This document shows positions 1 to 64,000 of a stretch of DNA of 64,000 bases, one piece after another. The notes below the pieces were generated by a model that worked only from the letters and a program-made list of their open reading frames with translations, did no database searches and was not told the DNA's origin. Position 1 is the first letter of the stretch, and the number at the start of each line of letters is the position of its first letter. Both the position numbers and the translations under genes were made by a program. Location of the stretch: NCBI GenBank assembly GCA_021463645.1, contig JAJTYI010000006.1, positions 117,692 to 181,691 on the forward strand. Direction: 5' to 3'. Source of the DNA: a bacterium (GTDB lineage Bacteria; Patescibacteriota; Dojkabacteria; B142; OLB20).

Positions 1-183
1 ACCAAACAAAGGACCTCTATCTTCTGGAATATCACGTGAACCAGTTAACTCTTTAACATCTGCTCTACAAATACCCATATAGTGAAGTTTTACAATGACT
101 TCGTTTTCATTTCCTGTCTCGAATTTGTTTTCAACAATTTCGACCTTACCGTTATTTAGCTTAGCGGACTTAAATATGATCAT
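1..183 (-). CDS. Zn-dependent medium-chain dehydrogenase/reductase family protein, N-terminal fragment (gene runs off the left edge)
   Basis: Not in the ORF track because it is truncated. Hand translation from the ATG at 183..181 gives MIIFKSAKLNNGKVEIVENKFETGNENEVIVKLHYMGICRADVKELTGSRDIPEDRGPLFG. HYMGICRAD resembles the catalytic-zinc Cys region (GxCxSD) of alcohol/threonine dehydrogenases. Confidence 0.5.
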   Translation of the reverse strand, partial: MIIFKSAKLNNGKVEIVENKFETGNENEVIVKLHYMGICRADVKELTGSRDIPEDRGPLFG

Positions 184-185
184 AA

Positions 186-644
186 TTATTTATTTAATAG
201 AAAAACAACCAACATCAACAGCGCACTCCACCACCCCAGAAAAGAAATAATAAAACTAATAGTGATATTCCTTTGCCAATTTGATGGAAGTAGTTCGGAT
301 GACCTCCCTTCTTTTTCTCTTCTCAGGAGAAATGGACTAACTTTAAATGACAGAAATTGACCGTTTAATATCAAGATGATTGCAACGATTAGATGATACA
401 AAGGGATTCCTTGTAGATCTTCGTTTCTATAGAAAATTATTCCACCCAAAACTGACAAGGTAATCCCTGCCCATATTAATGGTTTTGTAACTTTGTGAGT
501 ACGAGTCGTGGCTTCTGTCCAATATGTTGATTTCCTGCCTAGGAATCCATGTAGATCTATGACGGTGACAGCACCGAGGCCCAAGACAAATCCTGAGAGA
601 AACATAAAAAGTGAGGCAATGTCGTAGAAATCAGATGATGTCAT
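186..644 (-). CDS. hypothetical integral membrane protein (about 4 TM helices)
   Basis: 152-aa ORF with several long hydrophobic segments. It is tightly packed with its neighbours (2-nt gaps). No family recognised. Confidence 0.5.
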   Translation of the reverse strand: MTSSDFYDIASLFMFLSGFVLGLGAVTVIDLHGFLGRKSTYWTEATTRTHKVTKPLIWAGITLSVLGGIIFYRNEDLQGIPLYHLIVAIILILNGQFLSFKVSPFLLRREKEGRSSELLPSNWQRNITISFIISFLGWWSALLMLVVFLLNK

Positions 645-646
645 TT

Positions 647-1018
647 TTATTTCAATTCTTTCATATTAAACCATTGACGAAATTCAGTGCACTTGCCTTT
701 GTCGTCAAGAACCACATACCAAATTCCTTTCATCTCTACCCTAACTTTTGTGTCTATCAATGTAAAAATCGATTCTGCTGTAGCAATCCCAATATTGTTT
801 TTAACACTTATTATTTTGTAATCTACAGATAATCTTTTATGATTCAGAATACTTTGCCACTCTTTTAACAATTCTTCTTTGGTATTAATTGAGGGTTGGA
901 ATGGATTTTCATACCAGGAAAATTTATCAGCAACTATAGATTCTACTTTATTTGGTGTTTTGTTTAGCCAAATTTCTCTTAGTTTTTCAAACCACTCATC
1001 GAATTTGTTGTTTATCAT
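647..1018 (-). CDS. hypothetical protein
   Basis: 123-aa ORF in an operon-like array with 186..644. No diagnostic motif; a weak impression of a small alpha+beta (NTF2-like) protein only. Confidence 0.4.
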   Translation of the reverse strand: MINNKFDEWFEKLREIWLNKTPNKVESIVADKFSWYENPFQPSINTKEELLKEWQSILNHKRLSVDYKIISVKNNIGIATAESIFTLIDTKVRVEMKGIWYVVLDDKGKCTEFRQWFNMKELK

Positions 1019-1040
1019 TTAAGAAGAGTTAATATAATAC

Positions 1041-1197
1041 ACTCAGCTCCGCGGAGAGGACTCCTAAACCAGCAGTTAGTGAGCTATAAGTAACTATTAA
1101 GCTGGCCTGTCCTTGCGAAAGCAAGGATTAGTCCCCCGTAGCTTCAGCGGAGGGGGAGAACCTATCCATATGATGTTGAATAATACTATGTTTATAT
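1041..1197 (-). repeat. tRNA-Asn-linked structured unit ending in a 23-nt copy of the tRNA 3' end plus trailer
   Basis: The 23-mer ACTCAGCTCCGCGGAGAGGACTC (plus strand) occurs at 1198-1220, where it overlaps the tRNA-Asn 3' end, and again at 1041-1063. Between the copies lie three hairpins: TCCTTGC-GAAA-GCAAGGA (1110-1127), TCCCCC...GGGGGA, and CCAGC...GCTGG enclosing AGTTA...TAACT. No ORF. Confidence 0.7.
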
Positions 1198-1203
1198 ACT
1201 CAG

Positions 1204-1275
1204 CTCCGCGGAGAGGACTCGAACCTCTAACCATTCGGTTAACAGCCGATCGCTCCACCATTGAGCTACCGCGGA
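1204..1275 (-). tRNA. tRNA-Asn (anticodon GTT)
   Basis: Hand-folded cloverleaf. Acceptor TCCGCGG/CCGCGGA; D arm GCTC-AATGGTG-GAGC; anticodon loop CTGTTAA; T arm AGAGG-TTCGAGT-CCTCT; discriminator G. 72 nt, CCA not encoded. Confidence 0.9.
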
Positions 1276-1499
1276 ACCGAGAATATTAATATAGTTATTT
1301 ATAAAGAACTGTAATTGATGATTTTACCACTACTCTACATATTTGATAATTAAATCGAAAATTATTATTCGAATAATTGTCAAAACCTCCTAATTATAAC
1401 AACTAATTTACATATTATAAAAACTAATACCCCTAATAGTGAAAATTCATTATTCTCAAATTAAGTTGTATAATTCCCTATATATATTAAAGCTAAATA

Positions 1500-2105
1500 A
1501 TGCTAGATGAGCGATTTGTAATAATTGCCGGAATCATAAATATTTCAGGAATCCTACTCTATGTTTATGACACTATCAGAGGTCACTCAAAACCAAATCG
1601 TGTAACTTGGTTTTTGTGGTCATTAGTCCCTTTTATTGCATTCTCAGCACAAATAAAACAAGGCGTAGGACTCACGTCAATCCTCACTTTTACTTCAGGA
1701 TTTGGCCCTTTTCTGGTGTTAGTTACATCTTTATTAAACAAAAATGCTTATTGGGAATTAAAACGTTTTGATATAGTTTGTGGGGCAATTGCTATCATCG
1801 GGGTAATTTTGTGGTTGGTAACGAAAAATCCTAATTTAGCAATTATTTTCTCAATCACAGCTGATGGATTTGCTGCATTACCTACCTTGGTGAAGTCTTT
1901 TAAATTTCCAGAGACGGAGAGTATGGTTACTTATTTATTGGCTTCATTTGGGGCTTTATTAACATTGTTCACGATAGACACCTGGAAACTCGAATTCTTT
2001 GCATTTCCTTTGTACATCTTCGTCTTATGTTTGACCATAACCATATTCATTAAATTTAAAGTGGGTTCGAGGTTTGGATTTCAAAAAAATTCCGAGAAGA
2101 AATAG
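1500..2105 (+). CDS. hypothetical integral membrane protein (about 6 TM helices)
   Basis: 201-aa ORF, hydrophobic throughout. No family recognised with confidence. Confidence 0.5.
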   Translation: MLDERFVIIAGIINISGILLYVYDTIRGHSKPNRVTWFLWSLVPFIAFSAQIKQGVGLTSILTFTSGFGPFLVLVTSLLNKNAYWELKRFDIVCGAIAIIGVILWLVTKNPNLAIIFSITADGFAALPTLVKSFKFPETESMVTYLLASFGALLTLFTIDTWKLEFFAFPLYIFVLCLTITIFIKFKVGSRFGFQKNSEKK

Positions 2106-2168
2106 CTCTTTTCAAAAACTATCCAATAAAATAATCTATGCTAAAATCAAATAATTAACGTCTCCCAA

Positions 2169-2855
2169 ATGAACAGAACTTTCAATACCCTTTTCTTACT
2201 TATTTCAGTCGACGGAAAGATTTCAACTGGGAGTGTTCCCGATAGAGATGTAGACAAAGATTACAAAAACCTACCCGGCATTAAAGAAGGTCTTCATCAA
2301 TATTACGAAATAGAGAAAACTACAGATAATTTCTCCCTGAACTCTGGATTTGTGATGTCAAAAATAGGAGTAAATACCGAGAAAAATCCAATTCATTGTC
2401 CAGGTGTAAACTTCATAATCCTTGATAACAACAACTTAAACACCCAGGGGATAACTAATCTTTGTGATAACGTCAAAACTTTGTTTTTGGTAACAACAAA
2501 TAAGAGCCATCCAGCTTTCAAGCTTAAAAATGACAATCTAGAAATCATTTATTACGAAAGTGAAGTAAATTTTGAAGATTTGTTTATTCGATTAAGAAAT
2601 GACTACAAAGCCAAGAGAGTAACAATACAATCTGGAGGGACACTAAACTCAATCTTTCTAAGGAAGGGATTAATTGATCGAGTTTCAATCGTAGTGGCAC
2701 CTTGCTTAGTTGGAGGAAAAGACACTCCCTCACTTATTGATGGGGATTCATTAATATCTGAAGCCGACTTGAAGAATATCAAATCACTTACATTGGAAAG
2801 CGTTAAACAGTTAGATGATAACTATTTACATATTATCTACAAAGTTAATAATTAA
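2169..2855 (+). CDS. RibD C-terminal domain / dihydrofolate-reductase-like reductase
   Basis: The N-terminus FLLISVDGKISTG and the C-terminal segment VTIQSGGTLNSIFLRKGLIDRVSIVVAPCLVGG match the RibD_C/DHFR-like fold pattern. Confidence 0.55.
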   Translation: MNRTFNTLFLLISVDGKISTGSVPDRDVDKDYKNLPGIKEGLHQYYEIEKTTDNFSLNSGFVMSKIGVNTEKNPIHCPGVNFIILDNNNLNTQGITNLCDNVKTLFLVTTNKSHPAFKLKNDNLEIIYYESEVNFEDLFIRLRNDYKAKRVTIQSGGTLNSIFLRKGLIDRVSIVVAPCLVGGKDTPSLIDGDSLISEADLKNIKSLTLESVKQLDDNYLHIIYKVNN

Positions 2856-2857
2856 CC

Positions 2858-3433
2858 ATGAAAAACGCCATCATCCTTCACGGAACCTGCTCAGAACAAG
2901 AATATCTAGATACCCAATCACCACCTTTATCGTCAAATCATTGGATTCCGTGGTTACAAAAACAACTTTTGATTTTCGGTATTCACGCAAGAACCCCTCA
3001 AATGCCAGAAGCTCATAAACCTGATTACCTAAGATGGAAAACCGAATTTGAAATGACTATGGATGAAGATGTAAAAATTTTAATTGGGCATAGTTGCGGT
3101 GGTGGTTTTTTGACCAGATGGCTTTCCGAAAACACGATAAGTTTTGAGACAGTAGTCTTAGTAGCTCCTTGGCTCGATCCGGACAGAGTTAAAACAACCG
3201 ATTTCTTCGATTTTAATATTGATAAAAATCTCCCCACTCGAATAAATAACTTTTCTTTACTTATTTCCAATGACGACGATAAAGATATATTGGAATCAGT
3301 AGAAATGATTAAGACTAGCTTGCCTTCAATAAAGGTTTACGAGTTTGAAGATCGAGGTCACTTCACAATTGAAGAGTCAAAAAGAAACGACTTCCCTGAA
3401 TTACTCGAAGTAATATTAAGGGAAGCCGCATAG
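2858..3433 (+). CDS. alpha/beta serine hydrolase (YdeN/RBBP9-like)
   Basis: 191 aa. Contains ILHG...HWIPWL, the nucleophile elbow GHSCGG, VLVAPW and a late His (RGHF). Starts 3 nt after the previous gene. Confidence 0.55.
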   Translation: MKNAIILHGTCSEQEYLDTQSPPLSSNHWIPWLQKQLLIFGIHARTPQMPEAHKPDYLRWKTEFEMTMDEDVKILIGHSCGGGFLTRWLSENTISFETVVLVAPWLDPDRVKTTDFFDFNIDKNLPTRINNFSLLISNDDDKDILESVEMIKTSLPSIKVYEFEDRGHFTIEESKRNDFPELLEVILREAA

Positions 3434-3451
3434 ATTCAAGACTTGAATTTC

Positions 3452-3754
3452 TTATGCATTCATTTTCTTTTTAGCATCTTTCTTCGCTTCATTTACGTCT
3501 TTTTTCAATTCTTTCTGAGCATTTTCAGCTTTTTCTTTTAACTCCTCTGCTTTTACCTTTAATTCCTCTCCTTTTTCTTTAGCTTTTTCTTTGGTCTCTG
3601 CAAGTTTTGCTTCTGCATCAGCTTTCATTTTCTTTGCTTTGTCTGACTTTGCAAAAACACCTAATGCTGTTCCAACAGCTAGACCTGCTGCTGCTGCACC
3701 AACTGCTAATTTTTTCCCATTGCCTTTTGACGTATTTGCCATATGAAATAACAT
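3452..3754 (-). CDS. YtxH-like protein (N-terminal Gly/Ala-rich hydrophobic segment plus Lys/Glu coiled coil)
   Basis: 100 aa. The segment LAVGAAAAGLAVGTALGVFA is followed by a KAKE-rich helix. The true start may be the second Met (MANTSKG, 3742). Confidence 0.5.
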   Translation of the reverse strand: MLFHMANTSKGNGKKLAVGAAAAGLAVGTALGVFAKSDKAKKMKADAEAKLAETKEKAKEKGEELKVKAEELKEKAENAQKELKKDVNEAKKDAKKKMNA

Positions 3755-3886
3755 AAAAATTAAATTATCTGTATATATTATACCTATGAAAATCCTTTAA
3801 TTGGGGATGTTTACAAAATGTTGATGTAAATATTACAGACTTGAAACAATATCTCTATTTCAAGATTAAAGTTGTTGTTAGTAGTT

Positions 3887-4765
3887 CTATTTTATTACTA
3901 GTAGGATTAACCCTACAAAACTTAACGATGCAGCTATCAGTTTCTTTGATAAATCTTTCCTTTCTCTCAACAATACTATTCCCAACAACACGGTAACTAT
4001 ACTTCCCACCTGCCCAACGCCAGATACCAGAGATGCATTATCTGCTTGAGTTAACGCTGCAAAGAATGTTATTGCTGCAATAGCGTACAAGGTTGAAAAT
4101 AACAAAATTTTTGGACCGAGTTTATCTTTTAACAATCCCACCGATTCTTGAACTGTTTTAGGTCTAACAAGGAACAAAATTATTCCAGGCACTATAAAAT
4201 CTATAAAAAGATATGGAACGTAATCAAACCAATCCAATAAATATTTATCACTTACTGTTGCGATTCCAAACGTAATCGAGGCTAGCAAAGCATAAATCTC
4301 TCCTCTACTGAAATTAAAAATTCCTTTCAATGACTTTGTGTTCAAGAATATAATTGCTGATAGAATCAGTAACGCACCGGTCATTTGCACAAAAGTTAGT
4401 TTCTCGTCTAAAAACATGGTAGCCGCAAAAATAGTGACTACCGATCGAAAGGAATAAATTACTGTGAACCTTGAAACCTCGACAGTCTGTAGTGATTTAA
4501 AACCAAATGCTGCATGCAAAGCATACAAAACACTAGAGAATAATATGAATATATATAGATTATTAGAGAAAGTTTGTTCGATTGTGGGAAAATTTTGACT
4601 CCCGATAAACAGTGCTATTATCAGACACACAATAGCACTAATGATTTGCGACAAGGCTGAATATGAATAAGAGCCCGAGATTTTGTTTTTCATCAGAACT
4701 CTTTGCAAAATCGCACCTAAGGAACCTGTTACAACAGAGAGCGTTATAAAAATTAGCCAGTTCAT
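3887..4765 (-). CDS. EamA/DMT-family transporter
   Basis: 292 aa, about 10 TM helices, with a two-repeat architecture typical of the drug/metabolite transporter superfamily. Its start overlaps the upstream SDR stop in an ATGA overlap. Confidence 0.6.
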   Translation of the reverse strand: MNWLIFITLSVVTGSLGAILQRVLMKNKISGSYSYSALSQIISAIVCLIIALFIGSQNFPTIEQTFSNNLYIFILFSSVLYALHAAFGFKSLQTVEVSRFTVIYSFRSVVTIFAATMFLDEKLTFVQMTGALLILSAIIFLNTKSLKGIFNFSRGEIYALLASITFGIATVSDKYLLDWFDYVPYLFIDFIVPGIILFLVRPKTVQESVGLLKDKLGPKILLFSTLYAIAAITFFAALTQADNASLVSGVGQVGSIVTVLLGIVLLRERKDLSKKLIAASLSFVGLILLVIK

Positions 4766-5607
4766 TCTACTTCTCCTTGTTTAACATACGAAAATTCTGG
4801 TTCATCCTCCTCTGACCTATCAGTATATTCAACTTCTTTTACCATATTATTAATCATTTTCTCTGCCAATCCTGGAAAGAATCTGTATACGTTGGAGAAA
4901 GTTTGGCTTGAACCAGGAATAACGATTCTCCTCTTATCAGTGAACGTAGCCTTGTAAACTTCTTCTGCCACCTCGTCAACCGTAAGTGCTTTACCCATCT
5001 TGGAAATATCGATATCTGCTTTTGTAGGATCAAAGAACTCTGTTAGCACTGCACCTGGATGTAATGTAGTGATTTTAACATTAAATTTCTTTAATTCAGA
5101 TCTTATAGAATCAGCAAAACCTGTAATAGCCCATTTGCTAGCGACATAGACAGACCATTGTGGCATCGTAATCAATCCGGCAAGTGATGAACAGAAAATT
5201 ATGTGTCCGAAATTTTGTCTAACCATCACCTCAGTTGCGAATTTAGCAACCATAATCATACCTTTTACGTTTACATCGAGGACTTTTTCAATTTCGTCTG
5301 CTGGTAATTCATAAATATTACCTACAAAACCGATTCCCGCATTATTGAAAACTACATCAATTTGTCTACCGTCTTTCGTTGCATCCAAAAATAGATTTCT
5401 CACATCGTCAATTTTTGTTACATCAGTTTGGAAAACTTCTGCTTTTCCGCCAAGTTCTTCAACCTTCTCCTTTACCTCTTCTAGTTTTTCTAATCTTCGT
5501 GCAGCCAATAATACTGTGGCGCCATCCTTAGCTGCTCTTAATGCGAATCCCATTCCAATTCCGCTAGATGCTCCGGTGACTAGAACGACTTTGTCTTTGA
5601 GTTTCAT
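4762..5607 (-). CDS. short-chain dehydrogenase/reductase (SDR)
   Basis: Cofactor motif TGASSGIG, NNAG, and catalytic S...YVASK. Confidence 0.8.
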   Translation of the reverse strand: MKLKDKVVLVTGASSGIGMGFALRAAKDGATVLLAARRLEKLEEVKEKVEELGGKAEVFQTDVTKIDDVRNLFLDATKDGRQIDVVFNNAGIGFVGNIYELPADEIEKVLDVNVKGMIMVAKFATEVMVRQNFGHIIFCSSLAGLITMPQWSVYVASKWAITGFADSIRSELKKFNVKITTLHPGAVLTEFFDPTKADIDISKMGKALTVDEVAEEVYKATFTDKRRIVIPGSSQTFSNVYRFFPGLAEKMINNMVKEVEYTDRSEEDEPEFSYVKQGEVE

Positions 5608-5670
5608 ACTAAAAAATTAATAATTTAATATACGTATATTAACTGTTTATTATATTGTTTTCAAAATATA

Positions 5671-5925
5671 TCAATATTTATACAAAGGAGTTGCTGTCCA
5701 CTCTGGTTCGTATACTTTCCTTGGATTATTTAAATCTCTTAAAAATATTGAGTCACTAGTAACAACCGAACGCCACATTGCAGATTCATCGAAGTATCCT
5801 ATTAACCTTACCAATTGCTCTCCTGTAGGATAATAATCATTTTCGAGTATCTCAAAATATTAGAGTCCATCCATAATAATAGTTTCTGGGGTATATCTTT
5901 TTTCTTCACGAAATAGCTCTTCCAA
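5671..5925 (-). pseudogene. possible gene remnant with an in-frame TAA
   Basis: Hand translation of the minus strand gives one frame reading LEELFREEKRYTPETIIMDGL*YFEILENDYYPTGEQLVRLIGYFDESAMWRSVVTSDSIFLRDLNNPRKVYEPEWTATPLYKY*. The internal TAA is at 5860-5862. There is no ATG start and no family was recognised. It lies in an otherwise empty 415-bp gap. Confidence 0.25.
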
Positions 5926-6022
5926 TTTTTTAATTTAAACCCACGATTATACATCAAAGCCATTACTAGAATAATGTCCGAATTTATGGAATAATGTATA
6001 TAATACTTATTATCGAAAATTT

Positions 6023-6319
6023 ATGGATATCAATGATTTTGCTAAATTGGTGCTTGTTCTTTCTCTCTCGTTTAGTTTGGTCGGAATTGCGATACAAATT
6101 ATGCGACTACTCGGGACAACCAACGAAACTCTAAAATTGTCTCACGATATTCTAAAGAGCTTAACAAAACTTGGTGAAAAAGTTACAGAAGATTATTCAA
6201 AATTCAGTACTCACCTATTAACTCTCTCAGAATCAGTTTCAAGAATTGGTACGGATGTAGTAATACCGGTTGTTGGCTTATTTAGTTTTCTCGACAGATT
6301 TAAGTCTTCAAAAAAATAA
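6023..6319 (+). CDS. hypothetical small membrane-anchored protein
   Basis: 98 aa with an N-terminal TM segment (LVLVLSLSFSLVGIAIQIM). Confidence 0.4.
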   Translation: MDINDFAKLVLVLSLSFSLVGIAIQIMRLLGTTNETLKLSHDILKSLTKLGEKVTEDYSKFSTHLLTLSESVSRIGTDVVIPVVGLFSFLDRFKSSKK

Positions 6320-6355
6320 TAGTATTTAATTATTTCTACTTATTAAATATTTAAA

Positions 6356-6664
6356 ATGTCCGAAAATTCAAAAAGGGAAGCTCAATCTTCAGGTGGATTA
6401 CTCAGTGGAATAGTTCTGGGTGGATTAATTGGCGCGACTCTAGGTGTATTATTCGCTCCTAAAAAAGGTGAGGATACCAGAAAACAAATCAAGAAAACTG
6501 GAGAGAAATATTACAAAACTGGAAAAGTAAAAGTAGAAGAACTAAAAAAGAAGGAAATTGATCCTAGATTAAAAACACTCGAGAAAGAAGCGAAGAAACG
6601 CGTTTCCGATGTCGAAAGAAGTGTAAAAAAAGTTGTTGCTGATAAAACTCCAAGCAAGAAATAG
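6356..6664 (+). CDS. YtxH domain protein
   Basis: GGLLSGIVLGGLIGATLGVLFAPKKGEDTRKQIKK matches the YtxH signature (hydrophobic G-rich helix followed by FAPKSGxETR). Confidence 0.65.
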   Translation: MSENSKREAQSSGGLLSGIVLGGLIGATLGVLFAPKKGEDTRKQIKKTGEKYYKTGKVKVEELKKKEIDPRLKTLEKEAKKRVSDVERSVKKVVADKTPSKK

Positions 6665-6804
6665 TATTTGAATATAACTAAAAATCTCAAATATACTGTC
6701 ACTAGGCAATTTCTGTAAGTGATGATATAATATTAATACTTATTCTTTGGCTGTTAGTTGCCGTCTACAGCTGAGGATTCTAGTTAAATTATTAAAAACA
6801 TAAA

Positions 6805-7074
6805 ATGGCACTTACAAAAGAACAAAAGTTGGATGTTATTTCCAAATACCGCACTAGTGATAGTGATACAGGATCACCACAAGTTCAAATCGCACTTCTT
6901 ACCCACGAGATAAACGATCTTATCGAGCACCTCAAAATCCACAAGAAAGACAAGCACTCAAGACGTGGTCTACTTGGAATGGTTGGAAGCAGAATGAGAC
7001 TGATGAAATATCTTGAGAGAAAAGAAGGTGTCGAAGCTGTAAACAAATTAAAAAAACAGCTAAAACTTAACTAA
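6805..7074 (+). CDS. rpsO: 30S ribosomal protein S15
   Basis: 89 aa. [49 protein letters not shown] is typical of S15. Confidence 0.95.
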
Positions 7075-7126
7075 ACTTTCCTTACAACTCTTTTTCCAAT
7101 ACCCTCTTTTTTGGGTACAATAGGTT

Positions 7127-8179
7127 ATGGCTTACGGAAATTATAAAGCACAACCTAAGTACTCAAGTTTGAGGCGCAAACGCAGGACCAATCTACTTCG
7201 CACCCCAGACATTTCGGGTTCCAAGCATATTCTATTGGGGGTGATATCTCTCATATTTATGGTTCTAGTTTCATTTGCGTTATTAAGGTTTATAACTTCA
7301 GGGTATTTCAATATAAAAGAAATTACTCTAATAGGTTTGAGAGGTATTGAATACACCGAAGTTGAGAACAATCTAAGTGAATATTACGAAGAAAACATAT
7401 TGTTTATAAGTAGTAACGAACTAGAAAAACACCTATCAGAAAGTTCCCCTTCTTTTAAATCGGTAAATGTAAAAAAGTTTTGGCCAAACAAAGTGCAAAT
7501 CTACATTTCAGAGAAACAACCACTACTCTATTATGTTAACTTTACAGGGGTTTACATAGTTGATGAAGATGGATTAATCACTAAAATTATTTATTCTGAT
7601 CAAATCAATTTCAACGACGAACAGTTAAATGTAATTACTGGTGCAGAAGGTATAGATTCCAAACTTGTCGAAGAACGTCTTGCGTCAGAATATTCCTTGA
7701 CTCAAGAGGAGCTTCCTGATGAAGAAAAGGTTGATTTTGACTTTAACACCGTCCCTATTGACCAAAAATTTGAGATGTTAAATACGATAAGAGAAGAACT
7801 AATTGATCAATCCTTAGCCATTCTCCAAAACTATGCGCTTCAATTCGATCCTAGTATTTACCCCGATTTAAAAACGGTTTATGTGTTTGAAAATAAAGAA
7901 TACGAAATCCGCGAACCGGTAGACGAAAAAAGAGTTAGTCTCACAAGTGAAGTTTTAAGGTTTTTATCACAAAAAAACTTAACTATCGTTGAGGTTAATT
8001 GGGAAGGAAAATTCCTTGTTAGATTCAAGACTGACACAGGAAGACAATACATCTTTGGTACAAATAGAATACTATCTGAGCAATTAGAAGATTTCGAGAT
8101 TTTGTTAGCAGAGTTTAGCAAAGAAAATAAAAATTATTCCGAAATTGATTTTAGCTCTCGCAAAGTTTCTGTAAAATGA
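7127..8179 (+). CDS. ftsQ: cell division protein FtsQ/DivIB-like
   Basis: Basic N-terminus, a single TM (ILLGVISLIFMVLVSFALLRFI), then a POTRA-like segment (FNIKEITLIGLRGIEYTEVENNL). Sits immediately upstream of ftsA-ftsZ. Confidence 0.65.
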   Translation: MAYGNYKAQPKYSSLRRKRRTNLLRTPDISGSKHILLGVISLIFMVLVSFALLRFITSGYFNIKEITLIGLRGIEYTEVENNLSEYYEENILFISSNELEKHLSESSPSFKSVNVKKFWPNKVQIYISEKQPLLYYVNFTGVYIVDEDGLITKIIYSDQINFNDEQLNVITGAEGIDSKLVEERLASEYSLTQEELPDEEKVDFDFNTVPIDQKFEMLNTIREELIDQSLAILQNYALQFDPSIYPDLKTVYVFENKEYEIREPVDEKRVSLTSEVLRFLSQKNLTIVEVNWEGKFLVRFKTDTGRQYIFGTNRILSEQLEDFEILLAEFSKENKNYSEIDFSSRKVSVK

Positions 8180-8277
8180 TATACTTTTTACTCTACTTGC
8201 GCATTGCTATGTAGTTAGATACATTTACATCGCACATCCGCTATAATAGAATATATTGATATTTCATTGAAATAACT

Positions 8278-9612
8278 ATGGCCGGTAGAATAATTACTGC
8301 AATCGATATTGGATCTACGAAAATCTCAACTATTATCGCCTCTATGGAAGAAGGCGGAACACCTGCAGTTATTGGTGTTGCGACCTCCCCTAGCCAAGGA
8401 CTAAAAAAAGGTGTCATCGTAAACATTGACGATGCTATTAATTCTATTGCAAATTCACTAGAAGCTGCTGAAAGAATGGCTGGGCTTACTGTTTCTTCGA
8501 TTTATATCTCGATCAACGGCAAACACATCACTAGCTTAAACAACAAAGGTGTTGTTGCTATTGCACAGGAAGAGATTACAACCGAAGACGTATTCCGCTC
8601 TATTGAAAGTGCTAGAACAGTTTCAATCCCACCATCGAGAGATATTTTACATGTAATACCTCGTGAGTTTATTGTGGACGCACAAGGCGACATAAAAGAT
8701 CCTATCGGAATGACTGGCACCAGACTAGAAGTAAACGCTCACATCATTTCTGCCACGACTTCTGCCCTTCATAATCTTGTGAAGTGTGTTCAACAAATCG
8801 GTCTTCAGGTAGATGATATTGTCTTTACAGGATGGGCTTCATCTACTAGCGTATTGACCCCCACTGAGAAAGAACTCGGAATAATGTGTTTAGATATTGG
8901 TGGCGGTACAACATCCATTACCACTTTTGTGGAGGATGCTATTACTTACAGTAGCTCAGTACCTTTTGGAGGTATCAATATCACAAGCGACTTAGCAATC
9001 GGATTACGTGTTTCACTAGAAGAAGCAGAAAAAATTAAACTAAACGCTGAAGAATTAATGAAAAACACATATGTATCTGATGAAGAGAGTGAAGCTACAA
9101 AAAGAAGAAAAGCCCTTCTCGCAGGGGAATCTGAAGAGGAAGAAGATGAAGATAAAAAAGAAACCAAAAAGAAAAAAGACGTTGTAGACATTTCCTCTCT
9201 AGATATCAAAGGCATGAAAACGATGTCGAGGAAGTTGTTTAACGAGATTGTCGAAGCTAGATTGAGTGAGATTTTTGATATCGTCATCAGACAAGTAGAA
9301 CAGTCTGGAAACGAGACTCGCCTTCCAGCTGGTATAGTTATCACCGGTGGATCTGCACTTATTCCAGGTATTGCTTCAGTTGCGAAGAAAGTCTTCGGAG
9401 TACCAGCGCGAGTTGCTTATCCTAAAGGTCTTGGAGGACTAGTTGATGAAATCTCATCCCCTGCATATGCTGTAGGACATGGACTTGTACTTTATGGCTC
9501 ATCTGAAGAAGGTTTTGAAACGAGCACTAAACGAACAGCATCAAAATCATCAAAGAAATCAGGAGGAGTCGGTAACCGTATTTCCAGTTTCTTTAAGAAT
9601 TTATTGCCATAG
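8278..9612 (+). CDS. ftsA: cell division protein FtsA
   Basis: Actin-like ATPase motifs AIDIGSTKISTII, LDIGGGTTSITTF and VITGGSALIPGI. Synteny with ftsZ. Confidence 0.9.
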   Translation: MAGRIITAIDIGSTKISTIIASMEEGGTPAVIGVATSPSQGLKKGVIVNIDDAINSIANSLEAAERMAGLTVSSIYISINGKHITSLNNKGVVAIAQEEITTEDVFRSIESARTVSIPPSRDILHVIPREFIVDAQGDIKDPIGMTGTRLEVNAHIISATTSALHNLVKCVQQIGLQVDDIVFTGWASSTSVLTPTEKELGIMCLDIGGGTTSITTFVEDAITYSSSVPFGGINITSDLAIGLRVSLEEAEKIKLNAEELMKNTYVSDEESEATKRRKALLAGESEEEEDEDKKETKKKKDVVDISSLDIKGMKTMSRKLFNEIVEARLSEIFDIVIRQVEQSGNETRLPAGIVITGGSALIPGIASVAKKVFGVPARVAYPKGLGGLVDEISSPAYAVGHGLVLYGSSEEGFETSTKRTASKSSKKSGGVGNRISSFFKNLLP

Positions 9613-9744
9613 TACTTGCACAAATGGCATTTATTCATTAGACTGTTGTATTGCACACTCGCCTTACTTGATTAAAGCAAAGCTTTAATCTTATGCCTCT
9701 TGTTTATATTTTTTCAATATTTTCATTTTGGAATTATTACAATT

Positions 9745-10893
9745 ATGCTTGTTAAACCTCAATCAACCAGTTTTGCGAAAATAAAAGTAGTAGGAGTTGG
9801 TGGTGCTGGCGGAAACGCCATTAACAATATGATCAAAAATCACGAAATTGAAGGAGTTGAATTCATTGCTGTAAATACAGACGCACAGGTACTCGCAAGC
9901 AACAGCGCAGAGATTAAATTGCGAATCGGAGAAGAGATTACAAGAGGCTTAGGAAGTGGAGGAAACCCTCAAATTGGGAGAAAAGCTGCTGAAGAGTCAG
10001 TCGATTTACTACACGAACATTTAGCTGGTGCTGATATGGTTTTCATTACTGCTGGTATGGGTGGTGGAACCGGAACTGGTGCCTCTCCTGTTATCGCTGG
10101 AATCGCAAAAAATCTAGGTGCGCTAACAATTGGAATCGTAGAGAAACCCTTCAATTTTGAAGGTCGCAGAAGGATGGAGACCGCAATCCAAGGTATTGCA
10201 GAAATCAAAGACAAAGTCGACACACTAATCGTCGTTCCCAATCAAAGATTGCTCGATGTTATAGAGAGAAATATCTCATTCATGGAAGCAATGAAAAAAG
10301 TAGATGACGTTCTTGCAATGGCAGTCAAAAGCATCTCCGAGCTTATCACACAAGGTGGAATGATCAATGTAGACTTTGCGGATATTAAATCAATTATGTT
10401 AAATGCAGGCACAGCATTGATGGGAATGGGTGTTGCTAGTGGTGAGGATAGAGCCAAAGAAGCCGCTAAAATGGCCATGGAGAGCCCCCTACTCGAAGCT
10501 TCGATAGAAGGTGCCACTGGAGTACTCTTTAACATTTTCGGAGGCGATGACCTAGCAATGTACGAGATTGATGAAATTGCGAGAACTATCTCAGAAGTGG
10601 TTCACCCAGATGCAAACATCTTCTTTGGGGCAAATGTTGATCCGTCTATGGACGAACAGTTACAAGTGACTGTCTTGGCTACTGGATTTGATACCAACAA
10701 TCAAGGTATTCCTGTACCCGCCGCACAACCCAAACCAGTCCAGGAAACTCCACGTAGTCCAGTTAATCCTATTAGAACACAACCTACAAAACCATCTAAA
10801 CCAATTTTTGGTGACGATGACGATGATGATGACTACGATATGGATAGTTTAGAGTCAACTCCTTCATATATGAGGAGGAAGAAAGAGTATTAA
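9745..10893 (+). CDS. ftsZ: cell division GTPase FtsZ
   Basis: VGVGGAGGNAINNM and the tubulin signature GGGTGTGASPVIA. The ATG at 9745 (MLVKPQS...) is preferred over the track's TTG at 9700. Confidence 0.95.
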   Translation: MLVKPQSTSFAKIKVVGVGGAGGNAINNMIKNHEIEGVEFIAVNTDAQVLASNSAEIKLRIGEEITRGLGSGGNPQIGRKAAEESVDLLHEHLAGADMVFITAGMGGGTGTGASPVIAGIAKNLGALTIGIVEKPFNFEGRRRMETAIQGIAEIKDKVDTLIVVPNQRLLDVIERNISFMEAMKKVDDVLAMAVKSISELITQGGMINVDFADIKSIMLNAGTALMGMGVASGEDRAKEAAKMAMESPLLEASIEGATGVLFNIFGGDDLAMYEIDEIARTISEVVHPDANIFFGANVDPSMDEQLQVTVLATGFDTNNQGIPVPAAQPKPVQETPRSPVNPIRTQPTKPSKPIFGDDDDDDDYDMDSLESTPSYMRRKKEY

Positions 10894-11753
10894 ACAGGAT
10901 TCGCAACCACAACAAATCTATTGGCACTATTACCATCAGGGTAACACGTGAAAAGTGTGAGTGTGTCTTTGCCGATTTCTCCTGTAACTATTGAAACGTC
11001 ATGAGGTTGTACGATTTTGCTCTTCGCTACTCGATATTTGTATTCCTTCCCTTCCATTTTGACAATTACCTCATCACCTATTTTTACGTTTTTTAATTCC
11101 GAGAAGGATGCCGTTGGATCTTTTGTTCTTTCGTAATAATTTCCAGAAGCGCTATGACCATATATCACAGTATTATTTTTCATATCCGAGATTGGTAAGC
11201 CAGTACCATTAAAATGTGCTAAACCACCTTCTAAGTAACTGTCATAAATTTCTTCTACTCCACTTTCGACATTTGCTATTACTCGAACGTCTTTAATGCC
11301 AAGTGACGGAATTGATAATTGGAATTTACCTTTGTATTCATTACTAACTGGATCAGCTAAAAGTTGATTCGTTGCATAGGCTTCGTCTTTTAGCTCTTTA
11401 AAGTATTCAGCTCCAGGGTTTGAAATGTACTCTGCTCTTGATACGTAGTTTTCCGAAGCAAGAGCAATATTTGTTGTATCGTAATAATCAACTTTTAGTT
11501 TTAGATATTCTTTAAAATCAGGGAAGAATTGTTGATAAATCATTGTGAATCCCGCCACAATCAGAAAAACAGGAATCAATGCTCCAATAAATTTTGAGTT
11601 AATCAGGAATTCTTGAGTATTACCAACTACAGAAAAAACAACATCTCCAAGAGTAGTTTTCTTCTTTGGGAAATTATCATAATAATAGATGTTCGCCGAG
11701 GCAACGGTGCCTACAGAGCGTACGGGGGCTTTAACGTACGAATACAGAGCCAT
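10890..11753 (-). CDS. sortase (membrane-anchored transpeptidase)
   Basis: N-terminal TM (IGALIPVFLIVAGFTMI), His motif VIYGHS, catalytic TLFTCYP (TLxTC), and a late Arg (NRFVVVA). Confidence 0.8.
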   Translation of the reverse strand: MALYSYVKAPVRSVGTVASANIYYYDNFPKKKTTLGDVVFSVVGNTQEFLINSKFIGALIPVFLIVAGFTMIYQQFFPDFKEYLKLKVDYYDTTNIALASENYVSRAEYISNPGAEYFKELKDEAYATNQLLADPVSNEYKGKFQLSIPSLGIKDVRVIANVESGVEEIYDSYLEGGLAHFNGTGLPISDMKNNTVIYGHSASGNYYERTKDPTASFSELKNVKIGDEVIVKMEGKEYKYRVAKSKIVQPHDVSIVTGEIGKDTLTLFTCYPDGNSANRFVVVANPV

Positions 11754-11910
11754 ATTCAGTAAAAAATAGTTAGTGCAAATAGTTACCTAACGAAGAGTGC
11801 AAGTCCGCATTAGGTCGTAAAAATATAATACAATTTCCGTAAACAAATCTCAACAGATAAATGCATTTTATGATAGAATGGTAACAGTTTGTAACTCATA
11901 ATCATCTTCT

Positions 11911-13017
11911 ATGGCTATTAATCAAAAAATCAAAAAAGACGTTAAAGCTCTCGTCGTCAAAGGTAAAGAGCAAGGATATCTCACCCAAGATGAGGTTTTG
12001 GATGCTTTCCCTGACGTCGAAGAAGATATGAACCTCTTAGAATACATTATCTCTACCCTTCAGGAGGAAGAAGTAGAAATAATTGAACCTCTAGCAGACC
12101 TTCCCGAAGAAATCGTGACCATTGTTCCAAGTGCAAAAGGAATGACTTTCGAACAAAAAATTAAAATCCTAAAGAAGATTCGATCCCATGTTACGACTGA
12201 TCCTATCAGAGCATATCTGCACGAAATTGGAAGAATTCCTCTATTAAATGCAGAAGAAGAAGTTATATTAGCCAAGAGGATTGAGAAGGGTGATCAAGAA
12301 GCAAAAGATTTATTAACAACTGCCAATCTTCGTTTAGTTGTATCCATTGCGAAGAAATATGCAAAAAGAGGTTTGGACTTACTAGATTTAATCCAGGAAG
12401 GAAATATTGGTTTGATAAGAGCAGTAGAGAAATTCGAATACAGAAAAGGTTTCAAATTCTCTACATATGCAACTTGGTGGATTAGACAGGCTATTACCAG
12501 AGCGATTGCAGACCAAGCTCGTACTATCCGAGTCCCTGTTCATATGATTGAAACAATCAATAAATTAAGTAAGGTATCAAGTCAACTAGCAGCCAAACTT
12601 GGACGCAGACCAACTATCAAAGAAATCGCTGACGAAATGGACATCGATGTTGCAAAGGTAAATGAAATCATCCGAATCGCACAAAGACCTGCTTCCCTTG
12701 AGTCACCTATTGGAGAAGAAAAAGACTCTAAATTGGGTGATATTATCCCTGATGAGTTTTCTGCTTCCCCTACTGAAATTGCAACATGGGCATCATTGAA
12801 AAAACAAATCAATGAAATCCTTAGCGGATTAACAGATAGAGAAAGAAAAGTTCTAGAACTTAGATTTGGTTTAAAAGACGGAGTTTCAAGAACTCTTGAA
12901 GAAGTCGGCCACGAGTTCAAAGTTACAAGAGAACGTATCAGGCAAATAGAGGCTAAAGCATTAAAAAGACTTAAAAGTGAAGAAATCGCACAAGCCCTCA
13001 AAGACTATCTCAGATAA
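11911..13017 (+). CDS. rpoD: RNA polymerase primary sigma factor
   Basis: Region 2 [41 protein letters not shown]. Region 4.2 [27 protein letters not shown]. Confidence 0.9.
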
Positions 13018-13582
13018 CAGCAACTCTGATATAAAACTCTTCAAAAAAAGATTACGTCAATCCTTGATGAATAAGCGCATAGTTACTATTGGCAAGCAAA
13101 GTAAATCAGAATCAATAGTAACCAAACTTCTCCAAACACAAGAATTAATTTCCGCTAAATCAATACTGTTGTACTCCCCTATAGATGGTGAAGTCGATAT
13201 TTCAAAAATATTTTCAATTTTACAAAATCAAAGAAAGAATATTTTTCTTCCTAAGGTTGCAGACTTAAAAGTCGCAAAGTTTATTTTCGGAACTTCTTTA
13301 ATAAGAGGTAAAAACGGGGTATTTGAACCAGCGGAAAGAATTAGTATGAATCCAAAACAACTAGACATTGCTATCATTCCTGGATTAGGTTTCGATCGTC
13401 AAGGCAATAGAATTGGACATGGAGGTGGATGGTACGACAGGATAATAGATGAGATTAATTTCAAATACATCATTGGAGTATGTTTTGACTCTCAACTACT
13501 TTTAAAGGTCCCTCAAGAACCCCATGATAAATCAGTTCATATGGTCATCACCGAAAAAGAGATTATTAATACGAGATATTAG
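12977..13582 (+). CDS. 5-formyltetrahydrofolate cyclo-ligase
   Basis: [21 protein letters not shown] motif. The start is uncertain: the track start overlaps rpoD by 41 nt, and no ATG lies between it and the conserved N-terminal region. Confidence 0.75.
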
Positions 13583-13642
13583 TGTGTTTTACTTATTTTT
13601 TTCTCGAGAACTGGTTATAATAAAATATATTTGTACCCGTTG

Positions 13643-14986
13643 ATGAGGAAATTATTTAACGCACTAGTGATTGTGATTTTATTATCACAATCTGCACTGA
13701 CTGCAAACGCACAGGAAATCGAACCTTCCGCCACACCTGTCCCACAAGAGATAATTAATAAAGTGGTTAAGACTACTCCAGCAGACATACTTGTCTCGGG
13801 AGTTAATAAATCAAACCAGCTTTCAGGAGAAATCGTCGCAGACTTTACAGAAATCCCTCCTAGTGCAGAAGTTCTTGACATTGATTTAATTTTCAATCAG
13901 GTCGGGACAAGTGAAGGCATTATTAAATTATTAAATAAGAGATCCTTTAGCATAATCGATAGCATTTCCTTGGGGAGAGAAGGTATCAAAACAACAACCC
14001 GTGTGGACACAACTGTAAAAGAGTGGATAACTAACCCAGAGAAGAATTTCGGGCTTGTATTTCAGACTAGTGAACTAGGAAATGATAGTGAAATCACCTT
14101 TAGTGATATCACATTCAACGTTGAGTACTATCTTCCTGATAGAACCAACCCAGAAATTACAAAACTAGACATAAAAATCGTTGATGCATTTACTACTCAA
14201 ATTCAATGGGAAACCAACGAACCTGTAACCGTGAATGTAAAATACGGAAAGACATCGAATTATGATAAGGATGTTGCTGGTGAAATAGAGTTTGCAGATT
14301 CTGGGGTGGTGAGGTTGACAGATTTGAGTGAAAACATCACCTACCATATGAAGTTCTTCGCAAAAGACTCGAGCGGAAATACCACAGAAACAGCAAACAC
14401 TGTATTTACTACAAACAAGGGGACAACTACAAATGCCATCACCGAGGATCAAGCTGTTCTCGCACCCAGATTACTAAATTACGAAATAGTTCCAGAAAAA
14501 AGCCATTACAATGTTGAACTAGCATGGTCAAAAAGTGAATCTACCAACATCACTGGTTATGTATTATTTCGAAACACTGGAGACGGAGAATACTCTGAGT
14601 ATTCGCGATTCGATAGTGCCGTTACTAGGTATACAGATACAAAGGCAGAATCGAACACAACTTACAGCTATTACGTTATCGCGTATTCTGGTACCGTCCA
14701 ATCAAGTCGTTCTCCAGTAGTACAGGTAAAAATCCCTGAGAGTTCGAATGTATTGGGAATTGATAGTATGTTTGAAAGAGGGAATTCAAATTTAGCAATC
14801 TTCTTTATATTGTCTGGATTCGCAATATTATTAGGAGTTAGCTACTTTGTCTGGAAAAAAGTCCGCCTCAACATGGCTTATAATGAGAAAATCAACCGCC
14901 ACTCTAGATTACACAATGTACTTCACGACCCTGATTATTACATTAATGGGTATGAAGATTCTGTTATCGAAAAAGTAAGTGACTAG
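13643..14986 (+). CDS. secreted, C-terminally anchored protein with fibronectin-type-III-like repeats
   Basis: Signal peptide from the ATG at 13643 (MRKLFNALVIVILLSQSALTANAQE). Two FN3-like segments (e.g. TQIQWETNEPVTVNVKYGKTSNYD...ITYHMKFFAKDSSGN). C-terminal TM (LAIFFILSGFAILLGVSYFVW). Confidence 0.55.
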   Translation: MRKLFNALVIVILLSQSALTANAQEIEPSATPVPQEIINKVVKTTPADILVSGVNKSNQLSGEIVADFTEIPPSAEVLDIDLIFNQVGTSEGIIKLLNKRSFSIIDSISLGREGIKTTTRVDTTVKEWITNPEKNFGLVFQTSELGNDSEITFSDITFNVEYYLPDRTNPEITKLDIKIVDAFTTQIQWETNEPVTVNVKYGKTSNYDKDVAGEIEFADSGVVRLTDLSENITYHMKFFAKDSSGNTTETANTVFTTNKGTTTNAITEDQAVLAPRLLNYEIVPEKSHYNVELAWSKSESTNITGYVLFRNTGDGEYSEYSRFDSAVTRYTDTKAESNTTYSYYVIAYSGTVQSSRSPVVQVKIPESSNVLGIDSMFERGNSNLAIFFILSGFAILLGVSYFVWKKVRLNMAYNEKINRHSRLHNVLHDPDYYINGYEDSVIEKVSD

Positions 14987-15054
14987 TTGCGATGAACTTT
15001 GGGCTTTGATATACGCCCAATCTATGGTAAAATTCCTTTGTTGTTTAGAAAATT

Positions 15055-15237
15055 ATGAAAAGAACTTATCAACCAAGCAAAATCAAAAGAATCAGAAAGT
15101 TCGGATTTCGAGCTAGAATGGCTACCAAAGGTGGTCAGAATGTCTTGAAAAGCCGCAGAGCCAAAGGGAGACACTCACTTACCGCTTCAAACGAAATTAT
15201 TGCAGACAAAACAAAACGTTTTTCACGCAGTAGATAA
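15055..15237 (+). CDS. rpmH: 50S ribosomal protein L34 (with a roughly 16-aa C-terminal extension)
   Basis: [44 protein letters not shown] is canonical L34. It is followed by [16 protein letters not shown]. Confidence 0.9.
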
Positions 15238-15241
15238 TTAA

Positions 15242-15589
15242 ATGCTCAAGCAACTCCAAAGAGTCCGACTAGAATCTGACTACAAATATATCCTAAATCG
15301 TGGGAAGAAATCTTATTCTCAATTTTTCTTGTTATCTAAAGCCTATCAGAGGGATACATCTCTAATGTCGAGTAGGTTTGGTTTTATCACGAGTAAGAAA
15401 GTCGGTAAAGCCCACATCAGAAACAAGCTCAGACGTCAATTCCGAGAGATAATTAGAAATGAAATTGAAAATATCAAACCAGGTTTCGATATAGTCATCG
15501 TCGTCTCGCCAAAGGCAGTTGGTGCGACATTTTCAGAAATACAAAAAGAGCTGTTAAAACAGCTCCGTTTGAATGATTTGTTGGAATAA
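15242..15589 (+). CDS. rnpA: ribonuclease P protein component
   Basis: 115 aa, basic. Contains FGFITSKKVGKAHIRNKLRRQFRE (RNR-like motif). Lies 4 nt downstream of rpmH. Confidence 0.85.
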   Translation: MLKQLQRVRLESDYKYILNRGKKSYSQFFLLSKAYQRDTSLMSSRFGFITSKKVGKAHIRNKLRRQFREIIRNEIENIKPGFDIVIVVSPKAVGATFSEIQKELLKQLRLNDLLE

Positions 15590-15592
15590 TCC

Positions 15593-16063
15593 TTACCAAG
15601 TTAAATGACCGAATGCTTTGTTTGCTTCTGCCATCTTGTGTGTATCTTCTCTCTTCTTGTATGCATTACCTTGTCTGTTAATCGCTGATAACGATTCATT
15701 GTATAATGCTTCTGCGATTGGTTTTGAGCCTCTAGTATCTCTGGCTGCACCAACCAACCATCTCAATGCAAGATCAACTTGTCTTTTCTCTGAAACTGGA
15801 ACTGGAACTTGATAGTTAGCTCCTCCGACCCTTCTGGATCTAACCTCAACCTTTGGTTTCAGGTTCTCCATAACTTTGTCAAAAGCGGCCTTTGGTTCTA
15901 ATTTGGTCTCTTTAGAAAGTTTATCTAACATTTCATAGACGATTTTTCTAGAGACGTCTTTTTTGCCATCAACCATCACATAGTTAATCAATTTCCCGAA
16001 GACTTCACTACCGTAAACAGCATCAGGGGCAATTTTTCTAACTCTTATACTTTTTCCTCTCAT
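15593..16063 (-). CDS. rpsG: 30S ribosomal protein S7
   Basis: 156 aa with a typical S7 sequence (...VEVRSRRVGGANYQVPV...). Lies downstream of rpsL. Confidence 0.95.
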   Translation of the reverse strand: MRGKSIRVRKIAPDAVYGSEVFGKLINYVMVDGKKDVSRKIVYEMLDKLSKETKLEPKAAFDKVMENLKPKVEVRSRRVGGANYQVPVPVSEKRQVDLALRWLVGAARDTRGSKPIAEALYNESLSAINRQGNAYKKREDTHKMAEANKAFGHLTW

Positions 16064-16080
16064 TTTATAAATTCAATAAA

Positions 16081-16524
16081 TTATTTAGGTTTTTTAGCAC
16101 CATATAATGACCTTGATGTTTTGCGTCCTTCTACACCAGCAGCATCATATCGACCACGGACTATCTGATATTTAACACCAGGTAAGTCAGGTCTTCTCCC
16201 AGCTCTTACAAGCACTACAGAGTGCTCCTGAAGGTTGTGTCCTTCTCCTGGAATGTATGCTGTGATTTCCTGTTTATTGGAAAGTCTGACTCTAGCGACT
16301 TTACGCAATGCAGAGTTAGGTTTTCTAGGTGTTCTAGTGAACACAGCAATACATACTCCTCTTCGAAGTGGATTTGATCGTTTTGTAAATTTGTTTTGAA
16401 TGCTGTTGTAGTTGAACTGCAACTGCTTGTATTTAGTTGTTTCGCTGAAATTTAGACCTTTGTAGCGAACCGTACCTCGCTTCTTTGATCTTCCTTTTCT
16501 AACTAATTGTGATACTCTTGCCAT
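16081..16524 (-). CDS. rpsL: 30S ribosomal protein S12 (with an N-terminal insertion of about 23 aa)
   Basis: Contains [29 protein letters not shown] and [27 protein letters not shown]. At 147 aa it is longer than the usual roughly 124 aa. Confidence 0.95.
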
Positions 16525-16558
16525 AATTAAATTTACTTTTTTAAATTATTCAAAATTA

Positions 16559-19500
16559 TTAACGGACTTCGTCTCCTAATGGAACAGTCCTGCCGATTAT
16601 AACATTTTCTTTCAATCCTCTCAAATAGTCGACCTTCCCAATCAAACCTGCTTCGCTTAATACCCTGACCTGTTGCTCGAATGAAGCAGCAGATAGGAAA
16701 CTATCAGTTTTGATTGCAGCGAAGGTAATTCCGAGTAATTGTCGTTTACTCTTCACTGTTCTCTTGCCTTCGTTCTTCAATTGTTCGTTTAATTGCCTCA
16801 ATTCAATATGATCAGCATAGTCACCTGGTAGATATTCGGAGTCACCTGCATCAGTCACTCTTGAGAATCGTGATACTTGTCTAACAACTACCTCAACATG
16901 CTTATCATCGATACCGATACCTTGAATACCATATGTCTCTTGAACATTGTCTATAAGGTATTGCTGAGCTTGTTTGATATCGTCAATCTTCATAATCTCT
17001 TTAGGATCTTGAGATCCACTTGTAAGAGGTGTGCCTTTGATGACATTATCTCCGTCTTCTACGTTTATGATTGCATCTTCGTCTACTTCGTATTCGACTA
17101 CAAATTCTTTGTCGATGATGTAGATAATCTTATTGTCATCTTTTGTAGCCTTACCTTCCATTTCTGCATTTACTTTTTCGCCATCTTTTTTAACATAGAT
17201 GACTTCACCTTCTTTGAATTTCTTAGTTCTTTTCATCTCGGTAGTATCGCCTTCCTCTAGTTCATACACCTTTTGCATTTGTTTTCGGTTTGAAAGTCGG
17301 ATTTTGTCTACTTTTTCGGTTTTATCCTTGAAAATAAACTCTACTTTTCCGTCAATCTCGGCAAGAACTGCTTTTCTCTTTGGAGTTCTAACCTCGAATA
17401 GCTCTTCTACTCTAGGAAGACCTTGAGTGATGTCAGTACCCGCTCTACCTGCAAGATGCTTTGTATTTAGAGTAAGCTGTGTTGCAGCCTCTCCCATGGA
17501 CTGAGCAGCGATGATACCGACGGCTATACCAATGTTAACAACTTTTCTTGTACCAAGATCATAGCCGTAACATTTCTGGCAAACTCCGTGTTTAGTTTCG
17601 CAAGTCAGTACTGATCGTACTTCCACTTGTTTCAGGTCAGTCTTAGCAATTAGTTCAGCCTTTTTCTGTGTAATTTCTTCATCTTTTTTAGCAATAATTT
17701 CACCGGTTTTTGGATCTGCGATATTTTCTCCAGCAAACCGTCCGGTAATTCTCTCGTCAAAACTCAATCTTCGAGTGTTATCTCGAACAATGGTGAAGCT
17801 ATTTTGAGTACCGCAGTCTTCTTCTTTGATAATCACGTCTTGCGCAACGTCAACCAACCTTCTGGTCAAGTATCCTGATTCTGCTGTTCTAAGAGCAGTA
17901 TCAGCAAGACCTTTTCTAGTTCCTCTAGCTGCCACAAAATATTCTAAGTTTGATAAACCTTGCTTGTAGTTTGATCTAAGTGGCAATTCGACAATATTAC
18001 CTAGAGGATCTAGAATCAAACCTCTAATTCCAGAAATCTGTCGTAGTGGGTTTTGTACTGGAAGAGCTCCAGATTCTTGAAGAATCACCAAGTTGTTATT
18101 TGGATCTTCTGCATATTTTGCCCATGTAATCTCTGCTACCTTCTCTACCAAATCCATCCACAATTGTTCTGAAAGCCGTCTCTTTTCCTGTAGTGTCAAA
18201 AGACCAAGGTTATAATCATTATTTAGTTGATTATCTTTGTCTTCAACCTCATTTAGAAGCACGTCTTTTTGATCATCAATAACTAGCTCGTCCGTTCCAA
18301 CTGAAACTCCAGATTTGGTAGCGTATTTGAATCCTAAACCTTCGATTGAGTCCAATACTTGAGTAGCTGTTTTTCTGCCGTATTTTTCTAATACTTTTGC
18401 AGAAATCTTTGCTACGTCTTTTTTGTTTAATTGTTGATTAACATATCCATAACCTTCTGGAAGAATATCATTTAGCAATAGTCTTCCAACTGTTGTTTCT
18501 ATTATTTCATTACCTATCAACACTTTGATTTTGTCTCTTAAGTGTAGTTGGCCATTCTCATATTTACCAACAGCTTCGTTCTCAGAAGCGAAATATTTCA
18601 CTTCTTTATTGTCGTTTACGCCAGTTAAGTAGTAGATTCCCAATGCCATATCTTTTTCTACGTTTACAACTGGTTGACCATCAGCGCTAAGTAGCAAGTT
18701 ACTTTCTGCAAACATTTTATCTATTGCTTCTTCTATTGCCTTCTTTGACAATGGAACATGAACTGCCATTTGATCTCCATCAAAGTCAGCATTGAATCCT
18801 TTACATACCATAGGGTGTAGCCTGATTGCATCACCTTCGGTAAGGACTGGGAAGAATGCCTGAATACCTTGTTTATGAAGAGTAGGAGCTCTGTTCAATA
18901 GAACTGGTCTGTTTTGAATAACTCTTTCCAAAATATCCCATACCTCAGTACTCTTTGATTCAAAGAAATGTTTAGCACTTTTGATATTTGGAGCAAGTCC
19001 ATCTGCAATAATTTCTCTCAAAACGAATGGTTTGAATAATTCCAAAGCCATTGTTTTTGGAAGTCCACATTGACTGATTTTCAAGTCTGGTCCAGGAATA
19101 ATAACGGATCTACCTGAGTAGTCTACACGTTTTCCAAGTAAGTTTTGTCTGAATCGACCTTGTTTACCTCTCAACATATCTGAGAGTGATTTGTAAGGTT
19201 GACCCCTTGAGTTTAATACAGCATTACCAGGTCGATGATCGTTATCTACCAAGGCATCAACTGATTCTTGAAGCATTCTTTTCTCATTTCTAAGAATGAT
19301 TTCAGGTGCTCCTAAATCAATAAGTCTTTTCAACCTGTTATTTCTGTTTATAACTCTTCTATACAAGTCATTCAAATCCGATGTAGCAAATCGTCCTCCA
19401 GGAAGTTGGATAATTGGTCTTAAATCTGGGGGGATTACAGGTAACATAGAAACAATCAACCATGTAGAGTCGATTCCCGCTCGATACATGCCCTCTATTA

Positions 19501-20410
19501 CTCTCAACCTCTGAATTATTTTCCTCTTTTTTAATGCTGATTTTGTAGTTTCTTTTTCTTCTTCAAGCTTTTTAAGCTCGTCTTCAAGATTGATTTTCTC
19601 TAATACTTTCTTTACAGCCTCTGCACCCATTTCTACGGTCATAAAGCTTGTATCAAAGCCATACAATTTAGCTAAATCGTCTTCTGAAAGGGTTGATTTC
19701 TCTTCAAGATCTTTGATTAGGCTAGTTATTTCACTATATTTATTTTTTGTAGACTCCTCTTTCTGAGAAAAAATAGACTTCATCTTTGCTTTTTCTTTTT
19801 TGAAGTCGTTATTAATTTTCTCTAATTTGAACTCTACTTTAGATTTGTCTTTAGCTTCATCCTTTACTTCTTTTACTTTTGTATCATAATCTTTCTGCAA
19901 TTCATCAAGTTTGTCTTCTAATTCTTTCTTTATGCTTAATGTTTCTTCCTCTTTTGCTTTCTTAATCTCTTCTAGAACAGCTTTCTTAGCTTCGTGGTCA
20001 ATTTCAGTAACCAAATATCTAGCAAAGTAGATAACTGTTTCTAATTTCTTCTGAGGAATACCCAATAAAAGAGACATTTTATTTGGAACTCCGTGTGAAT
20101 ACCAAACGTGAGTTACAGGTGAAGCAAGTTTAATATGGCCCATTCTCTCTCTTCGAACTCTCTTGTGTGTGACTTCTACTCCGCATTTGTCGCAAATAAT
20201 GCCCTTGTATCGAATTTTCTTGTACTTTCCGCAATAACATTCAAAGTTTTTGGTTGGACCAAATATTTTCTCGTCCATCAAGCCATCAACTTCAGCCCTG
20301 TGTGTTCTGTAGTTAATTGTTTCGGCTTTTCGTACTTCTCCGTGAGACCAACTCATTATCTGCTGCGGTGAAGCTACTGTTATTTTGAGTGCTTTAAAAT
20401 CTTTGATCAT
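16559..20410 (-). CDS. rpoC: DNA-directed RNA polymerase subunit beta'
   Basis: N-terminal Zn motif CYCGKY...CDKCGVEV, catalytic [12 protein letters not shown], and [33 protein letters not shown]. Confidence 0.98.
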   Translation of the reverse strand: [1283 protein letters not shown]

Positions 20411-20444
20411 TTTTCTAATTAAGATAACTAATTAAAATATTTAA

Positions 20445-23400
20445 TTACTCCTGCATAAGCTCTTCGGCTTCTTCATCAATCACCCCAGCAGCAACTGCTG
20501 AGTCGTCTACGTAGTCTTCTTTCAATTCTAATAACTCAGGATTTAATCCCAATGCTCGAAGTTCGTTTATGAATACCTTGAATGATTCAGGAATATTTGG
20601 TGCTTCAATTTCAGTACCTTGAATGATTGATTTGTATGCAGATGCTCTTCCAACAACATCGTCAGATTTGATAGTAAGCAACTCTTGTAAGTTGTGTACA
20701 GCTGCATGTGCTTCTAGTGCCCACACTTCCATCTCTCCAAATCTCTGACCTCCAAACTGTGCTTTTCCACCAAGTGGCTGCTGTGTAACTAATGTATACG
20801 ATCCTGTAGATCTGGCATGAATCTTATCAGATGAAAGATGGTTCAATTTCACAACATATCTAGAACCAATTAAAACTTTCTTATCAAATGGTTCTCCAGT
20901 CCTTCCATCGTAAAGTGTTCTTTTTACATCAACGCTATCTTTTGGCATTAATTTCTCAAGAATATCCATGTCCAGCTGTGCGAATGGAGGAACTTCGACT
21001 TTTACTCCAGCTTGTTTTGCTTTTTGTGCAACTTCAAGCTCTTTCAATTGACCGATGTTCATTCTTTTTACAAACATAGGGGAAAGAACGATGTCTATTT
21101 TTGTTCCGTCCTTCAAGAATGGCATATCTTCGTCAGGCAAGATTCTGGATACAACACCTTTGTCTCCGTGTAACCCTGTAAGTTTGTCTCCAACAGAAAT
21201 CTTTGAGGTTCTAGCAACCCAAACCTTTACTTGTTTAATAACTCCTGGGTTTAATTTATCACCTTTTATTTTGTCTAATAATTGCACACCGATAACAATA
21301 CCTTCGTCTCCATGAGGAAGTCGAAGTGAGTTATCTCTAACATCACGTGCATACTCTCCGAAAATTGCTCTAAGCAATTTCTCTTCTGCTGTTAATTCTG
21401 TTTCTCCTTTTGGTGCAATAATACCCACCAAAATGTCCTGAGAACTGACAGATGCTCCAATTCGAACAATACCCTCATCATTAAGATTTCTAAGTGCGTG
21501 TTCGCCAACGTTAGGAATGTCTCTAGTTATTTGTTCGTCTCCAAGTTTTGTTTCTCTAATATCTTGAACGTATTCTTTGATGTGAATTGAGGTTAAAATA
21601 TCTTCTCTTACCAATCTCTCTGAAATTACAATTCCGTCCTCGTAGTTATATCCATCAAAAACCATTACAGCGGCTGTTAAATTTCTTCCAAGTGCTAATT
21701 CACCGTCTGCCATTGAAGGTCCGTCTACGAGAACATCACCCTTTGAAATTTTTTGGCCTTTTACAACTCTAACTTGTTGAGAGAAACATGTATTTTGGTT
21801 CGTTTTTATGAATTTGTCTATTAAATGTACTACTGGTTTTTTGTCACCATCATATTTAATTGTCAATTTACCAGCTTCGCTAGCAACTACAACTCCTGCT
21901 TTCTCTGCTTTTATCAACCTGCCTGATGATTCTGCAACTACTTTCTCATAACCAGTTCCGACAATAGGAGTTTCTGGCTCTAGCAGAGGAACAGCTTGTC
22001 GTTGCATGTTTGATGCCATAAGGGACCTTGTAGGGTCATCGTTCTGAGCAAAAGGCACCAAAGAGAAACCTAATCCAGCAATTTGTCCTGGATTAATATC
22101 TACAAAATCAAGTTGTTCTGTAGGAATATTTACATAAGAACCATCATATCTAGCATACGTATTACCTGATCGAAGTCTTCCTTTCTCATCTTTTTCCAAG
22201 TCAGCTCGACCAATACGATATTCTTTTTCACCATCTGCATCAAGATAAACTACTTCATTTGTGACTATTGGCTCAACCTTTAAATTATCAATTTGAAGGT
22301 CTTTTAATTTAGAAATGTCTTCTTTTGTTAGTGTTTTGCCTTTTTTAAGGACTACTTTATCTTTAGAATCTTTTACATCCTCTCTTACTACGTGGCCTAT
22401 CAAGGTTTTCGAATCAATCCTTGAAGGGGATACATTGCTTAATACTCTGAAATAAGGTGCTTCAAGAAAGCCAAATTCGTTCACTCTGGCATATTTTGCC
22501 ATATGTGAAACGATACCGATGGAAGGACCTTCTGGAGTCGTCACTGGACATAGTTTTGAGTAATGTGAGCTATGTACGTCACGAACAGAGAAAGATGCTC
22601 TTTCTTTTGTTAATCCTCTAGGACCTCCGGCTGTAATTCTTCTCTTTGTTTCTAGCTCTGATAGGATGTTCTCCTGATCCATGTATCTAGAAACCGCACT
22701 ACTTCCGAAAAATTCGTTCAATGATGATGAAATTGGTTTAGTGTTTACCAACAACGAAGGAGTTACTAGGTCCTCTGCTCCATAAGTACTCATACGATCT
22801 CGTGTGTTTTTCTCAACTCGTAATACTCCGATTCTCAATCGGTCTCCAATCAACTCTCCCACACCTCTAATTCTTCTATTCGCTAGTGAGTCAATATCGT
22901 CGATTTGTCTCTCTCCATTATTAAGTTGAATTAAAGATCTAACAACATGAACTAGGTCTTCTTTATTTAAAAGATAATCCTCTTCGTTAATAATCGAAGA
23001 GTTAACTCCTAGTTTCTTGTTTAATTGGTATCTACCTGTTTTCCCAAGATAAAATCTCCTTTTGTTAAAGAAAATGTTATCAAGGAATACTTTTGCATTA
23101 TCGATGTTTAAGGAATCTTCAGGTCTTAGTTTTCTATAAATCTCTAGCAAGGCTTCCTCAGTATTTGTTGTAGTATCTCTCCTCAATGTATTTTCTAGCA
23201 ATCTCAAATCTCCAATACCAGACATAGCATTTTTTAAATCTCTGTCGGTTGAGTAACCAAGTGCACGAAGCAATGTTGTAAGCAACACTCTTGGTCTTTT
23301 ATCTAATAGTTTGATGGACATAACTCCATATTTGTTTACTTCAAAATCAAACCATCTTCCCCTTAGTGGCATAAGCTTTACAGCAAATAGTGGTGATTTA

Positions 23401-23843
23401 GATGTTGAAGTTTTTTGTTCAAAAAAGAGAACCCCTTCGGCTCTCATTATTTGCATTACAACGACTCTCTCATTTCCTTTTACTACAAATGTTCCTCTTT
23501 CGCTCATTACTGGAATATCGGAAACGAATAGTTTTTGTTTTTTAATTTCTCCTGTTTTTTTGTTTATTAACTTAACGAAAACATACAAAGGCATTTGATA
23601 AGAAAGTCCCAACCTTTGTGCCTCTTGCATTCCCATATTCACCTCTCCCCATTCTAATTCCTCAAAATACAATTCCCAAGTTTCTCCTGTATAATCCAAA
23701 ATTGGATTTACTTCGTGAAAAATTTCTTTAATTCCTGTTTTTATGAAGTCTTGAAAGGATTCGAGTTGAGCTTGTATTAAATTTGGCTCGATTCTTTCTA
23801 ATTTATGTATTGCGAGATTAATTCTTTCGTTTGTATTTTTCAT
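20445..23843 (-). CDS. rpoB: DNA-directed RNA polymerase subunit beta
   Basis: 1132 aa. Contains GGQRFGEMEVWALEAHAAVHNLQELLTIKSDD and other conserved beta-subunit blocks. Confidence 0.98.
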   Translation of the reverse strand: MKNTNERINLAIHKLERIEPNLIQAQLESFQDFIKTGIKEIFHEVNPILDYTGETWELYFEELEWGEVNMGMQEAQRLGLSYQMPLYVFVKLINKKTGEIKKQKLFVSDIPVMSERGTFVVKGNERVVVMQIMRAEGVLFFEQKTSTSKSPLFAVKLMPLRGRWFDFEVNKYGVMSIKLLDKRPRVLLTTLLRALGYSTDRDLKNAMSGIGDLRLLENTLRRDTTTNTEEALLEIYRKLRPEDSLNIDNAKVFLDNIFFNKRRFYLGKTGRYQLNKKLGVNSSIINEEDYLLNKEDLVHVVRSLIQLNNGERQIDDIDSLANRRIRGVGELIGDRLRIGVLRVEKNTRDRMSTYGAEDLVTPSLLVNTKPISSSLNEFFGSSAVSRYMDQENILSELETKRRITAGGPRGLTKERASFSVRDVHSSHYSKLCPVTTPEGPSIGIVSHMAKYARVNEFGFLEAPYFRVLSNVSPSRIDSKTLIGHVVREDVKDSKDKVVLKKGKTLTKEDISKLKDLQIDNLKVEPIVTNEVVYLDADGEKEYRIGRADLEKDEKGRLRSGNTYARYDGSYVNIPTEQLDFVDINPGQIAGLGFSLVPFAQNDDPTRSLMASNMQRQAVPLLEPETPIVGTGYEKVVAESSGRLIKAEKAGVVVASEAGKLTIKYDGDKKPVVHLIDKFIKTNQNTCFSQQVRVVKGQKISKGDVLVDGPSMADGELALGRNLTAAVMVFDGYNYEDGIVISERLVREDILTSIHIKEYVQDIRETKLGDEQITRDIPNVGEHALRNLNDEGIVRIGASVSSQDILVGIIAPKGETELTAEEKLLRAIFGEYARDVRDNSLRLPHGDEGIVIGVQLLDKIKGDKLNPGVIKQVKVWVARTSKISVGDKLTGLHGDKGVVSRILPDEDMPFLKDGTKIDIVLSPMFVKRMNIGQLKELEVAQKAKQAGVKVEVPPFAQLDMDILEKLMPKDSVDVKRTLYDGRTGEPFDKKVLIGSRYVVKLNHLSSDKIHARSTGSYTLVTQQPLGGKAQFGGQRFGEMEVWALEAHAAVHNLQELLTIKSDDVVGRASAYKSIIQGTEIEAPNIPESFKVFINELRALGLNPELLELKEDYVDDSAVAAGVIDEEAEELMQE

Positions 23844-23965
23844 AGTTGTTGTGAAAGTAATACACTAAAAATAAAAATCTTTGAGATTTCAAAGTTTTTT
23901 GTTATGCTAAAAATTCTACAAGTTTTTAGGCAAAATTTCGTACTAGCTACGAAAACATTTGACTA

Positions 23966-23995
23966 AATAAAAAACACGCACTATGAAACGTGCGT
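23966..23995 (-). terminator. terminator-like hairpin in the rpoB upstream region
   Basis: On the minus strand, ACGCAC-(8-nt loop)-GTGCGT is followed by a TTTTTTATT run. Confidence 0.4.
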
Positions 23996-24076
23996 CTATG
24001 TATATGTATGTTATTTAGTTAAATAAGCCAGAAAATTTAATAATCTTCAAGAGAATTTTTTGCTTAAGCAGCTTCC

Positions 24077-24106
24077 CTTATAACATAGAATTCGAACAGA
24101 AGTCAA
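24077..24106 (-). promoter_or_regulatory. sigma-70-type promoter facing rpoB
   Basis: On the minus strand, TTGACT (24106-24101), an 18-nt spacer, then TG-T-TATAAG (extended -10, ending at 24077). Confidence 0.45.
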
Positions 24107-24207
24107 TACTTTTGGGACTTTTTAGGGCTATTTTTTTATTAGATTATTACTCTTTACATATGATTAAATTTTACCTATGCTATTGGTATTAATTGAGAAT
24201 TTTTAAT

Positions 24208-24831
24208 ATGAAAAAGTTATTATCTATATTTTCGTTGGCTGTACTTTCTTTACTAGTCTTACCAACTTCTGTTTATGCCTACACCGTTTCGCCTGATTCT
24301 GGGTCTTATGCCCCTGGTGACGAACAAACAATTGCTATACTTGCTTCCCCTCCAGGAGAAACGTCCACATTACAACTTAGACTTTCGGTTGTAAACGCTA
24401 CAATTGTTCCAGGTTCGATAAATACTTCAGCTGCAGAAGAAAACGGATATCTATTCATTGGTGTCTGTCCAGATAATACTAAATATACTACAACAACACT
24501 CTGTATAGATATTGCCAAAACAACAGGAATGATTGCAAATGGAGATTTGTTAGGTCAGTTTAAGATTAAATTCAACTCAGGAGTTTCTTCAGCAACCCTA
24601 GTTACAAATACCGAAAACGGTTACTTGATTGGCAGTAGTGTACAACCCGATGAAGGTAGAGGTCTTGGATCCTACCTTGTTAGCGTAATAAATACACCTA
24701 CCCCAACACCACTTCCTGTCACTGGAATTGAAGATTATCCTGGATTAGTAATCGTCGGAGGTGTCTTCCTAGTATTCGTTGGAATGGGCTTCTTTATCAT
24801 TAGATCAAGATCACAGAGTTTACAATCATAA
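24208..24831 (+). CDS. LPXTG-anchored surface protein (sortase substrate)
   Basis: Signal peptide MKKLLSIFSLAVLSLLVLPTSVYA. C-terminal sorting signal LPVTG, a hydrophobic stretch (GLVIVGGVFLVFVGMGFFII), and a basic tail RSRSQ. Confidence 0.75.
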   Translation: MKKLLSIFSLAVLSLLVLPTSVYAYTVSPDSGSYAPGDEQTIAILASPPGETSTLQLRLSVVNATIVPGSINTSAAEENGYLFIGVCPDNTKYTTTTLCIDIAKTTGMIANGDLLGQFKIKFNSGVSSATLVTNTENGYLIGSSVQPDEGRGLGSYLVSVINTPTPTPLPVTGIEDYPGLVIVGGVFLVFVGMGFFIIRSRSQSLQS

Positions 24832-24840
24832 TTAAATAAA

Positions 24841-25452
24841 ATGTCAGAAGAAAAAGACAGAAGTATTAAATCTGCAAGAGAGGAGTTAGATGCTCTTGAT
24901 ACTCAAATATTAAAAGCAAAGGCGCTAAGAGAAGCCTTAGAAGAAGAGCGGAAACCAATTTTTAGTGTATATAAGTGGGTTTCTCCAGAAAGAGTATTTG
25001 AACCAAAGGACAAAAAATGGTATCTGATTGTCAGTAGTATTTCGATGTTTATCATTGTTTTGTCGCTTCTCACAGAAAATTACGGCCTTGTCGTGGCAAT
25101 CGTAGCTTTGATCGTTCTTTTATATGCACTAAATAGTGTCCCAGCTCAGAATGTAAACCACGAGATTACAAACAAAGGAATATCTTTAAACTCTGTCTTG
25201 TATACGTGGAAAAAAATCTCAAAGTTTTGGATTTCTACTCGTGGAGAACATACATATCTGAACACTATTATAGAAGAGAAAGAAAACCAAGAAGAACAAC
25301 TCATAACTTATCTAGGAAATGCAGATGTAAAGAAGATAGTGTCTTATCTCTCCCAATATGTCGACTATATTACCGAAACTGAAACCAATAATAATTTTAT
25401 AAATAGCCGCTTATTTGGGAACATCGAACCACTAAGCAAATTCATAGACTAG
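24841..25452 (+). CDS. hypothetical membrane protein (N-terminal coiled coil, two TM helices)
   Basis: 203 aa. TM pair WYLIVSSISMFIIVLSLL and GLVVAIVALIVLLYAL. No family recognised. Confidence 0.45.
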   Translation: MSEEKDRSIKSAREELDALDTQILKAKALREALEEERKPIFSVYKWVSPERVFEPKDKKWYLIVSSISMFIIVLSLLTENYGLVVAIVALIVLLYALNSVPAQNVNHEITNKGISLNSVLYTWKKISKFWISTRGEHTYLNTIIEEKENQEEQLITYLGNADVKKIVSYLSQYVDYITETETNNNFINSRLFGNIEPLSKFID

Positions 25453-25522
25453 ATATTCTCTTTCCTCTAATATTTTCTCCTATAATTCATTCTAGAGTAT
25501 AATACTGTTGCAAATTATTCTC

Positions 25523-25596
25523 GCACCAATAGCTCAGATGGATAGAGCGCCACTTTGCGGAAGTGGAGGTCGCAGGTTCGAATCCTGCTTGGTGCA
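25523..25596 (+). tRNA. tRNA-Arg (anticodon GCG)
   Basis: Hand-folded. Acceptor GCACCAA/TTGGTGC; D arm GCTC-AGATGGATA-GAGC; anticodon stem CCACT/AGTGG with loop TTGCGGA; T arm GCAGG-TTCGAAT-CCTGC; discriminator A. CCA not encoded. Confidence 0.9.
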
Positions 25597-25846
25597 ATTA
25601 ATTGAATACGCTGTTTTCACCACACAAGCATTATCTTCAGGTTAGACCCTTGCTTTCGCAAGGGTAACTCATCCCTACACCTCATGCTTCAGTAAGGGCT
25701 GAGTTAATCCTGCTTGGTGCAATTATTGGAATACGTTTTCACCACACAGCCATAATCTAAAGGTTAGACCCTTGCTTTCGCAAGGGTAACTCATCTCTAT
25801 ACCTCATGCTTCGGTAAGGGCTGAGTTAATCCTGCTTGGTGCAATT
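25597..25846 (+). repeat. two tandem tRNA-Arg-linked structured units (125- and 122-nt period), each ending in a copy of the tRNA 3' end
   Basis: AATCCTGCTTGGTGCAATTA occurs at 25581-25600 (tRNA 3' end plus trailer), at 25706-25725, and as a 19/20 match at 25828-25846. The invariant hairpin ACCCTTGC-TTTC-GCAAGGGT occurs at 25646-25665 and 25768-25787. No ORF. Confidence 0.8.
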
Positions 25847-25914
25847 TCTATATAACTCAAATCCTTAACTCATGTCATTTAACCCCTCAGCAATTCTAAT
25901 GCTATAATCAATTT

Positions 25915-26910
25915 ATGATTAAAACAGCTTTCGAATTAAAAACTGTAAGTAAACTACTCGCTGAGAAAAGGATTGCTAAAAAGCTAACCTATGACGAGAT
26001 CTCGGAAATTGTTAAGATTAATCCAGAATATCTTGAAGCACTCGAAAATGCGGACTACTCAAAATTTCCTTCTGAAGTCTACGTGAAAGGTTTTCTCAAG
26101 AATTATTCCAAGTTCCTAGGTATTGATCCAGAGCACGCACTCGCTCTTTACAGAAGAGAGAGAGAAAAAGCCATGACAAAACCGAAACTCGGAGTAAGTG
26201 AGAAAATAAAAAGCAGTAAGTTCAATTTTTCACTATCTTCAGGAAAAGTTATTGCCTTGTTTGCCCTATTGATATCATTAATTACGGTACTTTATATCGG
26301 AAATTATGTATTTGATATTTTTCAGAACCCAACACTAGAACTCCGGAAACCTGTTGAAATAATGGCTAATGAAAGCGGAAACTTTGTCACCGAAGAGGAC
26401 TCTGTACAACTCGAAGGTATTTCGGAAATTGGTAACAAACTTTCAATTAACGGACAAGAATACCGAGTGAATAGCTTTGAACAATTTATTGTAGACCTGA
26501 GACTTGAAGAAGGTTTGAACGAAATCAGAATTTCTTCACAGAACCAGATTAACAGATCAAGCGAGATAGTATTAAACGTTTTGTACAACAAAAAAGAGCC
26601 TGAAGTTGTATCAGTGAATCCAGAAGTAACGGAGGAAGGACAAGTAAATATTAATTCCCCAATTATTGCGAAGATTGAAGTAACAGGAGAAGGCGCATAT
26701 CTCGAAGCCAAGGTCGATGGAGAATTACAGGCATCGAAGGCCTATCCGGTAAATGAAGTTGTACTATTTAATGCACAAGAATCCTTTGAACTCTACATCC
26801 CCCGATTTGAATCTATCAATTTATTCATTAACGAAGAATTGCAAACATTGACAAATCCTCGTGTTAAATTTGCTTTGGTAGATGGTCAGGTTTCTAAGAT
26901 TAATCCTTAA
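25915..26910 (+). CDS. rodZ: RodZ-like cytoskeleton protein (HTH, TM, DUF4115-like C-terminus)
   Basis: N-terminal XRE-type HTH with LTYDEISEIVKINPEYLEALENADYSKFPSEVYVKGFLKNYSKFLGIDPE. Central TM (VIALFALLISLITVLYIG). Confidence 0.6.
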   Translation: MIKTAFELKTVSKLLAEKRIAKKLTYDEISEIVKINPEYLEALENADYSKFPSEVYVKGFLKNYSKFLGIDPEHALALYRREREKAMTKPKLGVSEKIKSSKFNFSLSSGKVIALFALLISLITVLYIGNYVFDIFQNPTLELRKPVEIMANESGNFVTEEDSVQLEGISEIGNKLSINGQEYRVNSFEQFIVDLRLEEGLNEIRISSQNQINRSSEIVLNVLYNKKEPEVVSVNPEVTEEGQVNINSPIIAKIEVTGEGAYLEAKVDGELQASKAYPVNEVVLFNAQESFELYIPRFESINLFINEELQTLTNPRVKFALVDGQVSKINP

Positions 26911-26911
26911 T

Positions 26912-27160
26912 CTATTTTTTGGGGACTTCGTCTACTCCACCTTTGAAGAAAATATTACACCTCAATAATCGAAACAATCCCAATCGCAAACCCTTAAATA
27001 GTCCAAATCTTTCAACTGCTTGGTAAGTATATTCGGAGCAACTTGGATAGTGAATGCATACTCTGAATTTGTGTGGCTGAGCCCAAAAAGCATGGTCAAA
27101 GGAAAAAAGCTTCTGATAGATTCTAATACTTTTCAAAATAAATTGTTTCATTCTGTTCAT
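26912..27160 (-). CDS. yidD: membrane protein insertion efficiency factor YidD
   Basis: The CIHYPSCSEYTYQAVERFG...LRLGLFRLLRCN...GGVDEVP pattern matches YidD. Confidence 0.85.
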   Translation of the reverse strand: MNRMKQFILKSIRIYQKLFSFDHAFWAQPHKFRVCIHYPSCSEYTYQAVERFGLFKGLRLGLFRLLRCNIFFKGGVDEVPKK

Positions 27161-27204
27161 TAACTAAGGAATTTTAACATAATTTGGATTTTTCCCTTGT
27201 CAAG

Positions 27205-27239
27205 TTATCCACAAATAAGCTATTCTATTTTTATCCACA
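27205..27239 (+). promoter_or_regulatory. two perfect DnaA boxes upstream of dnaA
   Basis: TTATCCACA at 27205-27213 and 27231-27239, in the same orientation, within the yidD-dnaA intergenic region. Confidence 0.75.
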
Positions 27240-27330
27240 TTTTCTTCGAGTGCGTGGTCTCTCAGAAAGCCCGACGGATGGCGCATATGTTTATACTGCC
27301 TGTTATTATTATTTATATTTTCAATTTCTA

Positions 27331-28710
27331 ATGACAGACAATTTAGCTGATATCTGGAAAATAACACTTGCTCAGATTGAAATCAAAATCGACTCCCCTG
27401 CTCATTTTAAGACATGGTTTCAAAATACAAGCTTACTAGAACTTAGTGATAAAGAAGGCAAAATTGGTGTGAACAACTCCTATACTGCTGATTGGCTGAG
27501 GAAACATCACTACAACACAATTACAAAAACCTTGTCTTATATAGTCGGACGAGAACTTGAAATTGACTTTAATATAGATGAGAAACTTGCCAACAAAAGA
27601 AATCCTGTAACCGACAATTCCGTATCAGCAAGTTCACCATTATTAAGTTACTCCCCTGCAGAGGAAAATATTCATGTTTTGAAAAGAGCCTCTCTAAATG
27701 AGTCATACAACTTTGACAACTATATTGTTGGACCGTCAAACAAATTAGCCCACGCAGCAGCAAAAAGTGTCTCACAGAAACCAGGATTTTCTTATAATCC
27801 GCTATTTATCTATGGAGATACAGGATTAGGGAAAACACATCTTGCACAGGCAATCGCTAGAGAAATTCTTGAAAGAGACGCAACAAGTAAAATACTCTAC
27901 ATTTCTAGTGAAAGATTCTTAATAGACATGGTTAATGCTATTAGGTCGAACAGAAGTACACAGTTTAGAGAGAAGTACAGAACTCTAGACTTACTAATTA
28001 TTGACGACATTCAATTCATTTATAAATGGAAAGAAACACAAACAGAATTCTTCCATACTTTCAATGTGCTTTATAACGATAAAAAACAAATAATTCTAGT
28101 CTCAGATAGACCACCAGAGGAAATACAAAACCTTGAAGGCAGATTGCGTTCTAGATTTCAGGGAGGAATGACGGTAGACATTGCGAAACCCGATTATGAG
28201 ACTAGGTTGGCAATTCTAGAAAAGAAAATTGAACAAGTTGGAGGAGATCTTCCTGACTACATACTAGACTTTATCGCAAGCAATATCTCAGACAATATTC
28301 GAGAATTGGAAGGAGCACTTCAGAAAATTGCTCTTTTTAACAATATGAAAGACGGTGATCTCTCACTTGAAGAAGTAAAACACATTTTAGGAAGAGATGA
28401 TCAGAACAAAAGAAAAAAAATTAAAGCCCCTCAAGTAATCAAGCAAGTTGCAACAGAGCTAAACGTTACAGCCAAAGATATAAAAGGTCCACGAAGAACG
28501 GCAGACGTGGCATTCGCTAGACAGGTTTGTATGTACATATTAAGAGAAGATTTCTCATACAAGCTCGAAGATGTTGCTAGTCTACTAAATAGAAAGGATC
28601 ATACAACAGTAATTCATGCTGTCGATAAAATAAAAAGCAAGATTATGCTCGACGAAGGATTCAAAGATCAAGTAAATTTAATCAGAGAAAAAATTAACGA
28701 ACTTTACTGA
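27331..28710 (+). CDS. dnaA: chromosomal replication initiator protein DnaA
   Basis: Walker A GDTGLGKTHL, Walker B LLIIDDIQF, and the C-terminal DNA-binding helix (KDHTTVIHAVDKI). The ATG at 27331 (MTDNLADIWK...) is preferred over the track's start at 27184. Confidence 0.95.
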   Translation: MTDNLADIWKITLAQIEIKIDSPAHFKTWFQNTSLLELSDKEGKIGVNNSYTADWLRKHHYNTITKTLSYIVGRELEIDFNIDEKLANKRNPVTDNSVSASSPLLSYSPAEENIHVLKRASLNESYNFDNYIVGPSNKLAHAAAKSVSQKPGFSYNPLFIYGDTGLGKTHLAQAIAREILERDATSKILYISSERFLIDMVNAIRSNRSTQFREKYRTLDLLIIDDIQFIYKWKETQTEFFHTFNVLYNDKKQIILVSDRPPEEIQNLEGRLRSRFQGGMTVDIAKPDYETRLAILEKKIEQVGGDLPDYILDFIASNISDNIRELEGALQKIALFNNMKDGDLSLEEVKHILGRDDQNKRKKIKAPQVIKQVATELNVTAKDIKGPRRTADVAFARQVCMYILREDFSYKLEDVASLLNRKDHTTVIHAVDKIKSKIMLDEGFKDQVNLIREKINELY

Positions 28711-28919
28711 TTTTCTACACAAATTTGTCCACTTTTGGGTAATACCGAAAAAGAATAAGACACATAGATAATCAGAAATATGAAAAAAACTTATCCATAA
28801 ATTATACACATCAGTTTTTTTCTATAAGAGTTCTCTGTACAATCAAATTGAAATAAATATACACTTATACACGTACACTAATATAACTACTACTATTTTT
28901 AATTAATATATATATAGTA
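28711..28919. other. candidate oriC segment (degenerate DnaA boxes plus an AT-rich unwinding region)
   Basis: TTATCCATA at 28791-28799, TTATACACA at 28802-28810, and TTATACACG at 28865-28873. Nearly pure A/T from 28897 to 28919 (aattaatatatatatagtaa). Located in the dnaA-dnaN spacer. Confidence 0.55.
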
Positions 28920-30050
28920 ATGAAAATCTCTTTAATACAAGAAAATCTTGCAAAAGCTTTACTGTACATAAATAAGGCAGTTAGCTCTCGACCGAACATT
29001 CCAATTTTAGCGAACGTATTGCTGGAAACCGAGAAGGGAAAGCTAAAGCTGTCGGCTACGAATCTGGATATCGGAATAAGTACCTGGATTGGTGCTACTG
29101 TAGCGGAAGAAGGAAAGATTACGGTTTCAGCAAAAATGCTCTCAGACTTCGTGAACTCCTTGAAGTCAGGGAAGATTGAACTACTTCAACAAGGACAAAC
29201 CCTTGTGGTTAAGTCTGTGGATAACATCGCTGAGTTTTATATAATTCCTGCAGAAGACTTTCCAAGGGTACCACAAGTGGAAGGTAATCCATTACTGGAG
29301 ATTGATTCTACGACATTGTCTGAAACTTTTACTAAAACAGCTTTTGCAGCAAGCAATGATGAGTCTAGGCCAGTATTAACAGGCTTATTGTTCAAAGGTA
29401 GTAAAAAAAGACTGACAATAGTTGGAGTAGATGGATTTCGATTATCAAAAAAAGAGATTATGCTGGAAGAAGATTTGGGTAGTAAAGAGTTTGAGGAAAT
29501 CGTTCCAGCTCGTGCCGTTTCAGAAGTAGAAAGTCTGATCAAAGACATGACAGGAAAAAACGACAAGGTTCAAGTTTATCTACTTGGAAATAAAAACCAA
29601 ATGTTGTTCAAAATAGGAGATGTGGAGTTAAGCACAAGACTTATAGAAGGAAAGTTCCCAGAATATGACAATATTTTGCCAAAAGATTATAAATTTGAAT
29701 GTAAAGTGGAAAAAGCAGGACTTAACGATATGTTAAAAGTTGTTAGTATCTTTGCTAGAAATGTAGTGGGAAATAAAACAAAGTTTAAAATTGATGGCTC
29801 AGAATCAAAACTCAAACTTTCCACATCTGTTGTAGATATCGGAAACAACGAAAGCGAAATTACAGTAAAAGAGCTTGATGGTGAAGACTTTGAGACTGCC
29901 TTTAATGTCAAATTCCTTCAAGACATGGTCAATATCATGACAAGTGAAATTATCACATTCCAGACAAACGGGCCAACAGCTCCCGGAGTTTTCCTCGATC
30001 CCAAAGACAAAAACTTCATACATGTAGTTATGCCAATGAGGGTTGAGTAG
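28920..30050 (+). CDS. dnaN: DNA polymerase III beta sliding clamp
   Basis: 376 aa. The N-terminus ...AVSSRPNIPILANVLLE... and three-domain length fit a beta clamp. Synteny after dnaA. Confidence 0.9.
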   Translation: MKISLIQENLAKALLYINKAVSSRPNIPILANVLLETEKGKLKLSATNLDIGISTWIGATVAEEGKITVSAKMLSDFVNSLKSGKIELLQQGQTLVVKSVDNIAEFYIIPAEDFPRVPQVEGNPLLEIDSTTLSETFTKTAFAASNDESRPVLTGLLFKGSKKRLTIVGVDGFRLSKKEIMLEEDLGSKEFEEIVPARAVSEVESLIKDMTGKNDKVQVYLLGNKNQMLFKIGDVELSTRLIEGKFPEYDNILPKDYKFECKVEKAGLNDMLKVVSIFARNVVGNKTKFKIDGSESKLKLSTSVVDIGNNESEITVKELDGEDFETAFNVKFLQDMVNIMTSEIITFQTNGPTAPGVFLDPKDKNFIHVVMPMRVE

Positions 30051-30129
30051 GAGACTAAAATTCTTCTCTTTAATCAAGTATAAATGTGCTAATAACTTTG
30101 ATATTATTAAGAATAGTTATTATTATTCA

Positions 30130-31458
30130 ATGAAAAGTTATAAAACTGTACTATTCTTAGTTTCCCCCTTAATTTTTATAATTTGTGTCTTTGTTTTGTA
30201 TACAATATATAAATTTCCCTCCATATCTACAGGTCCCACAGAATTAATATCCACAACCCCAACACCTCAAAATAGTAACTTGATTACACCTAGACTCGTA
30301 AACGAGCCATATGATGGAAATCTCCAATATACTGTTTTAACTTCAGAGGATAAAGTAATAACTAAAGATCATAATGGAAAGATCTTGAAAGAATTTCAAT
30401 TGAAACTAGCTTGTAATAATGGCGAAAAGGCTTTTGATTTCGAAATACTGAAATACGAACAAAACGTAACTTTTTATACTGTTTGTTCAGAAGGTATTAG
30501 ATTAATTGAAAATAATGAATTAAAAAGACTTATCGAATATAAAGAAATTGGGATAAATGAAAAAATAAATTACGAAGAATATACCTTTCATATAAAGTTC
30601 TCAGAAGGATTGGAGTATATGTTCTATTCTATAAATGCAGATAATACAGGAACAAGCAATACTGTAGGGTATAAAAACGGATTACTAAACCTAGAAACAA
30701 ATAAAGTAATCTTGATTTCTCCTGATAGAACAGATTTTACAAGGGACGGGTTGGGTATAGTGGATTATTTTAGTAATAATAAAATAATAATTTTTTATCA
30801 AAAAAGCCCGTCAGGTGCTATTGCAGAGGGTTTGTACGAATATGATACAGAGAAACAGTCCTATGAGAGCTTTCTTAACTATGGGGTTTCCCCAAGTGAT
30901 GTAATACAGGGTAGAAAAAGATTGGATAACAAACTAGTCTTCCATAATGCATACAAACCATTTTCTGATAAATTATATGAGGATAAAGCATATTTAGTTG
31001 AAATTGATTTTGGGGAATATCTTTCTGAGCAAGAATATGAACTACCTACTAGGTTCTATTTTCTTTCTGTTGCAGATATGGCAAATGGTTTGCAACAAGT
31101 TAGTGAAGATGGAAAGATTTCAATTCTTAAGACCACTTCACACGAATGGGAAGGAAATTACGAAACAATTCCTACTAGTGCATATGTCGATAGTAAAATC
31201 GTCGTTTCTACTGAGGGTAAAATATTAAAAGAATATTTCGTAGATCCCCGAAAAATCTATATATACAAGTTTGTCGATTATGAAAAAATCGTATTTGCAG
31301 AATTGAATATAGAAAATCGGGCTAGTGAAGACGGTGTTGGGTGGTATAGCGAATATGTATATGACTCATTACATTTACTTGATATGAAAGAAGATGAATT
31401 GTTAAAAGTATCTGATTTAGGAGAAGACACTGTATCAGTGCTAGGGGTAAGGTTTTAG
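30130..31458 (+). CDS. hypothetical N-terminally anchored extracytoplasmic protein
   Basis: The ATG at 30130 gives MKSYKTVLFLVSPLIFIICVFVLYTIY (signal-anchor). The remainder is hydrophilic and beta-rich in appearance. No family recognised. Confidence 0.5.
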   Translation: MKSYKTVLFLVSPLIFIICVFVLYTIYKFPSISTGPTELISTTPTPQNSNLITPRLVNEPYDGNLQYTVLTSEDKVITKDHNGKILKEFQLKLACNNGEKAFDFEILKYEQNVTFYTVCSEGIRLIENNELKRLIEYKEIGINEKINYEEYTFHIKFSEGLEYMFYSINADNTGTSNTVGYKNGLLNLETNKVILISPDRTDFTRDGLGIVDYFSNNKIIIFYQKSPSGAIAEGLYEYDTEKQSYESFLNYGVSPSDVIQGRKRLDNKLVFHNAYKPFSDKLYEDKAYLVEIDFGEYLSEQEYELPTRFYFLSVADMANGLQQVSEDGKISILKTTSHEWEGNYETIPTSAYVDSKIVVSTEGKILKEYFVDPRKIYIYKFVDYEKIVFAELNIENRASEDGVGWYSEYVYDSLHLLDMKEDELLKVSDLGEDTVSVLGVRF

Positions 31459-31482
31459 GAGATAAGGGTTGTGACTGTAAGG

Positions 31483-31503
31483 TTTAAAGAATTTAACGAA
31501 TCA
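31483..31503. repeat. 21-bp direct repeat, left copy (duplicate of femX codons 3-9)
   Basis: TTTAAAGAATTTAACGAATCA is identical to 32493-32513. Confidence 0.9.
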
Positions 31504-31534
31504 ATTTATAATCTAATATATTATTAACATTTCA

Positions 31535-32395
31535 TTGACTAATTCTCTAAATAATCAGGAAGTAAGAAAACCGAAGTCTAAACAATTAATACTCGTTATT
31601 GTTTTTGCAACTCTTTTCATTTGTTTCCTTAGTTTATTGGTAGTGTATTATTTTCTGGCTAGAAACATATCTCTTCCTACTACTGTTGAAACTGAATACG
31701 CCAATCCTACAATAGAGGATTCCTCAGAATGGCTAGAATACAGAAACACAAAATATGGTTTTACAATGGTGTATCCAGATATCGGACTAACTCCGAGAGA
31801 GGTAGAAGTGTTCGAGAAAAGAAAAGCAGACTATATCTATTGTGACATAGGTATCTCCGCCTGCCCTAGTTTTATAGAAGGAAAATATAAAATTGGTTTC
31901 TTCGATAAAAATTCTCAGGAAGCAGTTAGTGTGGAAATTTACGATAGAGAAATGGCCTCTGATGAGTTGGGTGGTAAACTTTCCGGAGGATTTACTTATT
32001 TGGTTTATCGACCTACTTACCATGACGAGGATGAGGGATGGGTTAATCACATTATTAGTTTAGAGGATAGGAATAAAATAGAAGAATCAATAACATTTAT
32101 TGAAACGGAGAAACCAAAATCCTGTTTGTGGGAAAACTCTTATTACAGTTACACAAAAGAAGAAGCTGATTTATTAAAAAATGATGTCTACTCTTACATT
32201 AAACTTAGAAATGGAGATACCTCAATATACGGCGCAGAAAATAAGAAGGAAGAATATTTGAGATATTCTGGGTGGCGGTATAATTGGGGCGGAGATTGTG
32301 AAGAAATTGAGTACTATACATGGAGTGAAGACTCTTCAGCACCTCCCTTTAGAAGTCGAGAGGAATGTGTACAAACATGTATGACACCTGACTAA
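31535..32395 (+). CDS. hypothetical N-terminally anchored protein with a 4-Cys C-terminal region
   Basis: 286 aa from a TTG start; no ATG lies upstream of the TM (LILVIVFATLFICFLSLLVVYYFLA). The C-terminus reads ...GGDCEEIEYYTWSEDSSAPPFRSREECVQTCMTPD. Confidence 0.5.
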   Translation: MTNSLNNQEVRKPKSKQLILVIVFATLFICFLSLLVVYYFLARNISLPTTVETEYANPTIEDSSEWLEYRNTKYGFTMVYPDIGLTPREVEVFEKRKADYIYCDIGISACPSFIEGKYKIGFFDKNSQEAVSVEIYDREMASDELGGKLSGGFTYLVYRPTYHDEDEGWVNHIISLEDRNKIEESITFIETEKPKSCLWENSYYSYTKEEADLLKNDVYSYIKLRNGDTSIYGAENKKEEYLRYSGWRYNWGGDCEEIEYYTWSEDSSAPPFRSREECVQTCMTPD

Positions 32396-32486
32396 AATTT
32401 CTTTTACCAATAAATTCTGGATATGGGAGAACGTGCTTTTTCCAGAGTTTTTCGTTAATATATGCTCGGTATTGATTAATTAGTAA

Positions 32487-33575
32487 ATGGAATTTAAAGA
32501 ATTTAACGAATCAGAAAAAAGCGAATGGAATTCATTTGTCGACTCTACCCCATACGTTACGATTCTACAGTTCTGGGAATGGGGGGAACTCAAGAGAAGC
32601 GAAGGTTGGCAACCCTATAGAGTGGCTCTAGTTGATTCAGGAGAAATATTAATCTCCGCACAGTGCTTACTAAAAAAAGCTCCCGTACTAGGGAATTATT
32701 TATATGTGCCTTATGGTCCAGTATTTAGAGATATAAGTGTTTTTAAACAAAACCTACCTGATTTTTTGTCTGAACTGAAAAATTTCGCTGATTCAAAAGG
32801 CTGTTTTGTGATTGAATTTGATCCATTGATTGGAAAATTAGTCGATGAAATTGAACCCTCAGAAAACTTACTCCCCTATCTAAACACAGAAATCAAAGAG
32901 ATTCTCGAGGTGAACGGATTTTCAATAAGCAAAAGGAATATGCAACCCAGACATAAACTTTTCTATGATTTAAGCAAAACAGAAGAAGAATTATTGATGT
33001 TAATGAAAAAGAACACTAGATACAACGTCCGTTTAGCCGGCAAAAAAGGAGTGGAAGTAACGTCTCTAGAAATCTCAGATGAAAATATGTCACAGAAAAT
33101 TGACGAGTATTATGAATTGTTACTCTCAACACAGGAAAGAGCAAAAGGTTATCCTATTAGACCGAAGAGTACGTTCACTACCCTACTTGAGGTTTTCAAA
33201 AACTCGAACTTACTGAAATATTTCGAAGCAAGGTTTCAAGGTGATCTAATTACTGCCAATATTTCCCAATTTACATCGTACTGGTCATCATCGTTTTATG
33301 GTGCCTCAAATCGACTTCATCCAGATACAAAGGCCCCATATTTATTGAGATGGGAATCAGTTCTTGAAGCGAAGAAACGTGGATGCAAAGTGTATGATTT
33401 TTGGGGGATTATTCTCGATTCGAAACAGCATAGCGGATATTCAGAAACCAAACTTAGCTTTGGCGGAACTAGGATGGATACTTATGGACTATTTGCTTTA
33501 CCTTTATCAAATTGGAAATATATGGTTTGGGATAAGTTCTTGCCCCTTAGAAATAAGATTCCGTTTATTAAATAA
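32487..33575 (+). CDS. FemAB-family peptidoglycan interpeptide-bridge aminoacyltransferase (FemX-like)
   Basis: The N-terminus ...ILQFWEWGELKRSEGWQPYRVAL..., LYVPYGPV, and the overall length (362 aa) are typical of the FemAB family. Confidence 0.6.
   Translation: MEFKEFNESEKSEWNSFVDSTPYVTILQFWEWGELKRSEGWQPYRVALVDSGEILISAQCLLKKAPVLGNYLYVPYGPVFRDISVFKQNLPDFLSELKNFADSKGCFVIEFDPLIGKLVDEIEPSENLLPYLNTEIKEILEVNGFSISKRNMQPRHKLFYDLSKTEEELLMLMKKNTRYNVRLAGKKGVEVTSLEISDENMSQKIDEYYELLLSTQERAKGYPIRPKSTFTTLLEVFKNSNLLKYFEARFQGDLITANISQFTSYWSSSFYGASNRLHPDTKAPYLLRWESVLEAKKRGCKVYDFWGIILDSKQHSGYSETKLSFGGTRMDTYGLFALPLSNWKYMVWDKFLPLRNKIPFIK
32493..32513. repeat. 21-bp direct repeat, right copy (inside the femX 5' end)
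   Basis: TTTAAAGAATTTAACGAATCA is identical to 31483-31503. Confidence 0.9.
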
Positions 33576-33581
33576 TCAAAT

Positions 33582-34820
33582 ATGAGACCAGTATTTATCG
33601 GAGCTTCTCCAAATACAGAAAAAGACGATATAAAACTAGCTTTGAAGTTGCTTTTTCAACCATGGAATTGGAGAGAAGATAAAAATAATAGCGTTGATAG
33701 GTTCGAAGAAATGGTTAGCGAATACCACGATGGAGTAAATGCTATTGCTATGGACTCTGCTCGATCGGCTTTTTATTTGTTGCTAAAAGCATATGGAATT
33801 GGCCCAGGCGACGAAGTGATCCTCCCCTCTTTTTCATGTTTAGTAATTGCAAATCCTGTGATTTGGGTAGGAGCAAAACCTGTGTATGTTGACATTGACA
33901 AAGAAACTTTCAATTTAAGTTTGGAAGATTTAAAGAAAAAGGTTACGAAGAAAACAAAAGTTGTTCTTGTCCAACATACTTTCGGCCTTCCAGTAGAACT
34001 AGAAAAAGTACGAGAAATCGTAGGCAAGGATGTGAAAATTGTCGAGGATGTTGCCCACTCTCTTGGTGGATTGTACAAAGGTCAGAAAATTGGCACGATT
34101 GGAGACGCTTCAGTCGCAACCTTCGGAATAGAAAAAGTAATTTCAAGCGTTCGGGGAGGGATGGTGTTAGTCAAAGATGACAGAATTGCAGAGGAAATTA
34201 TAAGCGAAATTAAAAGCGCCCCACATTTTTCGTTAGTAAGAATAAAAATCGCATTGCTAAATCCAATTCTGTGGTGGCTTATCACGCCTGTTTACTATAT
34301 TGGTATCGGAAAAGCCACAATTGGCAGGGCTTTCAGTTTCGTTGCACATAAATTAGGAATAATGGGAATCATGATAGAGAAGTGCGAGTACGATACCCAA
34401 AAACCGATCTGGATACCTGCCAGAATGCCATCGGCACTAGCTAGATTGGGAATGAACCAGTTCAGGAAATTAGACAGATTTAACAACCATCGTAGAGAAA
34501 TTGCGGGAATTTACGAAGAGAAATTTGGAGCCTTTAAAGTCGACCAAAATAGTAAACATAATTATTTACGATATCCACTCTTAGTTAAGCCGGGAAATAG
34601 GTCGAAAATTTATAGGAATACTTCTAAAAACCATTTTGTACTAGGAAATTGGTACAAGAATATTTTGTATGCTCCAGATTCTTCTTTGGCAAAACTTGGT
34701 TATAAAAATGGTGACACACCGAATGCTGAGTGGGTGGCTGAGAGGATTATAAATTTACCGACTGCGGTGAATGTGTCTACTGACGAGGCGACACATCTCG
34801 TTAATATTATGGGTGTTTAA
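33582..34820 (+). CDS. DegT/DnrJ/EryC1/StrS-family PLP-dependent aminotransferase
   Basis: DSARSAFYLLLKAYGIGPGDEVILPSFSCLVIANPVIWVGAKPVYVDID, a candidate Schiff-base Lys in ATFGIEKVISS, and HSLGG. Confidence 0.7.
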   Translation: MRPVFIGASPNTEKDDIKLALKLLFQPWNWREDKNNSVDRFEEMVSEYHDGVNAIAMDSARSAFYLLLKAYGIGPGDEVILPSFSCLVIANPVIWVGAKPVYVDIDKETFNLSLEDLKKKVTKKTKVVLVQHTFGLPVELEKVREIVGKDVKIVEDVAHSLGGLYKGQKIGTIGDASVATFGIEKVISSVRGGMVLVKDDRIAEEIISEIKSAPHFSLVRIKIALLNPILWWLITPVYYIGIGKATIGRAFSFVAHKLGIMGIMIEKCEYDTQKPIWIPARMPSALARLGMNQFRKLDRFNNHRREIAGIYEEKFGAFKVDQNSKHNYLRYPLLVKPGNRSKIYRNTSKNHFVLGNWYKNILYAPDSSLAKLGYKNGDTPNAEWVAERIINLPTAVNVSTDEATHLVNIMGV

Positions 34821-34830
34821 GACACGCTAC

Positions 34831-35727
34831 TTATTTTATAGTAAGGTTTTTGAAAAATTCGTCACAAATTGCCTTCGCCTTAATCTCGTCCCCTTCGTAC
34901 TTACAATATGACAAAATTGCGTGTTCAAACATTAAACCTGTCCCGCATGTGTCGCTTGTAATAGTCTGCGGTATAGTAACCATATTTTCACAGTCGCTTG
35001 TTTCGTAACTGTCAGTGTATTCAAACCAATTCGGAACAGTTGACCGCATACGATATAGGTTTCTTGAAGAGTCGACTAACTCAACAGTATCGTCGTAAAA
35101 ATAATACACCCCTTCGCTGACTACAAGTGAAATATTGATTGATGTTGTCTTTGAATCTTCGTAGTTACTAAAAGATAAATCAATAGAGCTCCCCAATGTA
35201 GACGCGGTTGAAGACTCTGTACTAGTAGTGTGTGAGAGAGGTGCTATTCCTGATATAGTCCCTCCATAAGGTAAGGAATAATTAAATGCAGACCATTCTT
35301 CACCAAAAAGTATAATTTTCGATTGAGCTGTATCTGTTACTTGCACCTGATTATCAGGGCTTATATCAGAAACTGAATCAGAACAGTAGCCTTTGTAATA
35401 TTCTTCGTCGACACCACTAAAAGGTTCGTTTTTCATGATAATTTCATTTAGGTATTCACACCTGTTGCAGATAATTCCATTTTCACCATTGTTTTGACAA
35501 TCTACACAACCTTGAGTATTGGGAGAATTTAGGCATGTTTGATACAAATCAGGAGTATTTGGCCTCGGGACAAAGACAAAAACGATAAATAAAACTACTC
35601 CGATTAGGATAGCCACTACTACGAACACAATTACCAATAAAGCTACAATTAGACTGTTGTTATTAGAGTTTGTAGATTTGGGCTCATTCTGACTAGTTAC
35701 TTGGGAAGGATTATTGGGGGTTGTCAT
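34831..35727 (-). CDS. hypothetical single-pass membrane protein with a juxtamembrane Cys-rich module
   Basis: TM LIVALLVIVFVVVAILIGVVLFIVFVFV, followed by YQTCLNSPNTQGCVDCQNNGENGIICNRCEYL...YYKGYCSDS. A paralogue of 35840..36283. Confidence 0.5.
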   Translation of the reverse strand: MTTPNNPSQVTSQNEPKSTNSNNNSLIVALLVIVFVVVAILIGVVLFIVFVFVPRPNTPDLYQTCLNSPNTQGCVDCQNNGENGIICNRCEYLNEIIMKNEPFSGVDEEYYKGYCSDSVSDISPDNQVQVTDTAQSKIILFGEEWSAFNYSLPYGGTISGIAPLSHTTSTESSTASTLGSSIDLSFSNYEDSKTTSINISLVVSEGVYYFYDDTVELVDSSRNLYRMRSTVPNWFEYTDSYETSDCENMVTIPQTITSDTCGTGLMFEHAILSYCKYEGDEIKAKAICDEFFKNLTIK

Positions 35728-35839
35728 TTTTTAAGAATAATATGCTAAATATTAATCTATTTATTCAGGGGTGTAAATATAAATTTTCTTACGTTAAATT
35801 TCTATATGAGACAATATATGACAATTCTCCCAAACTCAT

Positions 35840-36283
35840 TTAGAATGGCTTTTTATATGATGAAAAAGAATCTCTGGGTAACTCGGTGTTGGAATCTGTG
35901 CACTTTTCAATAAAAAATGAGTGATCTATATTATTCATATCATCCGGAGAATAGGATTTTGTATACAAATCTTCACATTTCAGACACATTTCCATATCAA
36001 CAGGTATTGGAGAAGGATGCGATTTCATATTATGAGAAAACATATCGACATAATTTTCAACACAGGATTGTCCATGATTCCATATGTACCCATAATTTTG
36101 TCCAATACATGATAGACAACCAAGACTGTGTGGAGCAGAGAGACAGACTTGATATATACCCGGTGATACACGAGTTGTATGGCATGGATCAAACAACCAG
36201 TAAAGGAACAGAATAATACAGATGAAAGGGAGACCTAAAAACATAAAAACTAGTATGATTCGATTTCTGGATAATTTTTTCAT
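35840..36283 (-). CDS. hypothetical single-pass membrane protein with a juxtamembrane Cys-rich module (short paralogue)
   Basis: TM IILVFMFLGLPFICIILFLYWLF, followed by YQVCLSAPHSLGCLSCIGQ...CLKCEDL...FFIEKCTDS. Confidence 0.5.
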   Translation of the reverse strand: MKKLSRNRIILVFMFLGLPFICIILFLYWLFDPCHTTRVSPGIYQVCLSAPHSLGCLSCIGQNYGYIWNHGQSCVENYVDMFSHNMKSHPSPIPVDMEMCLKCEDLYTKSYSPDDMNNIDHSFFIEKCTDSNTELPRDSFSSYKKPF

Positions 36284-36334
36284 TCTAGAGTAATAATATT
36301 TTTAATATTACTCCAGTTTGTCGGGGATTTGTAG

Positions 36335-38473
36335 TTAAATCTTCTCCAGCCTCACATACTCCAAAGCTAGTTCTTTTAGACCAGCGGAAAACCTAATCAA
36401 AACGACGAAATTATCAATATCAACCACCTCCCCTACTCCGAAAATTTCGTGTTTTACAAGATCGCCTTTGCTTATGTCAGTAGTTGGTTTAAATTCATCA
36501 ACTTCGTCTACATCAGACCAGCCAGAAAAAGCGTCTTTTTTCTTTTCGGCGAAGGTATTACAATATATGAGCAATTGTTCAGGTATGTCGTCAATGAACC
36601 TCGAAACCGGGTTGGAGTTTCTCGATCCGAAATACATTCTGGATTCTGCATGTGAGACGTATACTTATTTCTTAGCTCTCGTGACGGCAACATAAGCTAG
36701 TCTCCTCTCTTCTGCAAGTTCTTGAGGATCATATTTCGAATTCGCATGTGGGAAAAGGTTTTCTTCCATCCCGGCGATAAATACATGTTCAAATTCCAGT
36801 CCTTTGGCAGCGTGGACTGTCATGAGTGTGATATGCTCTTCTTCGTCTTTGGTTGCCTCGTAACTGCTCTCAATCAAAGCAATTTCCTCCAAAAACTTTT
36901 CTAAACCGGTCATATAGTCTAGCTGGTCAAACTTTTTTGCAAGAGATTTTAACTCTTGGATATTTTCTAATCTTGTTTCCCCTTCTGATGTTTGTTGCAA
37001 TTCGGCTTTGTAGCCAGTAAATTCGATAACGTCTTCAATCAGCTCTGATACGGGTTGTTTGCTACTCAAATCTATCAATTTTGCTACAATTCGTGCAAAA
37101 TCTTGAAGTGATTTAGGTAGTTCATCAGGAGAAGTCTTCTGAGTGTCTAGTAAGTATTTTAATAAACTTTTGCGTTGTTCATTTGCAAGTAAAGTGAATT
37201 TTTCGATTGTTTTTGCACCTACTCCACGTTTTGGGACGTTAATTATTCTTTGTAGGCCAACTGTGTCATCGGGATTAAACAAAATCCTTAAATATCCAAG
37301 TACATCTTTAACCTCTGCACGATTATAGAACCTAACTCCTCCAACGATTCTATAGTTCACATTGGCTGTCAGTAGAGCTTCTTCGAGGTTTCGAGACATT
37401 GCGTTTGTCCTATACAAAACTGCGATTTCACTAGGGCTTATATTGTTTAGGATTAATTGACGTACTTCTTGGCTAATCCACTCTGCTTCGTCTTTTTCGT
37501 CTATCGCTTCATAAATCATAATTCCTTCTCCGTCGGAGTTTTCGGTCCAAAGTACTTTTTTCTTCTGTTCTGGGTTTTTGCTAATAATCTGGTTAGAAGC
37601 TTCTAGGATTTTCTTGGTTGATCTGTAATTTTGCTCAAGTTTTATAATCTTCGCCTTTGGGTAATCTTTCTCAAAACTCAGTATATTTGTAATATTTGCC
37701 CCTCGAAAGCTATAAATCGACTGAGCATCATCCCCTACTACGCATATGTTTTGGTTCTTATCAGCTAATAATTTTGAAAAAACATATTGCGCATTATTCG
37801 TGTCTTGATACTCGTCAATCAGTATGAATTTGAATATATTCTGATATTTTTCCAAGATTTGTGGATTTTTCTGAAAAAGCTCAACTGTTTTCATTATCAA
37901 GTCGTCAAAGTCAAGTGCAGAGTTCTCACCAAGCATGTCTTGGTAGATTGGATAAACTTCAGCAACAATTTGCTCAAAATATCCTCTTGCCATTGATTTA
38001 TATGCTTCTGGGGTGATAAGTTCTGACTTTGCTGAGGAAATCATTGATAATACAGCGTTCGGATTAGTTTTTTTATCGTTAAGGTTTAATTTCTTCAATA
38101 CTTTTCTGACTACGTCCTTCTGATCGGTGGTGTCGTAAATACTGAAGTATCTGCTAATCCCAATTTCCTGACCATCCCTTTTTAATATCTGTACACATAT
38201 TGCATGGAAAGTTCCCACCCAGGGTAAGAAAACCTTTTCAGAACCGGGTTTAAGCTTTAGTAATTGAACGATTCTCTCTTTCATCTCGTTGGATGCTTTA
38301 TTCGTAAAGGTTACCGCCAGAATATTGTCAGAGGTTGCGTGGTGGTGTTCTATCAAGTATGCAATCCTTTGGGTAAGTGTACGCGTCTTTCCACTACCCG
38401 CTCCTGCAAGTATCAATATCGGTCCATTTACCGTTTCCACGGCTATTTTTTGTTGTTCGTTAAGGGAGTTCAT
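36335..38473 (-). pseudogene. pcrA: PcrA/UvrD-type superfamily-1 DNA helicase interrupted by a single in-frame TAA (36665-36667)
   Basis: Motif I AGAGSGKT, motif II DEYQDT, and ...RLAYVAVTRAKK, then TAA. The same frame continues VYVSHAESRMYFGSRNSNPVSRFIDDIPE... into the 100-aa ORF 36335..36637, which is the helicase C-terminal domain. Confidence 0.8.
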
Positions 38474-38517
38474 AGGTATCTATTGTACTGGATAAATTCT
38501 TGTTGAGGAAATAGATT

Positions 38518-38547
38518 TTGACAAATTAATTCGTTTACCTGTAGAAT
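38518..38547 (+). promoter_or_regulatory. sigma-70-type promoter for ORF 38577
   Basis: TTGACA (38518-38523), an 18-nt spacer, and TAGAAT (38542-38547). Confidence 0.45.
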
Positions 38548-38576
38548 CGGGCAATTCGAAATTAAATCAATTAAAG

Positions 38577-38978
38577 ATGGGAAATACAGAAAATTGGCAA
38601 TTTAATACAAGAGATGGTCTAAAAACTGTATATACTTTTGGTTTAGATGCAACTGAACAATTCCTTATCCAGTGCAGGACGATGGAGTATACAGACGGTA
38701 GCCAAGCAGAATATAAATACAATTTAACAAAAGCGGAATTCGAAACCACTTTAGTTGAACCTGATGGAAGAAAATCGGTTTCAATAATTAATAGTCATAC
38801 GGGTAGGGCATATACTACAGTATTCGAATGTGATGGTTCTTCTTCAGGCCAACCTATAAATGAAGAGGACATTCAAGAGATACTTGTCCAATGGAGAAAG
38901 TTGATTTTAAGTCCGGGCATCGCTTTCCAAACATCCGAGGTTTACCTCCGCGGCTTAAAAGTCTTCCCACAACCCTGA
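38577..38978 (+). CDS. hypothetical protein (no signal peptide or TM)
   Basis: 133-aa ORF with its own promoter. No family recognised. Confidence 0.45.
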   Translation: MGNTENWQFNTRDGLKTVYTFGLDATEQFLIQCRTMEYTDGSQAEYKYNLTKAEFETTLVEPDGRKSVSIINSHTGRAYTTVFECDGSSSGQPINEEDIQEILVQWRKLILSPGIAFQTSEVYLRGLKVFPQP

Positions 38979-38997
38979 CTACGTAGTTTCGCTTTTC

Positions 38998-39028
38998 TTG
39001 ACACAATTCTTAGGATATGTGATAAACT
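38998..39028 (+). promoter_or_regulatory. sigma-70-type promoter for ORF 39067
   Basis: TTGACA (38998-39003), a 19-nt spacer ending in TGa, and TAAACT (39023-39028). Confidence 0.4.
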
Positions 39029-39066
39029 ATATATTGGTTATATCTAGTTGATGTTTATAATTTAAA

Positions 39067-39459
39067 ATGAGAAATTTGAAACATTACAATAGAGCACTAT
39101 TTCTTGCTCTTGGGTTATTACTTGCAGCCTGTGGTGGAGAAGGTTCAGGGGTTATTCCTGAAATGAAGATAGAAATAAGGGATAGTAGAAGACATCCAGG
39201 TACAACAGAAACAATTAGCGTAGATTCTACAATATGTCCAGATGGTAGATTTAAAGTGACCGAGCTTGATACAAGTGGGATCACATTAATGGGTCCAGAG
39301 GGGGAACAAAAATGGGAACCCAGGGAACCATTTTATTTAGATTGTGGAAAGGGATTAACATACGAAATGATAAATCGAGCAGATGGAAGTGATCCGTTCA
39401 TTCCTGGACTAGGAGAGGCGAGGATTACTCCATTTTATCCTTCTAGCACAGGTGGATGA
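39067..39459 (+). CDS. hypothetical lipoprotein
   Basis: Signal peptide with lipobox: MRNLKHYNRALFLALGLLLAACGGEG (LLAAC). The mature part is about 105 aa with 3 further Cys. Confidence 0.6.
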   Translation: MRNLKHYNRALFLALGLLLAACGGEGSGVIPEMKIEIRDSRRHPGTTETISVDSTICPDGRFKVTELDTSGITLMGPEGEQKWEPREPFYLDCGKGLTYEMINRADGSDPFIPGLGEARITPFYPSSTGG

Positions 39460-39461
39460 AA

Positions 39462-41165
39462 TTATCTAATTTCGCCCAACTCCTGACTTAACTCCTGCAA
39501 CTTATCCAAAGCAGAATCGTCATCAGAATTTCGAAGCGCATTTAGCTGTCTTTTAATAAACAGCTTTCTTAATCTGTTCACGCTGGTCTCAAGTTCTTTC
39601 TCAAATTCTTCTTTGTGTCCGAATACTTCGATATCACTCATCTTGACGTTAACGAATATATCTTCGAACTCCGATGGAATTGTTTTATCCTTTATGACGA
39701 GGTCGAATAGGGTAGTATTGTTTTCGTTTTGAAATAGTTTCACGGGGTCGAGATTTTTCGCTAATTCTTTCCACTGAATATGTTGCACCAGAAGTGCCAA
39801 CAAATATGTCTCTTCATCCAATTTGAAAACTCGTTTGATCGGCAACGGTTTATTCTCTTGCGTATTAAAATTTTGACCCGCAGGTAGTTTCTTCAATTGA
39901 TCAAGCAAAGTATCTCTATCAACATTTGATTTTTTGGAAAGTTTTTCAATATAGTCGGATATCTCAATATCGTTTTCGATTTTGGTGATGTATGTCAATA
40001 TTTGTTTTACAAACACTGATTTTTGGCGACTATCTTCAAGATTGTAATTTTTTGAAAGCGTTTTAATCAGAAAATCGACAACTGGTTTTGCTTTTGAGAC
40101 GATTTTTTGCCAATCACCCCCACTAGTTATCATCTCGTCGACATCTTGATATTCTCCAATATCAATCGCGAGTGTTTGAAGTCCGACTTTTTCGGCAAGT
40201 TCGAGAGATCTCAGAAGCGCTCTTTGACCAGCACTGTCAGTATCAAAAGATAAATAGATCTTTGAACAATATCGCTTAAGAAGTTTTAACTGGTCTTCCG
40301 TGAGTGCAGTTCCAAGTGGTGCGACGATATTTTTCACACCTGCTTGATAAGACGAAATAATATCGATGTTTCCCTCAACGATTATTGCGAAATCTTCTTT
40401 TCTAACAGTCTCTTTCGCTTGATACAATCCGTAGAGAAGTTTACTTTTGTTGTAAACTGGGGTTTCGGGTGAATTTAAGTATTTTGGTCCTTTTTCGTTT
40501 TTATCAATCGCCCGACCACTAAATCCGACAATCTCTCCCTGATGGTCCATGATAGGGAACATCAGACGATTCCTAAATTTGTCATAAATTCGGTTGTTTT
40601 TCTCAACTAATAATCCCCAATCAACAAGATCTCTAAGCTCAAAACCTCTCTTCAAAAGGAAATTCTTAAGATTTTCAAAACCAACGGGAGCGAAACCAAG
40701 TTTGTAGGTTTCGATAGAGTGGGCTGTGAGTTTCCTCTTTTTGGCGTAATCGCGAGCAATTTTGCCGTTCTTATGTTTGGTCAGAAGATAATTGAAATAT
40801 TGGGCTGTTAATGTGTTTGCCTCAAGGATTTTTTGTTTTTTAGCGCGTTCTTTAGCTAACTTAGGATTGGTATTTTTCACAAGTGTGATACCCACTCTTT
40901 TGGCAGCATTTTCCAATGCGTGTGGAAAATCTAACCCTTCTATCTTTTCAATGAATTTAATCGCATCACCACCTTCGCCACAACCAAAGCACTTAAACAT
41001 ACCAAGCTCAGAATTTACCGAAAATGATGGGGATTTCTCTTGATGGAATGGGCATAGTCCAAAATAGTTTCTACCGGATTTCTTGAGCGAGGGGACATAT
41101 TCCTGGACAACTGAAACTATGTCCAGTCTTTCTTTTATTTCTTCAATTTGGCTTCGATCTGACAT
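39462..41165 (-). CDS. dnaG: DNA primase
   Basis: CHC2 zinc finger CPFHQEKSPSFSV...CFGCGEGGD. TOPRIM motifs (IIVEGNIDIIS, SFDTDSAGQ). Confidence 0.95.
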   Translation of the reverse strand: MSDRSQIEEIKERLDIVSVVQEYVPSLKKSGRNYFGLCPFHQEKSPSFSVNSELGMFKCFGCGEGGDAIKFIEKIEGLDFPHALENAAKRVGITLVKNTNPKLAKERAKKQKILEANTLTAQYFNYLLTKHKNGKIARDYAKKRKLTAHSIETYKLGFAPVGFENLKNFLLKRGFELRDLVDWGLLVEKNNRIYDKFRNRLMFPIMDHQGEIVGFSGRAIDKNEKGPKYLNSPETPVYNKSKLLYGLYQAKETVRKEDFAIIVEGNIDIISSYQAGVKNIVAPLGTALTEDQLKLLKRYCSKIYLSFDTDSAGQRALLRSLELAEKVGLQTLAIDIGEYQDVDEMITSGGDWQKIVSKAKPVVDFLIKTLSKNYNLEDSRQKSVFVKQILTYITKIENDIEISDYIEKLSKKSNVDRDTLLDQLKKLPAGQNFNTQENKPLPIKRVFKLDEETYLLALLVQHIQWKELAKNLDPVKLFQNENNTTLFDLVIKDKTIPSEFEDIFVNVKMSDIEVFGHKEEFEKELETSVNRLRKLFIKRQLNALRNSDDDSALDKLQELSQELGEIR

Positions 41166-41268
41166 TATTCAGGCTTTAATATGCTAATTTTAGCACGTGC
41201 ACAAAATGTTGGGATTAAACACAGCGAGAAATAGAATATAAATTGATAATCAGCTATAATCTGGAGTT

Positions 41269-43179
41269 ATGGATAAAGATAATCAATCAAAAAAAGTGGC
41301 GTTCTACAAAGATTCCACACATAAATTACTTGAACCAAATGCTTGGGATAAAGCAAAAGTTGTAGAGACAGAAATCTCTCGTATTTTGTCGGATACGTTG
41401 AACAACTGGAATAATGAAATCTCAGATTCTGAAATCCAATTATCAATACCAACAGAGCGGACTCATGGTGACTTTATGACAAATGTCGCTTTCCAATTAG
41501 CAGGGAAATTACATAGAAATCCGAAAGAAATCGCTAGTGAGATTATTGCAGAATTAGAAAAATCTACCGAACTGAAAGAATTTGTTGAGAAGATTGAACA
41601 AGCAGGTGCAGGGTTTATTAATTTCAGAGTAAGAAAATCAGTATTAATCAAACTAGTCAAAAATACTGTGAGTGATATTGATGAACAACTAGGAGTTCTT
41701 AAAGGGAAGAAGATAATGTTCGAATATGGCCATCCAAATCCATTCAAAATGATTCATATCGGCCATTTACGGAATTTTGTACTTGGAGAGTCTTTGATTA
41801 GAACACTTGAATATTTAGGGGCAGAGGTTATTAGAACAAATTATCAGGGTGATGTAGGAATGCATGTTGCAAAATCTGTATGGGGAATGAAGGAAAAATT
41901 AAAAAACGAGGAATTAAAGATAGAGGAGGTTTCTGAGTGGGAGTTAGGTCAGAGGGTGAAATTTATCGGAGAAGCATACGTCATAGGTGCAGCGGCATAC
42001 GAGAATGACGAAGTTAAAAAAGCCGAAATCCAGCAAATTAATACTGTAGTCTACACAGTAGTTCAAGAAGAACTTATCGGAAAGACAAATTGGACACCAA
42101 CGAAGAAATATTCTGATTTTTTAACTTCCGAAAATGACTTAGAAGAGATAAAAACACTTTGGGAACTGGGCAAACAATGGAGTTTAGACGAATTTCATAG
42201 AATATACGATATTTTGTATTCGAGCTTTGATCGTGAATATATGGAATCCGAGACTTTGTACGAAAGTGACATAGCTGTCAAAGAAGCCCTAGAAAAAGGT
42301 GTTTTGGAGAAAAGTGAAGGTGCTGTGGTATTCAAGGGTGAAAAATATGGACTTGATACTCGAGTGTTTATTAACTCTTTGGGATTGCCCACATATGAAG
42401 GTAAAGAGCTCGGATTGGCAAATCTGGAATTTACAGATTTTGGAGAGATAGATTTATGTATTCACAACGTTGCGATTGAACAAATTAGTTTCTTTAAGGT
42501 CACATTTAAAACTGAATCACTTTTAAATCCAGAAAAATTTGCTGGGAAACAGTACCATAATGCCTACGAATTTGTTGGACTGAAAAGTGGAAAAATGTCG
42601 TCACGAAAGGGTAGTGTGGTTCTTGCGAAAGATATTATCAACGAAGCGAAAGAAATGCTGAAACCTTACTTGGAAAATCGCGAAATGTCAGAAAGTGAGA
42701 AAGAAGACACATTACAAAAGATAGCGGTGGGTGCTATTAAATATTCGTTCTTAAGCATAAGTGCCTTTAAATATCTAGCATTTGATTTGGAGACAAGTGT
42801 CAATATGGAAGGGAATTCTGGTCCTTATGTTATGTATACATTCGCCCGAGCAAATAAAATCGTTAGAGATGCGAGAAGTCACTTTGAAGAAGGTGATTTA
42901 TCTTTATTGACGAATCCAGAGGAAGTCGATTTGATGAGAGTATTGGCAACTTTCCAGACACAGGTAATCGAAACAGCTAAAAACCTATCCCCGAACACGC
43001 TATGTAATTATGTTTATGACTTGGCACAAACTTTCAATGTGTTCTACAAAAAATATCCAATTCTTACGGAGAAAGACGAAAACATTAGGGATGCAAGGAT
43101 TAATCTTACAGAAAGTACAGCGAAAGTTCTTCGAAAAAGCTTAGAATTATTAGGTATCAAGACGGTAGAGAAGATGTAA
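41269..43179 (+). CDS. argS: arginine--tRNA ligase
   Basis: Class I HIGH-type motif PNPFKMIHIGHLRN, 636 aa, and an ArgRS-typical C-terminal helical anticodon-binding domain ending ...VEKM. Confidence 0.9.
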   Translation: MDKDNQSKKVAFYKDSTHKLLEPNAWDKAKVVETEISRILSDTLNNWNNEISDSEIQLSIPTERTHGDFMTNVAFQLAGKLHRNPKEIASEIIAELEKSTELKEFVEKIEQAGAGFINFRVRKSVLIKLVKNTVSDIDEQLGVLKGKKIMFEYGHPNPFKMIHIGHLRNFVLGESLIRTLEYLGAEVIRTNYQGDVGMHVAKSVWGMKEKLKNEELKIEEVSEWELGQRVKFIGEAYVIGAAAYENDEVKKAEIQQINTVVYTVVQEELIGKTNWTPTKKYSDFLTSENDLEEIKTLWELGKQWSLDEFHRIYDILYSSFDREYMESETLYESDIAVKEALEKGVLEKSEGAVVFKGEKYGLDTRVFINSLGLPTYEGKELGLANLEFTDFGEIDLCIHNVAIEQISFFKVTFKTESLLNPEKFAGKQYHNAYEFVGLKSGKMSSRKGSVVLAKDIINEAKEMLKPYLENREMSESEKEDTLQKIAVGAIKYSFLSISAFKYLAFDLETSVNMEGNSGPYVMYTFARANKIVRDARSHFEEGDLSLLTNPEEVDLMRVLATFQTQVIETAKNLSPNTLCNYVYDLAQTFNVFYKKYPILTEKDENIRDARINLTESTAKVLRKSLELLGIKTVEKM

Positions 43180-43187
43180 GGGGCGCA

Positions 43188-44963
43188 CTAAATAGTTTTT
43201 TCCGAATGTCTATTTTTGAAAGAATTTACTATCATACCTAAGAACAGGATTCCCGCTAATCCAATGAACCCAACTCCAACATAAATAACATATTGTGCAT
43301 TCTGGCTAATTACGGGGGGAATGTTTGCTGTTTGGATGCGAAGTGTTAACTCGTCAATTATTAACTCCAGTCTATTCTTATCAATTTTGGGGTATAGAAT
43401 TATTAATTCTTCGTGAGTTAATAATTCTGCACTCTCGACCATAGTTTCAATGGCGTCAATTTCGAACTGAGGTGCTTCTAGACCGACTTGTTTACCGTAA
43501 CTTGTGCGTTGAACTGAAGGTGGAGAATCTGGGTCGAGAGAGGCGATGTGAGTGTAAAAATGATTTAAGTCTCCTCCGATCAATGATGGTCCTGATTCAC
43601 CCCACGTAACATCAACACTTAACCACTCATTCATGCCTGGAAGATAGACCTGTACCCATTGATGTGCATCTTGTTGATTTTCTCCAATACGAGCATCATA
43701 GCCATATCCAAAAGCTGCCCTGGCAGGGATTCCTTGAGCTCTTGCCAATGTCAAAAACAAATCCGAATATTCCATACAAACTGCAGCGCCTCCTTGTAGA
43801 GTTTTCAACGCACCCTGTCTATCATTTATCCCAAAGCGTTTAATATCCGAATAGTCTATAGTGTCTACAATATGCGAATAGTTGGATTCAACAATAGAAT
43901 AAATATTTGTTTCTTCAGCTTTCAATTCATTAGCTTTGCTAATTATTTCTGGATTATCAACCTCCCAGAACTCAGCTGGCTGCAAATACTGTGAAAAAAT
44001 TGTGGAATCGATATCTGAAATTGTTCCGCTATTTTCAGGAGTTGCTTGTACTTCGACTTTGTCGACTTGTGCGTAACCCTCGATCAGAATAGTTTTATTT
44101 TCATGGCTAGGAATCTTAAATGTTGCGATTAAGTTCCCATCTTCGTCTTCAACAATTTGCTTTGGTAGCGGATCAAAAATTGTATAGAAAACTTTTTGTG
44201 TGGTTTCAGCTTCGTCAATATTTCTAGGTATCACTAGGTGGTATTCATTGGAGTACCCCTTGTTTATGGTGTCCGAAGCCATCACTTCTTGTTTGATGTT
44301 GAATTTATAATATTGTGTCTTTCCAATCTGAATCCATATTTTGCCTCCCACTAGACTCTCTTGTGAAATCTCATAAACAATAAACTCTCCGTCCGTGGTA
44401 GTATTGGCAGGGGAGGGGACTACAAAACCAACATCTCCGAGAGATTTATTAAGTCTTATTATAGTCTTGTAATTGTAACTAGTAGAATTGCTTTCGAATT
44501 GGTAGTTCTCACTAAAACCTGGGGCATATACATCTAAGAGAGCACCAGTTTTTTTAGACAGTCCTGTATTGGTGTATTCGATTTTAAATTGTTTTGATTG
44601 ACCAATTCCTATCGCTCCGTCATACGGAATATTGAGTTCGAGAGTATCAATCCCGGCATTCCCCTTGTTGTTTTGTACTAATCTGCCGTTAATGAAACTT
44701 TTTGCCGATAAAAACGAAGTAGTAAGCTGATCTGTGTTTTCACTTAGTACAATTATTTGGAAAGTTTCTGTATTGTCTGAAGATATAAGTCTATTTTGTG
44801 AAGCGTTCGTGATTTTCCTAGTCTCGGTAATGAAGATTTCGTTTGGAGAATTAATCTCGTAAATCTTTTCAATTTCTACATTAAAGTCAGCAGCAAATAC
44901 TTTTGCTTGAAAGCTAAAAAGAAAGAATATTGAAAATGCAATTATGAAAAATGCGAGCTTCAT
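43188..44963 (-). CDS. secreted/anchored transglutaminase-like domain protein
   Basis: Signal peptide, transglutaminase core GAAVCMEYSDLFLTLARAQGIPARAAFGYGY...HQWVQVYLPGMNEWLSVDVTWG (Cys-His-Asp), and a C-terminal TM. Confidence 0.7.
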   Translation of the reverse strand: MKLAFFIIAFSIFFLFSFQAKVFAADFNVEIEKIYEINSPNEIFITETRKITNASQNRLISSDNTETFQIIVLSENTDQLTTSFLSAKSFINGRLVQNNKGNAGIDTLELNIPYDGAIGIGQSKQFKIEYTNTGLSKKTGALLDVYAPGFSENYQFESNSTSYNYKTIIRLNKSLGDVGFVVPSPANTTTDGEFIVYEISQESLVGGKIWIQIGKTQYYKFNIKQEVMASDTINKGYSNEYHLVIPRNIDEAETTQKVFYTIFDPLPKQIVEDEDGNLIATFKIPSHENKTILIEGYAQVDKVEVQATPENSGTISDIDSTIFSQYLQPAEFWEVDNPEIISKANELKAEETNIYSIVESNYSHIVDTIDYSDIKRFGINDRQGALKTLQGGAAVCMEYSDLFLTLARAQGIPARAAFGYGYDARIGENQQDAHQWVQVYLPGMNEWLSVDVTWGESGPSLIGGDLNHFYTHIASLDPDSPPSVQRTSYGKQVGLEAPQFEIDAIETMVESAELLTHEELIILYPKIDKNRLELIIDELTLRIQTANIPPVISQNAQYVIYVGVGFIGLAGILFLGMIVNSFKNRHSEKTI

Positions 44964-45208
44964 TTTTTCAAGCTAAGGAATATATTAAATAATATCAGGA
45001 AATCCACCCGAAGTTACAGAGAACTTAAATAACCGAAGTGTCATAATCTTCGTAAATACTTATTTCCAAGTCGTTTACAAGGGATTCGTAACAACCTGGA
45101 TTTATTTAATTTTAAATATTACATTTCTTAAAATAGTGAATACTTTCAGTATTTCAACTGTTATGTTAAATTTATGTACAATTATTGACTAAAATATTTA
45201 CCAATAGC

Positions 45209-47419
45209 ATGAGAAAAAGACGCAAGCCAAAACCAACTTATGACAGTGAAGAAACAAAAGTTGTTATCGGATTAATATTTTTGTTTATTTCAATAATTAT
45301 TACTTTAAGTTACTTTTTAACTGGACCATTATTTGTATTCGTTAAGTCGCTTAGTGGAACTGGTACAGCCCTACTTTCAGGATTCTTCTTGTTGTTCGCC
45401 TTGTATTTGTTCAAAGCGTCTATTCCTTTTGCTACAAAGCGTTCTGTGTTTGGGATGTTGCTCCTCACAGTATCCTTTTCTTCGATTATGGCTTCACTTT
45501 TCTCTTCATCTGGGGATGAAAGGGCACTAAAGTACGGTGGGTTAATAGGCTTCCATGTCTATAATTTCATCAACGAACGACTTTTTTTAAATTTCACTCC
45601 GGTATTTTTGGTTTTCGTAATGGCATTCTCTTTACCACTAGTAATGTCTGTCAGTTTTGTAGTCTTCTTTGAAAAAATCGGTCGTGGATTTAGTTGGTTA
45701 ATTGAAAAAATCAGAAAAGATAAAAGTGGCGACCCAGCTACTTTGTCACCATCCACTGAAATCAATACTTTTGGTGATTTTCGTAGACAAAACAACGTAC
45801 CAGTAAACAAAGTCACAGATGTTAGCGATAAAGAACAAGACAAGCCACAGTCTGTAGCTAAAATGTCTGGGGACAAACAGTCTGGGCCGAAAGTCGCAAT
45901 TGTAGAAAAATCCGTAGAAGGAGCGTTTGTAAACGAAGAGTTACTTTATCCTAATTGGAAATTACCTCCTGCTGATATCTTAGATTCATTCAAAAAGAAG
46001 AAACCATCACAAGCCAACATCAATAAAAATGCAGACATTATCGAACAAACGCTTAAAAGTTTTGGGGTAAAAGCAAGTGTGGTTGATGTGTTAATCGGGC
46101 CTACTGTTACGCAGTACGCTTTGGATATTGCATTAGGAACAAAAGTTAATAAAATCTCTAATCTTAGTAATGACTTGGCACTCGCTCTTGCAACAAGTGC
46201 AAATTCTCTTCGTATTGAAGCACCAATTCCTGGGACAAGCTATGTAGGAGTGGAGATTCCAAACGAGGACAGAGAGACAGTATATGCGAGAGAAATTTTA
46301 AGCGATGAGAAGTTATTAAATGGACAATATAGATTGCCGTTAGGAATAGGAATTAACTTGAAAGGTGAGGATATTTACACAGATTTACAAAAAATGCCTC
46401 ATATCCTAGTTGCTGGAGCTACTGGGTCTGGAAAATCAGTGTTGACTAACGGCTTCATCGTGAGTCTTTTGATGTCTCGAACACCTGATGAAGTTAAATT
46501 TATAATGATTGATCCTAAACAAGTAGAACTATCCGATTATAACGGAATTCCACATCTATTGACCCCTGTAATTACAGAGATGGATAAGGTTATTAATGCA
46601 TTGAAGTGGGCAATTGCGGAAATGGAACGAAGATACACGATTTTCAAAGATGCTAAAGTGAGAAATATTGAGGCATATAACAAGCAAATGGGTTTTAGCG
46701 CAATTCCTTACATTGTACTTGTGGTGGACGAAATGGCTGACATGATGATGTCGACCAACAGGGTTGAAACAGAAGCTGCAATCGTCAGATTGGCACAAAA
46801 AGCCAGAGCAACAGGACTTCATCTAATTTTAGCAACACAAAGACCTTCCGTTGATGTCATCACCGGATTAATAAAGGCAAATATTCCTTGTAGAATTGGA
46901 ATGAGCGTTACTACACAAATCGACTCCAGAGTTATACTTGACCACATTGGTGCTGAATCACTACTTGGAATGGGTGACCTACTCTACAAAGATCCGACTT
47001 TTAGCAAAGCAGCTAGATTACAAGGTTTTTGGATTTCTTCCGAAGAGATTCAGCGAGTTGTTAAGTATATCAAAGATCAAGTTTCTGAAGTTGAATACAC
47101 CAAAGAAGTGGTCGAAGCACAGAAAGACCCCAATGCACCAGTAAACGAAGCGGGAGATCTTTCTGATGATGACCAATTTGCAAACGCAGTTAGAGTAATT
47201 GTTAACTCACAGAAAGGATCTGCATCATTACTTCAGCGCAAGTTAAAACTTGGCTACAATCGAGCTGCAAGGCTTCTTGACGAACTAGAGGAATATGGAG
47301 TAGTTAGTGCACCCAATGGCTCCAAACCCAGAGATGTACTTATTTCAGATGCAGAAGAATTTCTACGTTCAATGGGGAGCTCAGAAAGTATGGCTGGTGA
47401 TACTGATACACAGGTTTAA
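45209..47419 (+). CDS. ftsK: DNA translocase FtsK/SpoIIIE
   Basis: N-terminal TM helices, Walker A GATGSGKS, Walker B IVLVVDEMADMM, and a C-terminal gamma winged helix (SASLLQRKLKLGYNRAARLLDELEEYGVV). ATG at 45209; the track's TTG is at 45185. Confidence 0.9.
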   Translation: MRKRRKPKPTYDSEETKVVIGLIFLFISIIITLSYFLTGPLFVFVKSLSGTGTALLSGFFLLFALYLFKASIPFATKRSVFGMLLLTVSFSSIMASLFSSSGDERALKYGGLIGFHVYNFINERLFLNFTPVFLVFVMAFSLPLVMSVSFVVFFEKIGRGFSWLIEKIRKDKSGDPATLSPSTEINTFGDFRRQNNVPVNKVTDVSDKEQDKPQSVAKMSGDKQSGPKVAIVEKSVEGAFVNEELLYPNWKLPPADILDSFKKKKPSQANINKNADIIEQTLKSFGVKASVVDVLIGPTVTQYALDIALGTKVNKISNLSNDLALALATSANSLRIEAPIPGTSYVGVEIPNEDRETVYAREILSDEKLLNGQYRLPLGIGINLKGEDIYTDLQKMPHILVAGATGSGKSVLTNGFIVSLLMSRTPDEVKFIMIDPKQVELSDYNGIPHLLTPVITEMDKVINALKWAIAEMERRYTIFKDAKVRNIEAYNKQMGFSAIPYIVLVVDEMADMMMSTNRVETEAAIVRLAQKARATGLHLILATQRPSVDVITGLIKANIPCRIGMSVTTQIDSRVILDHIGAESLLGMGDLLYKDPTFSKAARLQGFWISSEEIQRVVKYIKDQVSEVEYTKEVVEAQKDPNAPVNEAGDLSDDDQFANAVRVIVNSQKGSASLLQRKLKLGYNRAARLLDELEEYGVVSAPNGSKPRDVLISDAEEFLRSMGSSESMAGDTDTQV

Positions 47420-47449
47420 ATATCCCAAAAAACCAATTTGAAACTATTT

Positions 47450-48394
47450 TTATGATGCTTGTGGTAATGGAGAATTTGCCACTGGTTGAGGCGAGACTTC
47501 ACTAGGCTCTAACTTTATCGGTTCCGGTAAAGTTGTTGCAGGCGATAATGGATCATAGTTTGCAGGAAGTTCCTCTGGAGTAGCAAACTCGATTTTCTCG
47601 GTATTTTTTGGATTAGCTTTGGTGATTTGTTCTTTGTTTTGTATTGGTTTTTCTGTAACTTTTATAGGTTTAGCAAGTGGTGCTTTCTGCGGATTGGTAA
47701 CTCTATCGTTAGACTTTTCTTTCATAACTGGTTTTGTTGGTTCTGTATTGGATTTCTCTGATACCTTAAATAATTCAGCCGCGACTTGAAAAGTTTCTGA
47801 AGTTATTTTGGTTGTGAAATTCTCCGTTGAATTGCGTAGGGCTAAAAGCAATGTCTCCGCATTGGATTCGGAAATCTTATATTTTGTCTTTTTAATAAAA
47901 TTGAAAATTGTTAGGGGTATGTTTTCGTCATTATTTTCATCATACAAATATACACCTGTGCCTGAGAAAATAGTCGAATCACTATAGCCTGAAAGAGTCT
48001 CCAGTTCTCCTTTCTTCACTTGTACGAATATTCTGAGATCGTAATTTTGGTTTGTATGTGTAATAGAGATATCGGGTGATCCAATTTCGCCATTTTGGCT
48101 AGTTAACTTAATAGTTAGCTCCTCGTTTTCTTGCTCCCAATCCAGGTGAGTCACTGTGGACTTTATATTATCAAGTTTAACAATGAGTTCGTTTTTTGAA
48201 TTTGTATCGTTGATAATTTTCTCATCATCTTTGAAAATATCGATTGATTTACTAATTGTCTCGTCAATGTAATAACTTACAGTTTTTCCGTTTTCTGTAA
48301 GTGTTCTACCAAGTGCTAGTATAGATAAAACAACTGAAGGATCTGAAGTTTGTTTTGGAATGATAAGAATTGATTGCGCTTTAATTACATCCAT
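47450..48394 (-). CDS. hypothetical protein with a Pro-rich C-terminal tail
   Basis: 314 aa. The N-terminal third only faintly resembles a DHH-family fold without the catalytic DHH residues. The C-terminus is rich in P/K/E/T. Confidence 0.35.
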   Translation of the reverse strand: MDVIKAQSILIIPKQTSDPSVVLSILALGRTLTENGKTVSYYIDETISKSIDIFKDDEKIINDTNSKNELIVKLDNIKSTVTHLDWEQENEELTIKLTSQNGEIGSPDISITHTNQNYDLRIFVQVKKGELETLSGYSDSTIFSGTGVYLYDENNDENIPLTIFNFIKKTKYKISESNAETLLLALRNSTENFTTKITSETFQVAAELFKVSEKSNTEPTKPVMKEKSNDRVTNPQKAPLAKPIKVTEKPIQNKEQITKANPKNTEKIEFATPEELPANYDPLSPATTLPEPIKLEPSEVSPQPVANSPLPQAS

Positions 48395-48486
48395 AATTTT
48401 GAAGAATTACGTTCGTAAATATAAGTACTGGATATAACTGATGGGCAATGATATATTTTAGCAATATCGGTTTCTATAAAGCAAAT

Positions 48487-50151
48487 ATGAAATTATCTAA
48501 ATTCCGAAAAGTATTTAAGAGAGCCAAGAAACAGCACAAAAGGTTCTTCTTCGCTATATCTGTGTGTACCTTTCTTTTACTTGTATACCTGGCAGGTGTT
48601 ATCTTTGGTGTTGATCAGTATTTAATAAAAACACCTCTTGAAGGCAGGGTGGTTTCAAACGATGGTGATGATATTTCCGGTGCAGAAGTAATACTCCAGG
48701 GGCAGAAAACAATAACTGACAAAAATGGTAGTTTTAGGTTTGAGGATGTGAAATTTGGTACATACGAAATAGTAGTCGATACGAATGGTTATGTAAGGTA
48801 TGTCGAAAAGGTAAAAATAGAGCGATTCTCAAACTATGTAGACATTTCGATGAGGGCCCAAGAATATGGGGAGGTTAATTTAACCTTCAAAACAGACCGA
48901 ACACAAGACAAAGTTCTCAACGTAAAAATTAATAACCAACCATTCACTGTCCAAACTCTCACAGATAAATTCGTTGTAGAATCAGGAAGATTACTTGTAG
49001 GAAATTATTTATTAGAAATGAATTCTCCTGACTATGTGGACTTTAGTGAGAAATTCAATTTAGATTCTGGTAAATCAGAAATGGTTTATGACTTAGAGCC
49101 TTCAGGTGATGTAGTTGCGGAATTTAGAAATTATTTATCAGAAGACATAGTCGAACCAGGAGAAATCATCGTAACAATGGATGAGCAGATTGTTGTTATA
49201 CCAGAAATTGAAACCCCGGGGAAGTTAGAAATGAGAGACATGGAAATAGGCAAAGAATATAAGATTCAATTAAAGTTATCAGGATATCTTGACAGAGAGG
49301 TAGAATTCGTTCCAACGCAAGGGTTAAATTCTCTTGGGAATGTTTTTATGTTCGTTGATGAAAGTGTAATTTATACTGATCGGGGTAAAATCGTTTCATC
49401 ATTTATAGATGGTTCTAATAGGAAGGAGCTCTATGATTTTACAGATAAATGTAGAATAAGTCTCATAAAAGGCCAGTATTCGGTCTTCTCCTGTAGCTCA
49501 AACTTCTTACTCTTTGAGAAGAAGGGTAATGAATATAATTTAATTCGAGAATATGTAATAACGGGTAGTAAATATGATCTTAATACTCAAAATTTACATA
49601 TGTTAGCTCTAAGTGCGGATCTGAAATCTATACAACAAATACATTCATCTATTAACACCACGGATTTGTATAAACATAACAAAGAAATTGACTCCGTTGT
49701 AGTAGATTCGAAAGGTATTGTATATTTTTCAGATAATGAAGCAGTGTACAAATTAATCGGTTCAGAAATTGAAAAGATGGTTGATGGTAATTATAGACTC
49801 GACAAAGTTTCTCCAGATAATACTACAATCTTAGCATTTGGAAATCGATCATCAGGACAAAGCAATATTTGGAAATTAGAAACAACTAAGAAGACTGCTA
49901 CCAAGATTACTTTCTTACCAAATGATTACAATTCATTGGGTTTTGAAGGTAATGATAAAATTTATTATCAAGTGAAAAATGAGTTATTTTTAGGATCGAT
50001 AAATCAAAATAACTTTACAAAAATTTCTGAAGGAATTGATTATTATTGGTTAAACGAAGGTAGTAACTTCTTTATGGTAATGGCAGATAATTCAGTTCAA
50101 TTTGTTTCCAAGACGAATTACAACAAAAAACCAATCTTCGCAAATGAATAG
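48487..50151 (+). CDS. membrane-anchored protein with a carboxypeptidase-regulatory-like domain and TolB/PD40-like repeats
   Basis: TM FFFAISVCTFLLLVYLAGVIF. GRVVSNDGDDISGAEVILQGQKTITDKNGSFRFEDVKFGTYEIVV is CarboxypepD_reg-like. The late segment SPDNTTILAFGNRSSGQSNIW is PD40-like. Confidence 0.5.
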   Translation: MKLSKFRKVFKRAKKQHKRFFFAISVCTFLLLVYLAGVIFGVDQYLIKTPLEGRVVSNDGDDISGAEVILQGQKTITDKNGSFRFEDVKFGTYEIVVDTNGYVRYVEKVKIERFSNYVDISMRAQEYGEVNLTFKTDRTQDKVLNVKINNQPFTVQTLTDKFVVESGRLLVGNYLLEMNSPDYVDFSEKFNLDSGKSEMVYDLEPSGDVVAEFRNYLSEDIVEPGEIIVTMDEQIVVIPEIETPGKLEMRDMEIGKEYKIQLKLSGYLDREVEFVPTQGLNSLGNVFMFVDESVIYTDRGKIVSSFIDGSNRKELYDFTDKCRISLIKGQYSVFSCSSNFLLFEKKGNEYNLIREYVITGSKYDLNTQNLHMLALSADLKSIQQIHSSINTTDLYKHNKEIDSVVVDSKGIVYFSDNEAVYKLIGSEIEKMVDGNYRLDKVSPDNTTILAFGNRSSGQSNIWKLETTKKTATKITFLPNDYNSLGFEGNDKIYYQVKNELFLGSINQNNFTKISEGIDYYWLNEGSNFFMVMADNSVQFVSKTNYNKKPIFANE

Positions 50152-50244
50152 CTAATGACTGTCAGGAGCAAATATACAATAATCTGACATCCGTTTGCTA
50201 TCATAAAAATATGAGTATAGAATGTTGGTATATCAATTTTCACC

Positions 50245-51009
50245 ATGTTAACAAACCATCTTATTAAGCTTGGCTTCAGCCAAGGAGAAGCTAAAGTTTA
50301 TATTGCATTATTAAACGGCGGGGATTTAACTGCTACCGAATTGGCATCAAAAACCAACCTTGGACGCACAAATATTTATAATTATGCAAAAAGCTTGCAA
50401 GAAAGAGGACTTATTGCAGACTATGAAAGAAATAATAAGGTCTTTTTTAAAGCTTCCGATCCCAGAGAACTATACACATTGTTAGATGTTCAAAAAAAAG
50501 AACTAAACAATCTTTCTTTGGAACACCTAAATCTATTACCAAGATTCAATAAAATCTATCGCCAACAAAGTAAATCTCCAATAATGCACCTATATCTAGG
50601 TAAGAAGGACTGGAAAAAACTTATGAAAGAAGTTTATTTAGATCAAGAATCGAGAGAGATTTTTGTTTTGGTTCCAGACTTGGATGATTATTCTCCTGTT
50701 CCTCCAGTCTACCAAAACGCACTTTTCAACAACAAGGTTTTGACAAATTTAATAACGAACAAGGTGTCTAACATCGAAAACTTTTATAAAAAGGATCCTA
50801 AGAAAAATAGAAAAACTATTCAAATTGATAAGAATATATTTCCGATTACAGTACATACTATTGTTGCCAAAAACAGCATTTATTATGGAGACTTCAGTCA
50901 AAATGACCTTCAAGTAAACTCAGTGGAGGATAAGTATATAAGCAGGATATTCTACTCTTTTTTATCCTTTTTGACTAAGAGTCAGTACCAATCAAATCCG
51001 GCAAACTGA
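50245..51009 (+). CDS. TrmB-family transcriptional regulator
   Basis: N-terminal winged HTH LIKLGFSQGEAKVYIALLNGGDLTATELASKTNLGRTNIYNYAKSLQERGLI. Confidence 0.7.
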   Translation: MLTNHLIKLGFSQGEAKVYIALLNGGDLTATELASKTNLGRTNIYNYAKSLQERGLIADYERNNKVFFKASDPRELYTLLDVQKKELNNLSLEHLNLLPRFNKIYRQQSKSPIMHLYLGKKDWKKLMKEVYLDQESREIFVLVPDLDDYSPVPPVYQNALFNNKVLTNLITNKVSNIENFYKKDPKKNRKTIQIDKNIFPITVHTIVAKNSIYYGDFSQNDLQVNSVEDKYISRIFYSFLSFLTKSQYQSNPAN

Positions 51010-51132
51010 GTAAATATTTGTTTCATCTTTGCTTTGTGACGCAAATTCGAAAACAATGTCTTGACATATCCTAAAAATTTTCATAAAAACCCCAGAAAAA
51101 TCTGATTTAATAGGGTGTACTTAAATACACCG

Positions 51133-52650
51133 ATGTTTTATAAGATAAAAACTCTAGGATTAATAGGATTATCAGCTAATGAAATTACTGTCGAGGTCGA
51201 TATTAATAGTGGTTTATTTGCTTTTAATATAGTAGGCCTTGCTGGAAAATCTGTTCAAGAGTCAAAGGAAAGGGTGTATTCGGCTATAAGGAATTCTGGG
51301 TTTGAAATGCCCATGAAAAGAATCACAGTCAACCTTTCCCCCGCAGATATTACAAAAAACAGCTCCAGTTTTGATTTGCCAATAGCAGTTGCTATTCTGA
51401 AAGCTACTAATCAAATAAACATTGATATAAAAGATACTGTTATTTGGGGAGATCTATCCCTTGAAGGAAAAGCACTACACTCTCGTGGAGCATTAGCGAT
51501 TACGGATGCAGCAAAAAAATTAGGTTATAACCGCATAATATTACCGCAGATAAACGCAAAAGAAGCGGGAATAGTCTCGGGAATTGAAATCTTTGGCATT
51601 CCAAAACTGACAGATACCAATAATATTAGTGAGTTCTGTTATAGTGCGAGAATCGCCGAAAATCACAAAGTAAATAATATCAAAGACCTTGATGAAGATT
51701 ACGACTTCGCATACGTTAAAGGTCAACAGAATCTTAAAAGAGCATTTGAAATCGCTTCAGCTGGAGGACACAATATCCTCCTCAATGGGGTACCTGGTTC
51801 AGGCAAAACCTTTATAAGTAGATGTATGACTGGTATTCTTCCAGACATGGAGATGAACGAGATTATCGAAGTCACAAAAATATATAGCATTGCTGGTCTC
51901 TTAAATGAAAATAGTGTTATAACCAAAAGACCCTTTCGTAGCCCACATCATACGAGCTCCCATGTAGCTCTCATTGGAGGGGGGAGTATTCCAAAACCAG
52001 GTGAGATTACTTTGGCTCATAGAGGAGTACTATTTTTAGACGAGTTCAACGAATTCGAACCTAGAGCACTAGAAAGCTTAAGACAGCCACTTGAGGATAA
52101 GGTTGTACATATTTCTAGAGCTAGTGCAGTCATGGAGTATCCTTCAAATTTTATGTTGATTGGAGCAATGAATCCTTGTAGGTGTGGATTTTTCGGTGAC
52201 AGTAATAAAGAATGTATCTGTACTCCTTATGATCTTGAGAAATTTAAGCGAAAAATGAGTGGACCAATTTTAGACAGAATTGATTTACAAATTTTCGTAA
52301 AGAAAGTAACAAAAAATGACTTAATTAACGACTCCAAAGGTGAACCAAGCAAAATGATTAGAAAGAGGGTAATTAATGCACGGAAAATCCAGTTAGATAG
52401 GATAAGCGCTATAAAAAAACCAGACGTATTCAATAATTCCGACCTCAATCACTTACAAATAAAAGCATTTGTGAACTTGAGTCCAAAAGCCAAAACTCTG
52501 GTGTCAAAAGTTATCGACAGCTTGGATCTCTCGGCAAGAGGATATTTCAGGATCTTAAAATTGTCGCGGACAATCGCTGACCTTGAAGGATCAGACAGCG
52601 TAAAAGAAAACCATATAGCTGAAGCAGTTTCGTATAGACTGTTGTCTTAG
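51133..52650 (+). CDS. comM: YifB/ComM-family Mg-chelatase-like AAA+ protein
   Basis: Lon-protease-like N-terminal domain, Walker A GVPGSGKT, Walker B VLFLDEFNEF, and a C-terminal ChlI-like domain. ATG at 51133; the track's GTG is at 51115. Confidence 0.85.
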   Translation: MFYKIKTLGLIGLSANEITVEVDINSGLFAFNIVGLAGKSVQESKERVYSAIRNSGFEMPMKRITVNLSPADITKNSSSFDLPIAVAILKATNQINIDIKDTVIWGDLSLEGKALHSRGALAITDAAKKLGYNRIILPQINAKEAGIVSGIEIFGIPKLTDTNNISEFCYSARIAENHKVNNIKDLDEDYDFAYVKGQQNLKRAFEIASAGGHNILLNGVPGSGKTFISRCMTGILPDMEMNEIIEVTKIYSIAGLLNENSVITKRPFRSPHHTSSHVALIGGGSIPKPGEITLAHRGVLFLDEFNEFEPRALESLRQPLEDKVVHISRASAVMEYPSNFMLIGAMNPCRCGFFGDSNKECICTPYDLEKFKRKMSGPILDRIDLQIFVKKVTKNDLINDSKGEPSKMIRKRVINARKIQLDRISAIKKPDVFNNSDLNHLQIKAFVNLSPKAKTLVSKVIDSLDLSARGYFRILKLSRTIADLEGSDSVKENHIAEAVSYRLLS

Positions 52651-52651
52651 G

Positions 52652-53227
52652 TTATTGAATTTCGGGGTAACAATCGTTAAATTTTATATACGAATTCAGC
52701 TCTTCTAACCTCCAGATGTTTGCAGGATTACTGATATAGCTTACAAACAAGATTCCATTTAAATGATCAACTTCATGTTGAACTACATGTGAAAAATATC
52801 CGTTAGTCTTCAGTCTTTTTTTAGAGCCATCAGGAGAAATGTATTCGACTGTTACTTTCTTGGATCTCTCAACTGGTCCCCAAAGGTTGTCTTTTCCCAC
52901 TCCAATACTCAGACAAGCTTCCCATTCTATTGAATTATCAGAACTTGTTTGAACTACTTTGGGGTTTATCAAGACTTCCCATAATTCTTCTCTTTCGAAA
53001 TGTTTATCTGGGTGCTTTTCTTCCAGATCAACACGTCTGCAGACACAAATGCTTTTACTCACGCCGATTTGGGGAGATGCTAGACCTGCAGAGATATCCG
53101 CATTTTCCTCACAAGTATCTAAAAGGTCTTGTATGAGACTTTTTATTTCATCTGAATGCACATCGATGACATCCGTTGTTTTAGTTGTTAGGATTGGGTT
53201 TCCAATCTGTAAGATATCTTTTACCAT
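52652..53227 (-). CDS. def: peptide deformylase
   Basis: Motifs GLASPQIG, EACLS and HEVDHLNG. The start is taken at MVKDILQIGNPIL (53227). The track ORF extends to a GTG at 53293, adding a hydrophobic 22-aa N-terminus of uncertain reality. Confidence 0.9.
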   Translation of the reverse strand: MVKDILQIGNPILTTKTTDVIDVHSDEIKSLIQDLLDTCEENADISAGLASPQIGVSKSICVCRRVDLEEKHPDKHFEREELWEVLINPKVVQTSSDNSIEWEACLSIGVGKDNLWGPVERSKKVTVEYISPDGSKKRLKTNGYFSHVVQHEVDHLNGILFVSYISNPANIWRLEELNSYIKFNDCYPEIQ

Positions 53228-53596
53228 GACCAATTTTATCACAAATACCCTCCTACTAGGGATAATCAAAAATAAATATAAGAAAAAAATCACAATAAAT
53301 TTGAATTGTCTTGTCTAGCATAAATATCGGTTTCTCGAATGTTAAAAGTCTTGGTTATAGAGGTGTTATAGATACCTGTCTTTGGAAACCCCTTGTAGAC
53401 AAGATTAGAGGGGTTCTGAATTATATTCCCAAACCAAGGTATATTAAAAATATAAGAGCGGTATACGAAAAGTGTAGGACTACTATAACGCTTATTTGAT
53501 AGGTCTTCACTTGACAAAACTCTAGAAATTTAGCACACTCTAAACATATCCTAGTTTTCAAACTTGGGAAATCTCTAAGAAAGGAGGTAAATAAAA

Positions 53597-53869
53597 ATGA
53601 ACAAAGCAGATTTAGTAGCTAAAGTTGCCAGCAAAACTGGTCTAACTAAAAAAGCCGCTCAAGACGCAATGGAAGCTTTAATGGAAGCAGTTATGGTAGC
53701 AGTTTCAAAAGGTGATTCTGTTACTTTGACAGGTTTCGGTACATACAAGGCCTCTAAAAGAGCAGCAAGAAATGGAAGAAATCCACAAAGTGGACAGGTG
53801 ATTAAAATCCCTGCAAGAACAGTTCCTGTATTCAGACCTGGGAAAGAATTTAAAGAAATGGTCAAATAA
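53597..53869 (+). CDS. hup: HU-family nucleoid-associated DNA-binding protein
   Basis: 90 aa. MNKADLV...GFGTYKASKRAARNGRNPQSGQVIKIPARTVPVFRPGKEFKE, with a strong SD (AAGGAGG) upstream. Confidence 0.95.
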   Translation: MNKADLVAKVASKTGLTKKAAQDAMEALMEAVMVAVSKGDSVTLTGFGTYKASKRAARNGRNPQSGQVIKIPARTVPVFRPGKEFKEMVK

Positions 53870-53901
53870 TCTAAGAGTACAATTTTTTGAATTAAGTACA
53901 A

Positions 53902-53933
53902 CCGCCTTCGTTTTCGAGGGCGGATTGTTTTCT
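53902..53933 (+). terminator. rho-independent terminator of hup
   Basis: CCGCCTTCG-TTTT-CGAGGGCGG (9 bp including one G-U pair), followed by ATTGTTTTCTT. Confidence 0.8.
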
Positions 53934-53960
53934 TGACATCCCCACCCTAAGTGCTAATAT
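53933..53960 (+). promoter_or_regulatory. sigma-70-type promoter for the downstream permease
   Basis: TTGACA (53933-53938), a 16-nt spacer, and TAATAT (53955-53960). Confidence 0.45.
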
Positions 53961-53992
53961 CTCTTCTGGTATTTATTTTTTAGATCACTATA

Positions 53993-55234
53993 TTGACTGC
54001 TATTATTTCTCTTTCAGCCTTACTACTCGCTATTTTTATCGGAATAATACGACCTAAGGTTAACATAGGGGTAGTCAGTATAGTTTTTGCATTAATTATT
54101 GGAATTTTGATTCTTGGTATAAAAGAGAAGGAAGTAACAAGTCTTTTTCCTTCTAGTTTGTTTTTGATGTTAGTTGGAATCACGCTATTTTTCGGTATCG
54201 CATCAACAAATGGTTCACTCTCAAAACTTACCGATTCTTTAATCTCTCGAGTTGGCGGTAAAACAAAATTACTACCAATTTCAATCTTTGTTCTAACCTT
54301 TGTATTATCGGCAATAGGACCCGGAAATATCGCAGCTACTTTACTGATTGCACCAGTAGCAATGCAACTTTCTGCCAAGTCGAAAATAAGCCCATTGCTT
54401 ATGGCTATAATGGTTGCCACTGGTGCTAACGCTGGTGCATTTTCCCCTGTTGCTCCGACTGGTGTTGTTAGCACAGGGTTAATACAGAAGATCGGCGTCA
54501 TGGATATTGACCTGCCACTCAAAATATTTATTGGAACTGCGATAATTCAGTCATTAAGCGCCATGTTGGCATATGTTGTCTTCAAAGGATATCTTTCTAG
54601 TAAAAGTATAGATATAGTCCATAAAGTTGAGAAATTTACTAGAAAAGACAAAATTACAGTTTTTTCTATTTTGTTGCTGGTCTTTTCTGTGATTGTACTA
54701 AAATTACCTATAACTGTGGTCGCATTCGGCTTGGCAATAGTATTATTGATATTTAATGTTGGAGATTCAGAGAAAACAATAAAACAAATTCCTTGGGATG
54801 CAATACTCCTTGTTACTGGTATAACTGTTTTAATCGGTGTGATGGAGAAAGGAGGAGGACTTGACCTGGCGACTGATTTGATAGCGAAAATTGCTTCTGT
54901 GGACAATATAAACGGGATTCTTTCTATAACCACTGGAGTTATTTCTGCTTATTCAAGTTCAAGTGGAGTTGTCATGCCGGCATTTATTCCACTAATTCCA
55001 TCAATCATAGAAAAAATTGGTGGCGGAAATATTACCGAAATGTTAATTGCAGTTAATGTCGGTTCACACATGGTTGACGTATCACCTTTGTCTACTCTTG
55101 GAGCTATTTGTATAGCTACAGCTCAAATTGATCAAGTTGAAAAAGGAAAACTCTTTCGAAATTTAATGATATGGGGATTAGCAATGGCTGTTTTTGGGTC
55201 TTTGGTCATCTATGTTCTCCTCGATTTATTATAA
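53993..55234 (+). CDS. polytopic anion/carboxylate permease (ArsB/NhaD-CitMHS-like superfamily)
   Basis: 413 aa, more than 10 TM helices, two-fold repeat appearance. TTG start. Family assignment is tentative. Confidence 0.4.
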   Translation: MTAIISLSALLLAIFIGIIRPKVNIGVVSIVFALIIGILILGIKEKEVTSLFPSSLFLMLVGITLFFGIASTNGSLSKLTDSLISRVGGKTKLLPISIFVLTFVLSAIGPGNIAATLLIAPVAMQLSAKSKISPLLMAIMVATGANAGAFSPVAPTGVVSTGLIQKIGVMDIDLPLKIFIGTAIIQSLSAMLAYVVFKGYLSSKSIDIVHKVEKFTRKDKITVFSILLLVFSVIVLKLPITVVAFGLAIVLLIFNVGDSEKTIKQIPWDAILLVTGITVLIGVMEKGGGLDLATDLIAKIASVDNINGILSITTGVISAYSSSSGVVMPAFIPLIPSIIEKIGGGNITEMLIAVNVGSHMVDVSPLSTLGAICIATAQIDQVEKGKLFRNLMIWGLAMAVFGSLVIYVLLDLL

Positions 55235-55296
55235 GATTCTACTGGATTAATATTACACTACTTGGATAGAGCATTCTGCTGTATAATTACAGTGTT

Positions 55297-56361
55297 ATGA
55301 AGATATTAAAACTCAATGTAAAAAACAAAAAAAGTGTTATCGATGAGGCGGTAACAGTTTTTAAAAAAGGTGGACTTGTTGTATATCCAACCGAAACCTG
55401 CTATGGCGCAGGAGTGATGGCTACGAATGAAAATGCGGTGAAAAAATTGTTGAAGTATAAGAAAAGACCTTCGGGGAAAGCTATTAGCATTGCGGTCGCG
55501 GACATTAATATGGCTAGAAAGTTTGTAATAATTAATAAAACAGCAGAAAGTGTTTACGAGAAATTTCTACCAGGACCTGTTACAGTTGTTTCGGAATCGA
55601 GAAATAATGTTGCCGATGGAATCGCGTCAGAGTTTAATACTCTTGGAGTGAGAATTCCAAACTTTGCGTTCATGTTGGATGTTATCGATAAACTTGGCTC
55701 GCCAATAACTGCAACATCAGCAAACTCTGCCGGTAAAAAAACGCCATACAATGTTGACGATATTCTTGATAATTTGTCAGAAAATCAAAAAAGTTTAATT
55801 GATTTAATAATAGATGCTGGTCAACTACCCAAGAATCCTCCATCAACTGTAGTCGATACAACCCAGGAATCAATGCAGGTCTTGAGAGAAGGTAGTCTAG
55901 ATATTTCGAAGGACGGAATACTGGTTGCAAATGAAGAGGAAATGCGTGAACATGGTGAAAAATTTATGGAAAAGAACTTTTCAGATTTAACAGAGAAAGG
56001 TTTGTTAATTTTTCTTAACGCTGAGTTGGGAGCAGGAAAGACGCAATTTGTAAAAGGAATTGCAAAAAGTATGGGAATCGAAGAAGTTGTAAAGTCCCCC
56101 ACCTATTCGATCATGGAAGAGTATGATGCACCAAGAGGGAAATTAATCCATGTTGATACTTGGAGGCTGACAAATATCTCCGAATTAAAGCAACTTATGA
56201 TTAGTAAATATTTGAAGAAGGGTACTGTTATCGCTATCGAGTGGTCGGCAGGTGTTGAAGAGTATTTTAATGAAATGGCAAATGCGAAAGGAATAAAAAC
56301 TGTAAAAATTGATATTAATTATATCGATGCGAATAAAAGGTGTTTAATGATATGGGATTGA
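55297..56361 (+). CDS. fusion protein: L-threonylcarbamoyladenylate synthase (TsaC/YrdC domain) plus t6A ATPase TsaE
   Basis: N-terminal half: VVYPTETCYGAGV...KKRPSGKAISIAV...TATSANSAGKKTP (YrdC). C-terminal half: FLNAELGAGKTQFVKGIAKSMGIEEVVKSPTYSIMEEYD...IHVDTWRL (TsaE P-loop and SPT/Y motifs). Confidence 0.75.
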   Translation: MKILKLNVKNKKSVIDEAVTVFKKGGLVVYPTETCYGAGVMATNENAVKKLLKYKKRPSGKAISIAVADINMARKFVIINKTAESVYEKFLPGPVTVVSESRNNVADGIASEFNTLGVRIPNFAFMLDVIDKLGSPITATSANSAGKKTPYNVDDILDNLSENQKSLIDLIIDAGQLPKNPPSTVVDTTQESMQVLREGSLDISKDGILVANEEEMREHGEKFMEKNFSDLTEKGLLIFLNAELGAGKTQFVKGIAKSMGIEEVVKSPTYSIMEEYDAPRGKLIHVDTWRLTNISELKQLMISKYLKKGTVIAIEWSAGVEEYFNEMANAKGIKTVKIDINYIDANKRCLMIWD

Positions 56362-57437
56362 AAAGCTTGAAACCAATAATCCTCGGGATAGATACTTCGT
56401 GTGATGAGACATCCGCTGGAGTTACTCATGGAGACGCTGTCCTCTCAAATGTCATTTCCTCACAAATTGATCTGCACAAAATCTGGGGTGGGGTAGTTCC
56501 CGACATCGCGCGAAGGGCTCATCAAGAACGAATTGACGAAGTCATCGAAAAATCATTAATACTAGCTTCTAGAAATTTCAATAAGAAAATTAATCTTGAA
56601 AATATTGATGCGGTTGCGGTTACATATGGACCGGGCTTGGCAATTGCTTTGGAGGTGGGGATAGAAAAGGCGAAAGAAATCTCTAAAAAATATAATAAAC
56701 CTTTAATGGCTGTAAATCACTTGGAGGGGCATCTTCTGTCTGCAATGGCAAAGGATAGTTTAGGGGAAAAAGGTCTAACATTAGCAAAAAGAGATTTCCC
56801 TGCACTTGGCCTTATTATTTCGGGAAAACATACTGAAATTGTTTTGGTTAGAGATATTGGTGATTATGAAGTAGTTGGAGAAACACTTGATGATGCCATC
56901 GGAGAAGCTTATGACAAGGTCGGGAGAATGTTAGAATTGGGTTATCCAGCCGGTCCCGTTGTGACCAAATTTGCAAAACTTGGTGATTCCTCAAGATTTA
57001 CACTCCCTGTTCCCATGCGAAATAAAAAGGATAGCCTGGATTTCAGTTTTTCGGGGTTGAAAACAGCGGTATATTACATGGTTAAAAAAGACCTTGGAGT
57101 TATGTCAAAACAAGATGTCTACGATATGTGTGCTAGTTTCGAGAATTCTGCAATTCTACATCTACAAGACAAATTAGAATTGGCAATTAATAAATATAAC
57201 CCCAAATTGATTTTAGTTGGTGGGGGTGTTGCCTCAAGTCCAAAAGTAAGAGCCTCTATCAGAAAAACTACCCATAATTTCGGTCTCAAGGCATACTTCC
57301 CCAACTCAAACAAGCTTTACATGGACAACGGAGCAATGATAGGGTTGGTCGCCTCAAATAAGTACGTTAACAAAGATTTTGTGGCAAACCTTATAGATCT
57401 CGAAAGAGAACCAAGAGCTAGTTTGAATAAACCGTAA
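56352..57437 (+). CDS. tsaD: tRNA N6-adenosine threonylcarbamoyltransferase TsaD
   Basis: GIDTSCDETSAGV, AVNHLEGHL, GPGLAIAL and VGGGVASS. ATG at 56352, overlapping the upstream gene's end by 10 nt; the track's GTG is at 56340. Confidence 0.9.
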   Translation: MGLKSLKPIILGIDTSCDETSAGVTHGDAVLSNVISSQIDLHKIWGGVVPDIARRAHQERIDEVIEKSLILASRNFNKKINLENIDAVAVTYGPGLAIALEVGIEKAKEISKKYNKPLMAVNHLEGHLLSAMAKDSLGEKGLTLAKRDFPALGLIISGKHTEIVLVRDIGDYEVVGETLDDAIGEAYDKVGRMLELGYPAGPVVTKFAKLGDSSRFTLPVPMRNKKDSLDFSFSGLKTAVYYMVKKDLGVMSKQDVYDMCASFENSAILHLQDKLELAINKYNPKLILVGGGVASSPKVRASIRKTTHNFGLKAYFPNSNKLYMDNGAMIGLVASNKYVNKDFVANLIDLEREPRASLNKP

Positions 57438-57475
57438 TAACTATTTTTGTCTAAACAAAACTGCTTGTTATTCTA

Positions 57476-59344
57476 TTATAGACATTTATTCCTCATCTCA
57501 ATGCTCATTGGTGAGCCATTTTCAACGAAATCGTTATAATCGTCTAAACACACCTGACAGTCTGGCGAGTTGTTTGTACATAAATCACAGACTTTGTAAA
57601 AACTTAGATATTCGCAGACATTTGACTGAGTGTAATAATCTTCTGAAGTATAGTCATCATAATCATAATCCTCATCATAATTATAGTCTGGGTCTTCATA
57701 GGATGGCTCTACAAGATTAAGTGCGTCTTCTTTCAATAATCCTTGTAAATCCATAAGGGTTAGGGTGGTAGGATTTTCAGGTGTTTCAATTGGGGTAACC
57801 ATCTTCATCCCTGTCATCTTGAACTCAAAAAGACCTTTAACATTATTCCCACTCTCTTCAATTTCGAAATCATATGCCACCTTTACTGGGTAACTTTCTA
57901 GCTTAGCGAAACATAATGTCAACTCAGATTTTTTCATTGGGAATTCTAAATCGTTCATTTGGTCATATTCTTCTTCGCTAAAATTCTCGTCATATAATTT
58001 CCCGGCTTCCTTGTAAATATTTATTATATTTTCTTTCGTCAACGACATCACATAGCATCTGGCATTTGTTTCGGAAACTTTCTCATCGAAACTGTTGGTA
58101 ATTGAATTTTGTACAGCAGGACTATTGATTAGTTGAATCACTTTATCGTAATCTTCTTTTTTTAGCTCTGTTTGGTCTTGACTACCAAATTCTTCTAGTA
58201 ATTCTTCGGGGTTATATAGGTTTGCTTCTACACCTGCTTCTTTAGCCAATGTCTCTGGGTCGAGCATAAACCATTTCCCTTCTATTTCCTCGACCTTTAC
58301 GTAATCATTTCGTGGGAACCGGTCAAGGTTGAAGTAAATAAGCTTATCAAGGATTCTAGTTTCAAAACCTGTATTAAGATTTACACCTGGAACTTCAAAT
58401 TCCACATTAGTAATATTTCTAGCTCGGTCTTGATTGTTGAATTGTACGGAGTCTTGAGAGGTAAATGTGATTTTCCCTTCCCTAGAGGATAAAATTTTAT
58501 TAATACTATCTTCGTTAATTTCTCCTGGATCTTTCAATCCAAGTACAGGTTGTAGTGACTCTGCCAAAGTATATTGTAGAGATAATGATGTGTCATAATT
58601 AATTTGCTCTGCGGTTTCAACCTCTTCAATAATTTTATCTGCTCCGATTGGTTTGATGTCTTGTGGATCAAAGTCTGGTTTGAAGGGGGTGTTATCCATG
58701 GTCAATGCTTTATACATTCCAAGATCCACTAGGTACTCCACTCTCGTACTAAATTGTTCTCCCTCGGATAATAAAATTGATTCTGTGAGTCCGGAGACTA
58801 GAGGAACATGATTTTCTTGTAGATATTTTGCTCCAAAAACAGCAACTGAAAGTGTCGCCAACACAACAAAAACTAATACTACAATAATCAATATTTTCAT
58901 AAATTTGGGTAGTCCTTTTTTAGGGGTTACATCAGTATTGGGCAATGGTGTTTGTGGGTTTTCATTTAATACAGGACTACTGATGGAGGTATTCATTGCT
59001 AAGTTTGTATTTGTTTCCTGAGGTGTATTTTGCGGAGCATAGCTTGTTATTGGGTTCGTCTGTTGAACACTATTGGTATTTTGAACAGGATTTTCTTGAA
59101 TTGCGGGTCGTTGTTCAACTAGCGGATTTTGAGCAGGTACACTTTGTACAGTTCTTGTCATTTCCTCTGGTATATCATTTGGAACTACATTTTGGTTTTG
59201 CATGGGACTCGTCAAATCAGGTGATGATGTCATTTGTGGGTTTGTAGGCTGAGAAGAATTTATGTTTCCAGAAAGTGTGGGGTCTAGTGATGAATCGGAA
59301 TTATTTGTACCTTGTGTACCACCATAAGGATTGGATGTGTTCAT
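57476..59344 (-). CDS. hypothetical single-pass membrane protein (N/Q/P-rich N-terminus, large ectodomain, acidic Tyr/Asp tract, CxxC-rich tail)
   Basis: 622 aa. TM ILIIVVLVFVVLATLSVAVFGA at about aa 150. The C-terminus reads ...DPDYNYDEDYDYDDYTSEDYYTQSNVCEYLSFYKVCDLCTNNSPDCQVCLDDYNDF...RNKCL. Confidence 0.5.
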   Translation of the reverse strand: MNTSNPYGGTQGTNNSDSSLDPTLSGNINSSQPTNPQMTSSPDLTSPMQNQNVVPNDIPEEMTRTVQSVPAQNPLVEQRPAIQENPVQNTNSVQQTNPITSYAPQNTPQETNTNLAMNTSISSPVLNENPQTPLPNTDVTPKKGLPKFMKILIIVVLVFVVLATLSVAVFGAKYLQENHVPLVSGLTESILLSEGEQFSTRVEYLVDLGMYKALTMDNTPFKPDFDPQDIKPIGADKIIEEVETAEQINYDTSLSLQYTLAESLQPVLGLKDPGEINEDSINKILSSREGKITFTSQDSVQFNNQDRARNITNVEFEVPGVNLNTGFETRILDKLIYFNLDRFPRNDYVKVEEIEGKWFMLDPETLAKEAGVEANLYNPEELLEEFGSQDQTELKKEDYDKVIQLINSPAVQNSITNSFDEKVSETNARCYVMSLTKENIINIYKEAGKLYDENFSEEEYDQMNDLEFPMKKSELTLCFAKLESYPVKVAYDFEIEESGNNVKGLFEFKMTGMKMVTPIETPENPTTLTLMDLQGLLKEDALNLVEPSYEDPDYNYDEDYDYDDYTSEDYYTQSNVCEYLSFYKVCDLCTNNSPDCQVCLDDYNDFVENGSPMSIEMRNKCL

Positions 59345-59471
59345 AATATTGTATTAATTTAATACTTTATGATACATAGAAAAGATACCTATGACAAAAA
59401 TTCCTTAAATTTTATATAGACATGACTATAATTAACTTTAAAAAAGACATTTTAACTCATCGGAATTTAAG

Positions 59472-60728
59472 TTATTTGCCAATATACTCTTTTCCAAAAT
59501 AAGGAACGAGTGCTTTCGGAATCCTAATTGATCCGTCTTTTTGCTGGAAATTCTCCATGATTACAATTGGAATTCTTGATGTAACTAAGGCTGTACCGTT
59601 TAGCATATGCACATATTCGTTTCCATTATCGGTTTTTACTCGGATGTTAAGGTTCCTAGCTTGAAAATCATCGGTATTCGATGTTGAGGTTATCTCTCCA
59701 TAGTCACCTCTGCCAGCCATCCATGCCTCAAGATCGTATTTTCTTGATGCAATGGCACCTAAGTCACCACTACACATTTCTAATACTCGATATGGAATCT
59801 CTAGTGCTTGAGTTAGTTCTTCCTCTACTCTTAAAATTTCTTGGTGCATAGCTTCGGAATGTTCGGGTAGACTATAAATGAACATTTCTAATTTAGTGAA
59901 TTGATGTACTCTATACAATCCTTTCGAGTATTTTCCATAAGCACCTGCTTCTTTTCTAAAGCAGTGGGAAACTGCAGCATACTTGAGTGGTAAATCTTCA
60001 GCTTTCAAAATCTCATCTGCGTGTAATCCCGCCATTGTGACTTCTGCAGTTGCGATTAAACCTAGGTCTTCCCCGTCAATTTCGTATATTTGCGCTTCGT
60101 CTCCCTTTGGAGCATAACCAGTCCCTAAATAATAACGTGACTTCGCCATATCGGGTGTCATTACAAGTGTGAAGCCTTTTTTCTCTAGAAAATTAATTCC
60201 AAACTGCAATAGTGCAAGTTCTAGCCGAACCGCATCATTTTTGAGGAAGTAAAACTGAGAACCACTCACCTTAGCTCCTGCCTCGAAATCTAACATATCG
60301 TGCATTTTCCCTAATTCGATGTGGTCTTTGGTTTCGAAATCGAAATTTGGGATTTTTCCTACTTTACGAAGCTCTACATTATCATCCTCATTTTTTCCAA
60401 TTGGAACTTCGGGTCTGTGTATGTTCGGGATGTTGTTAATTAGCTGATTCCACTCGCGTTCGAGCTCAACTAAATCATCTTCAACTGATTTTATAGTATC
60501 TTTAATTTTCTTCCCTTCTTCGCGCAGTGCTTCAAAGTCATTTGATTCCTTGCCTGTCTTTGCAAGTGTGTTTTTTTGTTGGTTTAAGTCTTCAAGTCTA
60601 GCTTGTGCCTCCATAAACTTCTTGTCGACATCCAACCATCTCTCTACAACCTGTGGATCCATTCCTCTTTCTGTTGTATTCTTCTTTACCAACTCTTGAT
60701 TTTTTCGAATAAATTTTGGGTTTAACAT
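59472..60728 (-). CDS. serS: serine--tRNA ligase
   Basis: N-terminal coiled-coil arm. Class II motif 2 FRKEAGAYGKYSKGLYRVHQFTKLEMF and motif 3 GTALVTSRIPIVIMENFQ. Confidence 0.95.
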   Translation of the reverse strand: MLNPKFIRKNQELVKKNTTERGMDPQVVERWLDVDKKFMEAQARLEDLNQQKNTLAKTGKESNDFEALREEGKKIKDTIKSVEDDLVELEREWNQLINNIPNIHRPEVPIGKNEDDNVELRKVGKIPNFDFETKDHIELGKMHDMLDFEAGAKVSGSQFYFLKNDAVRLELALLQFGINFLEKKGFTLVMTPDMAKSRYYLGTGYAPKGDEAQIYEIDGEDLGLIATAEVTMAGLHADEILKAEDLPLKYAAVSHCFRKEAGAYGKYSKGLYRVHQFTKLEMFIYSLPEHSEAMHQEILRVEEELTQALEIPYRVLEMCSGDLGAIASRKYDLEAWMAGRGDYGEITSTSNTDDFQARNLNIRVKTDNGNEYVHMLNGTALVTSRIPIVIMENFQQKDGSIRIPKALVPYFGKEYIGK

Positions 60729-60967
60729 AATTAATTATTAATAAATAAAAAAAGTCCCTATGTATATTTACAGAGTAAACATACACAAGGACTCTTTCCG
60801 AAATTGCGGAACAGCGGTGCCACCTATTTTCCCAATTATTTATATTGGACTCTTTTAGAAATATTTAATTTTATGGAATCAGTCGATCGACTGTTTTTCC
60901 TTCAAAAAGCTATCTCATTAATGGTTCGCGTACAATACTGGGTAGCTTTTTTCTGTGTTGAAGAATT
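60729..60967 (-). promoter_or_regulatory. T-box riboswitch leader of serS
   Basis: All on the minus strand. Promoter TTGACT-17-TATCAT (61002-60974). Hairpin AAAAAGCTA...TAGCTTTTT (60951-60904). T-box sequence AAATAGGTGGCACCGCTG (about 60828-60811). Terminator AGTCCTTGTGTAT...ATACATAGGGACT plus T7 (60793-60744), ending 16 nt before the ATG. Confidence 0.7.
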
Positions 60968-61051
60968 AGTTAAATGATATCAGTAGTAAGAATTACAGTC
61001 AATGTATATTTAAGAAGAGACTGTTTAAATTTTAAGGAGAATTTTCAGAAT

Positions 61052-61840
61052 TTAGAAAGTTTGGTTACAATTGCTACATAAAACTTCGGATAAGATTTGC
61101 TTCTCCATCTTAAGAATTTCATATAGAGGATTGGTCCAGGATAAATGTAATTCATCAAGGAAATAATCAGCTTTCAATTTTTGGATTTTTGGAGTTTCTC
61201 GATATCGTGGGTTCAAAACAATCTCCTCACGAGCATTTTTTCTAATACAATAGTAGGCAAGTCCACCTTCTTTTCGTAGTAGGTTGTAGTCGGCATGTGA
61301 ATGTGTTTTATTGATTTTTAAAAAGATAACAGGGAAATCTTGTGTATTGATAAAGGTAAAGAAATAACCTTTTGGAATCGCACACTTTTGTCCTTGGCTT
61401 ACTTTTATAATGTAGGCTTTCTCTACATAAGTATCAAACTCGAATTCGTCGGTTGGGAGCTTGTTTTTTTGCATTATGATTGTCAACTTACCATATAGTA
61501 CTTCCACTATTGTTGTATAACTCCCGTTGGAACTCATCATTGGGGAGTAATAAATATGCGACTTTATATACTCAATTCCAAGCAAACCCGCAGGTAGGTA
61601 AATAATATCAAGATTAACCTCTGAATCTGCTAGATAATTATCATCGTGATGGTATACGGAATTGTACTCGTCATAAACATCCTTTGGGTAGCTCAGAGAC
61701 TTGTTTAATAATGTTGGTAGGAGACTCGCTAGACTAACAGTTTGGGGTTGGTTGGTTACAATATCTTCTGACAGGAGCAGAGTATTATTCTTTGTATCCA
61801 GACTTATCGATAAATTACAATTATCTAGCAAAGTTACCAT
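61052..61840 (-). CDS. cupin-type glucose-6-phosphate-isomerase-like protein with degenerate metal ligands
   Basis: The block pattern LDIIYLPAGLLGIEYIKSHIYY...IVEVLYGKLTIIMQK...IIKVSQGQKCAIPKGYFFTFINTQDFPVIFL...ADYNLLRKEGGLAYYC resembles archaeal cupin PGI (T-GHYH...EVY.V..G...PPGY.H..IN). Most of the His ligands are replaced. Confidence 0.4.
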   Translation of the reverse strand: MVTLLDNCNLSISLDTKNNTLLLSEDIVTNQPQTVSLASLLPTLLNKSLSYPKDVYDEYNSVYHHDDNYLADSEVNLDIIYLPAGLLGIEYIKSHIYYSPMMSSNGSYTTIVEVLYGKLTIIMQKNKLPTDEFEFDTYVEKAYIIKVSQGQKCAIPKGYFFTFINTQDFPVIFLKINKTHSHADYNLLRKEGGLAYYCIRKNAREEIVLNPRYRETPKIQKLKADYFLDELHLSWTNPLYEILKMEKQILSEVLCSNCNQTF

Positions 61841-61871
61841 CTGCGGTTATTATTTTCAAGTGAAGAACTTC

Positions 61872-61914
61872 ATTATATGTATGAAAATGTAATTTTGTCA
61901 AATCTCTTTGACAA
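61872..61914 (-). promoter_or_regulatory. promoter overlapped by a 20-bp palindrome (candidate operator) upstream of 61052..61840
   Basis: On the minus strand, TTGACA (61901-61896), an 18-nt spacer, and TATAAT (61877-61872). The palindrome TTGTCAAA-tctc-TTTGACAA at 61895-61914 covers the -35 element. Confidence 0.5.
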
Positions 61915-62025
61915 ACATTAAACTATAGGCCTGACCAGGTGCTTGAAACACCATGCTATAAAAGGAAAGAACGTTTTAAAAGAAATTGTCGATTTGTGGA
62001 TAACTTCTTGACAATAATTCGTGGA

Positions 62026-63930
62026 TTAGTAGTTTTTTATGGAATTTATAATCTCAGAAACTACATTTGGGTCTACTAGCGTAGATGTGTCGCCCAAATC
62101 ACTCGTCTCCCCTTGCGCAATTTTCCTGAGTATCCTACGCATAATCTTCCCAGATCTCGTTTTTGGAAGTCCTTCAACAAGCAATATTTTATCCGGTTTG
62201 GCAATAGGTCCGATTATTTTTGAAACAATATTTTTGATTTCATCTGTTAGTTTTTCTAAGTCTGATATTTCCTCTGTTGAGATTATAAAGGCAAAAATAC
62301 CTTGTCCTTTAATCGGATGTGGGTAACCAACTACTGCGGATTCGATAATACTTTGGTGTTCGTTTATTGCACTTTCAATTTCTGCTGTTCCCAATCTGTG
62401 TCCCGAAACATTTATTACATCGTCAACACGTCCAATTATACGGAAATTACCAGTGCTGTCTTTTTTGCATGCATCGCCACTAAAGTATAAGTTTGGAAAT
62501 CTACTAAAATAGTTCATCCTGCATCTTTCGTGATCTCTATATGTTGTTCTAATAATCCCCGGCCATGGGGATTTAAAACATAATAGACCTTCTTTTTCAT
62601 CTTCAAAAATTTCTTCACCTTTTTCGTCAACAATTATTGGCTGAATACCTGGTAGAGGATGTCCTACCCAAGATGGTGTTTCTGGAGAAAGTCCTGCAAG
62701 CGAAGATAACATAATACCTCCAGTTTCTGTTTGCCACCAAGTGTCTACTATGGGACAGCGTTTCTTTCCTACTTTCTCGTGATACCACTTCCAGGCTTCT
62801 TCGTTTATTGGTTCACCAACACTTCCGAGGACTTTTAGCGAAGGCATATCATGTTTATTAACAAATTGATCACCTTGGGCCATCAATGAGCGAATTGCTG
62901 TAGGAGCCGTATAAAACTTCGTTACATTATGTTTTTCTATCACCTCCCAGAACCTACTTGCATCCGGCCAGGTAGGAACTCCTTCAAACATTATGACTGT
63001 AGCACCATTTAGTAGTGGGCCATAAATCATGTAACTATGACCGGTAATCCATCCTACATCTGCAGTACACCAGAAAATATCATCATCATGGTATTGGAAA
63101 ACATTTAAGAAAGTATAATAAGCATAAATCATATATCCGGCCACTGTATGCACCACACCTTTTGGTTTCCCCGTAGAGCCCGATGTGTAAAGGATAAATA
63201 AGTTATCTTCGCTATCCATGATTTCTGGTTCGCAACTGCTACTACTGTATTTAATCTCATCATGCCACCATGAGTCTCTGTCTTTCTTCATATTAACTTC
63301 AATACCGGTCCTTTTGAGTACAATAACATTTTTAATACTTGGGCTTAGTTCTAGTGCCTCGTCGGCGATTTTCTTCAGGTTGATTGTTTTTTCACCCCTG
63401 AATAATCCGTCAGAAGTTATTAACAAAGTACAGTCCGAGTCATTAATTCTTTCTTTTAATGAATTTGCTGAGAAACCGGCAAAGACAACTGAATGAATAG
63501 CTCCAATTCGTGCACAGGCTAATACAGCAATAGTAAGTTCGGGAACCATGGGCATGTAGATGCATACTCGATCACCTTTTTTTACGTTTTTTGACTTTAA
63601 GACATTTGCGAATCTACAGACTTCATTGCTTAACTCTTTATAGCTGAATATCCTTTCATCCTCCCTAGGGTCATTGGGTTCCCAAATTAAGGCAATTTTT
63701 TCTGGATGAGTCTTCGTATTTCGATCAAGTAGGTTTTCGGTAATGTTCAATTTCCCCCCTTTAAACCATTCGACTTTGGGTGTCTCGAATTCCCATGACA
63801 GAACTTCGTCCCACTTTTTATGCCAAGTGAATTCTACTGCTATTTTTGACCAGAAATCTTCAGGACTTTCTATACTTTCTTTATAAATTTCTTCATACTC
63901 TTGCCAACTTGTAATTTGGTTTGTTTGCAT
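62026..63930 (-). CDS. acs: acetate--CoA ligase (acetyl-CoA synthetase)
   Basis: 634 aa. YTSGSTGKPKGV, WWQTETGG, and the C-terminal PKTRSGKIMRRILRKIA. Confidence 0.92.
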   Translation of the reverse strand: MQTNQITSWQEYEEIYKESIESPEDFWSKIAVEFTWHKKWDEVLSWEFETPKVEWFKGGKLNITENLLDRNTKTHPEKIALIWEPNDPREDERIFSYKELSNEVCRFANVLKSKNVKKGDRVCIYMPMVPELTIAVLACARIGAIHSVVFAGFSANSLKERINDSDCTLLITSDGLFRGEKTINLKKIADEALELSPSIKNVIVLKRTGIEVNMKKDRDSWWHDEIKYSSSSCEPEIMDSEDNLFILYTSGSTGKPKGVVHTVAGYMIYAYYTFLNVFQYHDDDIFWCTADVGWITGHSYMIYGPLLNGATVIMFEGVPTWPDASRFWEVIEKHNVTKFYTAPTAIRSLMAQGDQFVNKHDMPSLKVLGSVGEPINEEAWKWYHEKVGKKRCPIVDTWWQTETGGIMLSSLAGLSPETPSWVGHPLPGIQPIIVDEKGEEIFEDEKEGLLCFKSPWPGIIRTTYRDHERCRMNYFSRFPNLYFSGDACKKDSTGNFRIIGRVDDVINVSGHRLGTAEIESAINEHQSIIESAVVGYPHPIKGQGIFAFIISTEEISDLEKLTDEIKNIVSKIIGPIAKPDKILLVEGLPKTRSGKIMRRILRKIAQGETSDLGDTSTLVDPNVVSEIINSIKNY

Positions 63931-64000
63931 ATGATTAGAAATAACGAGTATATCAAACGTGTTTGAGAAGTTTTAATTACAAAATACTTTTGATTGATTT

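Follow-up and report, generated by a model that had tools for sequence, protein, structure and literature searches.

Islands and prophages integrated by tyrosine integrases reportedly include, in the classification proposed by Williams in 2002, a class that targets the T-loop sublocation of tRNA genes. A second relevant category comprises the CIMEs, decayed integrative elements that retain both attL and attR, have lost the integrase and transfer genes, and often lie in tandem at tRNA 3' ends (PMC5704250). Casposons, in turn, insert with a fixed 15-bp duplication that overlaps the tRNA 3' end by 5 bp, such that the T-psi-C segment acts as the 'leader', and their ends are terminal inverted repeats, or TIRs (PMC5137440). 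So how do the sequences found behind the tRNA genes of a Candidatus Dojkabacteria genome compare with these systems? In the window, that is, the whole stretch of 64,000 nucleotides that we analyzed, both tRNA genes (2 of 2) are followed, in the same orientation as the tRNA, by short units that contain no ORF. Because the number of units varies between strains, they give the impression of miniature selfish insertions and not of a functional RNA under conservation; most likely, they represent tRNA-targeting DNA of the integrative or insertional sort in a new, miniature form. A literature search yielded no account of such units in Patescibacteria; the nearest paper deals with group I introns in anticodon loops (PMC13011429) and is unrelated to the units.

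Anatomy of the units behind tRNA-Arg and tRNA-Asn

The array at the first locus is anchored by the gene for tRNA-Arg(GCG), which occupies positions 25523-25596 of the forward strand, was identified with ARAGORN and the Rfam tRNA model (70.6 bits), and has no encoded CCA. All features of this array are on the same strand. The first direct repeat, AATCCTGCTTGGTGCAATT (25581-25599), extends from T-loop nucleotide 58 to the discriminator and three trailer nucleotides. It is followed by the body of unit 1, which belongs to the structural type denoted B (25600-25705) and consists of an AT-rich leader and two hairpins recognizable in the sequence, ACCCTTGC-TTTC-GCAAGGGT (25646-25665) and the long hairpin H3 (25666-25705). 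Next come an exact second copy of the repeat, located by motif match (25706-25724), the type B body of unit 2, delineated from the sequence and the predicted folds (25725-25827), with the corresponding hairpins at 25768-25787 and 25788-25827, and the third repeat, which is exact over 19 nt (25828-25846) and directly abuts the native flank, namely, the DNA that lies immediately 3' of the tRNA in strain L001. When the terminal tRNA copies are included, the two units span 25597-25721 and 25722-25843, score 134.7 and 143.3 bits, respectively, with our covariance model R1, and are 89.6% identical overall. The preliminary description of this DNA had pointed out a 20-mer, AATCCTGCTTGGTGCAATTA, at three sites, and it is indeed exact at 25581-25600 and 25706-25725 and has one mismatch at 25828-25847, against a chance expectation of 0.00; the hand-made estimate of about 88% identity between the intervening segments holds as well, given that the value without the last 16 nt is 88.1% (10 substitutions and 3 gap positions). 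The interval that includes the tRNA and the array ends at a promoter-like site (25879-25908, forward strand; a 10/12 match with a TG extension) of the downstream gene, which encodes a RodZ-like protein with an HTH_25 domain.

The second locus is on the reverse strand. The gene for tRNA-Asn(GTT) (1203/1204-1275; ARAGORN and Rfam tRNA model), again without an encoded CCA, is followed by a single unit that is homologous to the Arg units and terminates in a duplicate of the tRNA-Asn 3' end. The direct repeat GAGTCCTCTCCGCGGAGCTGAGT is found within and just after the tRNA (1198-1220) and again, as an exact terminal copy, at 1041-1063; this 23-nt exact repeat (27 nt at 96% identity) covers the tRNA-Asn 3' end and the trailer. 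The body between the two copies (1064-1197) contains a leader, an AGGTTC box, three hairpins (H1 at 1132-1157, the hairpin of the 16-mer discussed below at 1111-1126 and H3 at 1067-1107) and a GCTGGTT end. The DNA after both repeat copies seems, in a comparison by eye, to be similar to the native trailer that follows tRNA-Asn in the sister species contig L081, with 13 of 19 nt alike after the terminal copy, in which case the duplicated target would reach into the trailer. For this single-unit locus, an excision junction can be predicted, GCTGGTTTAG-GAGTCC...CTGAGT-ATATAAAC, that could not be produced by a tandem array.

Taken across both loci and the relatives described below, the units are 105-160 nt in size and have the same anatomy: a leader of approximately 40-50 nt, the AGGTTC box, two or three hairpins whose sequences are type-specific, a GCTGGTT-like 3' end and, as the boundary, a duplicate of the local tRNA from T-loop position 57/58 to the discriminator and a few trailer bases. 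The repeats thus start at T-loop nucleotide 57/58 at two different tRNAs and match, in each case, the tRNA of their own locus; at both loci, they lack CCA and include trailer bases, which points to copying at the level of DNA or of a precursor rather than from a mature tRNA. The notion of a shared body with a locus-specific terminal repeat, which fits no classical island, had been put forward in the preliminary description and is correct. The Asn unit is homologous to the Arg units of type A over the full length (nhmmer E = 2e-5, 60.9% identity) and is 51-61% identical to all known Arg units. The blocks common to the Arg and Asn units are TAGGTTCTCCC before the first hairpin and GCTGGTT before the tRNA copy, and the A, A' and Asn units all have a conserved AGGTTC box. 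The full-length homology and the common GCTGGTT end argue that a single family has colonised at least two tRNA genes, and the AGGTTC box, the GCTGGTT 3' end and the tRNA copy are its common features. The GCTGGTT end of the Arg units is also that of the Asn unit, despite the AGAGG T-stem of tRNA-Asn; this end resembles the Arg T-stem/loop, GCAGGTT, rather than the Asn counterpart, AGAGGTT, and the presence of an Arg-like motif even at tRNA-Asn suggests that the family arose at tRNA-Arg.

The 16-mer CCTTGCTTTCGCAAGG, which was at the center of the preliminary description, occurs exactly three times in the 64 kb (at 25648, at 25770 and, on the reverse strand, at 1111), once per unit, with 0.03 occurrences expected, so that the reported recurrence of the 16-nt hairpin behind tRNA-Asn, where the terminal repeat is that of the Asn 3' end, is confirmed. 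The emphasis on this hairpin was nevertheless misplaced: in the A and A' units of sister species, its position holds different hairpins, and as a family signature the 16-mer fails, having on its own 50 unrelated matches in IMG/VR (for example, in terminators and coding regions). Combined with the 3' motif, it produced one chance match in the GTDB genomes and, in the metagenome scan, a sole true relative, the contig L070. No additional members of the family beyond those described here came out of the scans of GTDB species genomes, JGI metagenomes and IMG/VR, which demanded the exact 16-mer or exact type A motifs and hence are insensitive. When all units were used as nhmmer queries on approximately 250 kb of sequence from this group, only intervals downstream of tRNAs were matched, specifically, directly 3' of two tRNAs (two tRNA loci were examined in all, and each 20-kb locus outside the window held one tRNA); in the window, the covariance model run with filters off detected only the two Arg units, the tRNA, by virtue of its 3' end, and the Asn unit. 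In the sequences analyzed, the family is confined to one subclade of Candidatus Dojkabacteria, with the 3' flanks of tRNA genes as its sites. A REP-like palindrome coupled with slippage duplication, the third of the hypotheses proposed earlier, therefore survives only in part: recombination between the repeats probably drives the gain and loss of copies, but the 16-mer, always located behind a tRNA and with no other copies recovered by nhmmer or the covariance model, is not a dispersed palindrome of the REP or BIME kind.

Presence, absence and decay among relatives

The tandem units and the Asn unit are a real, reproducible and polymorphic feature and not an artefact of assembly, a concern that had been raised for the tandem copies: independent assemblies reproduce both loci. 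The Asn locus is matched base for base by four independent Logan contigs and, at the Arg locus, an activated-sludge contig from ENA (L070) contains a unit end, a repeat, a unit, a repeat and the flank. Three further Logan contigs begin exactly at the 30-mer that is common to both Arg unit ends. Assuming that the Logan assembly parameter is k=31, a de Bruijn graph would branch at this 30-mer, and such contig starts would be accounted for by branching if the sequence continues in some copies into a 'next unit' and in others into the 'flank'. The arrays break short-read assemblies at tRNA-Arg.

Related species carry one, two or more than two units at the Arg locus, and these units fall into three structural types, A, A' and B. 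In a strain of the same species (L001; 95.8-98.8% nucleotide identity), the Arg site is precisely empty, with the native flank directly following the tRNA. In the contigs L063-L068 (RodZ-like protein 90% identical), the first unit is of type A, is 162 nt long, comprises three hairpin modules and ends in an exact repeat; the second, of type B, breaks off inside its hairpin and lacks a closing repeat. In L069 (RodZ 88% identical), an A' unit, which is a shortened type A, precedes a type B unit, and point mutations are present in both downstream repeats and in the B hairpin. The contig L077 (RodZ 82% identical) begins inside the end of an A-type unit. At 77% RodZ identity (L078/L079), the array consists of two full A' copies that are 98.5% identical to each other and a truncated A', with an assembly gap within the array in L078. 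More distant Dojkabacteria (L085/L086; RodZ 60% identical) have no units; there, the tRNA is directly followed by what, read by eye, is a promoter-like sequence and by a DUF308 gene. Unit 2 of the window is 90.2% identical to unit 2 of L069, which is the one farther from the tRNA, and 96.7% identical to the sole complete unit of L070. Most of the paralogous units are old, with a divergence of about 10% that is similar to the one between species; truncations and mutations are frequent at the array end distal to the tRNA. On the strength of this comparative anatomy, the Arg array is old within the subclade, variable in copy number and type, prone to tRNA-distal decay and dispensable, in that it can be lost without apparent harm.

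The Asn locus is identical to that in the window in a strain with 95% identity (L080). In the sister species represented by L081-83, tRNA-Asn is encoded in the same intergenic region, on the other strand, and has no unit, and in another relative (L087/88), tRNA-Asn is absent from the corresponding place.

The neighbors of the arrays in the window are housekeeping genes, namely, rpsL/rpsG, rpoBC, the gene for the RodZ-like protein, dnaA and dnaN. Homologues of the RodZ-like HTH_25 protein carry the label Candidatus Dojkabacteria. The cumulative GC skew is lowest at 24-28 kb, and DnaA boxes are found at 27205-27239 (perfect) and 28791-28810; these clusters, some 1.4 kb from the Arg array, probably mark the replication origin. 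A role of the array itself in origin function was considered and rejected, given that no DnaA box lies inside the units and that the array is missing in L001. The search for an integrase or recombinase that the preliminary description had called for came back empty: the scan covered approximately 32 of the 54 ORFs in the window with a length of at least 90 aa and detected no recombinase-related Pfam domain (11 of the scanned ORFs lacked any Pfam match), and the precomputed Pfam annotations available for the retrieved loci contained none either.

Could these observations be explained by passive duplication, with no mobile element involved? Under this scenario, which we consider possible though on the unlikely side, a segment that reaches from the T-loop of tRNA-Arg to the trailer underwent tandem duplication, unequal crossing-over subsequently enlarged, reduced or removed the array, a rare ectopic template switch or recombination seeded by the conserved T-loop sequence GGTTCGA copied a unit to tRNA-Asn, and the hairpins are quasi-palindromes kept perfect by template-switch mutation and not by selection. 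The Arg-like unit end, retained at tRNA-Asn, is readily accommodated, and homology at GGTT would explain why the repeats start in the T-loop. Also compatible with such an origin are the difference in repeat length between the loci, with the Asn duplication reaching, by eye, into a native-looking trailer; the terminal units of L063 and L079, which have no closing repeat, exactly as tandem duplication predicts; the status of the tRNA-Asn interval as a hotspot of rearrangement; the lack of any recombinase in the scanned ORFs; and a hairpin of L079, CTTCT-TTC-AGAAG, a perfect palindrome that occupies the place of unrelated sequence. However, the Asn unit is only 51-61% identical to the Arg units even though the Asn locus looks recently remodelled, so that the donor would not be the resident Arg array and further family members would have to exist elsewhere. 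Furthermore, an exchange seeded in the T-loop should leave behind a chimeric tRNA, whereas tRNA-Asn is intact, and passive events do not readily account for the same T-loop boundary, to within 1 nt, at two tRNAs, or for units behind both tRNAs of the window. Should the units be passive duplications only, they would be a case of ordinary local genome instability.

Hairpins, transcription signals and RNA families

All unit types are predicted to form a multi-hairpin junction and fold better than shuffled sequences, with z-scores from -2.0 to -3.6 (-3.4 for Arg unit 1). In an alignment of seven Arg units, 95.5% of the cells in two hairpins are paired, compared with 28-53% in slid controls, and 7 of the 19 hairpin pairs changed on both sides, although these seven units amount to roughly two independent lineages. 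The two hairpins thus appear to be kept via compensatory changes, a pattern that template switching at quasi-palindromes can mimic. The long hairpin carries a conserved 9-nt apical loop, UCAUNCUUC; the second small hairpin with a TTCA or TTCG loop noticed in the preliminary description does exist, but it is the top of this longer hairpin. In several folds, the AGGUUC box pairs with GA(A/G)UCCU at the start of the tRNA copy, forming a T-stem-like helix that closes the junction. The G.U cells outnumber the A.C cells by 5 to 2, a slight lean to the tRNA-sense strand based on counts that are too small to decide the strand.

Another possibility is that the units are functional structured RNAs, transcribed together with the tRNA and forming its long 3' trailer, in which the T-stem-like helix AGGUUC-GA(A/G)UCCU would close the hairpin junction and leave a tRNA-like 3' tail; such an RNA could act as a processing signal, decoy, stabiliser or non-canonical terminator. 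Transcription through the units would be expected: no promoter was found between the tRNA and the units at either locus, and the search for intrinsic terminators (a GC-rich hairpin plus a T tract) returned 0 terminator-like sites in both intervals, so that read-through is likely. The better-than-shuffled folds of all unit types, the compensatory changes in two hairpins, the conserved 9-nt loop, the retained AGGTTC box of the A, A' and Asn units and the slight excess of G.U pairs are all compatible with a structured RNA. Yet the units are missing both in a strain of the same species and in the relative whose RodZ is 60% identical; several lineages have truncated or mutated copies; the copy number varies freely; entire hairpins are gained, lost or swapped between the types; the covariation comes from roughly two independent lineages; and there is no relative in Rfam. 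Because the units are dispensable and decaying, a functional co-transcribed RNA, the second hypothesis of the preliminary description, is the least favoured among the live options and would seem rather improbable: the covarying hairpins stand, but units that can be absent, that decay and that are missing in a distant relative are not what a functional RNA would lead one to expect. The units can also be compared with tRNA 3' external transcribed spacer RNAs, such as 3'ETS-leuZ. The RNA of a unit, like these spacers, would come from the trailer of a tRNA precursor, but the spacers are single-copy, conserved and without a terminal copy of the tRNA 3' end, whereas the units vary in copy number and end in such a copy.

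Searches for known RNA families gave no alternative identification. In Rfam 15, only the two tRNAs reach the gathering score, with no credible match for the Asn and type B units (E<=10) or for those of types A and A' (E<=1); a check by hand turned up no hammerhead core, and ARAGORN detected no tmRNA. The unit bodies are not decayed tRNAs either: local alignments of the bodies alone were no better than shuffles (p = 0.02-0.85 in 16 tests), the tRNA covariance model had no matches on the units, and the 21.8 bits at which the unit model aligns the tRNA stem from the common 3' end. A closing 'acceptor stem', in which a 5' segment (CACCA in Arg, TCCGC in Asn) would pair with the 3' strand of the tRNA, was considered as well and is not conserved, as illustrated by CAC-ACA in L063 and by the hairpin loop TTCGC of Arg type A at the position of the Asn TCCGC.

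Possible mechanism and comparison with known systems

Together, repeats that start in the T-loop at two different tRNAs, a precise empty site, tandem accretion, distal decay and restriction to a single clade mark selfish, non-autonomous DNA directed at tRNA 3' ends. The explanation that we favour, with confidence that stops somewhat short of even, is that the units are copies of a non-autonomous miniature element, limited to one clade, for which the tRNA segment from the T-loop to the 3' end is either the insertion site or the sequence being duplicated, with arrays that grow and shrink by recombination between the repeats. This is the best supported of the three hypotheses of the preliminary description, on account of the empty site, the copy-number variation, the clade restriction, the distal decay, the linkage to tRNAs and the homology between the Arg and Asn units; from this pattern we infer mobility, a responsible enzyme and the direction of events, whereas no recombinase, no excised form and no demonstrably recent transposition have been seen in the material analyzed. 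The age of most paralogous units also counts against this explanation. A unit would be placed at a tRNA 3' end by a process that requires or creates a duplication of that segment, either through a site-specific recombinase acting in trans on the T-arm, or through insertion with target duplication or a replicative template switch via the GGTT present in the unit 3' end and the T-arm. Given two repeats, recombination could then add units, remove units or delete the array altogether, restoring a precise empty site, and the tRNA-distal units would subsequently decay.

If the units do move, few known site-specific elements would be as small, and they would constitute a rare family of mobile DNA in the highly reduced genomes of CPR bacteria. 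How, then, would a cargo-less element of approximately 120 nt gain the correct tRNA 3' end for each target? An element with an attP core of its own would create a chimeric tRNA upon moving to a new tRNA gene, so that a shared body with locus-specific repeats is hard to explain in this manner, whereas with a target-duplicating mechanism this combination follows naturally. The difference in repeat length, 19-20 nt at Arg and 23-27 nt or more at Asn, argues against an enzyme that measures a fixed distance. The answer could reveal a new recombinase specificity or a mechanism of target duplication.

Among the described systems, the MITEs, REPs and BIMEs resemble the units in being small, non-coding, hairpin-forming and repeated, but the units have neither terminal inverted repeats nor a short target duplication, and the known copies occur only behind tRNAs. 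In particular, the unit ends (ATTAATTG... and ...GCTGAGTT or ...GCTGGTTGAAG) are not inverted repeats on visual inspection, and the flanking repeat is 19-27 nt long versus the 2-10 bp of MITEs. The attC sites of integrons can be dismissed on reading the hairpin base, which has the opposite polarity, 5'-GGTTA...TAACT-3' as opposed to 5'-RYYYAAC...GTTRRRY-3'.

The integrase-dependent islands of the T-loop sublocation are closer. The block of identity begins within the T-loop and covers the rest of the tRNA up to its 3' end, the orientation with respect to the tRNA gene is shared, and both the direct repeats of the tRNA 3' end and a precise empty site in a relative are in place. Unlike these islands, the units carry no integrase of their own and no cargo, their attP-like junction, GCTGG-TTGAAGAAT-CCTGC, mimics a T-arm only imperfectly, and they are far below any plausible size of a double-stranded attP circle. 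A double-stranded circle of 105-160 bp is sterically unfavourable.

The CIMEs are the closest described category. Like the units, they combine direct repeats of tRNA 3' ends with the loss of recombination genes, tandem arrays and empty sites in relatives, and the intact repeats flanking gene-free units correspond to an attL/attR-like arrangement. The difference is that CIMEs are kilobase-scale remnants of ICEs or IMEs, whereas the units, at 105-160 nt, are 10-100 times smaller and show no trace of a parent, and that related unit bodies reside at two tRNAs, each with its own repeat. Might the units themselves be scars of kilobase-sized integrative elements or prophages, that is, the attL- and attR-proximal arms left after internal deletion? 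Repeats that begin in the T-loop and extend to the tRNA 3' end are a classical mark of integration into tRNA genes, and tandem accretion of decayed elements at att sites has been documented (PMC5704250). Nevertheless, we regard this derivation as very unlikely: the same architecture of leader, hairpins and GCTGGTT recurs, with no internal remnant, at two tRNAs and in at least five species, and independent deletions would not share end points. Nor did the unit arms occur in any of the phage or plasmid records or IMG/VR contigs searched, where no parent ICE, IME or prophage was recovered; blastn against phages and plasmids matched only the T-arms of tRNAs, and four IMG/VR pattern scans for an attP-bearing parent were empty except for one chance-compatible 20-nt match in a phage ORF.

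The nearest precedent for a target-duplicating mechanism is casposon insertion. The differences are tangible: the repeats of the units are 19-27 nt long, differ in length between the loci and fall almost wholly within the tRNA, TIRs are absent on visual inspection, and Cas1 was not seen in the window. A more radical reading, which we offer as speculation and deem doubtful, would posit protein-less CPR elements of an undescribed kind that home to the segment from the tRNA T-loop to the 3' end and duplicate some 20-30 bp in a locus-specific manner, with the T-arm-mimicking helix AGGTTC...GA(A/G)TCCT as the recognition structure and a mechanism nearer to the insertion of casposons, CRISPR spacers or a folded single strand than to attP x attB recombination. 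What the units do have in common with casposons and CRISPR-type insertions is a duplicated target at the tRNA 3' end with the T-loop at its border and the order leader-repeat-insert-repeat, with degenerate distal repeats; and a duplication made from the target would explain why the repeat at each locus is that of the local tRNA.

Modular hairpins and the tRNA-Asn intergenic region

The 162-nt type A unit behind tRNA-Arg in the sister species contig L063 carries two 15-nt hairpins in tandem, TCAGCCaaaGGCTGA and TCAGCCactGGCTGA, at approximately 9795-9825, and both are absent from the shorter A' units, which demonstrates the gain or loss of hairpin modules within the units. The 16-nt hairpin core that each of the three units of the window contains once is also found in unrelated metagenome contigs (L071, around position 397; L072, around 1425 and 3558; L075, around 772), where it is part of another, different repeated hairpin-rich element (GGAGTCCTTCCGAAAGGAAGG...) that lies directly upstream of the apparent, unannotated start of a small ORF.

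Among close relatives, the tRNA-Asn intergenic region (window 1019-1499; L081 9638-10000; L087 1-443) is a hotspot of rearrangement. tRNA-Asn is located on the - strand and is accompanied by a unit both in the window and in the strain with 95% identity (L080); in the sister species contigs L081-83, this gene is on the + strand, the flanking DNA differs and there is no unit. Another relative (L087/88) has no tRNA at this position, and in its place there is a small ORF with weak, sub-threshold matches to helix-hairpin-helix domains.

A probable replication origin and gene insertions

Two perfect DnaA boxes are present upstream of dnaA (window 27205-27239), two near-perfect ones are found between dnaA and dnaN (28791-28810), and the cumulative GC skew reaches its minimum at 24-28 kb of the window. 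Taken together, these features point to the replication origin being located some 1.4 kb away from the array behind tRNA-Arg. The interval between dnaN and femAB (window 30043-32395) harbors two ORFs, of 471 and 286 aa, without a Pfam match. This pair is shared with the same-species strain L001 and is missing at the same position in the sister species (L063, L069), which makes it a species-specific insertion. A more distant member of Dojkabacteria (L085) has an insertion between femAB and degT (15482-17124) that consists of a restriction-modification gene pair, N6_N4_Mtase and RE_EcoO109I.

The tRNA-Arg gene

In an IMG/VR phage contig (L084, 604-623), a stretch of 20 nt within a 569-aa ORF is identical to the 3' end of tRNA-Arg plus TTTA; given that, by a rough estimate, about 0.4 such matches are expected by chance, this one is probably a coincidence. 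Upstream of tRNA-Arg, there is a promoter-like motif, TTCATTCTAGAGTA(T)AATA (window 25486-25520), with a second copy 10.8 kb away (36279-36313); this motif may represent a shared promoter. The usual bacterial anticodon of the CGN-reading tRNA-Arg is ACG, whereas the gene in the window (25523-25596) has GCG, which is retained in every relative examined.
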